Part shown: positions 1-64,000 of the stretch, piece by piece
Position numbering within the stretch: the stretch's first letter is position 1
How the letters are laid out: each line of letters begins with the position of its first letter
Source of the DNA: Longimicrobiales bacterium
GTDB taxonomy: Bacteria > Gemmatimonadota > Gemmatimonadetes > Longimicrobiales > Gaopeijiaceae
Reading direction: 5' to 3'
Assembly: GCA_965248195.1 (NCBI GenBank)
Contig: CBDFIQ010000002.1
Coordinates: 2,848,001 to 2,912,000, forward strand
Length of the DNA: 64,000 bases
The notes under the pieces: generated by a model
The model's database searches: none
Told to the model about the DNA's origin: nothing
Seen by the model: the letters and a program-made list of their open reading frames with translations, nothing else
Position numbers and translations under genes: made by a program

Positions 1-1
1 C

Positions 2-439
2 CTCTTCCTAACCCTGCGGATCGCGTTGACTGCCTTGGTTCTCCAGCTCTTCACGATGCTCCTTTCCGCGGAGATCGCCTATCGGGAGCTCTTCCGAGCG
101 TCGCTTTGGGGATTCGGCGCAGTGATGTACGGCATGTTCGTGCAAACGGTGAGGCTCGATCTGATGGGGCCCGATCTCACGATAGCGGATCTCACCGTGG
201 TCCCTGACTCACTCGCCGCCCTGATCTTGAACCCGGCACCTACCCTCACGATAGGATACAATGCACTGAGCCTTCTTAATCTTCACGGTCTCCTGTGGAT
301 CGGCATCATCTTCACGTACTTCCGCTTTGAATGCCGCTTCACCCCTCGTCGCGCCCTACTCGTCCCCCTGGCCGGTTGGGCCACGATTTCGCTCGCACAA
401 CTGGGGCTCCAGGCCTTCACAGCCCAGATCCTGGGTTGA
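2..439 (+). CDS. Membrane protein C-terminal part (Yip1-like), truncated by window start
   Basis: Frame is open from position 2; several hydrophobic helices; TGA ends at 439. Confidence 0.5.
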   Translation, partial: LFLTLRIALTALVLQLFTMLLSAEIAYRELFRASLWGFGAVMYGMFVQTVRLDLMGPDLTIADLTVVPDSLAALILNPAPTLTIGYNALSLLNLHGLLWIGIIFTYFRFECRFTPRRALLVPLAGWATISLAQLGLQAFTAQILG

Positions 440-574
440 GCGGAGGGTTACACTCATGATGTTGGCGGTGCGGGCCGGCCTCCACGGAGACGTGACGCCG
501 GAGGATCTGGCGGGTCAGTTGGGCACGCCCTCCCTCAACTCCTCGCCATCCGCCCCCACTAACCCACTCACGTC

Positions 575-2098
575 CTACAGCGTCTTGAGATACTCAATGA
601 GTGCCCGCCGATTCTCGTCCGTGCGGATGAGCGACCAGTAGTCATGACCAGCGCTCGAGCTGCCCGGGCGTGCTGTGTTGAACCAGTCGCGATCATTCCC
701 GTACCGGCGAAGAAGCTCGACCTCTTCGAGCCGCCCGTCTTCCTGTCGGCGGTAAAGCGGCTGGCCGATGCGCTCGCGATCGAGCGTTCGTGCCGCCATG
801 ACTTCGAAAATCCGTGGTCGCTCCGACATGGGTCCCAGCAGGTGATGGAGGGTGGGTACACTTCCGTTGTGCAGGTAAGGGAAGTTGGCCCACACGCCTG
901 TGAGCGGCGTCGCCGCATACCCGCGACTTCTGCTGAGCTCGCCCTCCCTCGCCAGCGGGCTTTGCTCGAAGGCCTCGATGAACTGCCCTGAGACGAGCTC
1001 GAGTCGCGCAGGATCGGTACCCACATCCGAATGCACGCCGGGCCACAAGACATTGCCCTGCCCATCATATAAGCCGTGGCACTCCGAGCAGCCGATTTCG
1101 CGTGAGTTGAACAGCGCACGGCCCCGTTCCGCCAGAACCCGGTCGATGTCGTACGGGTAGGGCGGCGGCCTCAAATCGCCAATGACCGACTCGAACTCCT
1201 GCTTGATGCGCGGGATGACGACGTCGACCAGGGCGTCGAACCCTCGGTCCTTTTCCAACTCCATCGATGACGCCATCAACGGATAGCGACCATGGAAGCT
1301 CCCGTCGCTGTACCAGCGTTCGATCGGCATCTTCGCTGCCGTGTGCCAGAGCGGCGGCGTCTTGACGTCACCGCGGCCGACGTCGTCCACTGAAGGCATC
1401 CGGTTGCCATTGCTCCGCATGAACAGTTCGACATGCGAGGCCGAGAACGCGGTGGATCTCCCCCGGGTCTTTGAGTCGATCTTGTCGTGATGATGGCTAT
1501 TCAGGATCCTGTTGGCGTCGGCCGCGACGTCGTACTCAGGCGTGCCCCGCAGCCGCCCGCGCCACGCCCGGCTCGTCAATCGCTTCAGTGACTCGCCCAA
1601 CCACAAGTCGTCGAATGTCTTTGCGCCTGCCCCAAAATAGGCAACGCCATCGATTTCAGCGGTGTGACACACCAAGCAGTTCACCGTCCACATGAGGGGC
1701 TGGCCGGATCCGGCGTTTGGCGCCATGCCGAACGCCGGCACGAGCGGGTTGTCGGGCCAAAGCACAAGACCGACGTTGTCGCGGATGATGGCGTCGACAT
1801 CGCCCACCACGGCCTGTGTGATCACGTTGCTGTCGAATAGCGACTGGGGGATCCAGGCCGTTGCGTCGTACGTCTCATACATAAAGCTGGAGAGTAACTT
1901 CAGACGCTCCTCCTTCGGGCGAGGATCGGTCGGGTCCCAGTTGATTACGAGGTTGCGGATCGCGCTTTCGAAGGTCATGGAAAGCGCCTCTTCGGACATG
2001 GCCGTGGCTGCCTTCTCGTCCTGCGGCGCACAAAACGCGATGACCACGAGCGAAGTTACGGCGGCGAAACACAACGATTGATGAGCCACCTTGGTCAT
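575..2098 (-). CDS. Exported dihaem c-type cytochrome, RoxA/MauG-like
   Basis: CLVCH and CSECH haem motifs, PYLHNGSVPTL motif, hydrophobic N-terminus; GGAGGAG RBS before ATG at 2098. Confidence 0.75.
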   Translation of the reverse strand: MTKVAHQSLCFAAVTSLVVIAFCAPQDEKAATAMSEEALSMTFESAIRNLVINWDPTDPRPKEERLKLLSSFMYETYDATAWIPQSLFDSNVITQAVVGDVDAIIRDNVGLVLWPDNPLVPAFGMAPNAGSGQPLMWTVNCLVCHTAEIDGVAYFGAGAKTFDDLWLGESLKRLTSRAWRGRLRGTPEYDVAADANRILNSHHHDKIDSKTRGRSTAFSASHVELFMRSNGNRMPSVDDVGRGDVKTPPLWHTAAKMPIERWYSDGSFHGRYPLMASSMELEKDRGFDALVDVVIPRIKQEFESVIGDLRPPPYPYDIDRVLAERGRALFNSREIGCSECHGLYDGQGNVLWPGVHSDVGTDPARLELVSGQFIEAFEQSPLAREGELSRSRGYAATPLTGVWANFPYLHNGSVPTLHHLLGPMSERPRIFEVMAARTLDRERIGQPLYRRQEDGRLEEVELLRRYGNDRDWFNTARPGSSSAGHDYWSLIRTDENRRALIEYLKTL

Positions 2099-2164
2099 TT
2101 GATCTCCTCCCAGGACAGTGTGGGTGTCGACTGGAAAGATGCGCTTCCTCAAATCACGGCAGCA

Positions 2165-2203
2165 TACGTCGAATTACGTAGTAGATGATTGAAGAATACG
2201 TAG
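2165..2203. promoter_or_regulatory. Triple TACGTAG-like operator (copy 1)
   Basis: TACGTCG at 2165, TACGTAG at 2175 and 2197; same 10/22-bp spacing as the copy at 4277-4315. Confidence 0.6.
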
Positions 2204-2226
2204 CCGGCGGCCGTGTAAGAGAGCAG

Positions 2227-2820
2227 TCACAGGGTGGCGCGAAGCGCCAGAGCGAGCGCCACGAGGACACTCATGAGCACCGAGCCCGACCACAGCGCGC
2301 TCACCGGCCCACGCGGCGCCGCGGCCGGCCTGCCTCGCCTGCGTTCGAGCTCGAGCTCGAGACTCTCGAGTCCGCGCGCCATCGCCCAGCGATGGTTCAG
2401 TGCGAACACGGGCTTCAAGAGGATGGAGAGATACCGCAACAGCGGCTTATGGGCGTGGATCGTCCACTCGTACTTCACCTCGGTCGTGTTGCCGTCCTGC
2501 GCGAACGTCCACACGCCGGTCCCCACGAAGTCTCCGCTCGCTTCGATGGACAGGCGCGAGGGCGCTTCGTACTCGACGACAAGCAACTCCCAGCGCAGGC
2601 GGTAGGGCAGCCAGCCTTGTGTGTGAAGCAACGCCCTCTTGCCGACGCCACCCGGCCCAGGCGGCGGCGTGATCTCCTGCACGTCGCGGTAGACGGACGG
2701 CCACCAACGCGTCAGGCTCTTGGAGTCCGTGAGCACTTCGAAGACCTCTTCACACGGGGCTTCCACCCGCCAATACGTCACGAAGTGATACTCGTGGCTA
2801 GGTCGGCGGACGCCTCTCAT
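2227..2820 (-). CDS. SRPBCC/START-fold (polyketide cyclase-like) protein with C-terminal TM helix
   Basis: YHFVTYWRVEAPCEEVFEVL..RWWP and ASGDFVGTGVWTF patterns; start taken at the ATG at 2820 because the upstream extension overlaps the next gene. Confidence 0.7.
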   Translation of the reverse strand: MRGVRRPSHEYHFVTYWRVEAPCEEVFEVLTDSKSLTRWWPSVYRDVQEITPPPGPGGVGKRALLHTQGWLPYRLRWELLVVEYEAPSRLSIEASGDFVGTGVWTFAQDGNTTEVKYEWTIHAHKPLLRYLSILLKPVFALNHRWAMARGLESLELELERRRGRPAAAPRGPVSALWSGSVLMSVLVALALALRATL

Positions 2821-2852
2821 TCGCAAACGACGTGGCGCCGCGGCGGCGCGCA

Positions 2853-3272
2853 TCAGATCAGACCTCGATGGTACGCCGCGAACACCCACTGAAAGGCGGC
2901 CACGACGCAATGAAAGACGATCGGAATGGTCCCGCCCAGCCACCGTTGGTCCGGTCGGCGCGTCATGCGTACGACGTAACGGACAACCATAGCGCCGAAG
3001 TAGAGGTAGCTCCACCAGAGAACCACCAACCCCAACCCCGGGTGCGGTTGAATCCAGAACCCGGCGCCGCGGGAGAAGTCTAGGGAGATCGAGGCCATCA
3101 GCCCCAGCACGACTGCCTGCGCGGCGACGAGCAGGGGATACGGCACGAGGCCGGACTGCCATTGCCCCATCGGCGGCAAGAACCTCGGCGCGTAGAAGAA
3201 GACGATCAGCTGACCGACGACCCGACCAAACAACAACACGGTGAGCGCCCACAAGATTGGTCCGTAGGTCAC
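2853..3272 (-). CDS. Small multi-pass membrane protein, unknown function
   Basis: About four hydrophobic segments; GGAGG RBS before GTG start. Confidence 0.6.
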   Translation of the reverse strand: MTYGPILWALTVLLFGRVVGQLIVFFYAPRFLPPMGQWQSGLVPYPLLVAAQAVVLGLMASISLDFSRGAGFWIQPHPGLGLVVLWWSYLYFGAMVVRYVVRMTRRPDQRWLGGTIPIVFHCVVAAFQWVFAAYHRGLI

Positions 3273-3350
3273 GAGGGTGCCTCCTCCCTTGTCGTCAACG
3301 TGCAGTTGCCGCTAAACGACGATCCGGAATGCAAAAACGGCGGATGCGGG

Positions 3351-4208
3351 TCATTCGCAAGCGGCGTGGCGCCGAGGCCTTCGAGGCCCGACCCTTCGGC
3401 AGCCCAGCCCCCCCGCCGCCTCCCTCTCGAGCCTCTGCTCCAATTCCTCCTTCACCTCGAGCGCCTCGTCCCACACACCTTGCTCCATAGGAGATACGAC
3501 CGGCAGTCGAAAGACGTGCTCCAGCTCTTGCAGAGCGAGCCCATCCCGGTCGGTATCTGCATATAGGGCAGCGAGTTGGAGGTGGTGGCCCGAGACTTCC
3601 GGGGCCTGCTGTTCCGCGAAGCCAAGATGTTCTTCCGCCGCCTCCCACGTCGCCTTCTTGAGCTCCCCTCCGCCCAGAAGATTTTGGGCTATCCACCGGG
3701 TGAACCAGCTCGACCGGCGCACGCCCGCGTAGAGTCGTCCCAGCAAGTGTCGGCCTCGCGCGTGTTGGGGATCGAGCTCGAGAATCACCTCGACCTCTCG
3801 CTGGAATTCCACGGCCGTGTGCACTTTGGTCCGACCGCCCTCGATGTCGGCTCGGCTCGCGAGTACAACGGCAAGCGCGAACCGCCGTCCGACATCGTCC
3901 GCGTGGCCTTCGCTAGCCGCACGAGCATGGCCCTCGGCCCGTTTGAGGAACTCTTTCCTTCGATCCTCCTCATTTGTTGTCTGAGACGCCTCGACGAGCA
4001 TCCATACAGAGTCGGGCACGCCGTCGACCACCCATGTGGGGCGCTCATCTGGACTGATTGGGACCGTTTCTTGAGCAGAGAGCGGTCTACAGGCGGGAAC
4101 CAACATGAGGATCGCACCGAGTGCGGTCCTATTCAATCGCCCTATCGTTCCGCCCAATCGCACACCCGCTCGTGGTACGGGTTCGAGAAAAGGTTGTCCG
4201 GATCGCAT
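3351..4208 (-). CDS. Exported TPR-like helical protein (true start probably slightly downstream)
   Basis: Signal-like segment ending LSAQ; ILELDPQHARGRHLLGRLY TPR-like pattern. Confidence 0.6.
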   Translation of the reverse strand: MRSGQPFLEPVPRAGVRLGGTIGRLNRTALGAILMLVPACRPLSAQETVPISPDERPTWVVDGVPDSVWMLVEASQTTNEEDRRKEFLKRAEGHARAASEGHADDVGRRFALAVVLASRADIEGGRTKVHTAVEFQREVEVILELDPQHARGRHLLGRLYAGVRRSSWFTRWIAQNLLGGGELKKATWEAAEEHLGFAEQQAPEVSGHHLQLAALYADTDRDGLALQELEHVFRLPVVSPMEQGVWDEALEVKEELEQRLEREAAGGLGCRRVGPRRPRRHAACE

Positions 4209-4276
4209 TTTGGTCTCCCCTCTCCATTACGGCTCGAGTGTACGGGGAAGATGCGTTCGGTCCGGTTTTGGCAGGA

Positions 4277-4315
4277 TACGTAGGATTACGTAGCAGAGGA
4301 GCGCAAAGTACGTAG
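4277..4315. promoter_or_regulatory. Triple TACGTAG operator (copy 2) in the divergent TPR gene/pfaD intergenic region
   Basis: TACGTAG at 4277, 4287 and 4309; the first pair forms a 7-2-7 inverted arrangement, TACGTAG-GA-TTACGTA. Confidence 0.6.
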
Positions 4316-4401
4316 CGGGATCAGTGACTCATCGCGTAGACGACCATGTTTGTAGGCGTCATTTAGCTCGACATCCGTGGCAAGCTTGCACACATTACCG
4401 G

Positions 4402-6048
4402 ATGTTGGGGAAGCCACTAATTAGATCCAGCACGCCGATCGGCTCGTGGACTGGGCCGCGGGAGCGCCTTCTCACGACCCCCCAAGAGTTTGCGCAGGGG
4501 CTCCGTCGTGTCGGAAAGCCCCTGTACGCCGTGGACCATGGAGACGCGTTCGCGCTCGCGGACAGCGGATCCGTTGAGCTGGGTGCAGATCCTCAGGTTC
4601 ACGGACTTTCCCTCCTCGCGCTGAGCCCCCCCTGCAGACCCCAGAATTTTGGATCCGCCAGCTTCGCCAGAGACCATGGCGTCCGTTTCTGTTATCTGGC
4701 CGGAGCCATGGCAAACGGCGTCGGCTCCGCGGAACTCGTCGAGGCGATGGGCCGTGCCGGCATGCTCGCCTTCTTTGGAGCCGCGGGTTTGGGGCCGGAT
4801 ACAGTCGAAGACGCCATCGACCGGATCTCCACTCGTTTGGGCGATCTCCCCTGGGGATTCAACCTGATTCACAGCCCATACGAGCCGCTGCTCGAGGACG
4901 CCGTCGCCGACCTTTACGTGCGCCGCGGAGTGACTCGGGTTTCGGCTTCCGCCTACATGGATCTGACGCTCCCGCTCGTGCGTTACCGGCTGCACGGCAT
5001 TCGTTCCGACGCCTCGGGGCGGGTCGTGACTCCGAATCGACTCGTCGCCAAGGTCTCCCGCGTCGAAGTTGCGCGTAGGTTTCTCGCCCCGGCTCCAGTC
5101 AAGATGTTGGCCGAGCTCGTGACCCGAGGAGACCTGTCGGAGGAGCAGGCGCGGATGGCCGAAGCCATCCCCGTCGCCCAGGATCTGACCGTCGAGGCGG
5201 ATTCCGGAGGCCATACGGACAATCGTCCCGCCATCGCCCTGCTTCCCACCATGCTGGCGCTGCGCGATCGAATCCAGGCCAAGTACGACTATTCGGTCCC
5301 CCTCCGGGTGGGGTGCGCTGGCGGAATATCGACGCCACATTCGGTGGCCGCAGCCTTCGCCATGGGAGCGGACTACGTCATGACCGGGTCGGTCAACCAG
5401 GCGTGCCGGGAGGCCGGAACGTCCGACGCGGTACGCCAGATGCTGGCTCAGGCGGAGCAAGCCGATGTCGCGATGGCCCCGGCAGCCGACATGTTCGAAA
5501 TGGGCGTACGGTTGCAGGTGCTCAAGCGTGGAACGATGTTTCCTATGCGGGCCCATCGTTTGTATGATTTATACCGGGCCCATAGCGGGCTTGAAGACAT
5601 ATCCGACGACGACCGGAAGAACCTCGAAGACACGATTTTCCGTAGGCCGTTGGAGGAGATCTGGAACGAGACACGACGTTTTTGGGAGCAGCGCGACGTC
5701 ACCCAGACGGAGAGGGCCGAGCGTGATCCGAAGCATCGGATGGCGCTGGTCTTTCGGTGGTACCTCGGGATGTCGTCCCGATGGGCCAACCGTGGCGAGC
5801 CGGGGCGGGAAATGGACTACCAAGTATGGTGTGGCCCGGCCATGGGAGCGTTCAACGAATGGGTTCGGGATAGTGATCTCGATCCCTGGGAGAATCGGCG
5901 TGCGGTCACAGTGGCGCACAACATGTTACATGGAGCTGCGGTCATCACTCGGGCCGCCGTTCTACGTAGCCAGGGGGTGGACCTTCCCGCCACATGCGTG
6001 GATGTCCTGCCCCGTGGTCCAGGCGAACTTGAGGAACTGCTGACTTGA
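4402..6048 (+). CDS. pfaD: PfaD-family enoyl reductase of PUFA synthase (start uncertain, 4324 or 4402)
   Basis: YLAGAMANG, EADSGGHTDNRP, APAADMFEMG, DYQVWCGPAMGAFNEWV motifs. Confidence 0.92.
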   Translation: MLGKPLIRSSTPIGSWTGPRERLLTTPQEFAQGLRRVGKPLYAVDHGDAFALADSGSVELGADPQVHGLSLLALSPPCRPQNFGSASFARDHGVRFCYLAGAMANGVGSAELVEAMGRAGMLAFFGAAGLGPDTVEDAIDRISTRLGDLPWGFNLIHSPYEPLLEDAVADLYVRRGVTRVSASAYMDLTLPLVRYRLHGIRSDASGRVVTPNRLVAKVSRVEVARRFLAPAPVKMLAELVTRGDLSEEQARMAEAIPVAQDLTVEADSGGHTDNRPAIALLPTMLALRDRIQAKYDYSVPLRVGCAGGISTPHSVAAAFAMGADYVMTGSVNQACREAGTSDAVRQMLAQAEQADVAMAPAADMFEMGVRLQVLKRGTMFPMRAHRLYDLYRAHSGLEDISDDDRKNLEDTIFRRPLEEIWNETRRFWEQRDVTQTERAERDPKHRMALVFRWYLGMSSRWANRGEPGREMDYQVWCGPAMGAFNEWVRDSDLDPWENRRAVTVAHNMLHGAAVITRAAVLRSQGVDLPATCVDVLPRGPGELEELLT

Positions 6049-9000
6049 GCGATCGGAATGAAGATCGGGCTGCGGCCCAGTCACCCATAGCCATCGTCGG
6101 CATGTCCTGCCTGTTCCCGGGTGCGAGTGGCCTGCGGGAGTACTGGGCTAACGTGCGGGACGGTTTCGACGCGATCACGGACGTTCCCGCGAGCCATTGG
6201 AGCGTGGGCGACTATTTCGACGCCGACCCCAGCGCCCCAGATATGACGTACGGGCGTCGCGGCGGGTTCCTCGACGCGGTCGACTTCGACCCGATGGGCT
6301 TCGGGATCTCACCGCGGGACCTCGAGGCCACCGACTCCACGCAGTTGCTCGGCATGCACGTCGCCCGAGAAGCGCTGAGGGATGCCGGCTACGGGGCCGA
6401 CGGCCTGGTTTTCGACCGTGAGCGCACGAGCGTGATCCTCGGTGTGAGCGGAACGCTTCCTCTGGTGATCCCTTTGGGGGCCCGCCTCGGCCACCCGATT
6501 TGGCGACGGGCTCTGGCTGAGGCAGGCGTCGATCCGGAGACCGGCGAGGACGTGATCGCTCGGATCGCAGACGGTTATGTGCCATGGCAGGAGAACTCCT
6601 TCCCCGGACTTCTGGCCAACGTGGTGGCCGGCCGAATCGCCAACACGCTCGATTTGCACGGAACCAACTGCATCGTCGACTCGGCGTGCGCCTCGTCATT
6701 GAGTGCCATCCATCTGGCATCCCTCGAGCTCGAAGCGGGTCGGGCCGACATGGTCCTGAGCGGTGGCTTGGACACCTTCAACGACATCTTCATGTACATG
6801 TGCTTCTCGAAGACGCCCGCGCTTTCGGCGTCGGGGAACGCACAGCCGTTCAGCCAGCAGGCGGACGGTACGATTCTCGGCGAAGGTGTGGGCGTCGTGG
6901 CGCTCAAGCGATTGGCGGACGCCGAGCGGGACGGTGATCGCATCTACGCGGTCATCAAGGGCCTCGGGTCGTCGAGCGACGGGAAGGGTCAGGCGGTCTA
7001 CGCGCCCTCTCCCGAAGGCCAAGCACGGGCGCTACGCGAGGCGTATCGAAATGCGGGCGTGACGCCGGACACGGTCGGGCTCGTCGAGGCCCACGGTACG
7101 GGCACCGTCGTGGGAGACGCCACCGAGGCACGGGGCCTTACCAGCGTCTATGGAGATACCAGCCGGGAGGGAGCGTGGTGCGCGTTGGGCTCGGTCAAGT
7201 CGATGATCGGACATACCAAAGCGGCCGCAGGAGCGGCCGGACTGATCAAGGCCGTGATGGCGCTCCACCACAAGATTCTCCCGCCCACGATCAAGGTCGA
7301 GATACCCAACAAAGCTGTGACGCCCGGGGAGACGCCCTTCTACGTCAATACCGAAAAGCGTCCATGGGTGCCCGAGGGCGGTCATCCTCGCCGGGCCGGA
7401 GTGAGTGCATTCGGCTTCGGCGGTAGCAACTTCCACTGCGTGGTCGAAGAGTACGAGTCGCGGGCAGCCGCTGTGGATTGGGACGGCCGGGATCAGATCT
7501 TCGCCTTCTCGGCCGAAAGCCGCGAGGCACTGGCGTCGAAACTGAAGGACTTCGATGCAGGATCGGAGTGGGCGGAGATCCGGGGGCGGGCGGCCGAAAC
7601 GAGGGAAGGCTTCGATGCTTCGCACGAAGCCCGGTTGCTCATTGTGGCCGAGCGGGACGGGAAGTCCCCGGCAGACCTCATCGCCCTGGCGCTGGTCCGG
7701 CTGGAGGAATCCCCGTCCGCGTGGAGTTTACCGCAGGGAATCTTTTTCGGGTCGGGTTCGTCCAAGGGCGGATGGGCCGCCTGTTTCCCCGGCCAGGGGG
7801 CCCAATACGTCGGCATGCTACGCGAGGTCGTGTGCCGTTTCCCCGTTGCCGCCGACGCCCTCGCCGCCGCAACCGAAGCCACGCCGGGGTTGGCCGACAA
7901 GATTTATCCACACCCCGCGTTCGACGATGATGGCAGAGCCGAACAGGAGGCCGATCTCAGGGCCACCCAGAGCGCGCAACCAGCCCTCGGCGCGGTGAGT
8001 CTGGGTGCTTTCCGCGTGCTCGAGCAGTTCGGAATCGCCCCCGATGCCACGTGCGGGCACAGCTACGGCGAATTGGTCGCGTTGTGCGCCGCGGGGCGCA
8101 TGAGCCCCTCGGAGCTGCACGGGCTTTCGAGCCTCCGGGGTCACCTCATGACCGTGGGCGACGGCGATCGCGGCTCGATGCTGGCCGTTTCTGCCGAGTG
8201 CGATCGAGTCCAAGCCCTCATCCGGAAGCACGAGCTCGATTTGGTGGTAGCGAATCATAACGCCCCGCGTCAGGTGGTCCTGTCGGGTGTGACCGACGAG
8301 ATTCATCGGGCAGCGGACATTCTGTCCGACGAGGGGATTCGGACCAAGAAGCTGGCCGTTTCGGCCGCCTTTCACAGCCCCTTGGTGGCCGAAGCCGCCG
8401 AACCGTTCACCGAACACGTCAAAGGCGTCAAGTTGACGAGAAGTGCGGTGCCGGTGTACGCGAACACGACCGGCACGAGGTACCCGGCCACTCCCGCTGG
8501 AGCACGGAAGGTGCTCTCCAGGCAGTTGGCCTCACCCGTGGACTTCGTGCGGTGCGTGAAGGCCATGTTCGACGACGGCGTCCGCACCTTCATCGAGGTC
8601 GGACCCAGCGGCCGGCTCTCCGGGCTCATCCGGGAGATCCTGGCCGACGAGGAGATCACGGTCGCGGCGGTGGACGCCTCGAGCGGACAGCGCCCGGGCC
8701 TGGTAGATCTGGCCCGCATGCTCGCTCAACTCGCCGCGGCCGGTCATGCGGTCGCCCTCGACCGGTGGGACGAAGGTGCCCTCGAGGCCTGGCGGCGCGA
8801 AGCAGCGCGAGAAAAACCCGCCCTGACGGTGAAGATCAGCGGAGCGAATCACGTGACTGAGCGCCCCAAGCGTCCCCCGAGGGCCGCGGCACCGACAGCC
8901 GTACCGACTGCGGCCGCGCCGGTTGCCTCCGCGCCTCCCGCTTTCGAGCCAGCTACCACGGTGACTTCCGACCCCGAGGTCCTTGCCGAAGCGATGCGAG

Positions 9001-12000
9001 CGAGCCAAGCGAGCTTGGCCGCACTCGTACGGCTCCAGGAACAGACCGTCGAGGTACATCGACAGTTCCTGGAATCGCAGGAGCGGACGATCCAAGCCAT
9101 CATCCAGCATCAGGGTCTGGCCGCTCCCGGTGAGGCCGCTACGACAGCCATACCCGCCACTGCACCGGCCGAAACATCGGTCGCCGCACTGGATGACGCA
9201 GGGGTGGAGGCGATCCCCGGCGTGGCGGCAGCGCTGCTCTCGGTGGTTTCGGAAAAGACGGGTTACCCAGAGGAGATGCTCGACCTCTCGATGGGGTTGG
9301 ACGCCGACCTCGGCATCGATTCGATCAAGCGGGTCGAGATCCTTTCAGCTTTGCAGGAGCGCCTTCCTGAGGCCCCCGCCATCACCCCGGAGCACCTGGG
9401 TGAAATCCAGACCCTCGGCCAGATCGTCGATTTCTTGGGTGGATCCCCGGAGGCCGCTAAGCCCGAAGCGCCGGCGCCCGAAGCACCGGCGCCCGAGGCT
9501 CCGACGGTGGACCCTGTGGCGCCAGAGCCACACGAAGCGAGCGGATCAACCACGAATGGTGTCGTCGCGGATACGGCAAACGGGGCTCGCGGCTCCGCGG
9601 ATATTGCGGAGATTCTCTTGGGCGTCGTTGCCGAAAAGACAGGCTACCCCGTGGATATGCTCGATGTCTCGATGAACCTCGACGCCGACCTCGGCATCGA
9701 TTCCATCAAGCGGGTCGAGATCCTGTCCGCCCTTCAGCAGGTCCTTCCAGAGGCCCCCGTCGTGGCCCCGGATCAGTTGGGGGAGTTGCGAACGCTAAGC
9801 CAGATCGTCGACCTCCTGTCGAACGAGGCGGAATCCGTCCCTGCGACTTCTTCGCCCGAACCAGCGGAGCACGTTGCGGAGGGCGCGGCTGATGAAATCC
9901 CGACCAGGGCCGACGATCGGTCCACGTCAGCCGGCATAGAGCGTTTCGTTCCCACGCTCCACCCCGTTCAGGGTACGGGTGACCCCATCGGGCTCCCGGC
10001 AGGCTCCAAGATCTGGGTGACCAAGAGTGGCGATGTCCTATCGGGCCAGATTGTGGAGGAGCTGAGCGCACAGGGGTTCGCAGCGGAAGAGATCGAGTTG
10101 AGCCAAGATGGACATGACCCACCGGACGAACTGGCCGGACTCATCGTCGTCGTGCCCCCTCAGGTCACAGACGAGGACATCCTCTTCGGCTTTGGACGAA
10201 TGCGAGCGATGGCGCCCGTTCTTCGGCGGGCGGCGCTTCAGGGTGGTGCGCTCCTGTGCAGCGTCACCGCCCTCGGCGGTGGTTTCGCCCTCGACGCTCC
10301 ACCGCCCGAAGACGTCGATCCAACCGGTGGCGCCTGGGGGGGGATGCTGAAGACGGCGGCCGCCGAATGGACCGACGTCAATTGCCGGACGATCGACGTC
10401 GATCCCTCCCGGGAGGGTCTCGCCGCGGAGATCGTGCGCCATGCGCTGTCCCAAGGGCCCGTGGAGATCGGCCTGGGTCCCGACGGTCCCCAAACGGTGG
10501 TCCTCGAACCCCAATCGGTTCAGCCTGTGGAGGCGTCGTTCCCCGGCTCGGACGACACGGTGTTGATTACCGGAGGGGCCCGTGGTGTGACCGCCGAGGT
10601 CGCGGTAGCGATGGCGGAGGCCGGGCAGCCGCGTCTCATCCTCATGGGGCGTAGTCCGGAGCCCGAGAAGGAGCCCGATTGGCTGATCGGCCTCAACGGC
10701 GAGGCCGAGATCAAACGGGCGATCCTGACTCACGTGGGACCGAGTATCACCCCCCAGGAGGTTCAGGCCGAATTCAACCGCATCCGCGCTGGTAGGGAGA
10801 TCCGCCGCACCATCGAGCGTATCTCCAAGGCCGGTTCGGAGGTCGCATACCGGTCGGCCGATGTGCGAGACGCCGACGCGGTCCGTCGCACGCTCGCTCC
10901 ACTCATCGAGGAATACGGACCCGTCACGGGGCTTGTACACGGAGCCGGCGTCCTGGCGGACCGAAGTATCGAGGACAAGAGCGACGATGATTTCGCCCGC
11001 GTCTACGGGACCAAGGTCGGGGGGCTCCGCTCGGTGCTGAAGGCCATAGGGGACGGCCCTCTCAAAGCGATGGTGTTTTTCTCGTCCTCGACCGCGCGCT
11101 TCGGACGCCGCGGGCAGGTCGACTACGCGGCGGCAAACGAGGTCCTCAACAAAGTGGCCCGGACGGAAGCAGCAAAGCGGGACGGGTGCCGCGTCGTGTC
11201 GGTCAACTGGGGACCGTGGGACGGAGGAATGGTGACTCCCGGCCTGAGAAGCGTTTTCGCCGACGAAGGGATCGAGGTGATCGGCATGCGTAGGGGTGCG
11301 GCCTACCTCCTCGACGAGATCGCCACAGCCGACGGGCCCGCCGAGGTGCTCATTCTGGGGAGCGGATCGCAGGTCCCTGAGGTCGGATTGCTCCCAGTCC
11401 CGGGAGGGAATGGCGTACACACGGCCGCGAGCGGCGCGGGCACCGGGAGGAACGGGACCGGAGCCGCCGAAAACGGAGTCACGGCTCCCGAAAACGGGGC
11501 CGCAGCTGGGCCTTTCGCGGAGTTACCTACGGTGTTCGAGCGCACCATCACCACGGACACGCATGAATTCATGACGTCGCACGTGCTCGACGGCCGTGCG
11601 GTGCTACCGGCCGCGATGACGCTCGAGTGGCTGGCCCACGCCGCCCTCCATGGAAACCCCGGATTACGCTTCGTTGGCGTCGACGACCTACGTGTATTCA
11701 GGGGAGTCCTGGTTCAACCCAACGAGTCCTTGCGGGTCCGTGTTTGCGCGGACAAGGCACAAAAGCGGGGCGACGAATTCCATGTCGTGGCCGAGCTCTC
11801 CAGTGGCGGCAGCAATGGGCGCCGGGTTCTGCACGCGCGAGCCGCGGTCGTGTTGGCCGCCAATCCACTAGAAGCCGGTACCGCCAAGACCTCGAGCGAC
11901 CTCCCCGCCCTGGATCAGTCGATCGAGGCGATTTACGCCGAAACGCTCTTCCATGGTCCCAAAATGCGAGGACTGGTGGAGGTCGAAAGTTGTGGGGACG

Positions 12001-12392
12001 CTGGGCTGGTGGCACGCTGCCGCGTGGCTCCACCTCCGCGGGACTGGATGGACGAGCCGGTGCGGAGCCGGTGGATCGCCGATCCGCTCGCCGTGGACAG
12101 TGGCCTCCAGGCGATGATCGTCTGGACCTCCGACCGTGTGGGCGAGTTGTCATTGCCCTCACGGTTCACGCGCTATCGCCAGTTCGTATCATCCTTCCCC
12201 AAGGAGGGGGCCCGCATCGTCATCGACGTGCACGAGCGGACGAACGGAAAGGTCGTTTCCGATATCGATTGGATCGGCGATGACGGAGCGTTGATCGCCC
12301 GCCTGGAAGGGTACGAATCCGTGGTGGACTCTTCTCTGGGCAAGGCGTTCCGTCACAACCGACTCGACGAGAGCGCACCCACGAAGGCGTAA
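6045..12392 (+). CDS. pfaA: PfaA-like iterative type I PKS: KS-MAT-ACP-ACP-KR-DH
   Basis: KS DSACASS/EAHGTGT/GHTK; MAT GHSYG and AFHS; two LGIDSIKRVEIL ACPs; KR GGARGV and YAAAN; DH HVLDGRAVLP; TTG start overlaps the pfaD TGA. Confidence 0.92.
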   Translation: MSDRNEDRAAAQSPIAIVGMSCLFPGASGLREYWANVRDGFDAITDVPASHWSVGDYFDADPSAPDMTYGRRGGFLDAVDFDPMGFGISPRDLEATDSTQLLGMHVAREALRDAGYGADGLVFDRERTSVILGVSGTLPLVIPLGARLGHPIWRRALAEAGVDPETGEDVIARIADGYVPWQENSFPGLLANVVAGRIANTLDLHGTNCIVDSACASSLSAIHLASLELEAGRADMVLSGGLDTFNDIFMYMCFSKTPALSASGNAQPFSQQADGTILGEGVGVVALKRLADAERDGDRIYAVIKGLGSSSDGKGQAVYAPSPEGQARALREAYRNAGVTPDTVGLVEAHGTGTVVGDATEARGLTSVYGDTSREGAWCALGSVKSMIGHTKAAAGAAGLIKAVMALHHKILPPTIKVEIPNKAVTPGETPFYVNTEKRPWVPEGGHPRRAGVSAFGFGGSNFHCVVEEYESRAAAVDWDGRDQIFAFSAESREALASKLKDFDAGSEWAEIRGRAAETREGFDASHEARLLIVAERDGKSPADLIALALVRLEESPSAWSLPQGIFFGSGSSKGGWAACFPGQGAQYVGMLREVVCRFPVAADALAAATEATPGLADKIYPHPAFDDDGRAEQEADLRATQSAQPALGAVSLGAFRVLEQFGIAPDATCGHSYGELVALCAAGRMSPSELHGLSSLRGHLMTVGDGDRGSMLAVSAECDRVQALIRKHELDLVVANHNAPRQVVLSGVTDEIHRAADILSDEGIRTKKLAVSAAFHSPLVAEAAEPFTEHVKGVKLTRSAVPVYANTTGTRYPATPAGARKVLSRQLASPVDFVRCVKAMFDDGVRTFIEVGPSGRLSGLIREILADEEITVAAVDASSGQRPGLVDLARMLAQLAAAGHAVALDRWDEGALEAWRREAAREKPALTVKISGANHVTERPKRPPRAAAPTAVPTAAAPVASAPPAFEPATTVTSDPEVLAEAMRASQASLAALVRLQEQTVEVHRQFLESQERTIQAIIQHQGLAAPGEAATTAIPATAPAETSVAALDDAGVEAIPGVAAALLSVVSEKTGYPEEMLDLSMGLDADLGIDSIKRVEILSALQERLPEAPAITPEHLGEIQTLGQIVDFLGGSPEAAKPEAPAPEAPAPEAPTVDPVAPEPHEASGSTTNGVVADTANGARGSADIAEILLGVVAEKTGYPVDMLDVSMNLDADLGIDSIKRVEILSALQQVLPEAPVVAPDQLGELRTLSQIVDLLSNEAESVPATSSPEPAEHVAEGAADEIPTRADDRSTSAGIERFVPTLHPVQGTGDPIGLPAGSKIWVTKSGDVLSGQIVEELSAQGFAAEEIELSQDGHDPPDELAGLIVVVPPQVTDEDILFGFGRMRAMAPVLRRAALQGGALLCSVTALGGGFALDAPPPEDVDPTGGAWGGMLKTAAAEWTDVNCRTIDVDPSREGLAAEIVRHALSQGPVEIGLGPDGPQTVVLEPQSVQPVEASFPGSDDTVLITGGARGVTAEVAVAMAEAGQPRLILMGRSPEPEKEPDWLIGLNGEAEIKRAILTHVGPSITPQEVQAEFNRIRAGREIRRTIERISKAGSEVAYRSADVRDADAVRRTLAPLIEEYGPVTGLVHGAGVLADRSIEDKSDDDFARVYGTKVGGLRSVLKAIGDGPLKAMVFFSSSTARFGRRGQVDYAAANEVLNKVARTEAAKRDGCRVVSVNWGPWDGGMVTPGLRSVFADEGIEVIGMRRGAAYLLDEIATADGPAEVLILGSGSQVPEVGLLPVPGGNGVHTAASGAGTGRNGTGAAENGVTAPENGAAAGPFAELPTVFERTITTDTHEFMTSHVLDGRAVLPAAMTLEWLAHAALHGNPGLRFVGVDDLRVFRGVLVQPNESLRVRVCADKAQKRGDEFHVVAELSSGGSNGRRVLHARAAVVLAANPLEAGTAKTSSDLPALDQSIEAIYAETLFHGPKMRGLVEVESCGDAGLVARCRVAPPPRDWMDEPVRSRWIADPLAVDSGLQAMIVWTSDRVGELSLPSRFTRYRQFVSSFPKEGARIVIDVHERTNGKVVSDIDWIGDDGALIARLEGYESVVDSSLGKAFRHNRLDESAPTKA

Positions 12393-12397
12393 TCCGC

Positions 12398-15300
12398 ATG
12401 CCCGAGCCGATTGCCATCGTCGGACTCGGAGCGGTGCTTCCCGGCGCCCCGACGCTCGACGATTTCTGGAGTGTCGTTGAGGCGGGGGTGGACACGGCCT
12501 CCGATCCACCCTCCGACCGCTGGTGCCTTGATCCCGATCGTGCCTACTCGACGGACCAGGCACAACCCGATCGTGTCCACTCTCGACGTGCCTGCTTCGT
12601 CCGTGATTTCCAACTCGACATCCAAGGAATCTACCTTCCTCCGGAGTTGGTCGAATCTCTCGATCCCATGGTACACCTGGCGCTGCACGCCGGGCGGCAG
12701 GCTTGGCTCGACTCCGTAACGGATCCGGTCGATCCCGCTCGTGTGGGCGTGATGCTGGGCAACATCGTCCTCCCCACGGCGTCTGCCTCCGCGATGGCGG
12801 AATGGATTCTCGGCCGGCGCCATGAGCGAGAGCTCTTCCGGGCGGCGGGTGTGCCAACACCCCCTGAGACGCGGGCACCTGTGGCCGCGATAAACCGATG
12901 GGTCGCGGGCCTCCCAGCGGCGATGCTGGCCAAGGGGTTGGGACTCGGGGGCGATCGATTCTGCATCGACGCCGCCTGTTCGTCGTCGCTTTTTACCGTG
13001 GAGCTCGCGGTGGACGCTCTACGGCAAGGACGCCTCGACGCGGTCCTCGCCGGCGGGCTGTCGCGACCGGATTCGCTCTACACGCAGATGGGGTTTTCGC
13101 AGCTGCTCGCCGTCTCGCCTACGGGCCGGTGCTCTCCGTTCGACCGTAAGAGCGACGGCCTGGTTGTGGGCGAGGGAGCCGGCGTACTGGTGCTGAAGCG
13201 TCTGTCCGACGCACGACGGCAGGGCGATCGAGTCCGTGCGGTCATCCACTCGGTCGGGCTTTCCAACGATGTCGAGGGCAGTCTCCTCGCTCCCAGCCGA
13301 GAGGGACAGTTGCGCGCCATGCGGGGAGCCTACGAAGCGGCAGGGTGGACCCCGAGCCAGGTCGAGATGGTCGAGTGCCATGCGACGGGCACCCCGGTCG
13401 GAGATTCTGTCGAGTTCGCGAGCCTCCAGGCGCTTTGGACCGAGGAGAAGTACGAACCCGGCCAGTGTGTGATCGGGTCGGCCAAATCGAACACCGGCCA
13501 TCTACTCACCGGAGCAGGAGCCGTCGGCCTCCTTAAGACGGTGCTGGCGATGGAGAATCGGGTTCTCCCACCCACAGCAAATTTCGAAAAGCCCGGGCAC
13601 AACATCGATCTTGATGGAAGTCCGTTTCGTGTGCTCGCCGCGGCCGATCCGTGGAGGTCTCGCCCCGATCACCCGCGCCGGGCGGCGGTCAGCGGCTTCG
13701 GCTTCGGAGGGACCAACGCCCACGTGCTCCTGGAGGAGCCGACCGAACCGAGCCGAGGACGGTCGGTCGTCAGTGTCGCCGAGCAGCCTCCCGCCACGAA
13801 GGGCGCAAGTGTAGCCATCGTCGGGATGGGGGCTCGAGTCGGTCCGTGGAAGAACCTCGTCGAGGTCGGAGACCGGTTGATGGGCCGAGGCGAAAATCAT
13901 CCCGTCCGGGCCAAGGTGAACCACTGGGGTTTTCCGGACGCGCCCGTCGGATGGTTCATCGAGGAGCTCGAGATTCCGATCGGTCGATTCAAGATCCCTC
14001 CCCGGGAGGTCGAAGAGGCCCTTCCCCAACAGATGCTCATGCTTCAGATAGCGGAGCAAGCGATCGCCGACGCGGATCTCACCGAGGTCGATCGCCTTCG
14101 GACCGGCGTCTTCATCGGGGTCGAACTCGACCTCAACACGACGAACTACCACCTCCGTTGGGCGGTGCGGTCACGTGCGACCGATTGGGCGCAACGACTC
14201 GGTCGCCGCTCGAACGGTGACGCGTTCGACCGATGGGTGGACGAGCTCTGCGATTCGCTCACACCCGCGCTCAACGCAAACCGAACGATCGGCGGGCTCG
14301 GTTCGATCGCAGCCAGCCGTATCGCCCGGGAGTTCGGACTGGGCGGACCCAGCTACGTGATATCCAGCGAAGAGACCTCCGGCCTCTCCGCCCTCCACGC
14401 CGCATCCCGCACGCTCCAGCAGGGACGTATCGATTGCGCCATCGTCGGGGCGGTCGACCTGGCAGGGGATGTGCGTTCCCTGATCTCCATCGAGAGCACC
14501 GACGGCTTGGCCACGCCCGGCCCTTCAGGGCCGGCTGACGGAGCTTCGGCCGGGATCGTACCTAGCGACGGCGCCGTCGCGCTCGTATTGAAGCGCCCAG
14601 CGGACGCCGCCCGCGACGGCGACCGTGTGTATGCGCTCGTACGGGCGATCGGGACCGCCGGCGGCGACCCGAGCTCGCCCCATTCGGATTCTTACGAATC
14701 GGACTCTTCGGTCAGAGAAGCGATTCGCAGAAGCTGTGAAGACGCCGACGTTGCCGTGCGGGACATCCCGTACGTAGAGATGCACGGTTGCGGTGTCTCC
14801 GGTCGCGACCGCGCCGAAATGACCGCGCTTTCCGAGGCTTTCGGGCCGGACACAGTGCTCGGTTGTACGAAGGCCCGAGTCGGGCACACCGGGGCTTCAG
14901 CCGGCCTCCTATCCGTACTGGGCGCCACGCTCTCGCTTTACCGAAAGGTTTTGCCGGCCGCCGCGGGACATAACGGCACGGGGCTCACCCCGTTGGGCGA
15001 CCCCACACCTTGGGTTCGCGATCGCATCGACGGTCCGCGTCGAACCGGCGTCCTCGCGGTCTCGCGTGGCGAGTCGTGCTCCCATGTGATCCTGGAGGAA
15101 TCCGAGGTGGAAGCGGCGCCGAAGTCCCAGTCCGGGGCCGAGGCGCGGACGGCCGCATCGGGTGGCAGTCTTCCGCTGAGCGAAGGGCTTTTCGTCGTCG
15201 AAGGAGACGACGATGCGGAAATCGTGGCCGGTCTACGGGAGCTTCAGAACATCGGCACTGAGGCTGCGACCGACGTTGCCCCTGACGCTGCGACCGACGC

Positions 15301-18300
15301 TGCCACTAACGCTGCCCCCGACGCCCATCGGGTCGGGGCGGCGGCTATCCACCTACTCGCGAAGAGCTGGTGGAACAGCCTCCCCAGCCGCCCCGATGCC
15401 CGCCTCGCCATCACCCTGATCGCTCGAGATGCTCGCGAGCTGAGGGCACTAGGCCGGTCCGCAGCAGACCAACTCGAGCGAGGAGACGACCCATCGGACC
15501 GGAGCGCCGGCCGTGTGTTTTTCTCGCGGGACCCCCTTGGGCCGGGGGGAGAATTGGCCTTCGTCTACCCCGGATCAGGAAACCAATATGCCGGAATGGG
15601 ACGCGAACTCTGCCTACAGTGGCCTGAGATTCTTCGCGCTCAAGACCAGCGAAATGAACGGCTGAGATCGCAGCTCAAGGCCGCTGAGATCTGGGGAGTC
15701 GGATCGGACATCGGAGACGCCAGGACCGTCATTCTTGCCCAGGTCGCTTTCGGCACGATCGGCACGGATCTCATGGCCGGCTTCGGCGTTCATCCCGACG
15801 CGATCGTAGGCTACTCCCTTGGTGAGACCGCCGGACTCTTCTCGGTTGGCGCGTGGCATGAACGGGACGAGATGCTCCGACGCGTGACAGAGCGAGAGTT
15901 GTTCGTCAGCGATTTGACGGGACCCTGCAACGCCGCGCGAAGAGCCTGGGGCATCGCGGAGGACGCGGAGGTGGACTGGAGCGTCGGCGTGGTAGAGACG
16001 CCGGCCGATCGGGCCCGTAAGGTCATAGCGAAGCTCGACCGGGTGTATTTGCTCATCGTAAACACGCCAAGCGAATGCGTGATCGGAGGCGAACGCTCGG
16101 CGGTCCGGAAAGCCGTCGAGATGCTGGGGGGTGCCTTCCACGCCCTGGAGGGCGTCCCGACCGTGCATTGTGAGGTCGCCGAGGAGGTATCGGAGGCGTA
16201 CCGCGACCTGCATGTGTTGGACACACGCCCGCCGGAGGGCATGCGTTTTTACAGCGGAGCGTGGGGTAAGGCGTACGAAGTGGATCAGGATCGGGCGGCG
16301 GACTCTCTCTTGGCCCAGGCGATCCAGGGAGTGGACTTCCCCAAGACCGTAAGACAGGCCTATGACGACGGCGTGAGAATCTTCTTGGAGATGGGCCCGG
16401 GCGGATCGTGCGCCCGGATGATCCACAAGATTCTCGATGGCGTGCCGTTCCGGGCAGGCTCGATCTCCTCTGCCACGCAGGATGAGCCCTCCGCGGTCCT
16501 CCGAGCACTCGGGATGCTCATCGCGGAGCGCGTCCCGGTCGATCTGGCGCAGCTTTACCCGGGGGGCAGCCTGGTGGAGCACGAGTCGGGGCCCGTCATT
16601 CGGATTCCGGTCGGGCAGGCAAGCTTCGGGCCTTTGCCGCTCGCTTTCCCATCCCCGACCCGTTCCCCGTCCCCGATCCCTTTCCCATCCCCGATCCCTT
16701 CCCCATCCCCGATCCCTTCACCCAGGGACTGGGCGATCGTCTCGCCTGGCCTGAGCGAAGCCGTCCGAGCGGCTGAGACCACGATCCAGGCCCACGAAGC
16801 GTTCCTCCGAACCGCGCAACGGACCCAGGAGCTCGCTCAGGGCGAGTACGCCAGACAGCAAGGACTGATTCGGGCCATGGCGGGTGATGGCACTGCGCCC
16901 GCCCCGCTTCCCGCCCGTACGATGGCGATGGATCGCGACCAGCTCATGGAGTTCGCGATCGGATCGATCGGCCGCGCCCTCGGAGAGCGCTTCGCTCACG
17001 TAGACGAACACCCGACGCGGGTTCGTCTTCCGGATGAGCCGCTCATGCTCGTCGACCGTGTCACGAACATCGAGGCCGAACCACAATCGATGACGTCGGG
17101 GCGGATCGTCACCGAGCATGACGTTCTCGAGGGTGGGTGGTATCTCGACGGTGGGCGACTCCCGACGTGCGTCGCCGTTGAGGCAGGCCAAGCCGATCTT
17201 CTTCTTTCGGGCTACCTGGGGATCGACTCGGAGACCCAGGGCCTAGCCGTTTATCGGCTTCTCGACGCGGTGGTCACCTTCCACTCCGAGCTGCCGCATC
17301 CCGGACAAGTCATCCAATACGACATCCGCATTCTCCGCTTCTTCCGCCAGGGCGACACCTGGCTTTTCCGCTTCCAGTTCGACTCCACCGTGAACGGCCG
17401 GCCGCTCCTGACGATGCGCGAGGGGACGGCAGGCTTCTTCACCAAGGGCGAGCTCGACGCCGGCAAAGGGATCGTCCGTAGTGGAATCGACGAACAGGAC
17501 CTGGCTGGAAGCCGCCCCACCGACTGGCGGGACCTGGTACCGATGGGAGAGGACTCCTTCAGCGACGCACGACTGGAGGCACTTCGTGCGGGAGACCTGA
17601 TCGGCGCCTTCGGAAAGGCTTTCTCGGGTCTGCCGGTGACACGGCCGCTTACGATCCCAGGAGAACGTATGCGGCTGGTCCACCGCGTCACCGAGCTCGA
17701 TCCCGAAGGAGGGCGGTACGGGATCGGCAGTATCGTGGCGGAGGCGGACATCCAACCCGACGACTGGTTCCTCACGTGCCACTTCTCCGACGACCAGGTG
17801 ATGCCGGGCACCCTGATGTACGAATGCTGCTTGCACACGCTCCGAATTTTTCTCCTACGCATGGGTTGGATCGCCGAAGCGGACAGCGCGACGTGGCAGC
17901 CCATCGTGGATGTCAGGAGCCGACTTCGGTGCCGGGGCCAGGTGCTCCCCTCCACGAAGAAGGTCAGGTACGAGATCCATTTGCGTGAGTTGGGCTATCA
18001 GCCGGAGCCCTACACGATCGCCGATGCGCTCATGTACGCGGACGGAAAGCCGGTCGTGGAGATCCGCGACATGTCCGTCCGCCTGACCGGCACGGACCGG
18101 CGGAGGATTGAGGAGATGTGGGCGGACCGAAGGCCAGGTCGGGAGTCGGCCCCTAGGCCCATCGAGTCCTCGACGGGCGATGTCCGGCTCGCGAAGCCCG
18201 ATAGCACGCCTCTCTACGACAAGAACACCATCCTCGCGTTCGGCAGCGGCAAACCCTCCGAGGCGTTCGGAGCCGCGTACCGCGTCTTCGACGAAGGAGA

Positions 18301-19336
18301 CCGCCGCATCGCGCGGCTACCCCGTCCTCCGTATCAGTTCCTGGATCGGATCTCGGCGGTCGAGGGAGACCCGTTCGTGATGCAAGCCGGTGCGAGCGTC
18401 ACCGCCCACTTCGACGTGCGTGCGGATCACTGGTATTTCGGGAGCAATCGCCAACCCGAAATGCCGTTTGCGGTCCTCCTCGAAGTGGCCCTTCAGCCGT
18501 GCGGATGGCTGGCAGCCTACGTGGGATCGGCCTTGACGTCCGCCGAAAACCTTCGATTCCGCAATCTCGGTGGAGAGGCGATCCAGCTGGCGCGCCTGAA
18601 GGCCTCCGAGGATGTGATCACGACGCGGGTCGATCTGACAAGCGTGTCTACGTCGGGCGGTATGATCATACAGCACTACACCATGGCCCTTGAGAGCGAG
18701 CGGCTCGGGGCTCTTTATGAGGGCACGACCTACTTCGGCTTCTTCTCCGACCAGGCCCTGGCGGACCAGGTCGGCATTCGTGACGTGCCCATCCACGAGC
18801 CCACGCCGGCCGAGAGGGAAAGAGGCCATAGCCTGGTAATGCCGCACACCCCGCCCTTCCCCGAACCAAGGTTTCGCATGATCGATCAGATCGACCTCCT
18901 CGTGGCCGACGGCGGCGCCGACGGACTCGGGTGGGTGCACGGTTCGATCACCGTCGATCCCAGCGCTTGGTTTTTCGAGGCTCACTTCTACCAGGATCCG
19001 GTTTGGCCCGGCTCGCTGGGCCTCGAGGCCTTCATTCAGTTGCTCAAGGTGTACGCCGTGGACCGGTGGGACCTGGGGGAGCGCGCGGAGTTCGCGACGA
19101 TGACCCGTGGAGAGAACGCCGGTGCAGAAACGGCCAAGCCAGAGAACACTGGCGGACTCCGGCATCGCTGGACGTACCGCGGACAGATCATCCCGGGTTG
19201 CGAGCGGGTAGAGGTTTTCGCCAGCATCACGGAGGTGGACGACGTACGGAAGCGCGTGCGCGCCGACGGATTTCTCACGGTAGACGGCCGAACGATCTAC
19301 ACGATGAACGATTTTGGCTTGGATGTGATGGCTTGA
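12398..19336 (+). CDS. pfaBC: PfaB/PfaC fusion: KS-CLF-AT-FabA-like DH domains
   Basis: KS DAACSSS/ECHATGT; second KS has the catalytic Cys replaced (SSEETSG, CLF-like); AT GYSLG; DH CHFSDDQVMPG and AHFYQDPVWPG. Confidence 0.88.
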   Translation: MPEPIAIVGLGAVLPGAPTLDDFWSVVEAGVDTASDPPSDRWCLDPDRAYSTDQAQPDRVHSRRACFVRDFQLDIQGIYLPPELVESLDPMVHLALHAGRQAWLDSVTDPVDPARVGVMLGNIVLPTASASAMAEWILGRRHERELFRAAGVPTPPETRAPVAAINRWVAGLPAAMLAKGLGLGGDRFCIDAACSSSLFTVELAVDALRQGRLDAVLAGGLSRPDSLYTQMGFSQLLAVSPTGRCSPFDRKSDGLVVGEGAGVLVLKRLSDARRQGDRVRAVIHSVGLSNDVEGSLLAPSREGQLRAMRGAYEAAGWTPSQVEMVECHATGTPVGDSVEFASLQALWTEEKYEPGQCVIGSAKSNTGHLLTGAGAVGLLKTVLAMENRVLPPTANFEKPGHNIDLDGSPFRVLAAADPWRSRPDHPRRAAVSGFGFGGTNAHVLLEEPTEPSRGRSVVSVAEQPPATKGASVAIVGMGARVGPWKNLVEVGDRLMGRGENHPVRAKVNHWGFPDAPVGWFIEELEIPIGRFKIPPREVEEALPQQMLMLQIAEQAIADADLTEVDRLRTGVFIGVELDLNTTNYHLRWAVRSRATDWAQRLGRRSNGDAFDRWVDELCDSLTPALNANRTIGGLGSIAASRIAREFGLGGPSYVISSEETSGLSALHAASRTLQQGRIDCAIVGAVDLAGDVRSLISIESTDGLATPGPSGPADGASAGIVPSDGAVALVLKRPADAARDGDRVYALVRAIGTAGGDPSSPHSDSYESDSSVREAIRRSCEDADVAVRDIPYVEMHGCGVSGRDRAEMTALSEAFGPDTVLGCTKARVGHTGASAGLLSVLGATLSLYRKVLPAAAGHNGTGLTPLGDPTPWVRDRIDGPRRTGVLAVSRGESCSHVILEESEVEAAPKSQSGAEARTAASGGSLPLSEGLFVVEGDDDAEIVAGLRELQNIGTEAATDVAPDAATDAATNAAPDAHRVGAAAIHLLAKSWWNSLPSRPDARLAITLIARDARELRALGRSAADQLERGDDPSDRSAGRVFFSRDPLGPGGELAFVYPGSGNQYAGMGRELCLQWPEILRAQDQRNERLRSQLKAAEIWGVGSDIGDARTVILAQVAFGTIGTDLMAGFGVHPDAIVGYSLGETAGLFSVGAWHERDEMLRRVTERELFVSDLTGPCNAARRAWGIAEDAEVDWSVGVVETPADRARKVIAKLDRVYLLIVNTPSECVIGGERSAVRKAVEMLGGAFHALEGVPTVHCEVAEEVSEAYRDLHVLDTRPPEGMRFYSGAWGKAYEVDQDRAADSLLAQAIQGVDFPKTVRQAYDDGVRIFLEMGPGGSCARMIHKILDGVPFRAGSISSATQDEPSAVLRALGMLIAERVPVDLAQLYPGGSLVEHESGPVIRIPVGQASFGPLPLAFPSPTRSPSPIPFPSPIPSPSPIPSPRDWAIVSPGLSEAVRAAETTIQAHEAFLRTAQRTQELAQGEYARQQGLIRAMAGDGTAPAPLPARTMAMDRDQLMEFAIGSIGRALGERFAHVDEHPTRVRLPDEPLMLVDRVTNIEAEPQSMTSGRIVTEHDVLEGGWYLDGGRLPTCVAVEAGQADLLLSGYLGIDSETQGLAVYRLLDAVVTFHSELPHPGQVIQYDIRILRFFRQGDTWLFRFQFDSTVNGRPLLTMREGTAGFFTKGELDAGKGIVRSGIDEQDLAGSRPTDWRDLVPMGEDSFSDARLEALRAGDLIGAFGKAFSGLPVTRPLTIPGERMRLVHRVTELDPEGGRYGIGSIVAEADIQPDDWFLTCHFSDDQVMPGTLMYECCLHTLRIFLLRMGWIAEADSATWQPIVDVRSRLRCRGQVLPSTKKVRYEIHLRELGYQPEPYTIADALMYADGKPVVEIRDMSVRLTGTDRRRIEEMWADRRPGRESAPRPIESSTGDVRLAKPDSTPLYDKNTILAFGSGKPSEAFGAAYRVFDEGDRRIARLPRPPYQFLDRISAVEGDPFVMQAGASVTAHFDVRADHWYFGSNRQPEMPFAVLLEVALQPCGWLAAYVGSALTSAENLRFRNLGGEAIQLARLKASEDVITTRVDLTSVSTSGGMIIQHYTMALESERLGALYEGTTYFGFFSDQALADQVGIRDVPIHEPTPAERERGHSLVMPHTPPFPEPRFRMIDQIDLLVADGGADGLGWVHGSITVDPSAWFFEAHFYQDPVWPGSLGLEAFIQLLKVYAVDRWDLGERAEFATMTRGENAGAETAKPENTGGLRHRWTYRGQIIPGCERVEVFASITEVDDVRKRVRADGFLTVDGRTIYTMNDFGLDVMA
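16646..16717 (+). repeat. 4 x 18-bp tandem repeat encoding a Pro/Ser linker in pfaBC
   Basis: Near-identical units of t(t/c)ccc(a/g)tccccgatccct; encodes FPSPTR-SPSPIP-FPSPIP-SPSPIP. Confidence 0.85.
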
Positions 19337-20412
19337 GATATACCCGTGTTGTCATCGAGAGCTTCGGATACGAGCTCGCCCCGTGCGTGGTCACGTCCGA
19401 CGAATTGGAGACCCGGCTCGCTCAGGTCTACGAAACCCTTCATGTCCAACCGGGACAGCTCTTCCAGATGACCGGCATTCAGGAGCGCCGCTACTGGGAG
19501 CCGGGTTATTCGGTGTCCCAGGGCGCAACCGCGGCGGCCGAGAACGCCTTCGAAGCATCGCCCGTGCCGGCGAACGCCATCGACATGTTGATCTACGCCG
19601 GCGTGTGCCGTGAGCATTTCGAGCCGGCCACAGCCTGCCACGTCGCGGCCGGACTCCAACGAGCCGGCCACGCGATCGAACCGTCGGCCCATGTCTACGA
19701 CGTCAGCAACGCGTGCCTGGGTGTCCTCAACGGCATACTCGACATCGCCAACCGAATCGAGTTGGGGCAGATCCGAGCCGGTATGGTGGTCAGTTGCGAG
19801 ACCGCGCGAGACATCGTCGATACGACGATCACCCGGTTGACCAACAATCCCGTGATGGAGGAGTTCAAGACCGCCATCGCCACGCTCACCGGCGGGTCGG
19901 CTGCGGTCGCCGTGATTCTGAGTGATGGATCTTTCGGGGAGTCCGACCGGCGGCGCCTCCGTGGGGCCGTGGTCGAAAACGCGCCCGAACATCACATGCT
20001 GTGCCGCTGGGGCCTGGAAGCCCATCCCGATGGTCGAGCGAACGGACCCGAAGCGAGCTTGAGGGAGTTCGCCAGCACCGACGCTGCCGCCGTCCTCGAG
20101 CACGGCGTCGCCCTGGGGGCGCGTACGTGGGACAAGTTCCTTGCGGAGATGGAGTGGCCGGTGGAAGACGTGGACCGCACGGTCTGCCACCAGGTCGGTT
20201 CTGCCCATCGGGACGTCATGCTGCGGACCATGGGCCTGTCTCCTCAACGGGACTTCGTGACCTACGAGTACCTCGGAAACACCGGGACCGCCGCCCTCCC
20301 CGTGGCCACCGCGCTGGCCCAGGAACGCGGGTTCTTGGAGCCCGGCCACCGGGTGGGACTCCTCGGCATCGGCAGCGGTCTCAACTGCATGATGCTTGGA
20401 GTCGACTGGTGA
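19333..20412 (+). CDS. oleA: OleA, thiolase/FabH-like head-to-head condensing enzyme
   Basis: TTG start overlaps the pfaBC stop; EPATA, NACLG (Cys), CHQVG (His), GNTG, LLGIGSGLNC. Confidence 0.88.
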   Translation: MRYTRVVIESFGYELAPCVVTSDELETRLAQVYETLHVQPGQLFQMTGIQERRYWEPGYSVSQGATAAAENAFEASPVPANAIDMLIYAGVCREHFEPATACHVAAGLQRAGHAIEPSAHVYDVSNACLGVLNGILDIANRIELGQIRAGMVVSCETARDIVDTTITRLTNNPVMEEFKTAIATLTGGSAAVAVILSDGSFGESDRRRLRGAVVENAPEHHMLCRWGLEAHPDGRANGPEASLREFASTDAAAVLEHGVALGARTWDKFLAEMEWPVEDVDRTVCHQVGSAHRDVMLRTMGLSPQRDFVTYEYLGNTGTAALPVATALAQERGFLEPGHRVGLLGIGSGLNCMMLGVDW

Positions 20413-21368
20413 GCGGGCTCTACCCGTTCACTCCCCACTACATCGAGATCGGTGGTCGCTCCGCCGCCACTGGCGCCTCCTCCGGCGCCGGCCACCGCAT
20501 GCACTACGTGGACGAAGGCCAGGGAGACCCGGTGCTCATGGTCCATGGAAACCCGAGTTGGTCCTTCTACTATCGGGATCTCATCAGCGCGTTGCAGGCG
20601 AGCCACCGCGTGATCGCTCCGGATCACATCGGGTGCGGGCGCTCCGACAAACCGAATGACGATCGCTACGACTACACGTTGTCGACACGCGTGGCGGACC
20701 TCGGCACGCTTGTCGACTCGCTCGACCTCCGTGCCATCACGCTGGTCGTGCACGATTGGGGTGGCATGATCGGGATGGCCTGGGCGGTCCAGCACCCCGA
20801 TCGAATCGCGAGGCTGGTCGTCATGAACACGGCCGCGTTCCCTCTACCCCTCGGCAAGAGCCTCCCGGCCTCGCTCGCGCTGGCCCGGGCTCCCGGGATC
20901 GGCGCCCTGCTCGTTCGAGGGGCCAACGCCTTCTCGCGGGGCGCCGTCCGGCACTGTGTGACGCGCCGCCCGATGTCCCAGGCCGTGGCCGCCGGTTACT
21001 TGGAGCCATACGACAGTTGGGCGCATCGTATCGCGGTGCATCGGTTCGTGCAGGACATCCCGCTCGAAGAAAAGGATCGGGCCTACCCGATGGTGAAGGA
21101 AACGGCGGACGCTCTCGTTCACCTCGTCGACAAACCGATGTTGATCTGCTGGGGCCTCCGAGATTTCGTCTTCGGCCACCAATTCCTGGACGAGTGGATC
21201 CGCCGATTTCCGGGCGCCGAGGTCCATCGCTTCGAGGACTGCGGTCACTACATCTTGGAGGACGCGGGAGAGGACATCATTCCACTCGTCCGGACATTCG
21301 TCGATGGTCCTTCGGAAAATCACCCAGAGGGTCACCCCGAGACCCAGGGGACGGACAGTTCGACATGA
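20409..21368 (+). CDS. oleB: OleB, beta-lactone decarboxylase (haloalkane dehalogenase-like alpha/beta hydrolase)
   Basis: GTGA overlap; HGNPSWSFYYR, HDWGG nucleophile Asp, GHY; lies between oleA and oleC. Confidence 0.88.
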   Translation: MSGLYPFTPHYIEIGGRSAATGASSGAGHRMHYVDEGQGDPVLMVHGNPSWSFYYRDLISALQASHRVIAPDHIGCGRSDKPNDDRYDYTLSTRVADLGTLVDSLDLRAITLVVHDWGGMIGMAWAVQHPDRIARLVVMNTAAFPLPLGKSLPASLALARAPGIGALLVRGANAFSRGAVRHCVTRRPMSQAVAAGYLEPYDSWAHRIAVHRFVQDIPLEEKDRAYPMVKETADALVHLVDKPMLICWGLRDFVFGHQFLDEWIRRFPGAEVHRFEDCGHYILEDAGEDIIPLVRTFVDGPSENHPEGHPETQGTDSST

Positions 21369-23122
21369 GCGGACAGGGGGACGGTCCGACGCCGGAATCG
21401 GGTCCACCTGCCGGAACCGACGCGGCCGGAGAGCGCTCCCCCGACCACATTAATGTCGCCGCCTTTCTGGCCGAGCTGGCCCGGAGCCAGCCGGACGCTC
21501 TCGCGGCGGCGGTCTCCGCCGGGCGAAACCCGGACGGAACGGCCTGCTATGCCGAACTGACCGCGCTCGAACTACATCGCCGCTCCGATCGCATCGCCCA
21601 TGCGCTGGTCGGGGTTGGGATCGGCTCCGGCGTTCGAACCGTGCTCATGGTGGAGCCCAGCCTGGACTTCTTCTCGTTGACCTTCGCGATGCTCAAGGTT
21701 GGGGCGATCCCGGTCATGGTGGATCCGGGCATGGGAATCAAGAATTTGGGCGAGTGTCTTGGCGAAGCGGAACCAGAGGCCTTCATCGGCATCCCCAAGG
21801 CGCAGGCGGCGAGGGTCGTTCTCGGGTGGGCGAGGCGGACCGTAAAGACCAAGGTGACCGTAGGGCGCAGGTTCTTCTGGGGGGGGCACACGCTGAGCAA
21901 GTTGGAGGCGAATGCCTCGCGCGAGCCCTTCCCGATCCTCCAGCCGGACCCCGAGCAAACCGCTGCGATCCTCTTCACGAGCGGGAGCACCGGCGTGCCC
22001 AAGGGGGTCGTGACACCCTTCCGGGTCTTCGCGGCACAGGTGACGGCGCTCAGAGAGGTGTACGGCATCCAGCCAGGGGAGCGCGACCTGGCGACCTTCC
22101 CGCTCTTCGCACTTTTCGGTCCGGCCCTCGGCATGGCCTCGGTGGTCCCCGACATGGACGCGAGCCGACCGGCGGAAGCTGATCCGCGGCGCTTATTCGA
22201 GGCATGTCGCGACTATGCGTGCACCAACCTTTTCGCCTCCCCGGCCCTCATCGACAAACTGGGGCGCTATTGTGTCGATGAGGGCCTTCAGTTGACCTCG
22301 CTTCGACGAGCCATCTCGGCAGGGGCGCCGGCATCGAATCCGGCACTCGAACGATTCCAACAGTGTCTCCCGGACGGCATCGACGTCCTTACCTCTTACG
22401 GGGCGACCGAGTCCCTCCCGGTGTCCCTTCTCGGAAGCAGAGAAATCCTGCGAGACACACGACGGCTCACGGACCAGGGACGGGGCGTGTGCGTGGGCCG
22501 TCCCATACCCGCTATGGAGGTGCGTATCGTGCCGATCCATGACGAACCGATCGAGTCATGGACGGAGAACCTCCCGCTCCCCCAGGGAGAGATCGGCGAA
22601 ATCGTGGTGCGCGGCGCAGTCGTGACGCCGTCCTACTACAAGCGGCCCCAAGCGACGAAACTCGCCAAGATTGCCACCGTGGACGGGGACGCCTGGCACC
22701 GGATGGGCGATGTAGGCTATTTCGACGAGCAGGGCCGGCTCTGGATGTGTGGCCGGAAGCGCCACCGCGTGGACACCGAGACGGGGACCATGTACACGAT
22801 CCCCTGTGAGGCCGTTTTCAACACGCACCCGGCCGTGCGACGAAGCGCCCTGGTGGGTGTCACAAGGAAGACCGAGACCGCGCATACCACACCCCTGATC
22901 TGCGTAGAGCGCGTGCCGGGAGCTACGATCGACAACGGGCGACTCACCGAAGAGTTGTTGGAGATCGCCCGAAGCCACGAGCACACCCGGGCGATCGACA
23001 CGGTGCTCTACCACCCCGCCTTTCCCGTAGACGTTCGGCACAACGCCAAGATCTTCCGGGAGAAGCTTGCGGTTTGGGCCGGCAAGGAGTTGGCATCCCG
23101 ACCGCTAGCCGAGCGCTCATGA
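21365..23122 (+). CDS. oleC: OleC, AMP-forming beta-lactone synthetase
   Basis: ATGA overlap; FTSGSTGVPKG, YGATE, WHRMGD, FPVDVRHNAKIFREKL. Confidence 0.88.
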   Translation: MSGQGDGPTPESGPPAGTDAAGERSPDHINVAAFLAELARSQPDALAAAVSAGRNPDGTACYAELTALELHRRSDRIAHALVGVGIGSGVRTVLMVEPSLDFFSLTFAMLKVGAIPVMVDPGMGIKNLGECLGEAEPEAFIGIPKAQAARVVLGWARRTVKTKVTVGRRFFWGGHTLSKLEANASREPFPILQPDPEQTAAILFTSGSTGVPKGVVTPFRVFAAQVTALREVYGIQPGERDLATFPLFALFGPALGMASVVPDMDASRPAEADPRRLFEACRDYACTNLFASPALIDKLGRYCVDEGLQLTSLRRAISAGAPASNPALERFQQCLPDGIDVLTSYGATESLPVSLLGSREILRDTRRLTDQGRGVCVGRPIPAMEVRIVPIHDEPIESWTENLPLPQGEIGEIVVRGAVVTPSYYKRPQATKLAKIATVDGDAWHRMGDVGYFDEQGRLWMCGRKRHRVDTETGTMYTIPCEAVFNTHPAVRRSALVGVTRKTETAHTTPLICVERVPGATIDNGRLTEELLEIARSHEHTRAIDTVLYHPAFPVDVRHNAKIFREKLAVWAGKELASRPLAERS

Positions 23123-24138
23123 AGGCGCTCGTGACCGGGGCGGGCGGCTTCCTCGGGGGAGCCATCGCCCGGACTCTGCGTGACCGGGGGGACGAGGTTA
23201 AAAGTTTTTCCCGCGGAGCACACCCGGAGCTGGCCGCCCACGGCATCGAGCACCATCAGGGGGATGTGGCGGATCTCGGCGCCGTGATCGACGCGACCCG
23301 GGGGGTCGACGTCGTGTTCCACACCGCCGCGAGGGTCGGGGCGGGAGGCCAATACGTAGACTTCTACGATACCAACGTTACGGGCACCGCGAACGTGCTC
23401 GCGGCTTGCCGGGAAGGCCGCGTGCCGGCACTCGTCTATACCTCCACGCCGAGCGTGGTCTCCGGCGTCACGGATCTTGAGGGCGTGGATGAATCGGAGG
23501 GCTACGCCACCCATTACGAGGGGGACTATGGCCGGACCAAGGCGGAAGCCGAGCGGCTGGTTCTCTCGTCGACCTCCGACGAGTTCAATGCCGTCGCACT
23601 CCGACCTCCCCTCATCTGGGGCCCTGGGGACACGTCTCTGCTCCCCCGTGTGATCGAGAGGGGAAGAAACGGCGCGCTCCGACGGATCAAGGGACCGCCC
23701 AAGTGGCAGGATACCACGTATATCGATGATGCGGTGCAGGCCCATATGATTGCTGCGGATCTGCTCCTGGCCGGCGGCGACGGGGCCCGCCGTATCAACG
23801 GCCGCCCGTACTTCGTTAGTTCCGGCGAACCCGTGGAGATCTGGGATTTCGTCGATGGCCTCCTCGAGGCCTCCGGCGTCCCCCCGGTTCGCAAGAGTGT
23901 GTCCCTGCGGACCGCGCTAGTGGCGGGTTGGATCTTCGAGAAGGCCCATACACTGTCGGGAGCGCAAGGCGATCCACGCATGAGCCCCTGGATCGTGCGT
24001 CAACTCACGAGCTCACGTTGGTTCGACATCGGCGCCGCACGTCGGGATCTAGGGTACGAGCCGCGGGTGTCCCTGGAGGATGGGATGCGCCGCCTGAAGG
24101 CATGGATAGAGGAGCAAGAAAGGGAGCCACGTGGCTGA
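23119..24138 (+). CDS. oleD: OleD, extended SDR (2-alkyl-3-oxoalkanoate reductase)
   Basis: ATGA overlap; TGAGGFLG, YTSTPSVV, YGRTK. Confidence 0.85.
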   Translation: MKALVTGAGGFLGGAIARTLRDRGDEVKSFSRGAHPELAAHGIEHHQGDVADLGAVIDATRGVDVVFHTAARVGAGGQYVDFYDTNVTGTANVLAACREGRVPALVYTSTPSVVSGVTDLEGVDESEGYATHYEGDYGRTKAEAERLVLSSTSDEFNAVALRPPLIWGPGDTSLLPRVIERGRNGALRRIKGPPKWQDTTYIDDAVQAHMIAADLLLAGGDGARRINGRPYFVSSGEPVEIWDFVDGLLEASGVPPVRKSVSLRTALVAGWIFEKAHTLSGAQGDPRMSPWIVRQLTSSRWFDIGAARRDLGYEPRVSLEDGMRRLKAWIEEQEREPRG

Positions 24139-24844
24139 GCGCTGGCGCCCCGCTCAAGAGTGGGACCCCGCCTCTGACGACGTCATCGACATTTGGCGCT
24201 TCGATCTCGAGGTCCGGGAGAATGACTGGGCGATCCTCAGCCCCGACGAAGCCCAGACCGCCAAACGGATCGTCGTTGAGGAAAAGCGGGACCAGAAGGC
24301 CTCCGCCCGGGCTCACCTGCGCCGTATTCTCGCTCGTTATCTGGGCACTCACCCGCAAGATGTGAAGTTCGCCTACGGCGAGCACGGGAAACCGATGCTC
24401 GCCGAGCAGAACGAACCCGGCTTCAACCTGTCCCACTCTGAGTCGAGGGGGCTCGCAGCAGTAACGTGGGGTGCGTGCGTCGGGGTCGATGTCGAGTTCG
24501 CGCGGGAGGGACGAGCGTTCACCGACATCGCGGACCGCTTCTTTTCCGGAGCCGAGAGCGCCGAGCTCCGCGCACTCCCCCCAGAGGCCCGCCCCGCCGC
24601 GTTCTACAGAGCCTGGACTCGAAAAGAAGCCTACCTGAAAGCCTGGGGCACCGGACTGAGCTTCGGCTCGGATCGCTTCACGCTCGACTACGTTGGAGAC
24701 GGTCCCGGGAGCCTTTTGGCCACAGAGATGCCGGAGGACGACTTGTCCCGTTGGCACTTCAGGGACGTCGAGCTAGGCCCGTACTACACGGGTGCGATCT
24801 GCTTCGAAGGCCCCGACCGCCCGACTCGTTGGTGGGCCATCTGA
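24131..24844 (+). CDS. Sfp-type 4'-phosphopantetheinyl transferase (PfaE role)
   Basis: GKP, FNLSHS, VGVDVE, WTRKEAYLKA. Confidence 0.9.
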   Translation: MAERWRPAQEWDPASDDVIDIWRFDLEVRENDWAILSPDEAQTAKRIVVEEKRDQKASARAHLRRILARYLGTHPQDVKFAYGEHGKPMLAEQNEPGFNLSHSESRGLAAVTWGACVGVDVEFAREGRAFTDIADRFFSGAESAELRALPPEARPAAFYRAWTRKEAYLKAWGTGLSFGSDRFTLDYVGDGPGSLLATEMPEDDLSRWHFRDVELGPYYTGAICFEGPDRPTRWWAI

Positions 24845-24925
24845 GACGCGATCGAGCCTCGTGAGGGTTCTCCATGCCCTAGCTTCCGGGCGAGTGGTCA
24901 TCACCCCGGTTCTTTCGGGACGGCC

Positions 24926-25558
24926 CTACCGGATCACGCCGTCCTGATTCATGTGCAGGATATTGAACTGGCCGTAACTATCGGTGAGCTCCAACTCGAT
25001 GGCGCCGGTCAACTTCGACGAACCTGAGCCCATCTCTGCAACCGTGTACTCGAATCCATTGGGCAGATTGATACGGGCACGGGAAGGCTCTCCGCTGAAC
25101 GGGTCGATCATGGGTGAGCCCGTGGACTCGACGACCCCGGGAACGTTTAATCGACCCTTGCGCTCATCGACGTCGATCTCGAGTTCGATCGGAGCATACA
25201 GCGTTTCCAAAAGTTCGGAAATCGTGCCGCTGAGCACGGCGAAAATGGTCGCCCCCGGCACGGTGTCCTCACCATTAAGAATCCTACCCAGTGCCTCGCG
25301 CTGAGCATCGTCGGCACGTTCATCGATGACAAACTGCGCCCGGCCGTTCCCCTCCGCGACCTCTCCGGGGTACCAGAACATCCACGCCCAGTCCAAACCA
25401 GCCAAGCGTGTGTCTCCGTGATAACCCTCCTCGATGTGGCCGCATACCACCCCTTCGCAGTTGCCGTGCGACGTGGGAGCATTGAATTGGCAAGGACACC
25501 CATAGTTGCAGTTGCAGTTCGCGTAATTGACCCCTCGCAGCATCCACTGAGTTGCCAT
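24926..25558 (-). CDS. DUF1326-like Cys-rich putative metalloprotein
   Basis: NCNCNYGCPCQF...C and IDERADDAQREAL; AGGAGG RBS. Confidence 0.75.
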   Translation of the reverse strand: MATQWMLRGVNYANCNCNYGCPCQFNAPTSHGNCEGVVCGHIEEGYHGDTRLAGLDWAWMFWYPGEVAEGNGRAQFVIDERADDAQREALGRILNGEDTVPGATIFAVLSGTISELLETLYAPIELEIDVDERKGRLNVPGVVESTGSPMIDPFSGEPSRARINLPNGFEYTVAEMGSGSSKLTGAIELELTDSYGQFNILHMNQDGVIR

Positions 25559-25645
25559 CAATCGCACCTCCTGTCGTCGGGCCTCGTTCTGGCATGATCC
25601 GGCGGGACATAGGCCGTATGAGTAGCCCCGGGGCGCAACGTACGT

Positions 25646-25975
25646 CTAGGCCCTTCCGGCGGGTGGATCGTCCTCTTGTTGCCCCTTCCGGTCCGGAGAA
25701 TCCAGCAGACGCTCCGTGAAATCTTGCCGCTCCTCGAGGAGCGCCATGCGCGCGCTCACGGTTTCGATAAGATCGCCGATGCGGCGTAGCTCCCCTTCTG
25801 CCCGGCCTTGCCGGTCACGAAGCATGAGTTCGGCGATGTCGCCCAGGCGCTTGGCTATGGGTCTCAGAAGCAGCACGCCACCCACAGTCAGCGTTAGCAT
25901 GACGATCACGACCATCGGCGCGATGTTGTCCCAGTCCATAACCCTCTCCTGATCCAAGACCCCTGGCGGGGACAC
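25646..25975 (-). CDS. Small membrane-anchored coiled-coil protein (start uncertain)
   Basis: One TM helix, then LLEERQDFTERLL heptad-like segment. Confidence 0.55.
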   Translation of the reverse strand: MSPPGVLDQERVMDWDNIAPMVVIVMLTLTVGGVLLLRPIAKRLGDIAELMLRDRQGRAEGELRRIGDLIETVSARMALLEERQDFTERLLDSPDRKGQQEDDPPAGRA

Positions 25976-26023
25976 GCCAGCGGTTTAACTGACGAGATCC
26001 GGTCGCTCTGGGTTTCTGTGCGG

Positions 26024-28506
26024 CTACTCCGCCCTCAACGCATCAATCGGATCCACACGCGTAGCGCGCCGGGCCGGTATGAACGCCGCGATCAACGCGA
26101 CCGCTGCAAGGACCGCCCCCACCACCACGAACGTCACGGGGTCCGTGGGCTCGATCTCGAACAGAAGCCCGGAGAGGAATTGGGACAACATGACCGAAGC
26201 GACACCCCCGATCAGAAGTGCACCGAGCACCAACCTCGCCCCCTCCCCCATCACCATGCGAAGCACCTGTCCCTCCTCCGCCCCCAACGCGAGGCGGACG
26301 CCGAACTCCTTGGTCCGCTGGGTCACGGAGAACGCCAGCACTCCGAGTACGCCCACGGCCGCCACCATCAGAGCGAGGATCGCGAAGGTCGAGAAGAGCG
26401 TGGCGTTCAAGCGTTGAGGCGCGATGTCCTCCCTCATCAGTTCTTCCAGCGTGATGACGTTGTCTACGGGCCGCTCAGGATCCGTCTCATGGATGATGTC
26501 TGTGATCTGGCGGACGACAGGCCCCGTCTGTCCAGTCGTCCGAACCAGCATCGTCTGCGCGGGAAACCCGCCGCCGACCGTCACTCCAAAGCCCTGCCCA
26601 CGCCGGACGGCCTGACTCGTCGCCCGATAGATGACATGGATATCGGCCTGAGCGATCCCCGCATCCCGCGTGTTGGCGACCACCCCCACCACGCGCTGCC
26701 ATGGCTGCCAGTTACCGCGGGTGTTCTGCCACCGAATGCGCCTACCGACCGGATCCTCGCTCCCGAAGTAGGCGCTCGACAGCGATTCATTGATGACGAC
26801 GACGGAATCGGCCTCTGGCGTGTCGTCTCGATTGAACGAACGCCCACGAAGAAGCGTTGCTCCCACAGTCCGAAAGTAGTCCGCACTCACGGTATTGAAG
26901 ATCCCCATCGGGGTCGACGCCTGAAGCACATCCTCCCCCTCCACCCCGATCGTGAGAGCGGCGGGCGGAATGCTCTGAAGTGGAGCCCAGGTGGCGTAGG
27001 CGGCATTCTGTACACCCGGATAGGTCCGCAGCCTGCTCACGACGCCTTCGAAGAGTGTGTGCTGCTCCTCCGACGTGAGCGACGTGAAATTCGGGGACTG
27101 CAGTGTGAGCACGGTCCCCTGCTCGAAGCCCGGATCGACCCGCTGCAGCCTGAACAGGCTCCTCACCAGGAGGCCGGCACCGATCAGAAGCGTGAAGGAA
27201 AGCGCAAGCTGGCTCACGACCAATAGCCGCTGTAGCTGACGCCTGGATATTCCGCTCGAGTTCCGCCCCCCGGAGTGGTTCAACGACATGCCGATCTCGG
27301 ACGTGAACGGAAGGCTGGGTGCCCAGGCGAGCAACATCGCGATCCCGACCCCGATCACGAGCGTGAACGTCAGCACGACACCGTCCAATCCGATCTCTTC
27401 GCTCCGGACCGTGAAGCGGTTGGCGTAGGACACCAAGAGGTCCAGGCCGGCAAACGCAACGATGAGGCCCAACCCTGCGCCGGCCAACGCCAGGACGAGG
27501 TTCTCCGTGAAGAGTTGCCGACGGATCCGCTTCTTGCCGGCTCCCAACGCCGACCGGATGGCCAACTCACGTTCCCGTTGGATCAACCGGGTCAGCGTCA
27601 GGTTCGCCACGTTGGCGCAGGCTAGAAGAAGCACCATGAGCACCGTGCCCATCATGATCAAGAAAGTGGGCCGAGCGGATTCGGTAAGAACCTCCTGCCA
27701 CGGGCGGGCACTGATCTCGAAACCGAACTGCTCCGGGTAAAACTCACGAAACTCGTCCTGGAGACGTCGATTGATCTGAGTGAGCTCCGCCTGTGCCGTC
27801 TCGAACGTGGCACCGGGAGCGAGTCTCCCGAAATACGTCGGTCATGCGATGATTTCGTGCGTCCCGCATGGCCGCGCCCGTGTAATGATCGTTCGTCGTA
27901 TAATTGGTGAAGACGTCCGGCTTCCTTCGCCCGGTGTAGTGAGTACCCGGTTCGAGCACGCCCACGACTTCGACACTCTTCGTGGTGAGCTTGACCGTCT
28001 GGCCCACGATCTCGGGGTCGGCGCCGAACATGCGGGTCCAAATAGTCGTGCGTGAAGACCATCACTGGTGGAGCGCCCACGTTGTTGTCGCTGGGGAGCA
28101 ACGTACGCCCATACAGGGGGCGGATGCCGAGGACGTCGAAGTAATTGGCGGTCACCAGGCCGCCGACCACGCGATGGGGGTCCCCACGTCCGATCACGCT
28201 GAAGTCCCAGTCCCCGAACTCGACGAACTCGTCGATCGTCCGGGACGAGGCCCTGTAATCGTCGATCTCGATGAAAGAGAACGACGCGTTGAAGGCGCCG
28301 GCCCGGTTCGCCGGTTGCTGCACGAACATGATCCGGTCGGCGTCCTGATAGGGGAGCGGCTGTAGCAGCACCCCGTTGACAACGCTGAAGATCGCCGTGT
28401 TGACCCCGATACCGAGACCGAGGGTGATCACGAATGCCGCCGCGTAGGAGCGACTCTTGTATATGCTGCGAAACGCGTACCTGATTTCTGGCACGAGATT
28501 CGACAT
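26024..28506 (-). pseudogene. Duplicated ABC permease (MacB/FtsX, ADOP-like) with two +1 frameshifts
   Basis: GVNTAIFSVVNGVLL, LLLACANVANL, ELAIRSALGA, IPARRATRVDP. Removing one base at AAA 28040-28042 and one at AAA 27831-27833 restores HDYWTRMFG and DVFGRLAPG. Confidence 0.8.
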
Positions 28507-28590
28507 CTTGTCCCCTCCCCGCTACCTATCCAACGTTCCGTTTGAGCCGGATCCCCCATGAATCTGGCCGGTGATTCGTTGTAGGGGCCA

Positions 28591-28935
28591 TTAAAGCGCA
28601 TCGGCTCCGGGTACCAGATCCAACTCCCGTGCCAAGCTCGCAAGCCTGTCTAGCCGCGCAGCCTCGGTGCGGAGCGCTTCCTGCCCCTTGGGCGTCATCT
28701 CATAAACCTTCCGACGCCCGTCCCCGGGCAGATCCGACTCACGGACGAGCCCACCATCTTCCATCCTTTGGATCGCACCGTAAACGGTACCGGGTCCCAT
28801 CCTGAGTCCAGACGCCTCCTCCGCGTGCTGCATGATCGCGTAGCCATGCCTGGCTCCCTCTTCCATCGCCAACAAGACGTGAAAGACGACATGCGTCAGG
28901 GGTTGAGAATCAGTATCGGCGTGGCCTGTGGTCAT
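28591..28935 (-). CDS. PadR-family transcriptional regulator
   Basis: VLLAMEEGARHGYAIM, GPGTVYGAIQRM, RRKVYEMTPKG. Confidence 0.88.
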   Translation of the reverse strand: MTTGHADTDSQPLTHVVFHVLLAMEEGARHGYAIMQHAEEASGLRMGPGTVYGAIQRMEDGGLVRESDLPGDGRRKVYEMTPKGQEALRTEAARLDRLASLARELDLVPGADAL

Positions 28936-28971
28936 CCGGAGCTCCCGGATCAGGAGGTGAAAGCAGCGTTC

Positions 28972-29004
28972 TATTACGTGGACGGTATTACCGTTCGCGT
29001 AATA
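28972..29004. promoter_or_regulatory. Imperfect 33-bp palindrome upstream of padR, candidate operator
   Basis: TATTACG-TGG-ACGGTA-T-TACCGT-TCG-CGTAATA. Confidence 0.55.
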
Positions 29005-29180
29005 TGTCAACACGCCCCTCTGACGCCTTAAAATCGAATCGATGGGCCGGGTCTTGCCCGGTGACCCCTCCAGGGTCATGAGAAGGCGCGGTGGCGTGAC
29101 CTTGAAGTGCCCGACATGGATGGCATACTATCGGGGGCCTTTTCTTTTAGTCGCGAAGCCAACCAGCGGGACACCCGAAC

Positions 29181-30194
29181 ATGATCATCATCACGAGGCA
29201 CGACGTCACCGACGAAGAGCTGGACCATATCCGGGAGCGAGTGGAAGCGTTCGGGCTTCAGACCCACCTTTCCCGGGGAGAGCACCGTACGGTGGTTGGA
29301 TGTATCGGAGACGAGGAGCTCCTGGCAGGCGTCCCACTCCGTTCGATTCCGGGCGTCGAGTCCGTTCACTCGGTCATGAAACCCTACAAGTTGGCGAACC
29401 TCCAATTTGCCGCCGAGCCGACGAGAGTCCCGTTGGGCAGCACTGCCGTCGGCGATGCGTCCGTGGCGGTGGTGGCAGGCCCGTGTTCGGTGGAGGGCGC
29501 TGAGATGCTCTCCGAGACAGGCCAGCGGATCCAGAAGGCGGGAGCGGTAGGGCTTCGCGGTGGTGCGTTCAAGCCGCGCAGTTCACCCTACTCCTTCGGC
29601 GGGCTGGGCGAGGATGGGCTCAAGATGCTCGCCGACGTCCGTGCCGAGACCGGCCTCCCGGTCGTGACCGAGGTCATGGATACACGCCAGGCGGACCTGG
29701 TCGCCGAATACGCCGACGTGCTCCAGATCGGAGCCCGTAACATGCAGAACTTTTCACTCCTTACCGAGGTCGGGAGACTCCACCGGCCGATCCTGCTCAA
29801 ACGTGGAATGGCAGCCACCGTGGAGGACCTGCTCCTGGCCGCAGAGTACGTCATGAAGCAGGGGAACAAGAACGTCATCCTCTGCGAACGGGGTATCCGG
29901 ACTTTTTCCGACACTACACGTAATACCTTTGACCTGGCAGCCATCCCGGTGCTCAAAAAGGAGACGCACCTTCCGGTGGTCGCCGACCCGAGCCATGCCG
30001 CCGGCCGGAGCGATCTCGTGGCGGCCCTTTCCTACGCGGCGGTCGCCGCCGGAGCAGACGGGCTGCTGATCGAGGTGCATCCGGTGCCAGAGCAGGCGGT
30101 CTCAGATGGGGATCAGTCGCTTACGTTCGACCAGTTCGACGCTCTGATGGCGGGCCTGAAGCCCGTTGCCGCGGCAGTGGGTAGGAGCCTATAG
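29181..30194 (+). CDS. aroF: DAHP synthase, type I-beta with N-terminal regulatory domain
   Basis: [45 protein letters not shown]. Confidence 0.93.
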
Positions 30195-30209
30195 CCTAGA
30201 GGCCGGCAA

Positions 30210-31457
30210 TCAATCCGGCTTGGATTCGCCGCCCGCGGTGGGTGCTTGCGTACGTAAATACCTCGTCAACGTCAGGTACTCTCGGCTGTCGATGTCCATG
30301 ATTGCGAGCGCCATCTGATAGCCCCCATCCTCTTTGTCATACACACGAACGACTCGGCCGTACGCCTTGACTTCCTGACTATGGCCCGGGAGGTCCAGGG
30401 CGAATTCGACCATCGAGTTCAATGAGAGCGACTCTTTCGCCTTGATACGCAGGCCCCGCTCACTGATGTCCAGCGTTGAAAACGGCAGGCTCTCGTCCTT
30501 CAGGGCGCGGATCTCCCCTTTCAGCTCGACTCGAACCCTCCGGAGGGCGCGGCGATTGGCGCCGTAGACTTGGGCCTGGTTTTTCCCCTTGGCCTTAGCG
30601 GTATACATGGCCCGGTCGGCACAGCGAATAAGAGCCTCGGGCGCCGCAGCGTCCACCGGGTAGGACGCGACCCCCAGACTCATGGTCACCCCGTTCTCCG
30701 ATCGTGACGGAGACAACTCCAGCTCGGCGACCGTGCGGCACACCCGATCTGCGACCCGCCCCGCGTCTTCCTTCGACGTTTCGGGCATGATGAGCACGAA
30801 CTCCTCACCCCCGTACCGCACTGCGACATCCTGGTCTCTTCCGGCCTCCTGGAGAGCTTTACTCACCGCCTGTAAGGCTTCATTACCGGCGTCGTGACCG
30901 AATCGATCGTTGTAGGATTTGAAGTTGTCGAGGTCGCCCATTGCGATTGAAAACTCTCCGGCGCTCCTCTCGCAGCGCTTCACCTCCCACCGGAGGAACT
31001 CCTGGAAGAACCTGAAGTTGTGGAGACCCGTGAGCTCGTCCTTGTACGCAGAGGCGCGAGTCTCTTCAAAGAGCTTGAGCTCGATCACCTTCGGATGCTT
31101 CAGCTTGCGGCTCACCTGGACGAAGTAGCTTACCAGCCCGACTGACAAATCCACCTCGTAGCCCACCGCATCCTCGAGTTCTTTGCGGTGGCGGATCACC
31201 GCAGTCCAGTGTTTCCGGGCCTTTTCCGGCTCGAAACGCATGTGGGTGAGCAGGTAGAGTAATTCGACATACACGACCGGGCCCTCCTGCTCCTCCAACT
31301 CCCGGAGGGCCGCCACGAGAGGCTCGACGCCGAGGTCGTCTCGATACAGAAGACCATAGATGACTTCGACGATCTCCGGCTTCCAAGGCTCGGGGCCGCT
31401 GTCCTCATACACCTGATCCCCGTTTGATCCTGCCACGGCGTCGTCGCTAGAAGACAT
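30210..31457 (-). CDS. Diguanylate cyclase with C-terminal PilZ domain
   Basis: DELTGLHN, DLDNFKSYND, RDQD I-site, RYGGEEF; PilZ RRALRR and DISERG. Confidence 0.88.
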   Translation of the reverse strand: MSSSDDAVAGSNGDQVYEDSGPEPWKPEIVEVIYGLLYRDDLGVEPLVAALRELEEQEGPVVYVELLYLLTHMRFEPEKARKHWTAVIRHRKELEDAVGYEVDLSVGLVSYFVQVSRKLKHPKVIELKLFEETRASAYKDELTGLHNFRFFQEFLRWEVKRCERSAGEFSIAMGDLDNFKSYNDRFGHDAGNEALQAVSKALQEAGRDQDVAVRYGGEEFVLIMPETSKEDAGRVADRVCRTVAELELSPSRSENGVTMSLGVASYPVDAAAPEALIRCADRAMYTAKAKGKNQAQVYGANRRALRRVRVELKGEIRALKDESLPFSTLDISERGLRIKAKESLSLNSMVEFALDLPGHSQEVKAYGRVVRVYDKEDGGYQMALAIMDIDSREYLTLTRYLRTQAPTAGGESKPD

Positions 31458-31487
31458 CCATGACCCTCGGGCGGTGCTTATCCAGGA

Positions 31488-33539
31488 TCAACGCGCCGGA
31501 AGCTCGACTCGGCCCAAGGACTTGTCCTCGAGGAGCTGCACTCTGAAGTCGACGACGTAGGGCGCACGGGTCGCCGTATCCGCATCGAGCGGCCGAATTT
31601 CCAGGGTGTGAACCGGCCCGGCCGCCACCGGATAGGTCACGAGTGCGGTGGGGCCGAGCTCTTCTCCGTCCATGAAGACCCTCCCACCCGGTCTGGAATC
31701 GATGGAGATCGTTCCAAAGGGTGTCACCTCCGCCCTCAGAGTGAGTTGCTGGGCAGGAGACAGCGTCTGGCTGGCATCGAAGATACGGACGGTGCGGGGC
31801 GAGAACTCGGACGTGCCAAAAATCTCGATCCGGTGGGCAACCCCCTCCGAAACCACGCGACTCTCGATGGGCGCTGGGCCCAACGTTTCCCCATCGATGA
31901 CCACGATCGTCCGAGATGCGACTGATGCCGGGATCACCTGTATCGTCAATCGTCCAGGACCGCTGGGCACGACGGGTGGGGCTTCCACTCCCACCCGAAA
32001 TCCGAACGTATCGGGTAGCATGGGAAGCCCCCCCGCGTCCGTGATGCCGTCTCCCAGCACGAGTTGGTAGAGGCCGGCGGCCAAGGGCTCGGCCGGATCG
32101 ACGCGAAGCGTTCCGTCATCCTCGCCACAGCACGTGAGCCCGGATGCCACCCGGTCCCCGCTCTCAGTAATCAGTATTACGGTTGCCGCATCCAGTGTCA
32201 GCGGATTCATCGGTTTGCTGAACGTAGCAAACACCGGGCTTCCGCCGTCGGCGCCGGTCGATCCGTCGGCGGGCTCGGTGCTCGTGAGGACCGGTGGATC
32301 CGGTGGCACGGACTGTGTCGAAAAGGACAGGAGATCCTCCGGTGACCCCCTTCCCTGAGGCGGGCCGATCTCTTCCCCGGAAGAGGCCCGAAGCGCGTCG
32401 GTCAAGACGATCCGATAACGCGTCGCGTAGGCGAGCGGAGACAGGGGCGTGATGTTGACTGCCAAGGCATTCTCGGACGCGCTGACCTCGGTCGGAACGA
32501 GCGCTCCGCCCGGGCCGAGGAGCTGGACAGTCGAGCTCGTGGCCGTGGCCGGATTGATGAGCCCCGAGAATCCCACTGTGATTTCGCTATCGACGGCAGC
32601 CCCACTCTCGATCGCCCTAAAACCGGGCGACTGAGCGAAAACTCCCCGCGCGAACGCGGCGGGGAGCCCTAAATTCTGGAGAACCTGATCTACCTGCCCC
32701 TGAACTCCGCCAAGATCCATTACGACCGCGCTGACCCCAGCCACGAGGGCAAGCCCCACCGCCGTCCAACGCTCCCTCGAGCGCCGTTCGCCCGCCCTGG
32801 ACGATTTCTCGGTTTTCCTCTGCCCGCGCACAGGCGGCGGGGACGCCTCCTTGTCGGCCAGAAGCACGACATATAGCTCCATCGGATCAGGTACGCCCTT
32901 GAGGTCTTTTTCACCGATAGACGAGAACTCGAAGTGCCGTCTGTGGCGAAGCTGTTGGTACGCAGAGTCCGAGACCACAACGCCGGCCAGCGGCGCATGA
33001 CTCTCGATTCGGGAGGCGACGTTCACCCCACTCCCGTATACGTCGCCATCCTCACCGAAGACGATGTCCCCGAGATGGACCCCCACTCTCAAGGAAACAC
33101 GTGACTCCTTGACCTCTTTCAGGTCGGTGAACGTGTTCTGTAGAGCGTGAGCCGAGTTGACGGCGGCGTCCAAGCTGGTGAACTCCGCTAGCATTCCATC
33201 TCCGAGGAACTTCACAACCCGGCCGCCCTTGTCCCCCACGATCTTCTTCGAGACCCGCTGGAAGGCCTTGATCATCGAGAGTGCGAGGTCCTCATCGTGA
33301 GAAGAAAGAGCCGTATACCCTGCCACATCCGCAAAAAGGATCGCAGCGAGGCGGCGGTCATTAATGGTCTGAGCTGAAAGCCCAGGAGCTGGAACGTCAG
33401 AAGCTGAAGCATCCGGAGTGCGAGCGTCCGAAGCTAGATCGTCCGGAGCTGGAACGTCAGGAGCTGAAGCATCAAGAGTGGGATCTTCAGGGGGTTTGGT
33501 CATCGGTCGCGCTTGGTTAGAGGACACCATCGTAAACAT
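31488..33539 (-). CDS. Class III adenylate cyclase with TM helix, two bacterial Ig-like domains and PEGA-like domains
   Basis: LFADVAGYT, KFLGDG, DVYGSGVNVASRIE; TM helix; ITVGFS/ATFSKPMNP Ig patterns; SRPGGRVFMDGEELGPT. Confidence 0.8.
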   Translation of the reverse strand: MFTMVSSNQARPMTKPPEDPTLDASAPDVPAPDDLASDARTPDASASDVPAPGLSAQTINDRRLAAILFADVAGYTALSSHDEDLALSMIKAFQRVSKKIVGDKGGRVVKFLGDGMLAEFTSLDAAVNSAHALQNTFTDLKEVKESRVSLRVGVHLGDIVFGEDGDVYGSGVNVASRIESHAPLAGVVVSDSAYQQLRHRRHFEFSSIGEKDLKGVPDPMELYVVLLADKEASPPPVRGQRKTEKSSRAGERRSRERWTAVGLALVAGVSAVVMDLGGVQGQVDQVLQNLGLPAAFARGVFAQSPGFRAIESGAAVDSEITVGFSGLINPATATSSTVQLLGPGGALVPTEVSASENALAVNITPLSPLAYATRYRIVLTDALRASSGEEIGPPQGRGSPEDLLSFSTQSVPPDPPVLTSTEPADGSTGADGGSPVFATFSKPMNPLTLDAATVILITESGDRVASGLTCCGEDDGTLRVDPAEPLAAGLYQLVLGDGITDAGGLPMLPDTFGFRVGVEAPPVVPSGPGRLTIQVIPASVASRTIVVIDGETLGPAPIESRVVSEGVAHRIEIFGTSEFSPRTVRIFDASQTLSPAQQLTLRAEVTPFGTISIDSRPGGRVFMDGEELGPTALVTYPVAAGPVHTLEIRPLDADTATRAPYVVDFRVQLLEDKSLGRVELPAR
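33385..33473 (-). repeat. 29-bp direct repeat (60-bp period) in the cyclase N-terminal low-complexity tail
   Basis: ggagctggaacgtcag(a/g)agctgaagcatc at 33385 and 33445. Confidence 0.8.
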
Positions 33540-33586
33540 GTGGCGTCTCTAGCGGCCGGGGCAAGCTTCGTCGCACGTAGACGATT

Positions 33587-36500
33587 CTATCGAATCCTTC
33601 GGATACTCCCGAACACCTCCATCACCTGTGGGTCGAAGAGGGTGATGCCGTACAGCTCTTCCACCCGTTCTACCTCGGCGGCGATGTCGAAGAGCGGGTC
33701 GAGTTCGAGGATTCCCCGGTAGATCGACTCGGCTTCCTCGCTGCGTCCGGCGCTCTGGTAGGCTCCAGCGAGTAAACCCCTTGAGATGGTTTCCTGCTCA
33801 GGGCTCAGCCCCCCCAACTCGAGGGTTTGCTCAAAAAAGCCGATCAATTGCACGAAGTTCGCCTCGTTCCAGTACTGGAACCCCTCTCCGAGCCTCGCCC
33901 GTGTTTCCTCACGGGGCGTAAACACGGCGATCGAGTCCTCGTACGCCAGCCGGAGCTCTTCGACCTCGCTCGGAAGTTCAGCCGCATAATCCCTCAGGAA
34001 GGCCAGTCCGGCCAAATGCCCCTCGGTATCGCTGTCCTGGAGCGCCCTGAAGATGTCGAGCGTAAGGAGAACTATCGCGGAGTCCGCGTAGAACTCCGGC
34101 CCGGGGGCCGTGTTCAGCAGTTCCATGAAGTTGGCGAGAACCTGAACACCTTCGCCCTGCGATGCCCTGAAGCGACTCAGCGTCTCGAAGTACACCCGCC
34201 TACGGTCGCCGGCCACGTACGGAGCGAACTCACCAGCCCACAACTCCATGAGGTCGGCGTCTGCCACGGCCAGGGACGCCTGGAACGCCACCCAGTACAG
34301 GTCTGGCCGGTCGTCATCGTAGGCGGCGATCGTTCCGGCTCGGTCCGCCTCGAGCACCGCCTCCGCGATAAGGAGCGCACGCCCCGGATTGTCCAAGGCG
34401 AGGTGCCCCGCAGCCAACCGTGCGAAAAATTGGAATTCCCGATCGGGCTCGATCCGGCCCTGCAGCTCTTCACCGAAGGTTACGACGTCTTCAAACGTCC
34501 CGGCCTCGAACGCCGCGGCAAAAGCCAACTGTAGTACCTCGACCCCAGCTTCCTCCGACCGGTCTCTCAGCGGCATGACCTGGAGGGCTCGGCGGGCGTT
34601 CGCTAGAGCCGGACCGTACTGTTTCAGGTTCACGTGCGCCATCGTCAAGAGGCGGTGGAGCTCGTACCCGCGGTCCTCGCCCTCCCAGCCCTCTAGCGCT
34701 TTCTCCCGGGCAGCGGCCTCGCCGTACCTCCCCAACTGGAATTCCGTTGAGAACCCGTACCATTCGACCTCTAGTGCAACGTCCGGCGCCAGGCTCAAGA
34801 CTCCTTGATCGGTCAAAGACTCCGCCCTGGTCACTGCGTCCAAAACTTCAGCGTGCGCGTCTCGAGCCGCGGCTTCCCGGGCCACCCAATGGGCCACCGG
34901 GATAGGTTGATCCGAGGAACTCGCCGTACCCGCAATGCTCACAGGATCCACGCGAAGCCATCGATACTCGAAATCCTCGTCCAAGGTGAGATCGAAGGCC
35001 CTCCCCGTCGTTGTGGCCAGTTGTGTAAACGGGCCTTGGCGAGACGTGGCACCCGAGAGTTTGTATCCCCAAAGGTATTCTGAATCGACGGGACCCCAGG
35101 AAAGGGCCGCAGCATCGGCGGACAGCATGACCCGCAGCGTCTCCAACTCGGGCAAGCGCGCGTCCCACCTGTAAACCAGGGTTCGCCCATCCTCCAAGTT
35201 GGCGAGGTAGATGTTGCCCAGGGCATCCAGTGAAAGATGCGTGGCCGCGAACCTCGAGTCGCGTCCCCCCAGCCTGACGAGAACCCGTTCCAGACTGGAA
35301 CCCACGACCGTCACGCGGCTGGTCCCCTGCTCGAGGACGAACAGATTCCCCTGGGCATCGAACTTGATGTCCTGCACGGGGCCCGTCAGAAGCTCGGCGG
35401 CCACCGTTTGATGAGGAGCGCCATCGAGCGGGATACGTACGAGCGACAATCCCCCCTCGGCCCAAGCGAACAATTCATCGTCCGGAGAAAGGGCCACACC
35501 CCACGCTTCCGGAAGTGGGAAAGAAGCCAGAAGCGATGTCAGGTCCGCGCTGAATACGGTGACCCGATGGTTATCCCGATCCGCTACCGCGAGACTCCCG
35601 TCGGAGAAAAGCGCTACCCCCACCGGCTTGCTGAGCCGCCGGTCGTCGTCGTAATCGCCGCCGAACGTTCCTTGAGAAGTCCCAGCACGGGTGTCGAATA
35701 CGGCGAAGCGATCCTCGTCCGGCTCCGTAATCACGAATACGGAGTCGTTGAACGCCGTGACGCCTGGGGTCCGCTGGAACCCCATGACCCATGCCTCGGG
35801 GCCACCCGTCTCGGGGATCAAATAGGACTCGAACACGTCACCGAACAGATCCTCGTAGCGCTCGGATGTGACGCGCTCCACCCGGAGCGCTCGACCCTGG
35901 CGCGAGGCGATGACGAAACGGGCCGTACCATCCTCCACTGGTCCTACCCCTATGACCGCACCCACCGGATCGGGTGGCAGTTGGCTCACCCGGATCGGGT
36001 AGACCCACGCCAGCGCGGACGCATCCCTACCCTCGGTGAGCTCAATGCGCTCCACCTTTCGAAGGTCACGATCCAACACGACGAGATGCCGTTCGGGGGT
36101 AAACGCCAGCCCCACCGGCTCACGGAAGGACCCCCTGCCTCGGCCGACACCCCCATAGAGGGCGCGGGGCTGCGTCAAGGCCGCCGGATCGAGCCGGTTT
36201 CCGCCCCAGATACTGCCCTGCCGGCCGTCCAAGACCACGGCCGTACCGAATCCATCCACCGCGATGGCCGCCGCCTCTTCCACCGCTCCCAACGACAACG
36301 ACTTGGGCGCACTCGCACCCTGCCAGACCACGTCCGAAAAAGCGGGCAACATAAGGACCGGCGCCCCCCCGGCCTTGTCTGCGACCAAAATCCGACCGTC
36401 TCCACCGACCGCGATCCCGATTGGATCCCCGATCGCCGGCGCCAAGCCCACCAGGCGTACGAACGCACCGTCTCGGGAAAACACGCTGACCGAGGGGTCA

Positions 36501-36967
36501 CCCTTGTCGAGGACATAGACGAACCCACGCGGACCGAGCGCCAGCGCCACCGGATCATTCAACTGCGAGGCCCCGCGGTCGCTCCCGCCGATGACATGTT
36601 GTACTTCGCCGCTGCCACTGTAGACGAAGACCTGCTTCAACCGCTTGTCGAGGACGTAGGCGAGCCCCGACTCGTCCACCGCGACCGCCACGGGTTCGCC
36701 TAGACTCCCCGCTCCGTACGCGCGCACTGGAGTACCGGCGCGATCGAAGACCATCACCTGTCCGCGCTGGTCCACGATATGCAGCGCCCCGTCGGGCGCG
36801 ACCGCGATGGCGACGGGATCCTGGGGCGATGTGCGCCCCGCAGGCGGAAGGTCGAAAGAGCCATCACCGACATACGTCGCCCTAGCGACGATCTGGCCGG
36901 CTGCTGAGACCACATTCGCAAGCAGGAGGATGGTACAGGTAATCACCGTGCGTAAGGCTGCGGTCAT
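33587..36967 (-). CDS. Exported NHL-repeat beta-propeller, FN3-like and TPR protein
   Basis: Signal peptide; repeated P-x-A/G-I/V-A-V-x-x-x-G-x-x-Y-V-x-D units; helical TPR-like C-terminus. Confidence 0.75.
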   Translation of the reverse strand: MTAALRTVITCTILLLANVVSAAGQIVARATYVGDGSFDLPPAGRTSPQDPVAIAVAPDGALHIVDQRGQVMVFDRAGTPVRAYGAGSLGEPVAVAVDESGLAYVLDKRLKQVFVYSGSGEVQHVIGGSDRGASQLNDPVALALGPRGFVYVLDKGDPSVSVFSRDGAFVRLVGLAPAIGDPIGIAVGGDGRILVADKAGGAPVLMLPAFSDVVWQGASAPKSLSLGAVEEAAAIAVDGFGTAVVLDGRQGSIWGGNRLDPAALTQPRALYGGVGRGRGSFREPVGLAFTPERHLVVLDRDLRKVERIELTEGRDASALAWVYPIRVSQLPPDPVGAVIGVGPVEDGTARFVIASRQGRALRVERVTSERYEDLFGDVFESYLIPETGGPEAWVMGFQRTPGVTAFNDSVFVITEPDEDRFAVFDTRAGTSQGTFGGDYDDDRRLSKPVGVALFSDGSLAVADRDNHRVTVFSADLTSLLASFPLPEAWGVALSPDDELFAWAEGGLSLVRIPLDGAPHQTVAAELLTGPVQDIKFDAQGNLFVLEQGTSRVTVVGSSLERVLVRLGGRDSRFAATHLSLDALGNIYLANLEDGRTLVYRWDARLPELETLRVMLSADAAALSWGPVDSEYLWGYKLSGATSRQGPFTQLATTTGRAFDLTLDEDFEYRWLRVDPVSIAGTASSSDQPIPVAHWVAREAAARDAHAEVLDAVTRAESLTDQGVLSLAPDVALEVEWYGFSTEFQLGRYGEAAAREKALEGWEGEDRGYELHRLLTMAHVNLKQYGPALANARRALQVMPLRDRSEEAGVEVLQLAFAAAFEAGTFEDVVTFGEELQGRIEPDREFQFFARLAAGHLALDNPGRALLIAEAVLEADRAGTIAAYDDDRPDLYWVAFQASLAVADADLMELWAGEFAPYVAGDRRRVYFETLSRFRASQGEGVQVLANFMELLNTAPGPEFYADSAIVLLTLDIFRALQDSDTEGHLAGLAFLRDYAAELPSEVEELRLAYEDSIAVFTPREETRARLGEGFQYWNEANFVQLIGFFEQTLELGGLSPEQETISRGLLAGAYQSAGRSEEAESIYRGILELDPLFDIAAEVERVEELYGITLFDPQVMEVFGSIRRIR

Positions 36968-37396
36968 AACTCCCCTTGTGGCATCCAGGACGTGGTAATC
37001 CGAGTCGTGTCGGACTAGACCCGACTCTCGACCTCCTTCTCGAAGCTAAATTCTATCGAAGGAAACCGCACGAGTCTCGTGTTCGCCTCCAGATTGTGAT
37101 CTCGGGCGTTTTTCGTCCTTAGACTCCCGACAGAGGCCCGAGTTCTCTTCGCAGAGGAAAAACTATACCGCAACATTCAGGCCGTACCCGATTTCGACCA
37201 GACGCGATCGACCCGGATCAGGAAGGCTGCTGGACGAAACTCCCCGCTCTGGTGGCGCTTGCTTTCCCGGCCCAAACGCTATTTTCTAAAGCCATCGGCT
37301 TCATCGAATCGAAGCCTCGAGCCGCCGCGTCACCTTTGTTGCGTCGCCTTCAATGACATCCGAGACCACCATATTCATGAGATGCCCGTCCAAGAG

Positions 37397-37852
37397 ATGA
37401 AGAGATGCACGCGTCCCACCCCCATCCCCTTGCTCGCGGCATTCACGTTCATCATCTCTGCGTGCGGAGAACGTGGAACACCACCTTCGAGCGGGAGCGA
37501 AACTGCCACAACCGTGCCGGCGGCAGACGCTGAAGGAGCGATCGTGGAAATCGATCTCGACGAATACAATGTCCTCATGGACGCCGTCGTGCCGGCCGGT
37601 CCCGTGACGGTGATGCTGGCGAACCGGGGCTTCGAAGAACACAACCTCTTGTTCGTGGTGGTCGAATCCGACTCAACCGTCTGGGAGACCGAGCCCCGCC
37701 TGAACCCGGGGGAGAGGCGAACAGTCGATCTCGACCTCGAAGCGGGCGAATACAGGGCCGTCTGCAATTTTTCTGGGCATGAAGGCCGAGGTATGCTCGT
37801 GAATTTCGTGGTCGAGGAAAAGACTCCGAGTGGGGGCGGCTCCGACGGCTAA
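37397..37852 (+). CDS. Cupredoxin (blue copper) lipoprotein
   Basis: Lipobox ISAC; HNL plus C-x4-H-x4-M (CNFSGHEGRGM) type 1 Cu ligands. Confidence 0.8.
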   Translation: MKRCTRPTPIPLLAAFTFIISACGERGTPPSSGSETATTVPAADAEGAIVEIDLDEYNVLMDAVVPAGPVTVMLANRGFEEHNLLFVVVESDSTVWETEPRLNPGERRTVDLDLEAGEYRAVCNFSGHEGRGMLVNFVVEEKTPSGGGSDG

Positions 37853-37859
37853 AGGCGCC

Positions 37860-39362
37860 TCAGCCGTCCACCACGCGAAGAGCGCCGGCCATTTCGAGCA
37901 GGGACTCGACCATCCCTTCGTCACCATAGACGTCGGGCACGCCGGAGACGGGCAGCCCTACGGAACGCCCCGCATCGGCCGTCGTCGGTCCGACACCGAA
38001 GATCTGCACACCGTCGAGGTCCACCCCGGACGAGGCCAGTGACTTCGCCGCCGAAGGGCTGTACAGAAGCACTGCATCCACCCCCCTTTTAAACGCGTCC
38101 AACGCGGCGTCATTCGGCGGCTGGAGCAGCGTGTCATACACATGGAGGGTCTGGACTTCCAAACCCACCCGAGTCAACCCGTGGGAAACCTCCTCGACCG
38201 CGAGCGTCCCGCACGGGAAGAGTACCCGCTCGCCGCTCTTCGCCTCGACCCCGATCGCCTCCACGAGAGCTCTAGCTCGATACTCTCCCGGGATCAGGTC
38301 GGCACGGATCCCCGCACTTTTTAGGCCGGCCGCCGTCTTGGGACCGACCGCGGCGATCCGAGCCGCTCCGAAGAAGCGGGCGTCGAGTCCCTGACGCTCA
38401 AGCTGGCGGACGAGTCCCTCGACCCCGTGCATCGACGTGAACACCATCCAATCGTGGTCGGAGCGCGGCTCCGAGAGCTCCGCCTCGAGATATTCAATAC
38501 GGATCAGCGGTGAGTCGATCACCTCCGCTCCGAGCCCTCGAAGCTTCGAAATGACTTGCCTGCTCGCGAAGGAGGGCCGGGTCACGACCACTCGGCGGCC
38601 TGCCAGAGGCCCGAAGCCCACAGCCGGCTTATTGCCGTCGAGGCGGGCCAACCCGGCGCCCGGACCCACGATCAGCACCATCGGCGCTCGCAGACCCTCG
38701 TCGCGGACGATGCCCGCAATGGTGGCAAGGGTCCCCCGGACCTGACGCTCCCCAGGGAGCGTGCCCTCTTGCACGACCGCAGCGGGGGTCGCAACGCCCC
38801 GACCCGCGGCCATCAGGCCATCCGTCACCTCCTCCAACCGAGCGCCGCCCATGAGCACGACCGCGGTGTCCATTTTCGCCATCGCGGCGTACGGGAGATC
38901 GCGGGCCGGAAGGCCCTTTCCGACGCTCGGCGTCACTATACTCACCGTACTCGCGTGTCCGCGCAGCGTGAGCGGGATGCCGGCCCCAGTAGGTACCCCG
39001 GTCGCGCTGGTCACGCCTGGAACCACCTCACAGGGGATACCAGCCAGATAGCAGGCCTCGATCTCCTCCCACCCCCGGCCATAGATAAAGGGATCGCCGC
39101 CCTTCAGGCGGACCACCTCCTTACCGGCCCTGGCCCGCTCGATCAGGACCTCGTGGATCCGGTCCTGAGCCACCGTGTGCTGACCGGGCGCTTTGAAGAC
39201 ATCGATCAGCTCGGCGCCGGGCCTCGTGAGGGTCAAGAGCTCGGCACCGGCGAGCCGATCAAAAACGACCACATCGGCCCGCCCGAGAAGCTCCTGGCCG
39301 CGAACCGTGATGAGCCCCGCATCTCCGGGCCCCGCACCGACCAGCCACACCCGACCAGTCAA
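37860..39362 (-). CDS. cobA: Uroporphyrinogen-III C-methyltransferase / uroporphyrinogen-III synthase fusion (CobA-HemD)
   Basis: LVGAGPGD, RLKGGDPFIYGRG, VPGVTS; C-terminal VVVTRP, VFTS, AVGPKTA, YSPSA; TTG start overlaps the upstream stop. Confidence 0.88.
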   Translation of the reverse strand: MTGRVWLVGAGPGDAGLITVRGQELLGRADVVVFDRLAGAELLTLTRPGAELIDVFKAPGQHTVAQDRIHEVLIERARAGKEVVRLKGGDPFIYGRGWEEIEACYLAGIPCEVVPGVTSATGVPTGAGIPLTLRGHASTVSIVTPSVGKGLPARDLPYAAMAKMDTAVVLMGGARLEEVTDGLMAAGRGVATPAAVVQEGTLPGERQVRGTLATIAGIVRDEGLRAPMVLIVGPGAGLARLDGNKPAVGFGPLAGRRVVVTRPSFASRQVISKLRGLGAEVIDSPLIRIEYLEAELSEPRSDHDWMVFTSMHGVEGLVRQLERQGLDARFFGAARIAAVGPKTAAGLKSAGIRADLIPGEYRARALVEAIGVEAKSGERVLFPCGTLAVEEVSHGLTRVGLEVQTLHVYDTLLQPPNDAALDAFKRGVDAVLLYSPSAAKSLASSGVDLDGVQIFGVGPTTADAGRSVGLPVSGVPDVYGDEGMVESLLEMAGALRVVDG

Positions 39363-40120
39363 GGTACCGAGAGCGTGCCCGAATCGATCGCTTCGAGGGT
39401 GAGCGAGGCCAACTCCGGCCACTCCAATATCGGCGGAAGGATCTTCAGGGTCTGCGGAAGGACCTTGAGGCTCGCCAGCGCGCGGCCGAGCCTTGAGAAC
39501 GTTCGGTGTGCGGTCAGGGCTTTGGCAAGATCGACCAGCACATGTCGTCCGCCTCCAAGGAGCAATGGAACGGCCACGACCGGGCGATCGCCGAGTGAGC
39601 CGGCAACGTCCGAAAGGTATGGAGATTCATCGAGAAAGGCGGTGAGAATCTCCGTACACGGAAAGGTGAGCGCCAGTTCGTCCCGAACCCACCGAGCCGC
39701 ATCCCCGCTCGAACGGACTCGCGTGGTACCATGCCCCACGAGCAGGACGACTGGATTCAGTCCCCGGCGGGTCATGTCCGTCACCGCCTCGCCCACCTTG
39801 GTCGCCAAAACGCGGGGAAATGCTGGAAGTGTGCCGATCGGAGGGGCAATCACGAAAGAACGCGACGGATCCCCCTTCGCCCATTCCTCCGGCAGGCGCC
39901 GTCGTGCGTAGTACCCACCGCTCGCCATGATCGGCACCACCACGGGGTCCTCTCCCCGAGAGCTCCGGGCTGCATCCTCAAAGCTCGGTGTGCCCTTCCA
40001 AAAGGCACACCCGAAGCGAACCCCGGGCCGGGCCTCGCGCAGGGCGTCCGCGAGTTCCAGGAGCGCCCGGTTGGCCGCCGAGCCATCGCCCGCGCCGTGC
40101 GCCGCGAGAATCACGCTCAT
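39359..40120 (-). CDS. CbiX/SirB sirohydrochlorin chelatase
   Basis: Duplicated AAHG and VGHGT motifs, VVPIM, AVPLLLGGGRH; siroheme gene context. Confidence 0.75.
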   Translation of the reverse strand: MSVILAAHGAGDGSAANRALLELADALREARPGVRFGCAFWKGTPSFEDAARSSRGEDPVVVPIMASGGYYARRRLPEEWAKGDPSRSFVIAPPIGTLPAFPRVLATKVGEAVTDMTRRGLNPVVLLVGHGTTRVRSSGDAARWVRDELALTFPCTEILTAFLDESPYLSDVAGSLGDRPVVAVPLLLGGGRHVLVDLAKALTAHRTFSRLGRALASLKVLPQTLKILPPILEWPELASLTLEAIDSGTLSVP

Positions 40121-40126
40121 GGTGTG

Positions 40127-40447
40127 GAGGCCCGTTGAAGGAGTACAGTGGGCCGCGTTGCGGATGCCACGGTCCTAGCTCCTAGGCGGAGCGACGACAC
40201 CATAGCCGTAGCTATGGCTAGGAGCTCCAACAACGGGGGCACCGCACGAAGCGTGGTCGGGGCCGTGCCACCGCAACCCTTCAACGTGTAAGGTCATGTC
40301 ATTCATGTCCGTGGGCACAGGGCGGTTGTGCGATTGATCCTGCGTCTCTCCTCCTCGCCGTAGCGTTGCTACGCCTCGTCGTCGTTCCTTGTCTGAACGC
40401 GCACAAGCGCCCTGTGCGCGACCCGCTGTACTCCTTCAACGGGCCTC
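40127..40447. mobile_element. 321-bp MITE-like element
   Basis: Perfect 22-bp TIR GAGGCCCGTTGAAGGAGTACAG at 40127-40148 and 40426-40447; internal hairpins; no convincing ORF; no clear TSD. Confidence 0.65.
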
Positions 40448-40457
40448 TACGCTACGA

Positions 40458-41093
40458 CTACCCGGCCGCCGAGCGAGCTCCGCTCACGAGCTCTTCGAGA
40501 GTCCATTCCCCCTCGCCGACCACCCTCATATGGAGCGTCAGCGGCCCCCGCTCGTGACCGACTCTTTCAAACTCGATCGGAACCCGGCCATAGAGGTCTG
40601 CCAAAACGTTTTCGAGTTCAGGGGTGACCTCTTCGAAGGCGGCCTCCGTCGCCGGTACGGCAAGACGATCCGTAAAACGAAAGACCATCTCATGCGTCGC
40701 AAACCGCACGGGGTTGTCCCCGGCGGTATCCTGCTCGAGTGCGGCAGCGGCCTCGAGCACGCTCACGATCGCCTCCCGTAAACGCTCGGCCAGAGTCCCC
40801 GACCCCTCCCTCTTCAATTCGTACTCGAGCCCGATACGGCCACCCGCTTCGTCCGTGCGGAGGTGCCACTCATGAGCGATCAGAAGCACTCCGGGCCCCT
40901 CCGGGACATGCGTGTAATCGTGGACGTCGACGAGCGTCCCCGGGAGACGGTCCTCCTGAATCCAACGGTGAAACACCTCGATCACCCGAGCCCGGTCGAA
41001 AGCCTCCTGGTCCTCGACGAAGACCTTCACCCCCAACCTTTGGGGCTCTGAAAGGACCCGAGCGCCCACCTCTGGCGCCGCCTGAGCGCTCAT
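40458..41093 (-). CDS. Hypothetical protein coupled to sulfite reductase
   Basis: ATGA overlap with the sir stop; VFHRWIQ..LVDVHDYTHVPEGPGVLLIAHE. Confidence 0.7.
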   Translation of the reverse strand: MSAQAAPEVGARVLSEPQRLGVKVFVEDQEAFDRARVIEVFHRWIQEDRLPGTLVDVHDYTHVPEGPGVLLIAHEWHLRTDEAGGRIGLEYELKREGSGTLAERLREAIVSVLEAAAALEQDTAGDNPVRFATHEMVFRFTDRLAVPATEAAFEEVTPELENVLADLYGRVPIEFERVGHERGPLTLHMRVVGEGEWTLEELVSGARSAAG

Positions 41094-43375
41094 ACCGATA
41101 CCGTCTCGGCGGTCCGAACGTGGTACGAGTGGGCGGCCTCGATAAAGAGTTGGGCCTCTTCAATTCGCTGGCGAGCCCGCTCAGGCGTCGCGTCGAACCC
41201 ATTGCTGCCCTCGCCGTGCACGCGGAACAAATAGTTTCCGAACTTTCCTCCCGCGTAGGGATCGTGGAACAGGCCTGGGTCATAGAGATGGGTCTTGAAG
41301 GCGGCAACCACGTCGTCGGGATCTTCGCCGAGCCCCACCTCTTTCTCGCGCACCAGAGTTCTCGCCGCGATCAGCATCGCACGGTAGGCGATATCGGCTG
41401 CGCCCGTGGAATCCCCTTGATCCAGCCGATCCTGAGCGTCGAAGACCTCGCGCTCGCTGGCCTGAAGGCCGAACTCGACCGGCGAGACGATCTGGCCGGC
41501 ACACTCACCGATGCCCATGTCGCCCAGTGTGAACTCTCGCGGATCCCCCCAATTCGAGTAGAAGCTGCGGTCCTCCTCGTAGGTGGGCACTTCGACCAGA
41601 TCCTCTAGAAGGGTCCTGAGGCTGGGCTTACCCACACGGGTGACGAAGGCCTTGAAGCTCTCATCCCCCTCGCGCTCATCAACGTAATACTGGGTGATCC
41701 TGTCCGTGGCGGCCGGGATGTTCCGCCCCGGCACGGCGACAATGGCCAGACCATACGCTCCGGCGTTCTCGGCCCATTGGCCGCCCAGCACGATCTGGAA
41801 GTGCGGCACGTTGTATCCGTTGCGCTTTCGGCTCACGCCCCAGAAACCGATGTCCGCCATATGATGCTGCCCGCAACTGTTGAAGCACCCGCTGATCTTG
41901 ATGCGCAACCCCCGCACCACTTCATCCAACTCCCCGTTGCGCTCCTCCAAGTGCTCCATGAGCGTACGCGCCAGACCACGCGAGGATGCGATGCCGAGCT
42001 TGCACGTGTCCGTCCCGGGGCAAGCCGTGATGTCCGTGAGCGTCTCCGCCCGCGCCTCTGCGAGACCGAGCTCGTCCAGGGCGTCGTGTAGAGCGGCGAG
42101 GTCGCTCTCCCGCACCCAGCGAAAAGCCATGTTTTGCTCGACGGTCATTCGGACCGCGTCGCCGGTAAAACGCCTCGCCACGTCCGCGAGGCCCCGCATC
42201 TGATCGGCCGTGATATCACCGAGAGGCAGGTAGACCATGACCACCTTGTAACCCGGCTGCCTCTGCGGGGCCACGTTGGAAGCCAGCCACGCCGCCAACT
42301 GTGGACTCGGCGTGAGCTTGTTCGGCTCCTCGATTTGCCAGAGCGGCCCATCATGACCCTCGTGGACACCTGGAAGGAAGGCGGTCCACCGGGGATCTTC
42401 GGACAGCCCCGCGCGGTCCTCCAGGACGAGGCGCCGGAACTCCTCGATGCCGAGCTTCGCGACGAGGAACTTCAAGCGGGCGCGGGACCGAACATCTTTT
42501 TCCCCCAGACGAGCGAACACTCGAGAGATCGACTGACAGATCGGAAGCAGCTCCTCTTCGGGCAGAAACTCGTCGAACAGCTCCGCCTGGTGAGGAACGG
42601 CCCCCAGGCCTCCGCCGACATAGAACTCGAATCCACGCCGCTCTACCCCAGCCACCTCCCGAACTCGGGCGATTCCACCGAAGTCGTGCATCTTGACGAG
42701 TCCGCAGGGACGGTCGCCACATCCGGAAAAAGCGGGCTTCACCTTTCTTCCGAACTCCTGAGTATCCGGGTGTCCGAGAAGGAAATCGCTGACGGCGGTG
42801 GCGTAGGGGGTGACATCGAACGTCTGTGTCGTGCAGACTCCCGAGAGGTGGCAAGCGGTAACGTTTCTTACGACGTTGCCGCACGCCTCAAGGGTCGTGA
42901 TCCCCACAGCGCCCAGCCGCCGCATCAGATCCGGGGTTTCTTCGAGGTGCACGAAGTGCAACTGGATGTCTTGCCGCGTCGTTACGTGTAGGATCGCGTC
43001 CGCATACTCCTCGGAGACCTCCGCCAGCGCGTCCATCTGATCGGCACTGACCGAACCGAACGGATTCTTGATACGCACCATGCCCGGCGCATCCCACTGC
43101 GTACCCGGGCCCTTGGTGAGCTCGGCGTTCGGGAAGACCAGTTCCCTCGAGTTAAACCCATCGTGGCGCTGGCCGTTGTCGTACCGCTGGCCGTAAACGC
43201 CCCGGCGTAGGCGCATCTCCGCGAAGACCTCATCAGTCAGTTTTCCCTCGCGCTTCTGCTCTATCTGTCCCTCGAAGGCATCGATCTCACGCGAAAGCTT
43301 GTCGCCGACAAGCGATCCGAGCCTTCCCTTCCACTGCCGTGGCTCCGAGGTCTCAAGCTTACCGTTCGTAGTCAT
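41090..43375 (-). CDS. sir: Siroheme/4Fe-4S nitrite/sulfite reductase, probably assimilatory sulfite reductase, with C-terminal extension
   Basis: TTRQDIQLH, ACGNVVRN, CPGTDTC and SGCFNSCG siroheme/FeS ligands; Cys-rich leaders upstream favour sulfite as substrate. Confidence 0.85.
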   Translation of the reverse strand: MTTNGKLETSEPRQWKGRLGSLVGDKLSREIDAFEGQIEQKREGKLTDEVFAEMRLRRGVYGQRYDNGQRHDGFNSRELVFPNAELTKGPGTQWDAPGMVRIKNPFGSVSADQMDALAEVSEEYADAILHVTTRQDIQLHFVHLEETPDLMRRLGAVGITTLEACGNVVRNVTACHLSGVCTTQTFDVTPYATAVSDFLLGHPDTQEFGRKVKPAFSGCGDRPCGLVKMHDFGGIARVREVAGVERRGFEFYVGGGLGAVPHQAELFDEFLPEEELLPICQSISRVFARLGEKDVRSRARLKFLVAKLGIEEFRRLVLEDRAGLSEDPRWTAFLPGVHEGHDGPLWQIEEPNKLTPSPQLAAWLASNVAPQRQPGYKVVMVYLPLGDITADQMRGLADVARRFTGDAVRMTVEQNMAFRWVRESDLAALHDALDELGLAEARAETLTDITACPGTDTCKLGIASSRGLARTLMEHLEERNGELDEVVRGLRIKISGCFNSCGQHHMADIGFWGVSRKRNGYNVPHFQIVLGGQWAENAGAYGLAIVAVPGRNIPAATDRITQYYVDEREGDESFKAFVTRVGKPSLRTLLEDLVEVPTYEEDRSFYSNWGDPREFTLGDMGIGECAGQIVSPVEFGLQASEREVFDAQDRLDQGDSTGAADIAYRAMLIAARTLVREKEVGLGEDPDDVVAAFKTHLYDPGLFHDPYAGGKFGNYLFRVHGEGSNGFDATPERARQRIEEAQLFIEAAHSYHVRTAETVSV

Positions 43376-43470
43376 CGGGTTCCCTTTTCCACTCCCATTC
43401 TATTCAAGCATCCAAGTAGCTGGCGCTCCGCTATCGGTTTCAGCATGCTGTTTTCCATAGATTGTGACCC

Positions 43471-43502
43471 AAAAAAAGCCGCGACCCTCGAGGGGCCGCG
43501 GC
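43471..43502 (-). terminator. Intrinsic attenuator terminator downstream of the poly-Cys leader
   Basis: GCCGCGGCCC-CUCGA-GGGUCGCGGC followed by U7. Confidence 0.85.
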
Positions 43503-43526
43503 GTCCGCCTGAGTCTTCGCTTCTCG

Positions 43527-43610
43527 TCAACGACTCGTCGGAACGCGCCCCTCTCTAGGCGTGACCAGGCAACAACAACAGCAACAACACATGGCCGTCA
43601 GTGGAGTCAT
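43527..43610 (-). CDS. Poly-cysteine leader peptide MTPLTAMCCCCCCCLVTPREGRVPTSR
   Basis: Seven consecutive TGT/TGC codons (43569-43589), followed by antiterminator/terminator, upstream of sir. Confidence 0.85.
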   Translation of the reverse strand: MTPLTAMCCCCCCCLVTPREGRVPTSR

Positions 43611-43702
43611 TTCCCAAGCCTCGAGATTTTCAGGGAACCGCACGTTTCGTATACCTCGTCCTAAGTTTGGGAATTACATACCTGAGTGCCCAAACCGCCG
43701 TG

Positions 43703-43834
43703 TCACTTCTTGTCCGGCGGTGACCTGAGGATAGCCTTCGCGACGTTCTCCGGGGTGTCCGGTATCTTCCGTTGCTGCGTATTGATGTCGTAGTCGTGCT
43801 TCGGCGGCCTGCCGGGCTTCTTCTTGTCTGTCAT
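43703..43834 (-). CDS. 43-aa basic protein in the IS end (MTDKKKPGRPPKHDYDINTQQRKIPDTPENVAKAILRSPPDKK)
   Basis: Below the ORF-track cutoff; AAGGG upstream; AT-hook-like KPGRPPK. Confidence 0.5.
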   Translation of the reverse strand: MTDKKKPGRPPKHDYDINTQQRKIPDTPENVAKAILRSPPDKK

Positions 43835-43846
43835 GTCGTGGCCCTT

Positions 43847-44806
43847 CTATACGGCGTGAATGGTGGCGAATGGTGGTTTGTCCTTCAGCTTCCTCGTCAT
43901 AGACGCCAACGACGGAAGATGCGGCGTGCCCAGAATCTCCAGCCAACACCGCCGGTCTCCGTTCCTTGCACGAATCGGGCCTGCATAAAGCGCGAGTGGT
44001 CCGTTCAAATCCGCTACGATCATGTTGACTTCATCAGGCGTCCAGCCTGGCGAAGTCAGATCGTCTAGTGGCAACACGGTTTGTGTACGAATGTATTCCG
44101 CGAGCAAGTCCTGCACGATCCATATAGTGCGACCGCCCCAGCTATTCGCGGCCTCCGACTTGGCGACAAGTTGCGATGCCATACGCGCCCACACTTGCCG
44201 CGTATTGACGCCGGGAGAGCGAACGGCCTCATTGGCTGGCGTATGCGCGAATAGTACAGCCCTCTTGAACGCCGCCTGTATATCGGTGCCCATCTGCCTA
44301 TTCCCACCGGACGTAGAGCACGTCATGACTTCCACGATGATAGGTGCCGAATCGTCCTCCAAGCCTCGCAATACATAATCAAGACGGTAATTGAACGTCC
44401 CGCCACTTCCTTTCTCTCTTAACGAGATTTCCGACCACACAGACACTGGTTCGCCCGCTTGAAAACCCGCGAGGCGAAACACCCGCTTGGCTAGTTCGTG
44501 ATGTTTGGCCGAAATTCCCTGCGGTCCGAACGCGAATAGGCGGTGAGGGCAGATGGCCCAGACCTTGCCCCGTGCGAAGCGAACCGAGCAAATGCCGCAG
44601 GGCAGCCAGCCGCCCGTCTCCGTGCCCACGGAAGACGAAAATAGATGCCCAAGCGACTCATCCGATGACCGTACTCGCGCCATATCTCGATTTCCGCCAC
44701 CATCACAAACAGACTCGGTGAACGGACATCGGGCCTTCCGGCAAGCATCCCCGTCCATGCCGGACTCTTCGAGCGGCTGTCCATACAACTCTTCCACTAC
44801 AGGCAT
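43847..44806 (-). CDS. NotI-like type II restriction endonuclease
   Basis: CPF..C, GICSV and ICPHR Cys cluster resembling the NotI Fe-Cys4 site; LDYV and IVEVMT nuclease-type residues; overlaps the MTase stop. Confidence 0.7.
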   Translation of the reverse strand: MPVVEELYGQPLEESGMDGDACRKARCPFTESVCDGGGNRDMARVRSSDESLGHLFSSSVGTETGGWLPCGICSVRFARGKVWAICPHRLFAFGPQGISAKHHELAKRVFRLAGFQAGEPVSVWSEISLREKGSGGTFNYRLDYVLRGLEDDSAPIIVEVMTCSTSGGNRQMGTDIQAAFKRAVLFAHTPANEAVRSPGVNTRQVWARMASQLVAKSEAANSWGGRTIWIVQDLLAEYIRTQTVLPLDDLTSPGWTPDEVNMIVADLNGPLALYAGPIRARNGDRRCWLEILGTPHLPSLASMTRKLKDKPPFATIHAV

Positions 44807-45831
44807 AGTGTCTCCGCGACGGCCTTCGCCATTGGTGGCGGGACCGCGTTGGCTACTTGGCGATGCTGGTCAAGGTCACGCACGGAACCCGACCTACCAC
44901 GAATGGGGCCAGTAAAGACGTACGTATCAGGAAAGCCCTGTAGGCGCGCCGCCTCTCGGGGCGTGACGTACCTATCATCGGTCGGATGGTAGGGCGCTTC
45001 CCCGCAGCGCAGCGTAGGCGCGAACGACGAACGGTCGAGGCGGCGAAACTTCGTCGTGTCCTTACGTGTGAGCTTCTTGATAATGTCCGGTGGCGCATCA
45101 GGACACTTCGATAACCATAGCCCTTCCGGCACGAAGGATATGCGCTCCCTGTCTCTCGCTGGCGTTATGTCAATGTGGTTCGGCAGTGCCGGGTTTCCAT
45201 CTCGCAGCACGGGGTCTGGCATCTTGCTCAAGGCGTCGCCTACGGTCCGCCGAACCCCGTTTCCCAACGGGAAGTCGAACTGCACATCTTCACCGGGAAG
45301 GAACACAAGAAAAACGCGCTCACGGTTCTGGGGCAGACCATAGTGCAATGCGTTCAGAGTACGAACATGCATCTTGTAGCCAAGCTCTTGAAACTCCGAC
45401 GCGAGCATATGGACGGCCCGCTGTCCATCCGGCATCATCGCTCGCAAGAAATACGGAACCTGCTCTATCATGACGGCCCTGGGGCGGAAGACATCCGTAA
45501 ATCGCACCATGTCGAAAATCAGCATCCCTCGCGGGTCACTAACTCCGTTGCGCTTCCCGATCTGGCTGAACGGCTGGCATGGGGGACCGCCATGGAGAAG
45601 CCCTAGATCGCCTTTACTCATTCCGAGAAGGTCACGCATTCTGTCAGCATCAACCAACCGGACATCGACGTTCCAAACCGTCTTCTTGCGAGCGTTACGC
45701 CTGAGTGTGGTGGCGCAATGCGGATCAAAATCGATGGAGCAAACCGTTTTGAACCCAGCCTGATCCACACCAATGTCCATGCCGCCCGCCCCCGCGAATA
45801 AGCTCACTGCGCTTCCGCGATTCCGCATCAC
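44797..45831 (-). CDS. DNA cytosine-5 methyltransferase
   Basis: FAGAGG, GPPCQPFS, EQV (ENV variant), QNRERVF, REAARLQGFP, ANAVPP. Confidence 0.92.
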   Translation of the reverse strand: MMRNRGSAVSLFAGAGGMDIGVDQAGFKTVCSIDFDPHCATTLRRNARKKTVWNVDVRLVDADRMRDLLGMSKGDLGLLHGGPPCQPFSQIGKRNGVSDPRGMLIFDMVRFTDVFRPRAVMIEQVPYFLRAMMPDGQRAVHMLASEFQELGYKMHVRTLNALHYGLPQNRERVFLVFLPGEDVQFDFPLGNGVRRTVGDALSKMPDPVLRDGNPALPNHIDITPARDRERISFVPEGLWLSKCPDAPPDIIKKLTRKDTTKFRRLDRSSFAPTLRCGEAPYHPTDDRYVTPREAARLQGFPDTYVFTGPIRGRSGSVRDLDQHRQVANAVPPPMAKAVAETLCL

Positions 45832-46799
45832 GCGACCAGTTCCCGGTAGCGGAGCCGTCCGCCGACCAGCCCACGCGCCACCGCGCCCATCTGGTCCAGC
45901 GTGTCTAGCGGTCGGTCGTTGAAGCGTCCGGCGAACTCCGCGACATAACGGTCCAGATGCTTCGGGCTCATGTGGTGATAGGTGCCGTAGTAGCCGCGCT
46001 TGAGGAGCGCCCAGAACGATTCCACGCCGTTCGTGTGGGCTTGGCCGTTCACGTACTCCCTGACGCTGTGGCGTACCGTAGCGTGCTCGTAGTCGCGGGA
46101 GAGCCCACCGTAGCCGCCATGGTCGTCCGTGTAGACGGTGGACCCGGCCTCGGCGTGGTCGGCAACGAACCCCGTCAGCGTCTCACCGTCTACACGATCC
46201 ACCACGCGAGCGGCTACCTGCTTCGTCTCGCGATTCTTCGCGCCAGCCACGGCGGTCTTGCCAACCGGCCCACGGCCAGCCCGTAGCTTCTTGCTCCCGT
46301 GCTTGTTCCGCTCCTTGCCGCCTATGTACGTCTCATCGACCTCGACGGGACCGGAGAACGGGGCCGGGGCGGTGCGCCACGTCTGGCGGATCCGGTGCGC
46401 CAGATGCCAAGCGGTCTTCTGCGTCACACCCAGATCACGGTGCAGCTTCATGCTGCTGGCTCCCTTAATGCCGGTCGTGAGGATGTAGATCGCGACGGCC
46501 CACACCTGATAGCCGAGCTTCGTGTCTTCCATCGCCGTGCCGACCCGTACGCTAAACCGCTTGCGGCACGACCGGCAACGGTAGGGCATCGTCGGGTGCT
46601 TCGCGCCCATTTGCACGTTATCCGACGCGCAATGCGGGCAGACCGGAGAGCCGCCCCAGCGCTGTTCTGCGAACCACCCTTCGGCAGCTTCGTCGCTCGG
46701 GAATATCCGCATCAACTCCACCCATGACAGCCCTTCGCGCTCCGCCCGTCCGGGGCCGCCGTTGTACTTGCTGTTGCCGCTCATCTCTATGCTCCGCAA
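45828..46799 (-). CDS. IS1595-family (ISXO2-like DDE) transposase (start may be the ATG at 46784)
   Basis: Zn ribbon CPHC..CRSC, VEVDETYIGG, VYTDD, HTNGVESFW. Confidence 0.93.
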   Translation of the reverse strand: MRSIEMSGNSKYNGGPGRAEREGLSWVELMRIFPSDEAAEGWFAEQRWGGSPVCPHCASDNVQMGAKHPTMPYRCRSCRKRFSVRVGTAMEDTKLGYQVWAVAIYILTTGIKGASSMKLHRDLGVTQKTAWHLAHRIRQTWRTAPAPFSGPVEVDETYIGGKERNKHGSKKLRAGRGPVGKTAVAGAKNRETKQVAARVVDRVDGETLTGFVADHAEAGSTVYTDDHGGYGGLSRDYEHATVRHSVREYVNGQAHTNGVESFWALLKRGYYGTYHHMSPKHLDRYVAEFAGRFNDRPLDTLDQMGAVARGLVGGRLRYRELVA

Positions 46800-46921
46800 T
46801 GTGTTATCCTATATTGGTAATATAGTACCCATCACGGAGGGTCGCAAGGGGTTTGGGTACTCAGGTATGTAATCCCCCTAAGTTTCGGGTCTTTCCATTC
46901 CCGGTCTCACCCGGTTCGAAC

Positions 46922-46951
46922 AAAAAAGGCCCTCGGGAAAACCCGGCGGCC
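46922..46951 (-). terminator. Second intrinsic terminator after the upstream Cys leader
   Basis: GGCC-GC-CGGG-UUUU-CCCG-AG-GGCC followed by U6. Confidence 0.7.
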
Positions 46952-46975
46952 TCTTGAACTGGAATCCAAACCCAC

Positions 46976-47003
46976 AAAAAAGCCACCGAATGTCTCCGGT
47001 GGC
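46976..47003 (-). terminator. Intrinsic attenuator terminator after the upstream Cys leader
   Basis: GCCACCGGA-GACA-UUCGGUGGC followed by U6. Confidence 0.8.
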
Positions 47004-47031
47004 GTTTCAGGGAACCTCGTCGCGTGTATGC

Positions 47032-47127
47032 CTATACGACGTCTCCCCGATACCCCACCGGGCTCGGACAAGAACATCGGCAACAACAACTCTCGAGCAT
47101 CATGACCCGCATCCTTTTACAACACAT
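47032..47127 (-). CDS. Cys-rich leader peptide (MCCKRMRV)MMLESCCCRCSCPSPVGYRGDVV; start at 47127, 47112 or 47103
   Basis: Five Cys in seven codons (47068-47088), followed by antiterminator/terminator. Confidence 0.75.
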   Translation of the reverse strand: MCCKRMRVMMLESCCCRCSCPSPVGYRGDVV

Positions 47128-47157
47128 CCGCTTTCTCACACATCCTTCTTAGAAACA

Positions 47158-47185
47158 ACGCTAACCGCCCGAAGTCCCCTGTCAA
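47158..47185 (-). promoter_or_regulatory. Sigma70-type promoter for the Cys leader
   Basis: TTGACA-N16-TAGCGT. Confidence 0.55.
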
Positions 47186-47233
47186 GAGATGAGCGAGCCG
47201 GGCAACCGCCTAATGGGCCACGGTGCCGTCGGG

Positions 47234-47274
47234 TTCCAGACCCTCGATCCGGCATTCCAGACCCTCGATGCGGC
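47234..47274. repeat. Near-perfect 21-bp tandem duplication
   Basis: ttccagaccctcgatccggca followed by ttccagaccctcgatgcggc. Confidence 0.75.
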
Positions 47275-47531
47275 CCGGGGTGCGCCCCTTGCTTGTGCAG
47301 AGCTTCTCTAGCGACTCGCGCATCTTCCACCCATAATTGCGCCACGGCAGCGCCGAGGGCGGACCGCCACGGAGGTAGACCACGGTGTTCAGGGGGGGTG
47401 TGTTGACGATCTTCGGCCCGATTCGTGTAAGCGGCTATGCATCCGGAGTCGGACCCTGTCGCTGTACCACGCCCCCTGGAGCGGCCGCCTCGTGTTTACC
47501 CACGACGCCGCACGGGGGGATCGGCTAAGGC

Positions 47532-48950
47532 ATGTCCAACGCGGCCCGGACATCAGGAAAACCGTTCGACCGCTCGATCGTCGAGGGCCCGATCCCGAGT
47601 GTGGTGTGGAAAATCGCCTGGCCGACGATGCTTCAGAACGTGTTGGGCGGAGTCCAGGGCATCGTGGACCACGCCATGGTAGGACACTTCGTTGGCTACA
47701 CCGGGAACGCCGCCATCGGAGTCGCATGGCAAATCTTCCTCGTGGTGATCGTGTTCATCAGCTCTGTCTTCACCGGTATGGGGGTGCTGGTCGCGCGCTT
47801 CGTGGGGGCTCGGGAGCCGGACAAGGTGAACCGGACCGTCTATCAGGCGTTCCTCACCGCCGCCGTCATGTCCATCGCGATCCTGGCGCCGCTGGGATAC
47901 GTCCTGTCGCCATCGCTTCTCGGACTGGTTAACGCCGCCCCCGAGGTGCAAGCGGAGGCCCTCCAGTACCTCCGCATCATGTTCATGTTCAGCTTCGGCA
48001 TGATCGTCTACTTCATGATCGGAGGGGCCCTCAGATCCGCGGGGGACGCACGCACGCCGCTCCGTCTCGGCATCATGCTCACCGCGCTCAACATCACGCT
48101 GAACGTCATTCTCATTCCGGGGTTGGGACCGATCCCGGCATTTGGGACCACCGGCGCGGCCATGGGCACCGTCATCGCGGGAGCCCTGATGGCGGTGGTC
48201 TACGTCTACTTTCTTTTTTCCGGAAAATGGGTCGTGGCCTTTCGCCGCGGCATGAACTGGAGGCCGGACTTCGGGATCATCCGGGAGCTGTTCCGCTTCG
48301 GGCTTCCGACAGGCCTGCAAGGCGTGGCGATGAACGCCGGAGGAGTCATGCTCCTCGCATACATCGGGTCTCTACCCCAGAGCGGTGAAGCCCAGGCCGC
48401 CTACGTGATCAGCTATACCCAACTCTTTTCGCTGATCACCTGGACATCGGCGGGCCTATTGGGTGCAACTGCCGCGGTCTCCGGACAGAACCTGGGTGCC
48501 GGACGACCGGAACGCACGATCGAGGCGGTTCACGTGGCCTCGTGGATCGGGCTGGGGGTGGCCGTGACCGTTGGCGTGCTCTTCCTCACGATACCGCGCG
48601 TCCTCTTGGGGTTCTTTGGAGTGGAAGATCCGCTTGTCACCCAAATGGCCGTCCGTCTGCTCTCATTCTTGAGCGTGTCAGGCCTTTTCATTACCGTCGC
48701 GCTCGCCTACACCGGCGGGCTCCAGGGAACGGGGGATACGCGGAGTCCATTTTACATCTCACTGGTCTCGCAGCTCATCATCCCGATCGGCATCTGCGCC
48801 ATCCTTCAGGCAACCGGGAATCTCCAGGCAACCTACATATGGCTTGCCATCCTGATCGGGCACATGACCCGATGCGCCCTCAGCGTCATCCGTTTCCGGC
48901 AGGGCAAGTGGCGTGACATCAAAGTGAGCATCGAGCCGGTGCGGTCGTAG
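47532..48950 (+). CDS. MATE-family efflux transporter
   Basis: IAWPTMLQN, DHAMVG, LRSAGDARTPL, LQGTGDTRSP; about 12 TM helices. Confidence 0.9.
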   Translation: MSNAARTSGKPFDRSIVEGPIPSVVWKIAWPTMLQNVLGGVQGIVDHAMVGHFVGYTGNAAIGVAWQIFLVVIVFISSVFTGMGVLVARFVGAREPDKVNRTVYQAFLTAAVMSIAILAPLGYVLSPSLLGLVNAAPEVQAEALQYLRIMFMFSFGMIVYFMIGGALRSAGDARTPLRLGIMLTALNITLNVILIPGLGPIPAFGTTGAAMGTVIAGALMAVVYVYFLFSGKWVVAFRRGMNWRPDFGIIRELFRFGLPTGLQGVAMNAGGVMLLAYIGSLPQSGEAQAAYVISYTQLFSLITWTSAGLLGATAAVSGQNLGAGRPERTIEAVHVASWIGLGVAVTVGVLFLTIPRVLLGFFGVEDPLVTQMAVRLLSFLSVSGLFITVALAYTGGLQGTGDTRSPFYISLVSQLIIPIGICAILQATGNLQATYIWLAILIGHMTRCALSVIRFRQGKWRDIKVSIEPVRS

Positions 48951-48968
48951 GAACCGGTGCGGTCGTAG
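48933..48968 (+). repeat. 18-bp tandem duplication of the MATE 3' end including its stop codon
   Basis: gagccggtgcggtcgtag followed by gaaccggtgcggtcgtag. Confidence 0.75.
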
Positions 48969-49026
48969 GAAAAGGACGCGCCCCGGGGAGACCGCGGTCA
49001 GAAAGAACAGAGGGCGGGTACGGCCG

Positions 49027-51444
49027 TTAGAACACGGGCCTTCGCACCGGCCGCAATAGAAACAGCCCCTCCTGCGTGCTGCTCACCACGACCGTTCCAC
49101 TCTCGAAAAACGGATAGGCCGTCCACGCGCCCGACATCGTCGGTGGATTTCCCTCATACGGAGTGGTGTCGAAGAAGCCAATCTCTTCGGGATTCTCCGG
49201 ATTACTGATGTCCAGAACCCTCAGACCCGCCTGGTAGTTGGCCTGGTACATCCGGTCGCCGCGGATGTACAAATTGTGATCCGTCGCGGTCGTGGAGCCG
49301 AAATGTTCGGCCACCAGGACCGGATCGTCCAACTCGGCGACATCCCAAACGAGTGTGCGGGTACGCTCGGCCAGTGCCGTGAGCTCGTCGAGCTCGTCGT
49401 TCATGTAGTAGTACCGTTGGTCCTCGGTCAGCCACCCTTGGTGGATATAGGCCATGCCGGGATAGGTCGCTGAAGCGATCGACACCGGATCGTCCTTGTC
49501 GGTGACGTCCACGATCCGAAGCGCTGTCTCGTTGGACGCGAAGCAAATCTGGCGTCCCCGAAAATCGGCATCGGGCCCGACGTACTCCACACACTGAGCA
49601 TCGTGGGTCCGACCCGCCCACACGAGGCCCTCGGTGTCGGTGTAACATCCCGCGAACGTCGGCGTGAGCGGGTCGCGAATGTCGACCATGTGCAGACCTC
49701 CTCCGCACGTGTCACCCCCACCCGACGCACCGACGGGAAACGCGAATCCACTCTGCGTATCGATGACGAGATTATGCGCGGAGGCGATGCCATCGTAGCG
49801 CGCGTCGGCCGTGAGGGTCACCGGGGGTTCCCTCACGTCCCGGAGTCTTCGGAGGTCGAACACGGGCATCCCCGTATCGCCGCCTCCGATGAAGAAAGCG
49901 TGGTCTGCGTAGACCTTGATGTCCTGAGCCGTGCCACCCTCCGCCGCCAACAAACCGACATATGCGGGTAGCGACGGGTCCGTGATGTCGACCACCGAAG
50001 CTCCGCCGATACGTGCGACGAGAGCATACTCTCGGCGGGTTTCCGGATCCGTCCATCCCCACACGTCGGTTATGCCCCCGGCAAGAGCCGGGCTCCCCGG
50101 CGAAAGGCCCAACTCCGAGAGAGGCAGGAACGCGAGCAGATCGACATCGTTACACTCGAACTGATCGGCCTGACCCTCGGCGCAGAGCACTTCCTCTCCC
50201 GTGATCATCGGAAGCGCAGTGGGAAGACTCAGCCAGTCACCCTGACCCCACCGCCCGTTGGCCGGCCGCGAAAAGACCGCGGCCCGGCCCCTTCCCCCAT
50301 CCGCACCTGGAGCCCCCGCGACCGCGACGTTACGGCCTATCGCCACCGTCGAGCCGAGAGCGAACCCCGCCTCGACATCCCGCACCGAAAAGATCTCAAC
50401 CGCCTGCCAGACGTCACCGCTACGGTTGCGCACGAACCGGTGAACCCCACCCCTGCCCTCATCGGTACCGGGCGCGCCGACCAACAACTCGTTTTCTTGG
50501 AACGTGAGAGAAGACCCGAAAAGATCGCCGATCATACGCGCTCTCGGCGCTATGCGGTCCTGCTCCGTCCAAGTTCGGCGCGCCTCATCCCAGGTGTACT
50601 CGACGACGATGCCGCGCGACTCGGCCGTTCCAGGATGGCCAATCAGCGCCGCCTCGCCATCGATGGCGACCGCGGCCCCAAAGCCGCTGTTGGGGAAGGG
50701 GCTGGGGGCCGAGATGAGCACATCTTCGCTCCATTCGCCGGAAACAGGATCCCGCGAAAAGATGTATGCGGCACCTGATCGCCCATGCCCGGGCGCGCCC
50801 ACGATCGCCAGATCGCCCCTGATCATCAATGAGGCACCAAATCGGTCGTCACGTTGTGGCTCCGAACGCTCCAATCGGGCCCGCTCGACCCTCGCGCCGG
50901 AGCCGGCGTTCCGCTCGAAGACTCTCACGCCGCCGAGCCCCCCGATGGTGGCCACCAACGCTCGCTCACCATCCGTATCGACGACTCGTAGAGGTGGCCG
51001 GAGGATCTCCACCAGCGCCGCGTAATTCCACTGGGCCTCACCGCCATTCGAATCAGTCACGAGTGGGAGGCTCTCCACTCGGCTCCAGCGGCGCAGGGCG
51101 TTACGCTGGAACAAGTGGGCGCCCCACCGCTCATCGGCGTCGCCGGCCGCTACGACCAGCATGTCCCCGGAAACGGCGATGGAGGGGCTCAGGCCCTCAC
51201 CCGTCGAGGTACTCCCCTCCGCGCCGAGCTGATCCACCACCTGCCAAACACCCTCGACATCCCTCTGGTAAACCAGGGCCGCTCCCGGTCCTTGCCCGTA
51301 CGTTGGCTTGAGCACGAGGACATCATCGCCGACGACCCCGACCGCACTTCCGAATCCGCCTTGAGCAGAGAGGGGAGTGAAAACGATCGCTGGGAGTAGG
51401 ACCCCGAGGAAAACAGCGAGGGACGTCATGGTCATACGATTCAT
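49027..51444 (-). CDS. Exported FG-GAP-repeat plus choice-of-anchor B (LVIVD) protein
   Basis: Signal peptide ending LSAQ; repeated FG...VGAPG; DVWGWTDP, HDAQC, YIHQGWLTEDQRY, DELDE. Confidence 0.8.
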   Translation of the reverse strand: MNRMTMTSLAVFLGVLLPAIVFTPLSAQGGFGSAVGVVGDDVLVLKPTYGQGPGAALVYQRDVEGVWQVVDQLGAEGSTSTGEGLSPSIAVSGDMLVVAAGDADERWGAHLFQRNALRRWSRVESLPLVTDSNGGEAQWNYAALVEILRPPLRVVDTDGERALVATIGGLGGVRVFERNAGSGARVERARLERSEPQRDDRFGASLMIRGDLAIVGAPGHGRSGAAYIFSRDPVSGEWSEDVLISAPSPFPNSGFGAAVAIDGEAALIGHPGTAESRGIVVEYTWDEARRTWTEQDRIAPRARMIGDLFGSSLTFQENELLVGAPGTDEGRGGVHRFVRNRSGDVWQAVEIFSVRDVEAGFALGSTVAIGRNVAVAGAPGADGGRGRAAVFSRPANGRWGQGDWLSLPTALPMITGEEVLCAEGQADQFECNDVDLLAFLPLSELGLSPGSPALAGGITDVWGWTDPETRREYALVARIGGASVVDITDPSLPAYVGLLAAEGGTAQDIKVYADHAFFIGGGDTGMPVFDLRRLRDVREPPVTLTADARYDGIASAHNLVIDTQSGFAFPVGASGGGDTCGGGLHMVDIRDPLTPTFAGCYTDTEGLVWAGRTHDAQCVEYVGPDADFRGRQICFASNETALRIVDVTDKDDPVSIASATYPGMAYIHQGWLTEDQRYYYMNDELDELTALAERTRTLVWDVAELDDPVLVAEHFGSTTATDHNLYIRGDRMYQANYQAGLRVLDISNPENPEEIGFFDTTPYEGNPPTMSGAWTAYPFFESGTVVVSSTQEGLFLLRPVRRPVF

Positions 51445-51706
51445 CCGATTCCGGGACCAGCGTTTCAGGATCTTTACCCAAAGGGGGACGAAGAGCAACA
51501 CCGTGACCCGTCCACCATTCCAGCAAGGAACGCGCCGGAAACCGAAGAGTGCCCCCTGGGTGTATTGCGCCAACGCCTCCAATGCGGCAAAGTCGAAACC
51601 GGGAACAGAGGGGTGGTAGGGGGGATTGGACTTTCTGGACCAAAGCCACCCGGCGATGAACGCTACCGAGGAGAGCCGTCGAATGGGTAAAAGCCGCAAG
51701 GATGTC

Positions 51707-52318
51707 ATGAAACCGATCCTGGCATTGCTGGGCGTTACTGTCGTGCTGACCCTGGGGACGTGGCTGGTCATGGGGTCCGAGCCCCGGCTCGGGCCACACG
51801 ACGGCTTGGACCTCCCCGGAGTAGATACGGGAAGGGTCGCGGTCGGCGACGTCGCCCCGGACTTCTCGCTGGTGAGCTACGCGGGCACTGTGACCACGCT
51901 CTCGGACTTCCGAGGCGACAAGAACGTCGTCCTCGCCTTCTATCGAGGCTATTGGTGACCTTTTTGCGCCCGTCAGTTCGGGGAACTGAGAGACCTCCTG
52001 TCTCCGGAGCAGAGAGCCAACACGGAGATCCTTGCCATATCGGTGGATGACCACGATGAACAGCAGATGATGATCGACCGGGTCGCCGAGGAGTATGGTG
52101 GGCTCATCGAGTTTCAACTGCTGCAGGACCTGGACCACGCGGTCATGGACCGTTACGGGCTTTTCAACCCCGATGACTCGCAGAGGCGTGCGATCCCACA
52201 TCCCACCACGTTCGTTATCGACAAGCAGGGAGTCGTGCGTTGGAAGTTCCTCGAGATCAATTTTCGGATCCGGCCCACGAACGAGGACATCCTGGCGGCG
52301 GTGGCGGAGCTGGAGTAG
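51707..52318 (+). CDS. Peroxiredoxin-like (AhpC/TSA) candidate selenoprotein with a UxxC motif (start could be 51683)
   Basis: ORFs 51626-51958 and 52043-52318 are one frame joined through TGA 51956-51958: FYRGYW-U-PFCARQ; APDFSL and [14 protein letters not shown]. Confidence 0.8.
51973..51989 (+). promoter_or_regulatory. Candidate bacterial SECIS hairpin
   Basis: TCAGTTC-GGG-GAACTGA with a G-rich loop about 22 nt after the UGA. Confidence 0.5.
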
Positions 52319-52376
52319 CCCCAGCTCCCGGCCATCACCTTTGCGGCGACCCCATCTACAGGGGTCGCCACCGTCA

Positions 52377-53447
52377 TCAGTCCTCCTCCTCTATCGTCGT
52401 GAAAGCGATGGCGAAGGGACAGATGCCGACCGGAATGGTGATCTGCGCATCGTACGCTCCGTCGTGCCGGTTCGCTGTGCCGGGATCCTGGCAGAAGCCG
52501 GGAGTCAGCGTATAGAGTCTCCCTGCCTCGTCGAATCCGACTCCTGAGGTGCTGGGAACCCCGCCGGGCTCCAAGGCCTCCGCCGGTCCCCGGATGAAAG
52601 CGTCCAGGCTTGTATCCCAAACCGCAACCCCGTACGAGAACGCGCCAACGAACGCCCGGGCGGATGGACCCAGCGCCAGGCTCCCAGGGAAGTCACCAAA
52701 ACCTGGGTGATGCTCTGCCTCGGTCAGGCTGGTCAGGTTCACGACGGAAAGGGACCCGTTCGCCGCTCCAAACGACCCCGAGTTCACGATGTAGAGCCGC
52801 CCGTCGGGGCCCACGCCGCCCGCTGCGGCGTTCTCACCGCTCAGTTTTATGGTCGACGTAAGCTCAAGACTCTCGATGTCGATGACCGACACGGTCGCCG
52901 GTCCGTCAGGGGCGAAAGACTCGTCGAGTTCTGCGTTCAGCACGAACGCCCGCCCACCCTCGACCACAATCGCTTGTGGGAACCGGCCTACCGCGATGTC
53001 GCTCCCACTAGTGCCCGCGAGAACGTTGATCGGCGTGACGGAGTTGAGACTGGAATTCGCGGCCAGTACGATGGAATCGTTCACGAAGGCGGCGCCCGTC
53101 GCACCGGATCCCTCGGGGAGCCCCACCGTCATGACCACCGCCCCCTCCTTCAGATCCACGACCGCAACGGCCGGAACGAAGCCGAGCGGAACGGCGGCGA
53201 GATTTCCCCTCACGGCCATCGTGACGGGGCTACCGTCTGGACCGAGGCCGACGATTCGAGTCTGCGCCGGGTTCTCGACCTCGAAAATAGTGAGGCTCAG
53301 GTCCACGCTCGACAGTACCACACCCACTTCGGCGGTTTCCGCAGGCAGCGCCTCAGTGCCGTCGCCGGAGCAAGCCGCCAGAAGCAGAGCCCCCAGGAAC
53401 GTGAGGCTCAGACGCTGCGAGCGGGCTCTTCGTGGTTCGTACTTCAT
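52377..53447 (-). CDS. YncE/BtuG-like beta-propeller lipoprotein
   Basis: Lipobox LAAC; propeller repeats; NSGSFGAANGSLSVV; downstream of the TonB receptor under a B12 riboswitch. Confidence 0.7.
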   Translation of the reverse strand: MKYEPRRARSQRLSLTFLGALLLAACSGDGTEALPAETAEVGVVLSSVDLSLTIFEVENPAQTRIVGLGPDGSPVTMAVRGNLAAVPLGFVPAVAVVDLKEGAVVMTVGLPEGSGATGAAFVNDSIVLAANSSLNSVTPINVLAGTSGSDIAVGRFPQAIVVEGGRAFVLNAELDESFAPDGPATVSVIDIESLELTSTIKLSGENAAAGGVGPDGRLYIVNSGSFGAANGSLSVVNLTSLTEAEHHPGFGDFPGSLALGPSARAFVGAFSYGVAVWDTSLDAFIRGPAEALEPGGVPSTSGVGFDEAGRLYTLTPGFCQDPGTANRHDGAYDAQITIPVGICPFAIAFTTIEEED

Positions 53448-53469
53448 TTCAGGTTCTCCGGTAAAGTGA

Positions 53470-55668
53470 TCAGGAACTCGGACCGAGCCGGAGCTCCACA
53501 CGGAGCGTTCGACCCGGGTCGGGATAGGCGAAGATCAAAGCGTCGGTGACGTTGAAGAGACGTTCGATCCTCAGGCGGCTTTCCGCGCTCCAGCCCCCGA
53601 AAAGCCAGCGGTGTCCCACGTCGAAGTCCGTCACCCAGAATCCAGGCAGCTCGTTCACGGGCGCCGGGACGGGGAATCGAGCCCCTGTAAAGCGGGAGGC
53701 CAGACGGAGCGACCAAGGGCCCCGTTGCCATCCAGCGTTGACCGTAGCCCCGTAACGCGGGCGGTACGCCACTTGGACGTCATCGGGCCCGCCCCGGTCG
53801 TAGGTGGTGCGGGCGAGGCTGAAGCTCCCTCCCACAGCCAAACCCACTCGGGGTACCTCCACCTCCAGGCCTGCCTCACCCCCAGACCTTCGAACGTCCG
53901 TATTCCGGGGGCTCCAAACAAAGCGGAAGTCCGGGAGCCAAACGATCATCCCCTTCATATCGCCTTTGTAGGCCTCCGCAGATACGCGTACGGCCGCCAC
54001 CCCCAACTCCCCTGCCCACGACACCTGGGCCGCGATCTCGGACGGTACACGCTCCGCCCGGAGGTCGGGGTTGGGTTCCACGCCCACGCCTTCCCGGAAG
54101 AACTGGTCTCCGAGCGTCGGTGGGCTGAAGGCACTACGGTGTGCTAGGCGAAGAAAAACGGGGCTGAGAGGAACGCTGAGCGCGAACTCATGGCTCGCGT
54201 GCCACCGATCGGTCCGCCCAACCCAGTGCCCGCGGATGGACGACGACACCGACCACGCCTCCTCCGAAGGCGACCACGTGCCCGAGGCACGCAACCCGAG
54301 ATCGGTCCGGCGTGGGGGGGCGTCTGGACTCAATGCATCACCTTCCACACTCTGCATGTCCAAATCGACTCCGCCGGACATCGCCCGCAGTACTCCGATT
54401 CCGGGGATCGCCCCTTCTACCGACGCCCCTACCGCCCGCAGCAGGGTGCGATCGTCATACGGAGCCCCGAATGGGGGATCGGAGTCACGGAAGCGAGTCG
54501 TCTGTCGAGTGGCGTACGTGCGCACACTCAACGATCCATCCTCGAGGACTCCCATATTCCAACCCGCGGAAAAACGCGCCCGGTCGAGATCTTGTCGTGC
54601 GTCCCGTGAAGGGGCGAAGCTCCGCCCCGGAAGTCCCCGTTCCAGAGTCTCGATTCCCGCCATCGCGCTCAGATCGCCGTCCCGCAACGGACCTGACCAA
54701 CCTGTGCTCGCGCTCCACGTCACGAGATCGGCGTTGCCGCGGTAGGCCTCACCACCCCCTGCCTCCGCCGGAATGGTGAAATCGAATCCACCGTCGAGCC
54801 CCCTACGCTCCACGCGGCCCTGCCAGTGGCCGTTCCAGAGCGCCCCGCCGCCGCCCGCGCCCAGGCCGAACTGCTCGAGCGACCCGGCCCAAGTGGACAC
54901 TTGCCACGGTTCCGCGTCGCCGGAGGTCTCCAGAAGAATCACTCCGGCCGCCGCCCGGGGGCCGAAGCGAGCCGAGAGCGCACCCGGGAGAACCGTCGCG
55001 TGCGTAAGGCTCCGGGCGGGAACACTGGAGAGATCCGCCTCGCCGGTCACAGGGTCGTTGAGTGGCACACCATCGAGAAGCACCAGAACAGCGTCGGGAT
55101 TGCTGCCCCGCACGCTGATCCGCTGGGGGCCGCCCCTCGTTTGTTCCTGGACCACGATGCCGGGAACGGCTCGGAGGGCATCTCCCGCCGTCCGGGCGCC
55201 CGATCCCACGATCGTTTCGCGGAGAAGAACGATTCCTCCCGTGGACGCGATGGTAGCCGTGATCCCGCCGACTTCGAGCGCCACCGGGGTAAGCGCTAGT
55301 ACGACTCGGGCTACGACACCGTTCTGGACCTCGACGTTTCGGTAGGTGCGGACATACCCTAGCCGGCGGACCGATAAGCGATAGGAACCCGGCTCCAGCC
55401 CCCTCAGCCGGAAGCCGCCAGAAGCGTCGGTCGACGTCTTCCACCCGCCCGGCCCGAGGAGGACTTCAACCGCGCCGAGCGGGGTCCTCGTGAGGGAATC
55501 CACGATCCGGCCGGATAGCTCGCCGGGCCATTGGGTGGCGGAGGCCCTCACCGGCAGCGCCAAAAGAGCGAGCAGGGCTAAACCAGCGCACCTGTACCTA
55601 TGGGCAGCACCCGTCCAGCCAGGACGGCCACCGCGCATCGTCGACCGACAGAATGAAGAAACCCGCAT
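53470..55668 (-). CDS. TonB-dependent receptor, probable cobalamin transporter (BtuB-like)
   Basis: N-terminal carboxypeptidase-regulatory-like domain, plug (ISVRGS, LVLLDGVPL), NPDLRAE, PGRTL C-terminus; riboswitch upstream. Confidence 0.85.
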   Translation of the reverse strand: MRVSSFCRSTMRGGRPGWTGAAHRYRCAGLALLALLALPVRASATQWPGELSGRIVDSLTRTPLGAVEVLLGPGGWKTSTDASGGFRLRGLEPGSYRLSVRRLGYVRTYRNVEVQNGVVARVVLALTPVALEVGGITATIASTGGIVLLRETIVGSGARTAGDALRAVPGIVVQEQTRGGPQRISVRGSNPDAVLVLLDGVPLNDPVTGEADLSSVPARSLTHATVLPGALSARFGPRAAAGVILLETSGDAEPWQVSTWAGSLEQFGLGAGGGGALWNGHWQGRVERRGLDGGFDFTIPAEAGGGEAYRGNADLVTWSASTGWSGPLRDGDLSAMAGIETLERGLPGRSFAPSRDARQDLDRARFSAGWNMGVLEDGSLSVRTYATRQTTRFRDSDPPFGAPYDDRTLLRAVGASVEGAIPGIGVLRAMSGGVDLDMQSVEGDALSPDAPPRRTDLGLRASGTWSPSEEAWSVSSSIRGHWVGRTDRWHASHEFALSVPLSPVFLRLAHRSAFSPPTLGDQFFREGVGVEPNPDLRAERVPSEIAAQVSWAGELGVAAVRVSAEAYKGDMKGMIVWLPDFRFVWSPRNTDVRRSGGEAGLEVEVPRVGLAVGGSFSLARTTYDRGGPDDVQVAYRPRYGATVNAGWQRGPWSLRLASRFTGARFPVPAPVNELPGFWVTDFDVGHRWLFGGWSAESRLRIERLFNVTDALIFAYPDPGRTLRVELRLGPSS

Positions 55669-55694
55669 CTCTTCCCCTCGAAGAGTGCTTGGCG

Positions 55695-55866
55695 ATGCGG
55701 GCGCGCAGGTCTACTGACTTAGGGCGGCACTCCCTCGCCTTCCCAGGGCCTGTCGGCTCCAGTGGCATTCATGAGGGGGCCTGTCCGGCGCAAAAACGCG
55801 CCGAGCCCAACACAGTGGCGGGGCCGTGCCGGATTGTCACCGGCTTCCGAGATGCCTCGCCCGCAT
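55695..55866 (-). ncRNA. Cobalamin riboswitch
   Basis: GGAAGCCGGUGACAAUCCGGCACGGCCCCGCCACUGU, GCCACUGG..GGGAAGGC, AGUCAGUAGACCUGC; closing helix AUGCGGGCG/CGCCCGCAU. Confidence 0.92.
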
Positions 55867-56113
55867 AATTAGGTTGTCGAAGAGCAACCTATCAGGGGCC
55901 GTGAGGGCGCGTCAAACGAAGCGGCTAGAATCATGGTCAAATTCTGCTCAAGAACTGCTTGGGAAAAACGTCAAACTGGGGCACATTTGAAACGTTGATA
56001 GCGATTTCCTCCAGCGCACGGGAAATACCATCAAGGACATTGCCCCCGACCTTGGGACGCTCGAGCGTCGTGATCGCCAGCGCTGGTGGACCGCGATTCT
56101 CATCATACTCGTT

Positions 56114-57394
56114 TTGACCGTAGCGCTGATCATGTCTCACATACCCGAGCTTGTCGGCGCGAGCGAGGATTTCGTGGAGGGAAGCAGGACCTATCTCATC
56201 GGGCTCTTCGTGCTGGTCCCACTCTTCTGCCTGTACGTGTTACAGACCACCGCCCAGTCGCGAAGGCTACGAGCTCACCTTATCGAGAATCAAAACAAGG
56301 ACGACTTCGTCGCGATCGTCTCACACGAGCTCCGGACACCGCTCGCAACCATCTCCAACGTTCTCTCCAATGCGTTGGCCGGCGTCTGGGGAGAGCTCAG
56401 TGACGAAGCCCGTACCGAGTTCGAGACCGGCCGCACCAACGCGAAGAGGCTGGCAAACGTGGTCAGCAACCTGTTGGATATGTCGACCATCCGAGCCGGA
56501 CGCGTCTCCCTCGAAAAGTCGCAAGTCGACATGCCCGGACTGGTTCACAGCGTCACCGAGTCGGTCAAAGCGAAAGCCAAGAAAAAGGGCGTCGCGCTCC
56601 AGGCGTCGCACGATCCGTACCTCGGGCTGGTCTTTTGCGATCCGGAGATGATCGTGCGCGTCGTCACGAACCTGGTCGGGAACGCGATCAAGTTCACCGA
56701 GGACGGCGGAACGATTTCTATCGCCGTCCGGAACGGTCTCAAAGACGTCCAAGTCTCCGTATCCGATACGGGAGATGGCATCGCCCCGGAGAACCACTCG
56801 CGCATCTTCGAGCGGTTTCAGCAAGTCGATCGGACGTACGGAACAGGAGAGAAGGGCACCGGCCTCGGCCTGGCCATTTCAAAGGAGTTGGTGGAACTCC
56901 ACGGCGGGACCCTCTGGGTGAAGAGTGAGCTGGGGAAGGGCAGCACGTTCAGCTTCACTCTACCCGTCTACAAGCGGGAGGAGTTGCTGCGGGAGGCCGT
57001 GTACACCGAATTCAAACTGTGTCATCAGAGCGATTACCTCTCCCTTATCGTCTTTGTGTTCAAGCAAGTCGAGTTCGAGGCATTACAATCGCAGAGCGCC
57101 ATCGGGGAGTGGAGGCGATTACTGGGAGAGGTCGAGACATCGATCAGGCAGGTCGGGCGCAGCCTGCATGATACCATGATCCAGTACGGAGACGGACGCT
57201 TGATCATATTCTTGCGCGACACGCCCAAGTCGGGAGCAACCGCGGTGCGAGACCGGATTGCGAGCGCGCTCGTGCCCTATGAGGAGCGCTGCCCTTTCGT
57301 GGTCGCGACGATTTCTTGTCCTGAGGATTCGGAGACCCCAGACGTGTTGGTTACTGACGTCGATAACTTTGTTGAGGAGTTGGCAAATGGGTAA
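56114..57394 (+). CDS. Membrane sensor histidine kinase with C-terminal degenerate GGDEF-like domain (true start probably upstream)
   Basis: [30 protein letters not shown]; frame is open from 55991. Confidence 0.88.
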
Positions 57395-57755
57395 AAAACT
57401 ATTCATAGCGGACGATGAGTCTGGCTTCGTGTCGACCCTGAGGTCGCGGCTCGAATTCGAAGGATTCGAGGTCACGACTGCCCCGGACGGTAAGGCGGCC
57501 TTGGAGCTGATCCCGACTGAAATGCCGGATCTGATCCTGCTGGACATCATGATGCCGGCGGTGAACGGCTATCAGGTGTGCCGCGAACTGAAGGCGAACG
57601 CCGACACGAGCACCATCCCAATCCTGATGCTTACGGCCAAATCCCAAGAGAGCGACAAGTTCTGGGGAAAGGAGGCCGGGGCAGACGCCTATATTACAAA
57701 GCCGTTCGACATGGATGATCTGATCAGGGAAATCCGAGGGTTGCTCGACGAGTAA
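57387..57755 (+). CDS. Single-domain response regulator
   Basis: IADDE, LLDIMMP, MLTAK, YITKPF. Confidence 0.92.
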
Positions 57756-60700
57756 TGCTGCTGTGGGTTGTTTACAGCCTTGTCGGGACCATCGGCCTCA
57801 TGGTTCTGGCCGTCTTCCTCAGGGAGACCTGGCGTGCCTGGGAGCGTCGGCGATTTGAGAGGCTGAGAACGGTCTGCACCCGGCGATTGCGGGTGCTGAA
57901 GTACTTGGAGGCCGAGGACCTCGCCGCTCGGCTTCGAGCGGCGTTTCCGCTTCCCGTCATTGAAAAGTGTCTCGAGGAATTCTCCGAGCAATCGACGACA
58001 TCCATGCGCGAGAAGCTCGTGCAAGTCAACGAGGACCTCGGCCTTGTCCAGGCCCGCATCGAGGCCCTGACAGACGCCGGCTCGTGGCCCGAGCGCGCAG
58101 CGGCGGCAGAACGGCTGGGACGCATCGGACATTCCGCAGCGGTGCTGCCGCTCATCGCCACACTTCAGGACCAGAGCGAAGACAAGCAGGTCAAGAGCGT
58201 CGCCAGTTTGGCGCTGCGTAACATCCGTGATCCCCGGGCGATCCCACCGCTGGTCGAGGCACTGGGGTGGGACGACGCGGCCATGGGCCAGGCCGTCGCG
58301 GATACGCTCGAGGGGTTCATGCCGCAAGCCGTGCCCGCGTTGCTCGACGTGTTGCAAAGCTCCAAGACCGACGGCCAGCGGTATTGGGCCGTTCGAATCC
58401 TCGGCGCGTCGACCGATTCCGAAAACACGGGTCCCTTGATCGCCGCGCTGCAGGATCGCAGTGAAAAAGTCCGGGCCGAAGCGGCCCGCTCGCTCGGAAG
58501 GCTGAAAGCTCGCCCGGCCATTCACTCGCTCACCGAAACGCTGTTGCGAGATCCCCTTGCGCCAGTGCGGGAAGAGGCGGCGCACGCCTTGGGCGAAATC
58601 GGTGATGAGCAAGCCTTGGAGGCGTTGAAGCAAGCCCTCGGCGAGCTTCCTTACGAGGTACGAGCGAGCGCGCTGACCGCAATGGAGAAAATGGGTGACG
58701 AGGCGGTCCCCCTCTTCCTCCAAGCTCTGGACGAGGACGATGAACGGACGCGCACGCAGGCCGCGACCGCACTTGAGCGCAACGGATACGTCGGTACGCT
58801 GATCGAGCGCCTTGCGGTGGAGTCCGGAACGACCACTGCGCCATCGTTCCTCGTCCTGCTGAAAGTTGCCAGGACCGGCGTCGTCGAGTCGCTCATTCAG
58901 GCCCTCTCGCTTCCGGATCTGCGGGTCCGCGTGCGAATTTGCCAAATCTTGGGCGAGGTCCGCAGCAGAAGCGCGTTAGACGCCCTCAGCGAGGTGGCCG
59001 TCGACGACTCTGAATGGGCGGTGCGGGCCCGCGCCCTCGAGGCCCTCATCCGGATCGGGGACGAGCAGACCCAGGCGCTTTGGTTGCGTCAGTTGAGGGA
59101 CGAAGAGGAGAACGTGCGGGAGTGTATCCTGGAGTCGATGAGCGAGCTCCCCCCCACCGTGTTGGAGCCCATGCTGCCGGATCTTCTGCCCAAGCTCGAC
59201 GATCCCAATCTCAAAATCCGAAAACTGATGGTCGGAGTCGTTGGCTCGATTCGTTCGGAGCGGGTCGAGCATGCGCTCGTCAAGTCGCTCAAGGACTCGG
59301 CGGCTGACGTGCGGGCGCAGGCCGCGAGCGCGTTGGGCCGCTTTTCGCAAAAGGACACCGTCCAAGCCCTTGAACAGTGTCTCGAGGACCCCGAGTCCCT
59401 CGTACGCGGGAACGCGGTTCGCGCCCTGGGCGAGATCAAGGACTCCGCCTCCATTCCGGCCCTTGCCCGGGCCTTCGAGAACGCCGACGACAGCTATCGC
59501 GACGACATCGCCCAAGCGCTGGCCGCCATGAAGCGGAACGATCTGCTCGCCCTCACGGATCTGCTCATGGGGTTGCGCTCGGGGGAGGCCCGGGCCGGCG
59601 TAGCCTGGGCGCTCGGGCTAAAGGGCGACCCGCGGGCCCTGGGCCTCCTGCAAGCGTTCCTCATGGACGAGGAGCCTCTCGTGCGCTCGAGCGCGGCACG
59701 TGCGCTGGGCGAACTCGCCTCCCCCGAGACGGGTGCGGTTCTGCTGCCCTTCCTCGAGGATCCCGATGCCCGGGTCCGTGCCGCGACGGTGGCGAGCCTG
59801 GGCCGGTGCCGGAACCCCGAGCTGGCTAACCCACTCGTCCCCCTGTTGGACGATCCCGATGTTGCTGTGGGTCGCCAGGCCGCGCTCGCCATCGGACAAC
59901 TCGGCCATCCAACGGGGATCACCCATGTCCAGCGCTTCCACGCCCGGGTCTCCGACCCCATCTCCCAGGCCGCGGCGGCGATCGGTCTAACACTCCTGGG
60001 GGACCAGACCGGTCTGGAGACGATTCTCGAAGGGCTACAGGATTCGCGGCTCGCCCCACCGCTGCGCGATCTGATTCGGGCCTGCACCAAGGAAACGCAG
60101 CAGCAATTTTTCGCCGTCCTGACGCTCGATTCCCGCCTCTTTTGGCTCGAGGACCCTGAGGAATTTCGTTCCGAAGCTGTGGAACATTATGTGGGTCTGC
60201 TCCAATCCGATCGACAGCCTTCTGCCCGCATCCGCGCCATGCAGGCACTGGCTCTGTTCGCGGAGAGGCGGTGCGCGCCGATCCTGGAGGCTAGCCTCAA
60301 GAGAGATCCGAACCCGACGGTACGCGCCCAGGCACTGGCGTCCCTCGGTGGGTTCCTCCAGGTGGCCGAGCTCCTCGACCGGCTGGTCTTGGCCATTGGA
60401 GATCCCGCAGACGAGGTCCGGCTTCAGGCGGCCCACACCCTCAACGGGTTGAACCCCGATGACGTCAAGCCCCACCGCGAGCAACTCGTCGAGCTTCTGG
60501 AGACAGAGAACTACGAACTCCAGGAGGCCGTCTGCAAGCTCCTCGCTAGCTGCTACAAACGCGATTGGAGAACCCTCGCCGATCGCCTGATGGGGGCCGA
60601 GAAGACCAATAGTGTCCGAGGGCTAATTCGGACGCTCAGTCTCATCGGCGACCCAAGGATCGGCGTGCTCTTCTTGCCCATCCTCGATCACAGGGAGGCC

Positions 60701-61417
60701 GAAATCCGAGAGCTGGCTGCTGAGCAGTTGTCCCACGTCGCCTCCCGGCTGTCCGTCGAAAGCGTGGTGCGTTATCTGGAAGATCCCAACGAGCGGGTCC
60801 GTTCGGCAATCGTCCGGTGCCTGGGGAAGCAGTTGGCTGCCGAGTCCGTGGCGCCGCTGATGGAGCGAATGCTGGATCCCTCGGCATTGGTGCGCCAGGA
60901 GGTGGCAGCCGCCTTTGGCCGGGCGACCGAGCTCGAGGACGAGGAGCCGGTTCAAGTGCTCACGAAAATGGCCAAGGACGCCAGCGTGCTAGTCCGTGCG
61001 CAGGCACTGGCGTCCCTCATCCGCCTTGGCGTGACGGGGCAACGCAAGGTCTTCGAGGAGGCCTGTCAGGATCTGGATGAGGCGGACCTCGTGGCCTTGC
61101 GCGCCCGGTTGAACAAGGACGGGACCCTCTACCATGTGCTCGAGATCATGAAAACCGACCGCGGTGCACGGAAGCGCGCCGATGCCGTGTATTTTCTCGG
61201 CCAGGCGGACCTGGATCGATACGCTCCCGACATCGCTCTTGCGCTGCAGGATCCGGCCACCACGGTTCGCATGGCCGCGATCGAAGCGCTGGCCCAGCTC
61301 GAGGACCCGGGCATCCAGGAGGCGATCGAAGCGCTGAGCAGCGACCCCGTGGAGGCGGTGCGGAAAGCCGTCAAGCGCCGACGACTGCGTTCGTTGTCGC
61401 CGCGCAAAGAGGCGTGA
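57755..61417 (+). CDS. Membrane-anchored HEAT/PBS-lyase repeat protein
   Basis: N-terminal TM helix; many L-x-D-x-x-x-x-VR-x-x-AA-x-ALG units. Confidence 0.88.
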
Positions 61418-61421
61418 TCCA

Positions 61422-62906
61422 ATGGCCACGGCGGTACGGGTCCTCCAAATCATCATCATCGGCTATTTCGTCCTGTACAACACCATCAATCTCTTCCTCC
61501 TGCTCGTCGCCTGGATCCAGGTGCGCTTCTTTCTCCGCGTCAAAGCCATCGGCAGCCTGGAGAGCCTCTACAACTCGAGCTCGACGCCGGCCGTCACGAT
61601 CGTCGTGCCCGCCTACAACGAGCAGGAAACCATCGTCGAGAGCATCCGGGCACTGACGAACCTGTACTACCCCCGCTACGAAATCGTCATCGTCAACGAC
61701 GGGTCGAGCGACGACACGGTCAAGGAGCTCAAGGCCGCCTTCGGTTTCAGCCGTCGGAAACTGGGCTACGAATCGGTGGTCCCCACCTGCGCCATTCGGG
61801 ATTCCTACGAAGCGGTGTCGACGGGAGATGTGACGCGCCTCATCCTCCTGGACAAGGTGAACGGCGGCAAAGCGGATGCCTTGAACGCCGGCCTCAACGC
61901 GGCGCTCGCCCCCTTCGTGTGCTGCATCGATGCCGACTCGATCCTCGGACGCAACTCCCTCCTCGAGGTCATGCAACCCATGGTCGAGGATCCGGAGGGT
62001 ATCGCTGCGTGCGGCGGCCAGGTCGGCGTCGCCAACGGCTGCACCATCGAGAACGGCCGGGTCGTCGACGTGCACCTGCCGCGTAATTGGCTCGCCAAGT
62101 TTCAAGTCGTGGAGTACATGCGCTCGTTCACAGCGGGGCGAACCGCGCTGGTCACCTTGAACTCGCTTCTGATCCTTTCCGGGGTGTCGGCCGTATTCCG
62201 CAAGAGCCTCCTGTTCGAAGTCGGCGGCTTCTTGAGTGGTCGACTCACCTCGCGGATCGTGAAGGAATATTGTGGGGGCGGTAAAGAGACCGTCTGCGAG
62301 GACATGGAAATCATCGTGCGGCTGCAGCGGTACATGCTGGAAAAAAAGATTCCCGCGAGAATCCACTTTCTCCCCTATCCGATGACGCTGTCTCAGGTTC
62401 CGGAACGCATCCGTGACTTCGGACGCCAGCGTGACCGTTGGTTCCGCGGTCTCGGGCAGGTCCTGTTCTACCACCGCAAGATGTTGTTCAACCCGCGGTA
62501 CCGGCAGGTGGGCCTCTTTGCCATGCCGTATCAGCTCCTGTTCGAGTTTCTGGGGCCGCTCGTGGAGATCTTGGGCTATGTTTTGCTTCCCCTGCTCTAC
62601 ATGGCCGGGCTCGTGAGCACCGAATACCTCCTTCTGTTCTTCGCGGTCTCGATTCTGTACGGCACCCTGCTCTCGATCGCCGCCGTGTTGATGGGTGTCT
62701 GGACAGAGGGTCAGCTGGCGGACGGGCGCGACTCCGTTTCCCTGTTTCGTTATGAAGGCCTCGGAAGCGCCATCACGTTGGTGAGTTATGCGACTTTGTC
62801 GATGCTCGGGTATCGACAGATGCAGCTCTACTACCTCAGCAAGGGGTTTGTGGGATTCCTGAGGGGCCGTCAAACCTGGGGTAAATTCCAGCGTGGGAGA
62901 TTCTAG
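61422..62906 (+). CDS. Processive GT2 glycosyltransferase (PgaC/IcaA/cellulose synthase-like)
   Basis: [33 protein letters not shown] helices. Confidence 0.9.
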
Positions 62907-62910
62907 GGCA

Positions 62911-64000
62911 GTGGTATCACCTCACACCTCCCGACGGAACGCTCTGGGCTGGGCAACAGGCGTTGTATGGCTCCTGACTGGGTCGCTCTCGGCGCAATCG
63001 GTCACCGACGTCTTTCCGTCCCAAGAGATCGTGCTGGCGGACTGGGGCATGTCGGATGTCTCGGAGGTTGGATACCTGCACTTCGGTGTGCTCCATAGGC
63101 GCCAAGGAGATGCGCTGGCTGTTTATGACGTTCGGCACCGCACGCCGGTGGTCCAATGGCCAAGCGAGCCGCAACGCCGCACGCCGCCGATCGACGGCGA
63201 CGTGTTTCTGCTGGGCCATTTCGACCGGGGCAACACCAACCGCCTCGGGGGCTACTTCAATGGCTTCGCCCGTAGGCCGTCCATGTCGGCTGTATCCATC
63301 GCCCGCACGCCGGGTGACGGCCCCGCCCTGGCCTATTCATACGACAGAGCGGCCGGGCGCTTTGCCGGGTTCTGGATCCACCTCTTCGACTTCAAGCTAC
63401 GTCCCACGGAACGGGTATTATTCGACGCCAGTCCGTTTACCTACCTCACCTTCGCGATTCGCGGCGAGCAGGGTGGAGAGGACCTGGCGCTGCATATTGC
63501 CGATCGTGCGTGGGAGCAGCGAGAAGGATCGCTTCCGATCGGGGACCTCGCATCGTTCCTCCCCGGTGGGCGTGTGGAGGCCACGTGGCAGCGCGCGTGG
63601 GTTCCCCGAGATAAGTGGCCTGCCGCATTGAACACGCGAGAATTGGCCAGCCTCGTCTTCCTGACGAACGGGGAAGGACGTGGGCGGGTATTCCTGAAGG
63701 ACATCGCGTTCACGACGCAACGTGACGCCGAAATACCCACGGCCGGAAGGGCCGAGGAACCGGGCCGATCGTTGAAACAGGCGATGTGGCTCTGGGAGAC
63801 TCCAGCGGTCACGAGCGATCCGGATGCGCGTCGACGCCTGGTGCGGTTTTGTCGCACCGAGGGCATCACCGATCTGTTCCTGCAACTGCCGTATGAGGCG
63901 GAGCGCGTCGACGAACGGTGGACGATCTCGTGGGATCGAGAACGCCTGCGCCCGCTCATCGCCGACCTCCACGCAGCCGGGGTGACCGTGCATGCCTTGG
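62911..64000 (+). CDS. Exported carbohydrate-binding / glycoside hydrolase-like protein, truncated by window end (absent from the ORF track)
   Basis: Frame open from GTG 62911 to the end; signal peptide ending SLSAQ; YLTFAIRG..WQRAWVP CBM-like segment; AMWLWE..GITDLFLQ..LHAAGVTVHAL barrel-like segment. Confidence 0.7.
   Translation, partial: MVSPHTSRRNALGWATGVVWLLTGSLSAQSVTDVFPSQEIVLADWGMSDVSEVGYLHFGVLHRRQGDALAVYDVRHRTPVVQWPSEPQRRTPPIDGDVFLLGHFDRGNTNRLGGYFNGFARRPSMSAVSIARTPGDGPALAYSYDRAAGRFAGFWIHLFDFKLRPTERVLFDASPFTYLTFAIRGEQGGEDLALHIADRAWEQREGSLPIGDLASFLPGGRVEATWQRAWVPRDKWPAALNTRELASLVFLTNGEGRGRVFLKDIAFTTQRDAEIPTAGRAEEPGRSLKQAMWLWETPAVTSDPDARRRLVRFCRTEGITDLFLQLPYEAERVDERWTISWDRERLRPLIADLHAAGVTVHAL

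Follow-up and report, generated by a model that had tools for sequence, protein, structure and literature searches.

The mechanism of classical leader-peptide attenuation is summarised in the available text of 10.1101/834739. E. coli trpL, Salmonella hisL, thrL, leuL and pheL each have a short open reading frame (ORF) with a run of cognate codons; their antiterminator strand lies in the second half of that ORF, an intrinsic terminator follows ~50 nt past the stop codon, and a biosynthetic operon lies downstream. The Longimicrobiales locus described here is built in the same way. Unlike these systems, it is predicted to sense cysteine, it precedes sulfur-reduction and siroheme genes, and it has two serial leaders and three terminators.

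Cysteine is an amino acid without demonstrated textbook terminator-type attenuation; the available text of PMC8632094 offers one predicted case, before cysS. The accessible part of 10.1101/834739 states that no attenuation by an upstream ORF (uORF) had been described for cysteine before 2020, and the one found there is translational. The predicted case is uORFC-8-2 of the Rhodobacterales, a Cys uORF with an intrinsic terminator (Brewer et al. 2021, PMC8632094), and our locus resembles it in its Cys uORF, its terminator and its read-through on Cys-tRNA shortage, all of them predicted. As its published text describes it, uORFC-8-2 has two Cys codons at positions 14-15 and belongs to cysS only, in Alphaproteobacteria (PMC8632094); by that description, the leaders presented here differ in their 3-9 Cys codons, their cysH/sir operons, their occurrence in Gemmatimonadota and their covarying antiterminator. 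A comparison with one supplement gave no match for the uORFC-8-2 motif.

Polycysteine leaderless sORFs of mycobacteria, the 'Cys ribulon', act translationally where tested (Canestrari et al. 2020, 10.1101/834739); mycobacterial poly-Cys ORFs were first predicted in PMC1262725, and the case is cited in PMC13236596 and PMC13613805. According to the available text of 10.1101/834739, the Cys ribulon shares with our locus a poly-Cys ORF before cysteine-metabolism operons and the ribosome as sensor, yet its ORFs are leaderless and have no intrinsic terminator, and its tested case hides the Shine-Dalgarno sequence of the next gene, whereas the unit here is leadered and terminator-based. The unit falls outside the Cys ribulon of mycobacteria. 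Tandem arrangements are also on record: the tandem attenuators mgtM and mgtP of Salmonella mgtCBR sense ATP and proline (Lee and Groisman 2012, PMC3641672), and the rimP-leader has a second tandem terminator (PMC2965389). As far as the accessible parts of these papers go, our locus resembles both in having two attenuating units, or two terminators, per leader, and differs from mgtCBR in that both units are predicted to sense cysteine and that its first two terminators are predicted to be linked by a relay helix.

Our literature search, in which subscription journals were thinly covered, found no terminator-type Cys attenuator for sulfur-assimilation operons and nothing on attenuation in Gemmatimonadota. 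The original prediction, made from the sequence of this locus alone, had treated such attenuation as not known to be described in this kind of organism; that part holds for Gemmatimonadota, for which we found none, whereas the available text of PMC8632094 had already predicted a terminator-type Cys attenuator, uORFC-8-2. Rfam leader families gave no match to the Cys leaders, and a search of positions 43300-43900 returned nothing meaningful (best E 0.16, to unrelated sRNAs). No T-box or SAM riboswitch was matched at the Rfam gathering score in the leaders of the window (by which we mean the whole stretch of 64,000 nucleotides that was analysed) or of L032, L037, L176 and L195.

The unit is real and conserved, and it very probably acts as a cysteine-sensing transcription attenuator. 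Its features, and those of the surrounding locus, are collected in Table 1.

Table 1. Features of the reductase operon and its upstream region, in positions of the window
Feature	Position	Strand	Basis or remark
Native promoter, predicted, TTGACA-16 nt-TAGCGT	47158..47185	minus	hexamers invariant in 9/9 aligned sequences, spacer variable
Leader peptide 1, MRVMMLESCCCRCSCPSPVGYRGDVV, with CCCRCSC	47032..47112	minus	sequence; in-frame conservation
Terminator T1, 9-bp hairpin + U6	46976..47003	minus	sequence; conserved
Terminator T2, hairpin with internal mismatch + U6	46922..46955	minus	sequence; predicted relay with T1
IS1595-family element, 3209 bp	43669..46877	minus	Pfam; ends and duplication read from sequence
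IS1595 transposase	46799-45828	minus	Pfam
IS1595 cargo, C5 methyltransferase	45831-44797	minus	Pfam
IS1595 cargo, 319-aa ORF, no family, likely restriction endonuclease	44806-43847	minus	
Leader peptide 2 ORF, 27 aa	ATG 43610 to TGA 43527	minus	reads MTPLTAMCCCCCCCLVTPREGRVPTSR
Antiterminator of leader 2, predicted	43490..43553	minus	nascent-RNA minimum-energy fold; covariation in related units
Terminator T3, 10-bp hairpin + U7	43471..43502	minus	sequence; covariation in 12-sequence alignment
Short ORF, 24 codons, stop overlapping reductase start (ATGA)	43372..43446	minus	possible translational coupler
Siroheme reductase, NIR/SIR family, 761 aa, probably sulfite reductase	41090..43375	minus	PF01077, PF03460
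211-aa ORF, no family	41093-40458	minus	no Pfam/NCBIfam match
CbiX/SirB-type chelatase	40120-39359	minus	siroheme supply
CobA-HemD fusion	39422-37860	minus	siroheme supply

The core of the locus is leader 2, whose Cys codons lie at 43589-43569 and read TGT TGT TGC TGT TGT TGT TGC on the minus strand. A GAGG motif stands 8 nt 5' of its ATG, and its reading frame is preserved in relatives. Two further in-frame starts exist, GTG 43643, which would give 38 aa, and ATG 43592; the GTG is in frame in all five relatives that have the leader 2 unit. Intact copies occur in L030, L032, L034, L037 and L203 with 4-8 Cys codons each, a number that varies through whole-codon indels, and the distance from the last Cys codon to the stop is 14 codons in all of them. 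The C-terminal TVTPREGRVPTSR is kept across the genus, and this conserved tail is the antiterminator strand. Leader 2 is truncated in L035 and absent from L031, L033 and L036. The 27-aa peptide has no Pfam match, which is uninformative at this length. Across the 4.86-Mb genome we counted 27 short ATG-initiated ORFs with at least 3 consecutive Cys codons, and both of the two that have a terminator within 90 nt precede the reductase operon.

The T3 hairpin (43502-43478) has 9 G-C pairs among its 10 bp and a 5-nt loop, and is followed by U7 at 43477-43471. From the end of T3 it is 95 nt to the reductase ATG (43375) and 25 nt to a short ORF that is perhaps a means of translational coupling. Across 12 aligned sequences, the window's among them, 97.7% of the T3 cells are paired and 4/11 pairs show two-sided change. 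A set of three antiterminator helices, mutually exclusive with T3, can be drawn: GAGGGGC 43553-43547 with GCCCCUC 43496-43490 (core GAGGGG 43553-43548 with CCCCUC 43495-43490), GCGUUCCG 43546-43539 with CGGACGC 43507-43501, and GAGUC 43536-43532 with GACUC 43515-43511. The GAGGGG core begins 15 nt past the last Cys codon. We modelled a ribosome stalled on the last Cys codon of a nascent RNA that includes the first 3 nt of the T3 3' arm and stops there. This RNA has the antiterminator as its minimum-energy fold (-36.7 kcal/mol), and the T3 5' arm is bound upstream with P=0.70 in the stalled state versus 0.39 with the ribosome at the stop codon. The fold has a z of -3.4; when the freed coding part is shuffled, 0.4% of 500 sequences fold as stably.

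In nine related units, a mutually related set that excludes the unit of the window, 90.7% of the antiterminator cells are paired and 13 cells carry two-sided changes, values that 0/500 shuffles reach for both; 5/12 pairs show two-sided change, a count reached by 40/500 shuffles. A consensus fold of six close sequences has two-sided change in 0/24 antiterminator pairs. The coding-part shuffle test gives p<=0.05 for 21 of 38 non-redundant leaders and for none of 15 controls, which were ordinary gene ends with a terminator at a similar distance (Mann-Whitney p 6e-6). Other tests discriminate less. The plain duplex test gives p 0.077 for the leader 2 unit and is passed by 13/38 leaders; shuffles of the T3-type 5'-arm probability alone do not separate leaders from controls (7/38 vs 3/15); and ranking cognate against non-cognate duplexes places the cognate first in 5/38, a weak result because many terminators have GCCCCG arms in common.

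What the original prediction observed is confirmed, and its interpretation is supported. On re-reading the sequence we found its seven-Cys ORF (43610-43527, minus), its 10-bp hairpin with U7 about 95 nt before the reductase, and its GAGGGG/CCCCUC, GCGUUCCG/CGGACGC and GAGUC/GACUC pairings, each where it had been placed. Folding of both conformers, which had been proposed as a check, gave the predicted antiterminator the lowest energy in the nascent RNA with a stalled ribosome, with T3 favoured at full length, and the covarying stems that were to be looked for in relatives are present in the antiterminator (nine units) and the terminator (12 sequences), with the 0/24 in the six close sequences set beside them. 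A TGY run out of frame in homologs had been named as evidence against the idea; the run is in frame in 5/5 relatives that have the whole unit. The one start codon given has two in-frame competitors.

The full-length stalled leader 2 RNA at equilibrium still forms T3 (P=0.79), and among the 38 leaders the median terminator P at full-length equilibrium is 0.97, falling by 0.2 in 5/38 only. Since T3 wins at full-length equilibrium, the switch must be kinetic and co-transcriptional. Classical attenuators have the same kinetic requirement. The naked 161-nt region folds no more stably than its shuffles (z -0.96); in that fold the ORF start AUGACUC pairs with the GAGUCGU arm and T3 is retained, an arrangement that in the model would give termination when the leader is untranslated.

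To place leader 2 within a wider family, we examined 40 regions around cysH-type matches in Longimicrobiales, those of the 150 matches listed (94 more lay beyond the list) that were new to our set of loci. In 32 of the 40, a single detector recognised a Cys mini-ORF followed by a terminator, so that the search for Cys-codon runs upstream of sir/cys genes in relatives, also proposed with the original prediction, turned up units in most regions examined. Among the eight that the detector missed, L170 and L185 do have a Cys ORF, four seemingly lack the 5' end of the operon, and L187 and L192 have none. At cysD-type loci, where the flanks were shorter and not size-matched, the combination was found in 0/30. 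The detector has 15 other matches in the whole 4.86-Mb genome, a background of ~3 per Mb or ~0.02 per 7.6 kb. The genomes with leaders are kin, and these counts are thus not independent trials. Among 77 loci, similar units lie 5' of the reductase operon in other Gemmatimonadota (L039, L070, L091, L098, L104) and, outside Gemmatimonadota, in Entotheonella (L050, L061), in Acidobacteriota (L079, L096) and in L064. A GTDB-wide scan for the leader 2 pattern returned 28 stretches, 6 of them in Gemmatimonadota records, all true units; 20 of the other 22 were chance-like, and two were unrelated-looking Cys leaders before cysteine synthase. L112:2950-3110 and L122:2980-3110 (+) have a Cys leader and a terminator before cysteine-synthase-like genes; one is a Bacteroidales record and the other, labelled archaeon, may be mis-binned.

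From 60 leaders we obtained the 38 non-redundant ones by dropping L104 (no terminator called), L186 and L064 (too little sequence past the last Cys codon) and 19 redundant copies. Their peptides vary widely, while the distance from stop codon to U tract is 48-64 nt in 34/38 (median 54). Cysteine makes up 17% of leader codons versus 0.7% in long ORFs, and 61% of the Cys codons are TGT (128/211) versus 32% in the long ORFs of the genome studied here, the wobble-read codon being favoured. Methionine, at 5.8% of leader codons versus 2.0% in long ORFs, suggests that some leaders may respond to methionine as well as cysteine. Cys richness and RNA spacing are the only features conserved across the order. 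In other lineages, two Cys(/Met) leaders stand in series in L175:1307-1760 and L195 (7017-6600, minus), and in L191, L200 and L201 two such leaders lie ahead of different genes.

The leader 2 unit is not alone: an inserted IS1595-family element separates it from a second Cys leader with two terminators (47112-46922), and the original prediction had missed both this upstream part and the element. The element, which additionally encodes a 43-aa ORF, has 27-bp inverted ends and an 8-bp target duplication (46885-46878 and 43668-43661). It is the single full copy in the genome and is absent from 8/8 same-genus loci; the IS-free joint 43660-46904 occurs in a contig of run X13, and near-identical IS cargo is found on contigs of runs X5, X9 and X13. 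Contigs of X1 that cross the IS junctions reach 30 and 29 bases outside, under the 31-base threshold, and X1 may be the source sample; they are not independent support for the junctions.

The same-genus loci, none of which has the element, share one order (8/8): promoter, leader 1, T1, T2, leader 2 with T3 where kept, cysH and reductase. L203 shows this complete arrangement as well; in L171, leader 1 is present together with T1 and T2. Genome G245 has two whole copies of the leader-cysH cassette, L203 and L204, 26 kb apart; they are nearly identical to those of the window's genus, yet G245 belongs to another genus, whose member L171 is divergent, which suggests possible transfer. A promoter-like pattern similar to the native one precedes 22/38 non-redundant Cys leaders.

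Leader 1 starts 45 nt past the -10 hexamer; its conserved start is likely ATG 47103/47100. Leader 2 lies far downstream. The CCCRCSC motif is in frame in 8/8 same-genus loci and in L203, and the leader 1 pattern occurs in 10/314 family genomes (reversed control, 0). Leader 1 carries an antiterminator core, CCGGUGG, complementary to the T1 5' arm; in 10/10 sequences the model has leader 1 binding this arm with P=0.87 when the ribosome is stalled at Cys1-3 versus 0.04-0.25 when it is at the stop codon.

The T2 5' arm can in turn form a duplex with the 3' arm of T1 and the U tract that follows, of 12-14 bp in 9/10 sequences and 8 bp in L036. Of the cells of the T2 5' arm, 97/99 pair with the T1 3' arm versus 84/99 with its own 3' arm, and its position 5 is unpaired in its own hairpin in 9/11 sequences and paired in the relay in 11/11. 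All four of its substitutions are transitions and G-U-compatible with the relay. In modelled nascent RNA, P(relay) is 0.99-1.0 when the antiterminator is kept, and P(T2) is 0.95-1.0 when T1 is formed, each in 10/10 sequences; in full-length RNA the relay prevails (P>0.5) in only 5/10. The pairing of the T1 3' arm with the T2 5' arm is likely to be a relay. Relay complementarity would come for free, however, were T2 a duplicate of T1. T2 sits directly before cysH in four genomes without a whole leader 2, and so it must be passable. Outside Gemmatimonadota records, L064:3732-3900 (+) has a Cys leader and two near-identical terminators with relay complementarity of -18.9 kcal/mol. The tandem and relay layout is the most distinctive feature of the locus.

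The reductase is the first gene of the operon here; cysH precedes it in most relatives. It reaches no NCBIfam model's cut-off, scoring best against NirA PRK09567, and its closest homologues, 86-93% identical, are in Longimicrobiales (Gemmatimonadota). That its substrate is sulfite rests on context, since cysH adjoins it directly upstream in 7/8 same-genus loci. The downstream operon genes (37860..41093, minus) have the same order in L032; the 211-aa ORF, which overlaps the reductase stop and is retained in L032, is a possible partner of the reductase. A short ORF with an ATGA overlap is present in the window and in 9/11 other loci examined, and absent from L033 and L171; the version in relatives (L030-L032, L034-L037, L203, L204) has 10 codons (MLKLKSEGSR type), and its stop overlaps the cysH start. 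The genome (91.8% complete) gave no PF01507 (cysH) match, so that its sulfite would need a different origin; it does have a fused ATP sulfurylase/APS kinase and cysteine-synthase-family genes. The gene cysH was deleted twice, with different ends, at L030:3900-4000 and at 43372-43470 in the window, and in L030 the first cysH codons now form one reading frame with the reductase. The loss of cysH with attenuators and reductase kept hints at sulfite from organic sources. Elsewhere in the window (55709-55848, minus) there is a cobalamin riboswitch (RF00174, 58.7 bits).

The strongest rival explanation, though an improbable one, draws on exactly these losses: the unit would be a real attenuator in relatives but vestigial or bypassed here, the element having cut off the promoter of a pathway in decay. 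The 3.2 kb that lie between the native promoter and leader 2, the missing cysH (lost in L030 as well, and without a PF01507 match in this 91.8% complete genome) and the loss or breakage of leader 2 in 4/8 same-genus loci all speak for it. Set against them are the intact ORF, three antiterminator helices, T3 and four downstream genes, and the existence of cysteine-synthase-family genes in the genome. A promoter-like sequence within the element (TTGCGA-17-TATATT, 46847-46819) also faces leader 2, and no minus-strand terminator-like site was seen between the two; one such promoter-like site was found versus 1.4 expected, that is, no excess over chance. Given the 3.2-kb insertion and this promoter-like site, leader 2 is probably the sole cysteine gate on transcripts started within the element.

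It is highly unlikely that the ORF encodes a small, functional Cys-rich peptide, for metal binding, as a sulfur store or as a modified peptide, behind which the hairpin merely ends the transcript. Seven consecutive thiols and the TVTPREGRVPTSR kept in the genus would suit such a peptide, but the Cys count ranges from 4 to 8, order-wide only Cys richness and spacing are kept, and the tail that is conserved doubles as the antiterminator strand. The stretch from T3 to the first gene showed no promoter, so that the operon would be left without a transcript under this explanation.

We give very little credence to control that is translational or exerted by Rho, as in mycobacterial poly-Cys ORFs, with an incidental hairpin: the sole tested poly-Cys system does hide a Shine-Dalgarno site, as the available text of 10.1101/834739 describes, and T3 is favoured at model equilibrium, yet T3 ends 95 nt from the reductase start with no start site within the hairpin, and a covarying hairpin with its U tract is maintained at fixed spacing. 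There are known arrest peptides that respond to small molecules, and thiols are reactive, but it is scarcely credible that the nascent poly-Cys peptide (through oxidation, metal or sulfide in the exit tunnel) rather than low Cys-tRNA stalls the ribosome, since the 38 leaders have no common motif beyond Cys (often Met) content and the regulated genes are cysteine-supply genes.

A cysteine-sensing attenuator, the reading that the original prediction took from the sequence, agrees with the conservation of the locus, its gene context, its spacing and its folding. We hold it to be quite probable that the leader 2 unit is a trp/his-type ribosome-stalling transcription attenuator that reads charged Cys-tRNA. 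A ribosome would trail RNA polymerase on the leader. With Cys-tRNA ample, it would reach the stop codon at 43527 and cover the GAGGGG, GCGUUCCG and GAGUC arms, T3 would form and transcription would end; with Cys-tRNA scarce, a stall within 43589-43569 would leave these arms free to pair with the T3 5' arm and loop before polymerase has transcribed the 3' arm, and transcription would run on into the reductase and siroheme genes. In the ancestral, IS-free layout, polymerase would pass leader 1 first, where a stalled ribosome would leave CCGGUGG free to sequester the T1 5' arm. That would release the T1 3' arm to pair in turn with the T2 5' arm, and a single stall would thereby disarm T1 and T2 alike. 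Polymerase leaking through a formed T1 would meet a formed T2, and the serial pair of cysteine checks would cut leak and steepen the response.

A His leader, MNTSIRHHRHHHHHPLPERLAGAVPLS, with a terminator lies before hisG in the same genome, outside the window (G000:C2:2832569-2832720, +), which shows that the organism uses this logic. It follows a promoter-like TTGACC-17/18-TAACGT, and its ATG, only 6 nt past the TAACGT hexamer, may make it leaderless; it scores only p 0.10 in the shuffle test. Candidates for Trp, Ile and Met leaders from the genome scan turned out to be gene ends or repeats, and only the His leader stood.

The wider significance lies in a large, covarying family of Cys leaders before the sulfur-assimilation operons of an almost uncultured phylum. 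Its parts are short and need only a ribosome and RNA polymerase, so that tests in laboratory hosts are feasible. With two leaders in tandem and a predicted relay, the locus offers a natural test of how attenuators limit leak and make a response steeper; should the three-terminator cascade prove true, it would be a leak-proof, steep cysteine gate that could be transferred into a reporter. The independent leader losses and the IS insertion, for their part, show how such leaders get rebuilt. We would extend about as much belief as doubt to the broadest reading, that Longimicrobiales may run the whole sulfur-assimilation switch on terminator-based Cys attenuators and that this lineage may have built from them a relay cascade of three terminators as a leak-proof, steep gate.

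Follow-up and report, generated by a model that had tools for sequence, protein, structure and literature searches.

We identified two cysteine-codon leaders in series upstream of sir in a 64,000-nucleotide stretch of a Longimicrobiales genome (the window). They probably act as ribosome-dependent transcription attenuators, which an IS1595 element probably uncouples here via its own predicted promoter. Along the minus strand, the order was promoter, leader 1, terminators 1 and 2, IS1595 element, leader 2 (C7), terminator 3 and sir (Table 1). A first-pass annotation had read this arrangement as tandem cysteine attenuators split by a transposon, and every part that it named was found in place on this strand. 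When the element and one repeat copy were excised in silico, about 93 nt remained between terminator 2 and the ATG of leader 2; the earlier estimate was about 95 nt.

Table 1. Features of the split leader region and downstream operon (window coordinates)
Feature	Position	Strand	Remarks
Sigma70-like promoter, TTGACA-16 nt-TAGCGT	47158..47185	-	Both hexamers at same spacing in 12/12 leader-1 loci
Leader ORF 1, 23 codons, CCCRCSC	47032..47103	-	SD-like AAGGA 47116-47112
Antiterminator core within leader 1	47055..47062	-	Complementary to terminator 1 5' arm; 7 core pairs invariant in 12/12
12-mer copy A, in predicted antiterminator stem	47005..47016	-	Exact match to copy B in this genome only
Terminator 1 hairpin, then U-run	46982..47003	-	Predicted
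Terminator 2 hairpin	46928..46951	-	5' arm able to pair with terminator 1 3' arm (relay); missed by a simple scan
8-bp target duplication, left copy	46878..46885	-	Single copy at empty site of G011 and G144
IS1595-family element with passenger genes, 3,209 bp	43669..46877	-	Terminal inverted repeats 46877-46850 and 43696-43669
Promoter-like site in IS left end, TTGCGA-17-TATATT	46819..46847	-	Same offset and spacer in 4/5 IS1595 elements
IS1595 DDE transposase, 318 aa	45828..46784	-	PF12762 E 1e-43, PF12760 E 3e-8
C5 cytosine DNA methyltransferase	44797..45831	-	PF00145 E 5e-57; PADLOC MTase_II E 2e-70
Probable type II restriction endonuclease, 319 aa	43847..44806	-	PADLOC REase_II E 3e-7
43-codon ORF close to IS right end	43703..43834	-	Similar-looking ORF in second IS1595 of this genome, by eye
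8-bp target duplication, right copy	43661..43668	-	4 nt ahead of first SD of leader 2
Leader ORF 2	43527..43643	-	38 codons from GTG 43643 or 27 from ATG 43610; seven Cys codons 43589-43569
12-mer copy B	43639-43628	-	Within leader 2 codons 2-5
Antiterminator segment within leader 2	43539..43553	-	Complementary to 43507-43490
Terminator 3 hairpin, then U7	43478..43502	-	Predicted
cysH-deletion scar, readable as 24-codon ORF	43372..43446	-	ORF stop overlaps sir start
Sulfite/nitrite reductase hemoprotein (sir), 761 aa	41090..43375	-	PF01077, PF03460
Remaining operon: 211-aa protein without assigned function, CbiX-family chelatase, tetrapyrrole methylase-HemD fusion	37860..41093	-	Domain search

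Cysteine leaders in the genome and its relatives

Both leaders combined an SD, a start codon and a short ORF enriched in Cys. An intrinsic terminator (hairpin and U-run) was predicted between leader and first gene, and pathway genes lay downstream (sir, CbiX and tetrapyrrole methylase here, cysH in relatives). In leader 1, the start was located 55 nt past the -10 box behind an SD, and the Cys codons were 6, 7, 8, 10 and 12 of 23. Leader 2 had a second in-frame start (GTG 43643) with its own SD, overlooked in the first-pass annotation; this GTG, the SD and the frame were conserved in 6/6. A genome-wide scan gave seven short Cys ORFs, two of which were leaders 1 and 2. Leader context was absent at 4/4 inspected further short Cys ORFs of this genome.

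The same design was common in the order. A Cys ORF followed by a terminator was found upstream of cysH at 36 of 61 loci; with nine other amino acids the count was 0-1 of 61, and on the antisense strand it was 0 of 61. The sir loci (n = 77) gave 19 sense and 0 antisense matches. UGU accounted for 91 of the 109 leader Cys codons vs 1,075 of 3,325 in long ORFs, and the distance from leader stop to U-run was 44-61 nt in 48 of 51 leaders. No Rfam family matched the leaders, and one sub-threshold CRISPR-repeat match fell on the IS end. A loose pattern scan of metagenomes gave one real leader 1 among the 121 matches listed and no new type.

Leader 1 was kept in 8 of 11 same-genus genomes and in three genomes from other genera; the -10 box differed slightly in the two distant loci of the 12. 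In two other genera, leader 1 was located directly ahead of cysH. These sequences mark leader 1 as the ancestral leader of cysH and not, as the first-pass annotation had allowed, that of a different, deleted gene. Weak leader-1 matches in eight further genomes of the family were discarded because they lacked a poly-Cys ORF.

The IS-free tandem was intact in four of the eight leader-1-bearing same-genus relatives and in one other genus (G001, G006, G007, G011 and G144), counts that are not independent because the genomes are kin. These alleles supported the earlier proposal that two Cys attenuators stood in series before the insertion, and the empty-site allele looked for in relatives was present in G011 and G144, with one target copy. 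In G007, terminator 2 abutted the leader-2 SD. Across six tandem alleles, we found no conserved promoter between the leaders and no other conserved site of at least 8/12 ahead of leader 2, so the sequence did not point to a separate promoter for sir, the other outcome that had been considered. The IS-free allele thus had two complete elements and no promoter between them, as in same-signal tandems, whereas the IS intervenes in this genome.

In relatives, cysH was located between leader 2 and sir, which the first-pass annotation had also overlooked. A genome search did not find cysH here, and the gene is lost from this genome. cysD was found neither in this genome nor in 5/5 relatives searched. 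Where leader 2 was present, its columns were 89% identical, and the SD, frame, Cys run, antiterminator and terminator were retained in 6/6. Four different deletions with distinct breakpoints removed leader 2 in G004, G005, G009 and G010, because of which the benefit of the tandem seems weak or conditional. The sir tree requires at least three changes. Descent of leader 2 from the cysG-sir leaders was not supported, as the peptides were look-alikes only and nhmmer gave no match at E up to 5.

A 12-mer shared by the two modules had been pointed out before. It was present at both positions, but it was not a conserved feature, because the longest word common to both modules was just 6-8 nt in the 5/5 relatives carrying both. 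Its reading as a meaningful repeat was not supported, and a functional role was rejected. A shared word of at least 12 appeared in 0.3% of 2,000 resamplings, a figure to be read with the post hoc choice of the 12-mer.

Folding models of the switch

The probability of terminator 1 was at most 0.49 with the ribosome stalled at codon 8, which lies within the Cys run, and at least 0.83 with the ribosome at the leader stop (12/12). When the stall was placed further on in leader 1, at Cys 10-12, termination was mostly favored. In the nascent-RNA model, antiterminator 1 reached at least 0.95 in 12/12, and the relay at least 0.7 in 10/12, failing in G009 and G142. In addition, 0.52-0.71 of the terminator-3 arm was captured in 6/6. 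The zero at the stop in this model is a consequence of masking. For leader 1, the models together with sequence conservation indicated a mutually exclusive antiterminator exposed by the stall, and the third codon positions in its core were invariant (12/12). Terminators 1 and 2 appear, in the models, to be linked by the relay helix. In this helix, each of the 96 cells was paired and one double change was seen; terminator 2's own stem was 79% paired. Covariation of antiterminator and relay was not clearly above the shuffle control (27-64 of 500), and most core pairs never varied.

Under equilibrium folding, just 14 of 51 leaders switched, and most strong terminators did not. Leader 2 of this genome did not switch at equilibrium (terminator 0.74-1.00 when stalled); therefore, it would need kinetic control. 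The leader-2 antiterminator formed on nascent RNA in 6/6 (arm pairing p 0.04) and lost to the terminator at equilibrium. Leader RNA paired with its own terminator arm in 26 of 54 cases at p<0.05. The ranking of cognate vs non-cognate arms was set aside, as it was confounded by arm length.

The proposed mechanism would work as follows. With plentiful charged tRNA-Cys, the ribosome would reach the leader stop and cover the antiterminator segment, and the terminator would form. When charged tRNA-Cys is scarce, the ribosome would stall within the Cys run, leaving leader RNA exposed to pair with the terminator 5' arm. In module 1, the freed 3' arm of terminator 1 would capture the 5' arm of terminator 2, so that a single stall would open both. 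Terminator 3 would be the site of a second cysteine test, made by leader 2. In the split allele, transcripts from the IS left end would traverse the transposase, methylase and nuclease genes and meet only leader 2 before sir.

IS1595 element and its cargo

The element encoded a DDE_Tnp_IS1595 transposase with a zinc ribbon. Its terminal inverted repeats were 28 nt long and 93% complementary, and the flanking 8-bp direct repeats were perfect; the usual target duplication of the IS1595 family is 8 bp. One full copy was present in the genome. The cargo was a probable type II restriction-modification pair, in which the methylase was clear and the nuclease was assigned by a weak PADLOC match only, with no Pfam and no PDB match. 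The pair recurred in G156 behind a lexA-like gene, and near-identical cargo pieces were present in sequencing runs of three other studies; hence the cargo was not tied to leader 1. By eye, the second IS1595 of this genome ended in a similar-looking short ORF.

The transposase and restriction-modification genes were co-directional behind leader 1, as described earlier. Their proposed control by cysteine was doubtful, however, because the IS left end carries a promoter-like site seen in 4/5 elements. By number alone, one such site was found vs 1.3 expected by chance. As this site is conserved and the element's own, dependence of the cargo on cysteine is unlikely, and any transcripts reading through from leader 1 would simply come on top of those started there. 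Inside the IS, only one hairpin-U site was found on this strand, and it was weak. Control of sir probably now falls to leader 2 only. The insertion is probably young, and was probably tolerated because it struck an operon that was already eroding in this lineage, with cysH lost.

Alternative explanations

A wider reading is that the pair of leader peptides, together with three intrinsic terminators of which two are relay-linked, forms a double checkpoint for the same amino acid and gives sulfur assimilation a switch-like response. The natural alleles of the genus (the tandem, leader 1 alone after any of four deletions, leader 2 alone after the IS insertion) would then be a series that retunes the switch. 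We put this forward tentatively. By analogy with riboswitches arranged in tandem for one ligand, the sharper cysteine response suggested in the first-pass annotation is a reasonable possibility. Leader 2 might otherwise be a leftover of operon rearrangement that still attenuates, its stacking unselected for sharpness and decaying, with the IS as one more neutral event. The four deletions of leader 2 and the changes required on the sir tree agreed with this, as did the missing cysD and a second leader in G286 that looked frameshifted. In other Gemmatimonadota, cysH and cysG-sir are under separate promoters with one leader each, which also fits. However, the conservation of leader 2 with all its elements and the lack of an nhmmer match to cysG-sir leaders argued against a leftover, which we consider unlikely. 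The version of the first-pass annotation, in which the IS has no effective promoter, the transposase, methylase and nuclease are expressed by leader-1 read-through in cysteine starvation and sir needs both leaders across 3.2 kb, was in line with the shared gene direction and with the absence of a terminator-like site between terminator 2 and the transposase start. It appeared improbable given the conserved promoter-like site and the occurrence of the cargo independently of leader 1. In addition, a restriction system requires steady methylase.

Another possibility is that the short ORFs serve through their Cys-rich products, in metal or redox binding, or that they regulate translation, with the hairpins as ordinary terminators; the leader peptides were conserved inside each family. 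Mycobacterial polyCys leaders work on translation, according to the available text of that report (10.1101/834739). However, the peptides differed across families while the stop-to-U-run distance held, leader RNA paired with its own terminator arm, and the third codon positions of the antiterminator core were invariant, which made this very improbable. An assembly artefact was the least credible explanation of the split. No single contig in eight sequencing runs spanned the whole stretch, yet the perfect duplication and terminal repeats indicated a true insertion. The X6 contig crossed the left junction with 123 letters outside, and the X1 and X2 contigs ran 30 letters past the right junction without differences, one short of the bridging threshold. 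The source sample may be among these runs, and no RNA run was listed as containing the sequence. Ribosome-dependent attenuation at two leaders uncoupled by the IS remains the reading that we favor.

Discussion

The attenuation mechanism itself is already known. Classical trp and his attenuators have a short leader ORF rich in the pathway amino acid and an antiterminator competing with an intrinsic terminator, as outlined in the accessible part of 10.1101/834739. The present locus shares these parts; the difference is that cysteine would be sensed, the leaders are in series and leader 1 would govern two terminators by the predicted relay. The available text on the uORFC-8-2 motif before cysS in Rhodobacterales describes a predicted Cys-codon uORF with an intrinsic terminator (PMC8632094). 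That motif, likewise only predicted, differs in having two Cys codons, one leader, a tRNA synthetase target and another phylum. Actinobacteria polyCys leaders have runs of Cys codons upstream of cysteine-pathway genes, and cysteine sensing was shown in Mycobacterium smegmatis (10.1101/834739; PMC1262725). In the accessible parts of these sources they are leaderless and translational, and conserved terminator hairpins are not reported. In contrast, leader 1 has an SD, and intrinsic terminators are predicted.

Two translated leader ORFs act serially in one 5' leader of Salmonella mgtCBR (PMC3641672). According to the available text, they sense two signals, ATP and proline, whereas here charged tRNA-Cys would be the signal for both leaders, and the intrinsic terminators number three. 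Pseudo-cooperative tandem riboswitches, such as tandem TPP, steepen the response by two independent same-signal decisions in series (PMC9481103, available text); here, the sensor would be the ribosome and not an aptamer. IS1595-family tIS carry a DDE transposase, terminal inverted repeats, a target duplication and cargo genes (PMC5704250). What sets the present element apart from those in the accessible part of that source is its cargo, a probable type II restriction-modification pair, and its insertion into a regulatory leader. The insertion in itself is an ordinary and probably recent event. The literature covered, mostly outside subscription journals, gave no same-amino-acid tandem attenuator and no Gemmatimonadota case. 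In the available texts, terminator-type cysteine attenuation appeared as one prediction only, and tandem leader-peptide attenuators with two different signals only. The natural single-leader and split alleles are ready constructs for asking whether stacked ribosome sensors sharpen a response like riboswitches, and the locus shows how sulfur assimilation in Gemmatimonadota may be controlled.

A tandem of leaders interrupted by an ordinary insertion

The window covers G000:C2:2848001-2912000 of the genome under study (G000), and the locus was on its minus strand, flanked by a divergent MatE gene and the sir operon, which includes CbiX and a tetrapyrrole methylase-HemD fusion. The promoter, leaders, terminators, transposon and sir listed in the first-pass annotation were all found there. 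Among the collected genomes, those most closely related in sir were labelled Gemmatimonadota, order Longimicrobiales, and G000 most likely falls in that order too. The IS1595 insert was 3,209 bp long, ended in inverted repeats of 28 nt and was flanked by an 8-bp duplication without mismatch. It carried a transposase, a C5 methylase, a 43-codon ORF and a probable restriction nuclease, called solely from a PADLOC match (E 3e-7). It was present once in G000, where the other IS1595 was just 68% alike.

The empty-site allele was sought in relatives, as the annotation had proposed, and it was present. Leader 1 was matched in 8 of 11 same-genus genomes; the three without a match were 73-85% complete. 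Promoter, leader 1, two terminators, leader 2 and terminator 3 were contiguous in four of the eight (G001, G006, G007 and G011). The same arrangement occurred twice in G144, from another genus, and the target 8-mer was present once in G011 and in G144. Contigs of sequencing runs X2 and X3, from sample S1, which may be the source of G000, skipped exactly 3,217 bases, corresponding to the IS and one repeat. Their short sides were only 21-30 letters, so these contigs may stem from a related strain. The left IS junction was crossed by one contig of run X6. The insertion into the tandem is an ordinary and probably recent event.

Features beside the locus and in compared genomes
Feature	Location	Observation
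Two tandem copies in another genus	G144:C1 near 1719300 (L037) and 1745100 (L054)	Promoter, both leaders and cysH, apparently identical; ~85% like genus of G000; flanks differ; no sir directly behind
Leader-1-like element in another genus	G286:C53 (L205) 840-1300	nhmmer E 8e-4; then second Cys ORF and terminator, resembling frameshifted leader 2 (E 0.21)
Second IS1595	G000:C2:2996100-2997690 (L031)	Without cargo; immediately before tRNA cluster holding one of two tRNA-Cys genes of G000
Same methylase-nuclease pair as in the IS	G156:C1 (L340)	Behind lexA-like gene; methylase 67% identical; no transposase seen at this locus
20-nt direct repeat	window 47234-47274	95%, spacing 21, upstream of promoter; relatives appear to carry single copy
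Tiny ORF after terminator 3	window 43372-43446	End overlaps cysH start in relatives, sir start in G000
Separate cysH deletion	G006 (L002) 1430-1510	Produces in-frame fusion of the initial cysH codons with sir

The G144 copies look horizontally moved. G287, the sister of G286, had the first element only. The tandem may be older than the genus of G000.

Origin of leader 1 and the predicted common transcript

Two readings would undo the proposal of two Cys attenuators in series: leader 1 could be the remnant of another gene's leader, or a separate promoter could lie between the leaders. In G142 and G149, leader 1 and both terminators preceded cysH without leader 2; therefore leader 1 is a long-standing cysH leader rather than a remnant of another gene. 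A promoter-like site was found at identical spacing in all 12 leader-1 loci. Between promoter and leader 2, no second site scoring at least 8 of 12 was common to the six tandem alleles; G006 alone had such an extra site. In G007, the leader-2 SD followed directly on the U-run of terminator 2. Both leaders would thus lie on one transcript in the tandem alleles, as judged from sequence.

The annotation also pointed to a 12-mer common to both modules. Both copies were present, one in a predicted stem and the other as codons 2-5 of leader 2, and such a match was unlikely by resampling (0.003). However, the longest common word in 5/5 relatives was 6-8 nt, and coincidence was preferred to a meaningful repeat.

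Frequency and codon use of the leaders

We examined 63 cysH loci of the order, of which two with <300 nt upstream were dropped. In 36/61 loci, the 700 nt upstream of cysH contained a short Cys-rich ORF together with a terminator, and a wider scan again gave 36/61. Repeating the scan for each of nine other amino acids yielded 0-1 of 61, and the antisense strand gave 0 Cys-rich ORFs with a terminator. The 77 sir loci gave 19 matches on the sense strand and 0 on the antisense strand; seven of the 19 were outside the genus of G000, among them loci with the labels of Acidobacteriota classes and of Entotheonella. Of the Cys codons of the two leaders, 91/109 were UGU, which the GCA tRNA reads by wobble, versus 1,075/3,325 in long ORFs; these locus and codon counts overstate independence because the genomes are kin. 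By these sequence counts, the leaders exceed chance expectation. Cys leader ORFs with terminators were also observed before sir, cysH or cysG at L088, L099, L113, L128, L145 and L147, in lineages differing from G000 and including non-Gemmatimonadota. L113 had two terminators as well. At L108, the Cys run was at the stop and no terminator was found.

Modelled switching

Leader 1 was modelled in 12 sequences with the RNA under the ribosome masked. In 12/12, the predicted probability of terminator 1 was at most 0.49 with the ribosome at codon 8 and at least 0.83 at the stop. Modelled stalls at Cys 10-12 mostly favoured termination. Where terminator 1 fails to form, its 3' arm would be free to pair with the 5' arm of terminator 2 as a relay. 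These arms were complementary in 96/96 cells; both partners of a pair had changed together once, three pairs varied on a single side, and the stem of terminator 2 itself was 79% paired. Relay and antiterminator covariation did not beat the shuffle control (27-64 of 500). The relay was predicted to form on nascent RNA in 10/12.

Leader 2 had two plausible in-frame starts. At modelled equilibrium its terminator won, like most strong hairpins; this model switched 14/51 leaders. When the modelled RNA was cut before the 3' arm of terminator 3, a long antiterminator held 0.52-0.71 of the remaining terminator arm in 6/6 sequences.

Predicted effect of the IS on transcription

In 4/5 IS1595 elements compared, a -35/17/-10 site scoring 7-9 of 12 lay 30-31 nt in from the left end; taken alone, the site is at chance level. 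Inside the IS, the minus strand had one hairpin-U site, which was weak. The simplest reading is that transcripts from the IS would reach leader 2 and sir, bypassing leader 1. Under starvation, read-through of leader 1 may also reach the IS cargo, as envisaged at first, but would only add to these transcripts.

Instability of the tandem and loss of cysH

Leader 2 was absent from G004, G005, G009 and G010 via four different deletions, some with remnants left. A sir tree of nine genomes and an outgroup, which left out G144 and G002, needed at least three changes, and no bootstrap tree permitted one. Leader 1 was retained in 9/9 genomes of this tree. The tandem is unstable.

cysH was lost in G000 and G006 with different breakpoints. 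In G000 (91.8% complete), there was no PAPS-reductase family match (control 14/14) and no cysD was found, so its sir would depend on sulfite from another source. A Sat-type ATP sulfurylase was present. The tiny ORF after terminator 3 suggests that translational coupling was kept through the cysH deletion.

Relation to known systems

According to the sources cited here, polyCys leaders of mycobacteria act at translation (10.1101/834739), cys leaders of Actinobacteria are without terminators (PMC1262725), and a Cys uORF with a terminator has been predicted upstream of cysS in Rhodobacterales (PMC8632094). Other sources describe tandem leader attenuators responding to two different signals in mgtCBR (PMC3641672) and steeper responses of tandem riboswitches with the same ligand (PMC9481103), and treat IS-borne terminators (PMC2965389) and IS1595 elements carrying passengers (PMC5704250). 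In the literature searched, we found no same-amino-acid tandem leader attenuator. The tandem of probable cysteine attenuators at this locus is real and conserved. It represents a new version of a textbook mechanism, and the insertion broke it in G000.

Follow-up and report, generated by a model that had tools for sequence, protein, structure and literature searches.

A tandem leader before a sulfite reductase operon in a Longimicrobiales bacterium: a likely cysteine attenuator with a predicted relay helix linking its two terminators

A short cysteine-rich reading frame that runs into two adjacent terminator hairpins raises the question of what such a leader senses, which genes it controls and how RNA polymerase could pass both terminators. 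Here we examine one such leader (leader 1) within a 64,000-nt stretch of genomic DNA, called the window throughout, from an uncultured member of the Longimicrobiales (Gemmatimonadota). Leader-peptide attenuation is a textbook principle, and we consider it probable that leader 1 is the upstream half of a tandem leader that serves as a ribosome-mediated, cysteine-sensing attenuator of a cysH-sulfite reductase-siroheme operon, its terminators being predicted to be relay-coupled. The cysteine-sensing reading is well supported by the anatomy of the leader, its conservation and folding models. Leader 1 consists of the following elements:

47185-47158, minus strand: sigma70-type promoter candidate, TTGACA (47185-47180), 16-nt spacer, TAGCGT (47163-47158), from sequence and conservation
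47112-47116, minus strand: SD-like AAGGA of leader 1; a purine-rich motif precedes the start in 24 copies
47032-47103, minus strand: leader ORF 1, 23 amino acids, Cys at codons 6, 7, 8, 10 and 12 (47088-47068)
46996-47061, minus strand: predicted antiterminator (2:3), core 47061-47055 with 47002-46996
47049-47044/47013-47008 and 47040-47036/47023-47019, minus strand: inner helices of the antiterminator, from the predicted fold
46976-47003, minus strand: terminator T1 (3:4), 9-bp stem (47003-46982) and U6 to 46976
46922-46954, minus strand: terminator T2 (5:6), stem with internal loop (46954-46928) and U6 (46927-46922)

This layout and its conservation are directly observed. A preliminary description of the same DNA had placed a cysteine-rich ORF behind a TTGACA-N16-TAGCGT promoter, and both hexamers and an ORF ending at 47032 are indeed present on the minus strand. 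The start that it gave, at 47127, had to be moved: the ATG there lies upstream and in frame but is not conserved in relatives, and we rejected it for the ATG at 47103, which has the SD-like motif upstream and is the conserved start (ATG in 23 and GTG in one of 24 distinct copies). At the genus level, 31 of 34 cysH loci retain both promoter hexamers and their 16-nt spacing around a spacer of variable sequence, and the three loci with no promoter match have only 4-176 nt of upstream sequence. Support for this promoter comes from its conservation. A generic promoter and terminator scan had no entry for it; since that scan also missed T2 and gave no excess over shuffled sequences, we did not use it as support. 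The leader-1 peptide had no match in Pfam, and an Rfam scan found no family over leader 1, with the T-box and S-box/SAM riboswitch models unmatched. The sole Rfam match in the window is a cobalamin riboswitch (RF00174; 55709-55848, minus strand) before a TonB-receptor-like ORF.

The pairings proposed at the outset are likewise present. CCGGUGG (47061-47055) is the exact complement of CCACCGG (47002-46996) in the 5' arm of T1, the inner pairs CGGGGA (47049)/UCCCUG (47013) and GUCGU (47040)/GCGAC (47023) all occur in the predicted fold, and the announced second hairpin with its U6 corresponds to T2 (46954-46928 and 46927-46922), whose GGCC begins 24 nt past the U-tract of T1. The predicted antiterminator overlaps the 3' part of ORF 1 and is mutually exclusive with T1. 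Its 7-bp core is present in 24 of 24 leader-1 copies and its extended helices are ~99% paired; across 24 copies, 98.6% of cells are paired in T1, which is followed by a U-tract, and 86.6% in T2, and the U-tract of T2 is damaged in several copies (for example L044 and L057). All leader-1 helices are intact in the copy of this genome. Within ORF 1, codons 15-17 are invariant even at silent positions and codons 2, 4 and 5 vary freely; the invariance of codons 9-12 arises in part by construction, from the search motif, but L053 and L068, which fall outside that motif, nevertheless encode RCSC. The Cys codons are UGU in 9 of 12 cases, compared with 31% genome-wide in a crude ORF set. In the covariance analysis that the preliminary description had named as a check, two-sided changes were seen in 2 of 35 read-through pairs of leader 1 and in none of the relay helix described below, and covariation within leader 1 is thin because the helix cores are invariant.

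We propose that when cysteine is plentiful the ribosome would reach the stop codon of ORF 1 and melt the antiterminator, whereupon T1 would form and transcription would end near 46976. Polymerases leaking past T1 would meet T2, which could form because the 3' arm of T1 would be occupied. When Cys-tRNA is scarce, the ribosome would stall on Cys codons 6-10, ORF codons 15-23 would pair with the 5' arm of T1, and the freed 3' arm and U-tract of T1 would capture the 5' arm of T2, such that neither terminator would form. The read-through RNA would then enter leader 2, a second Cys gate with its own terminator (T3), so that two sensing steps would act in series behind one promoter.

What folding predicts for the first of these switches depends on the model. 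We used a partition-function model on 26 copies in which either the ribosome footprint and the upstream RNA were masked or the 5' UTR was left free to pair. With the upstream RNA masked, the antiterminator is predicted to win in 24, 25 and 25 of the 26 copies when the ribosome sits at Cys 6, 8 and 10, and T1 wins in 25 of 26 when it sits at the stop codon; with the 5' UTR free, the antiterminator wins at the same three codons in only 14, 16 and 20 of 26. A stall at Cys 12 is predicted to give termination at T1 in all 26 copies. The copy in the window behaves alike in both modes, with the antiterminator predicted upon stalling and the terminator at the stop codon. When no ribosome is included, T1 wins in 21 of 26 copies and the window's copy is predicted to read through (0.99). 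The T1 switch is therefore close in thermodynamic terms and probably dependent on folding order, as the antiterminator can form in 25-26 of 26 copies, with the ribosome stalled at Cys 6-10, before the 3' arm of T1 exists. One feature counts against the model, namely that a ribosome terminating at the stop codon would have the antiterminator core, 20-27 nt upstream, directly at its rear. Full-length minimum-energy folds of nine copies were mixed and uninformative.

A plausible way past T2 is offered by one further predicted helix:

46942-46990, minus strand: predicted relay helix (4:5), 46990-46978 (T1 3' arm and U-tract) paired with 46954-46942 (T2 5' arm)

The 5' arm of T2 is a near-copy of the 5' arm of T1, and the freed 3' arm of T1 could pair with it. 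When the antiterminator is locked, the relay helix wins over T2 in all 24 copies modelled, and when T1 is locked, T2 forms in every one of the 24. Because the antiterminator would hold the T1 5' arm while the freed 3' arm takes the T2 5' arm, one stalled ribosome would open both terminators. Among 355 terminator arms in the genome, the T1 3' arm pairs best with the T2 5' arm (-19.3, compared with -17.1 for its own arm). The 7-bp core of the relay helix is fully paired in 27 of 27 copies. Within T2, its fourth base lacks a partner in 26 of 27 copies, yet A and G are the sole bases seen there (approximately four changes on the tree); at the fifth base they are C and U, with all variants keeping the relay pair; these relay-compatible changes are all transitions, the commonest mutations, in copies that are kin. 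The register of the relay was set by motif, and earlier two-sided counts for T2 had been inflated by one misaligned row (L038).

Leader 1 had been presented as a second, independent leader whose design repeats that of a sequence-unlike leader 2. The two sequences do differ, but their independence did not survive comparison with related DNA: leaders 1 and 2 are the halves of a single 5' leader, separated in this strain by an IS1595-family element, with the following features:

46878-46885, minus strand: target-site duplication, copy 1, 8 bp, from sequence
43669-46877, minus strand: IS1595-family element, 3,209 bp, from ~26-bp terminal inverted repeats and empty-site contigs
46799-45828, minus strand: IS transposase (NF033547, 188 bits against a cut-off of 75)
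45831-44797, minus strand: dcm methylase within the IS
44806-43847, minus strand: 319-aa ORF within the IS, putative nuclease, no family match
43661-43668, minus strand: target-site duplication, copy 2, 8 bp, from sequence

The insertion, too, is directly observed. The element has a transposase above the family cut-off, terminal inverted repeats, an 8-bp duplication and an empty site, which together place it in the IS1595 family, where 8-bp target duplications and passenger genes are habitual. It shares the carriage of passenger genes with the transporter IS of that family, a likeness that concerns the interrupting element and not the switch. Contigs from three other studies join both flanks and skip 3217 bp, a length equal to the element and one duplication; for the two listed in full, the joined sequence departs from the window at 3 positions over ~250 bases, and in the best-matching sample one contig bridges the left junction of the IS. 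As the empty-site contigs are near-identical to the window, the insertion is recent and divides what was a single leader. In relatives and in these near-identical empty-site strains the order is promoter, leader 1, T1, T2, leader 2, T3, (cysH) and sulfite reductase, and in this strain leader 1 is immediately followed by the transposase, the DNA methylase and the putative nuclease on the same strand. A run recorded as RNA (X23, share 0.07) contains a 183-nt contig that covers the 3' side of T1, T2 and the empty-site joint into leader 2; we did not count it as evidence of read-through, because such contigs tell nothing of strand, ends or level and may stem from carried-over DNA. Two runs that were merely guessed to be RNA gave no coverage of leader 1 itself. 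No second copy of leader 1 or of the whole IS was found in this genome; a second, diverged IS1595-like element (G000:C2, ~2,996,200-2,997,700) adjoins one of the two tRNA-Cys genes identified with ARAGORN.

Beyond the insertion lie the second gate and the operon:

43527-43643, minus strand: leader ORF 2 with seven Cys in a row; the GTG preceded by a GAGG SD is the likely start
43471-43502, minus strand: terminator T3 of leader 2, predicted antiterminator core 43553-43547
41090-43375, minus strand: NirA/Sir-type siroheme reductase, the first regulated gene in this genome, from context probably a sulfite reductase
37860-41093, minus strand: rest of the operon, a 211-aa protein of unknown function, a CbiX-type chelatase and a uroporphyrinogen methyltransferase/synthase fusion (siroheme supply)

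The GTG start of leader ORF 2 is an ATG in one homolog (L055). The downstream genes of relatives, cysH (PF01507) and a siroheme reductase, match the cysteine pathway, and cysH precedes the reductase in 7 of 8 same-genus genomes that have the full reductase gene. In this genome cysH has been deleted at window positions 43375-43470; no match to the PAPS reductase family (PF01507) was found in this genome (91.8% complete) or in genome G006, where the deletion has a different junction and left the first cysH codons fused to the reductase. Since read-through in this strain enters the 3.2-kb IS first and cysH is missing, the present-day output of the switch is uncertain here.

The arrangement was also followed through relatives. 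Leader 1 is present in 8 of 11 same-genus genomes, and the three misses are genomes of 73-85% completeness. An order-wide DNA search of 301 genomes recovered leader 1 at full length in four, counting this genome, along with five short weak matches; three of the five were inspected and discarded, two as chance and one (L150) as a different poly-Cys leader. The leader-2 core is intact in 16 of 27 distinct promoter-to-cysH haplotypes and has been lost from the other 11 through several different deletions; the IS is absent from all 27. Our scan for leaders at cysH loci covered 71 of 104 loci. Single poly-Cys leaders with a terminator occur at 13 of 18 distant loci (57-70% cysH identity); the other five have no Cys-rich leader, two of them with <200 nt of upstream sequence, and none was found at 18 loci of ≤52% identity. 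Most of the distant single leaders can be aligned to leader 2; in this alignment of 10 distant and 11 genus-level rows, 4 of 14 predicted pairs show two-sided changes. On this basis leader 2 is probably the older gate, and leader 1 the added one.

Several copies show variations of their own. L031 and L040 carry a late +1 insertion in leader 1, and a new stop two codons on keeps termination in the same hairpin loop. In L044 and L057 a leader-2 deletion removes the T2 U-tract and fuses T2 to the T3 hairpin, which yields a rebuilt two-hairpin end. L143 and L151 (G267:C1, ~1,719 kb and 1,745 kb) are two occurrences, ~26 kb apart, of one leader-cysH locus, and their leaders are identical. Poly-Cys leaders of unrelated sequence, each with a terminator, were seen at L150:1460-1660 (G097, another family), L033:8790-8950, L066:1590-1740 and L127, and by eye the genes after them are reductase-like, siroheme synthase-like and cysH.

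Within this genome the arrangement is specific. Only 2 of 355 terminator-like hairpins are preceded within ≤70 nt by an ORF with at least four Cys in eight codons, and these belong to leader 1 and leader 2; T1 and T2 are also the sole pair of the 355 that lie ≤60 nt apart. Of the 355 hairpins, T1 is the best partner for the ORF 1 segment (-32.4 kcal/mol), a test that is weak on its own because the runner-up is nearly equal (-32.0). Directly before hisG, the same genome encodes a His7 leader ORF followed by a terminator hairpin (G000:C2, ~2,832,560-2,832,720; L141:1060-1220, plus strand), which from its sequence is a classical-looking histidine attenuator in Gemmatimonadota and suggests that leader-peptide attenuation is in use in this lineage.

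Other readings of leader 1 were weighed against the coupled attenuator. The anatomy would also fit a real Cys attenuator in which T1 alone is regulated; T2 would then be a remnant of a T1 duplication or a weak terminator that acts constitutively, and the relay pairing a by-product of the likeness of the 5' arms. Since these arms are nearly identical, duplication of a hairpin would yield the relay automatically, with no selection, and the lack of two-sided covariation in the relay and the decayed T2 U-tract of some copies are in keeping with this. Against it, the 3' arm of T2 has drifted off base 4 in 26 of 27 copies while its 5' arm fully matches the T1 3' arm in all 27, and T2 is retained even where leader 2 has been deleted, so we regard this reading as improbable. 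We give still less credence to a stand-alone transcript, in which the ORF and the double terminator would make, for example, an sRNA or a small Cys-rich peptide that binds metal or acts in redox binding, and the downstream genes would have a promoter of their own. A strong promoter consensus, a pair of good terminators and conservation of the motif CCCRCSC would suit such a transcript, but ORF 1 pairs with T1, and invariance at the silent sites of codons 15-17, next to the freedom of codons 2, 4 and 5, speaks against it. So does the spacing: T2 lies ~25 nt from the start of leader 2 in L032 and 28 nt from the start of cysH in 2 of the 27 haplotypes (L040 and L114), where no room is left for another promoter and any transcription of cysH has to pass both terminators. 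It is similarly very doubtful that ORF 1 encodes an arrest peptide or senses another signal (sulfide, metal or redox) rather than the level of Cys-tRNA; the C-terminal peptide is conserved, but this conservation is at the nucleotide level and coincides with paired RNA, and the Cys run, but not the leader-1 peptide, recurs in leader 2 and in the distant leaders.

A different reservation concerns this strain alone, and the mechanism could hold in relatives all the same. The leader could be an ancestral switch that is now functionally dead, with an IS promoter feeding leader 2 directly and the pathway decayed after the loss of cysH. The IS does sit between the two halves, the genome lacks cysH, and a promoter-like site is found inside the IS at 46847-46819, although one such site was found where 1.3 are expected by chance. 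On the other side, every helix of leader 1 is preserved, a scan inside the IS gave no terminator-like site on the minus strand, and not only the reductase and siroheme genes, which G006 also retains despite its own cysH loss, but ATP sulfurylase and cysteine synthase remain in this genome. We consider a dead switch possible but rather unlikely.

The coupled attenuator that we favour can be set beside known systems, here compared on the basis of the cited passages. The classical leader-peptide transcription attenuator is E. coli trpL (PMC4615214; PMC3641672). Like this type, leader 1 has a short ORF with a run of codons for the end product, an antiterminator overlapping the 3' part of the ORF, an intrinsic terminator and a biosynthetic operon, and at the level of sequence it qualifies as a trpL-type attenuator. 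Unlike trpL, it would sense cysteine, carries a second terminator predicted to be relay-coupled and is followed by a second leader in series, and a conserved 1:2 protector hairpin is not established for it. The uORFC-8-2 motif before cysS in Rhodobacterales is a presumed ribosome-mediated attenuator with Cys codons and an intrinsic terminator (PMC8632094), which differs from leader 1 in its two Cys codons, single terminator, cysS target and alphaproteobacterial hosts. In mycobacteria, polycysteine leaderless sORFs such as Ms5788A, predicted earlier (PMC1262725), have been shown experimentally to sense Cys-tRNA upstream of cysteine genes (10.1101/834739). A poly-Cys sORF before cysteine genes is common to both, but Ms5788A is leaderless and, as described there, lacks an intrinsic terminator and controls translation by occluding the SD, whereas ORF 1 begins ~48 nt after the inferred start site, is led by an SD-like motif and is followed by terminators, which sets it apart from the mycobacterial type.

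Precedents for doubled elements exist as well. The leader-peptide transcription attenuator erm(K) of Bacillus licheniformis has two adjacent Rho-independent terminators (PMC4335068), as does leader 1, but is induced by macrolides and not by amino-acid shortage. The tandem attenuators mgtM/mgtP of Salmonella mgtCBR place two leader ORFs in series in one 5' leader (PMC3641672); they respond to two different signals (ATP and proline) and, as portrayed there, do so with no intrinsic terminators, whereas here the same amino acid would be read twice with three intrinsic terminators. For the rimP leader, a tandem second terminator with a potential antiterminator has been noted (PMC2965389). Full-text searches, which covered few subscription papers, found neither a leader-peptide attenuator in Gemmatimonads nor leader-peptide transcription attenuation of cysH by cysteine. 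The combination of two or tandem terminators with an antiterminator and a leader peptide was not found in the literature searched either, and the supplementary motif tables of PMC8632094 and PMC2965389 could list similar leaders. Each part thus has a separate precedent, and the combination was not found in print.

In the literature that we found, and within the parts of it cited here, a terminator-based cysteine attenuator is only predicted and the sole tested cysteine case acts on translation. We lean slightly towards a full scheme in which one amino acid is sensed twice in series through two leader peptides and three intrinsic terminators, with an RNA domino at the first gate and T2 catching the leak of the OFF state, and in which the IS genes of this strain have also come under cysteine-starvation control. 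If true, this would provide a tighter and steeper cysteine response with no protein regulator, and in this strain it would place a transposase and a methylase-nuclease pair under the same control. The relay would be a simple design for less leak at no cost to the ON state, and the natural one- and two-leader variants permit a test of whether stacked attenuators for the same signal sharpen a response. Leader 1 may further serve as a compact test system in a phylum for which we found no paper on a leader-peptide attenuator.

Elsewhere in the window, at 4324-24844 on the plus strand, translations inspected by eye point to a large PUFA-synthase-like (pfa-type) polyketide cluster that is followed by KAS III, hydrolase, ligase and reductase ORFs.
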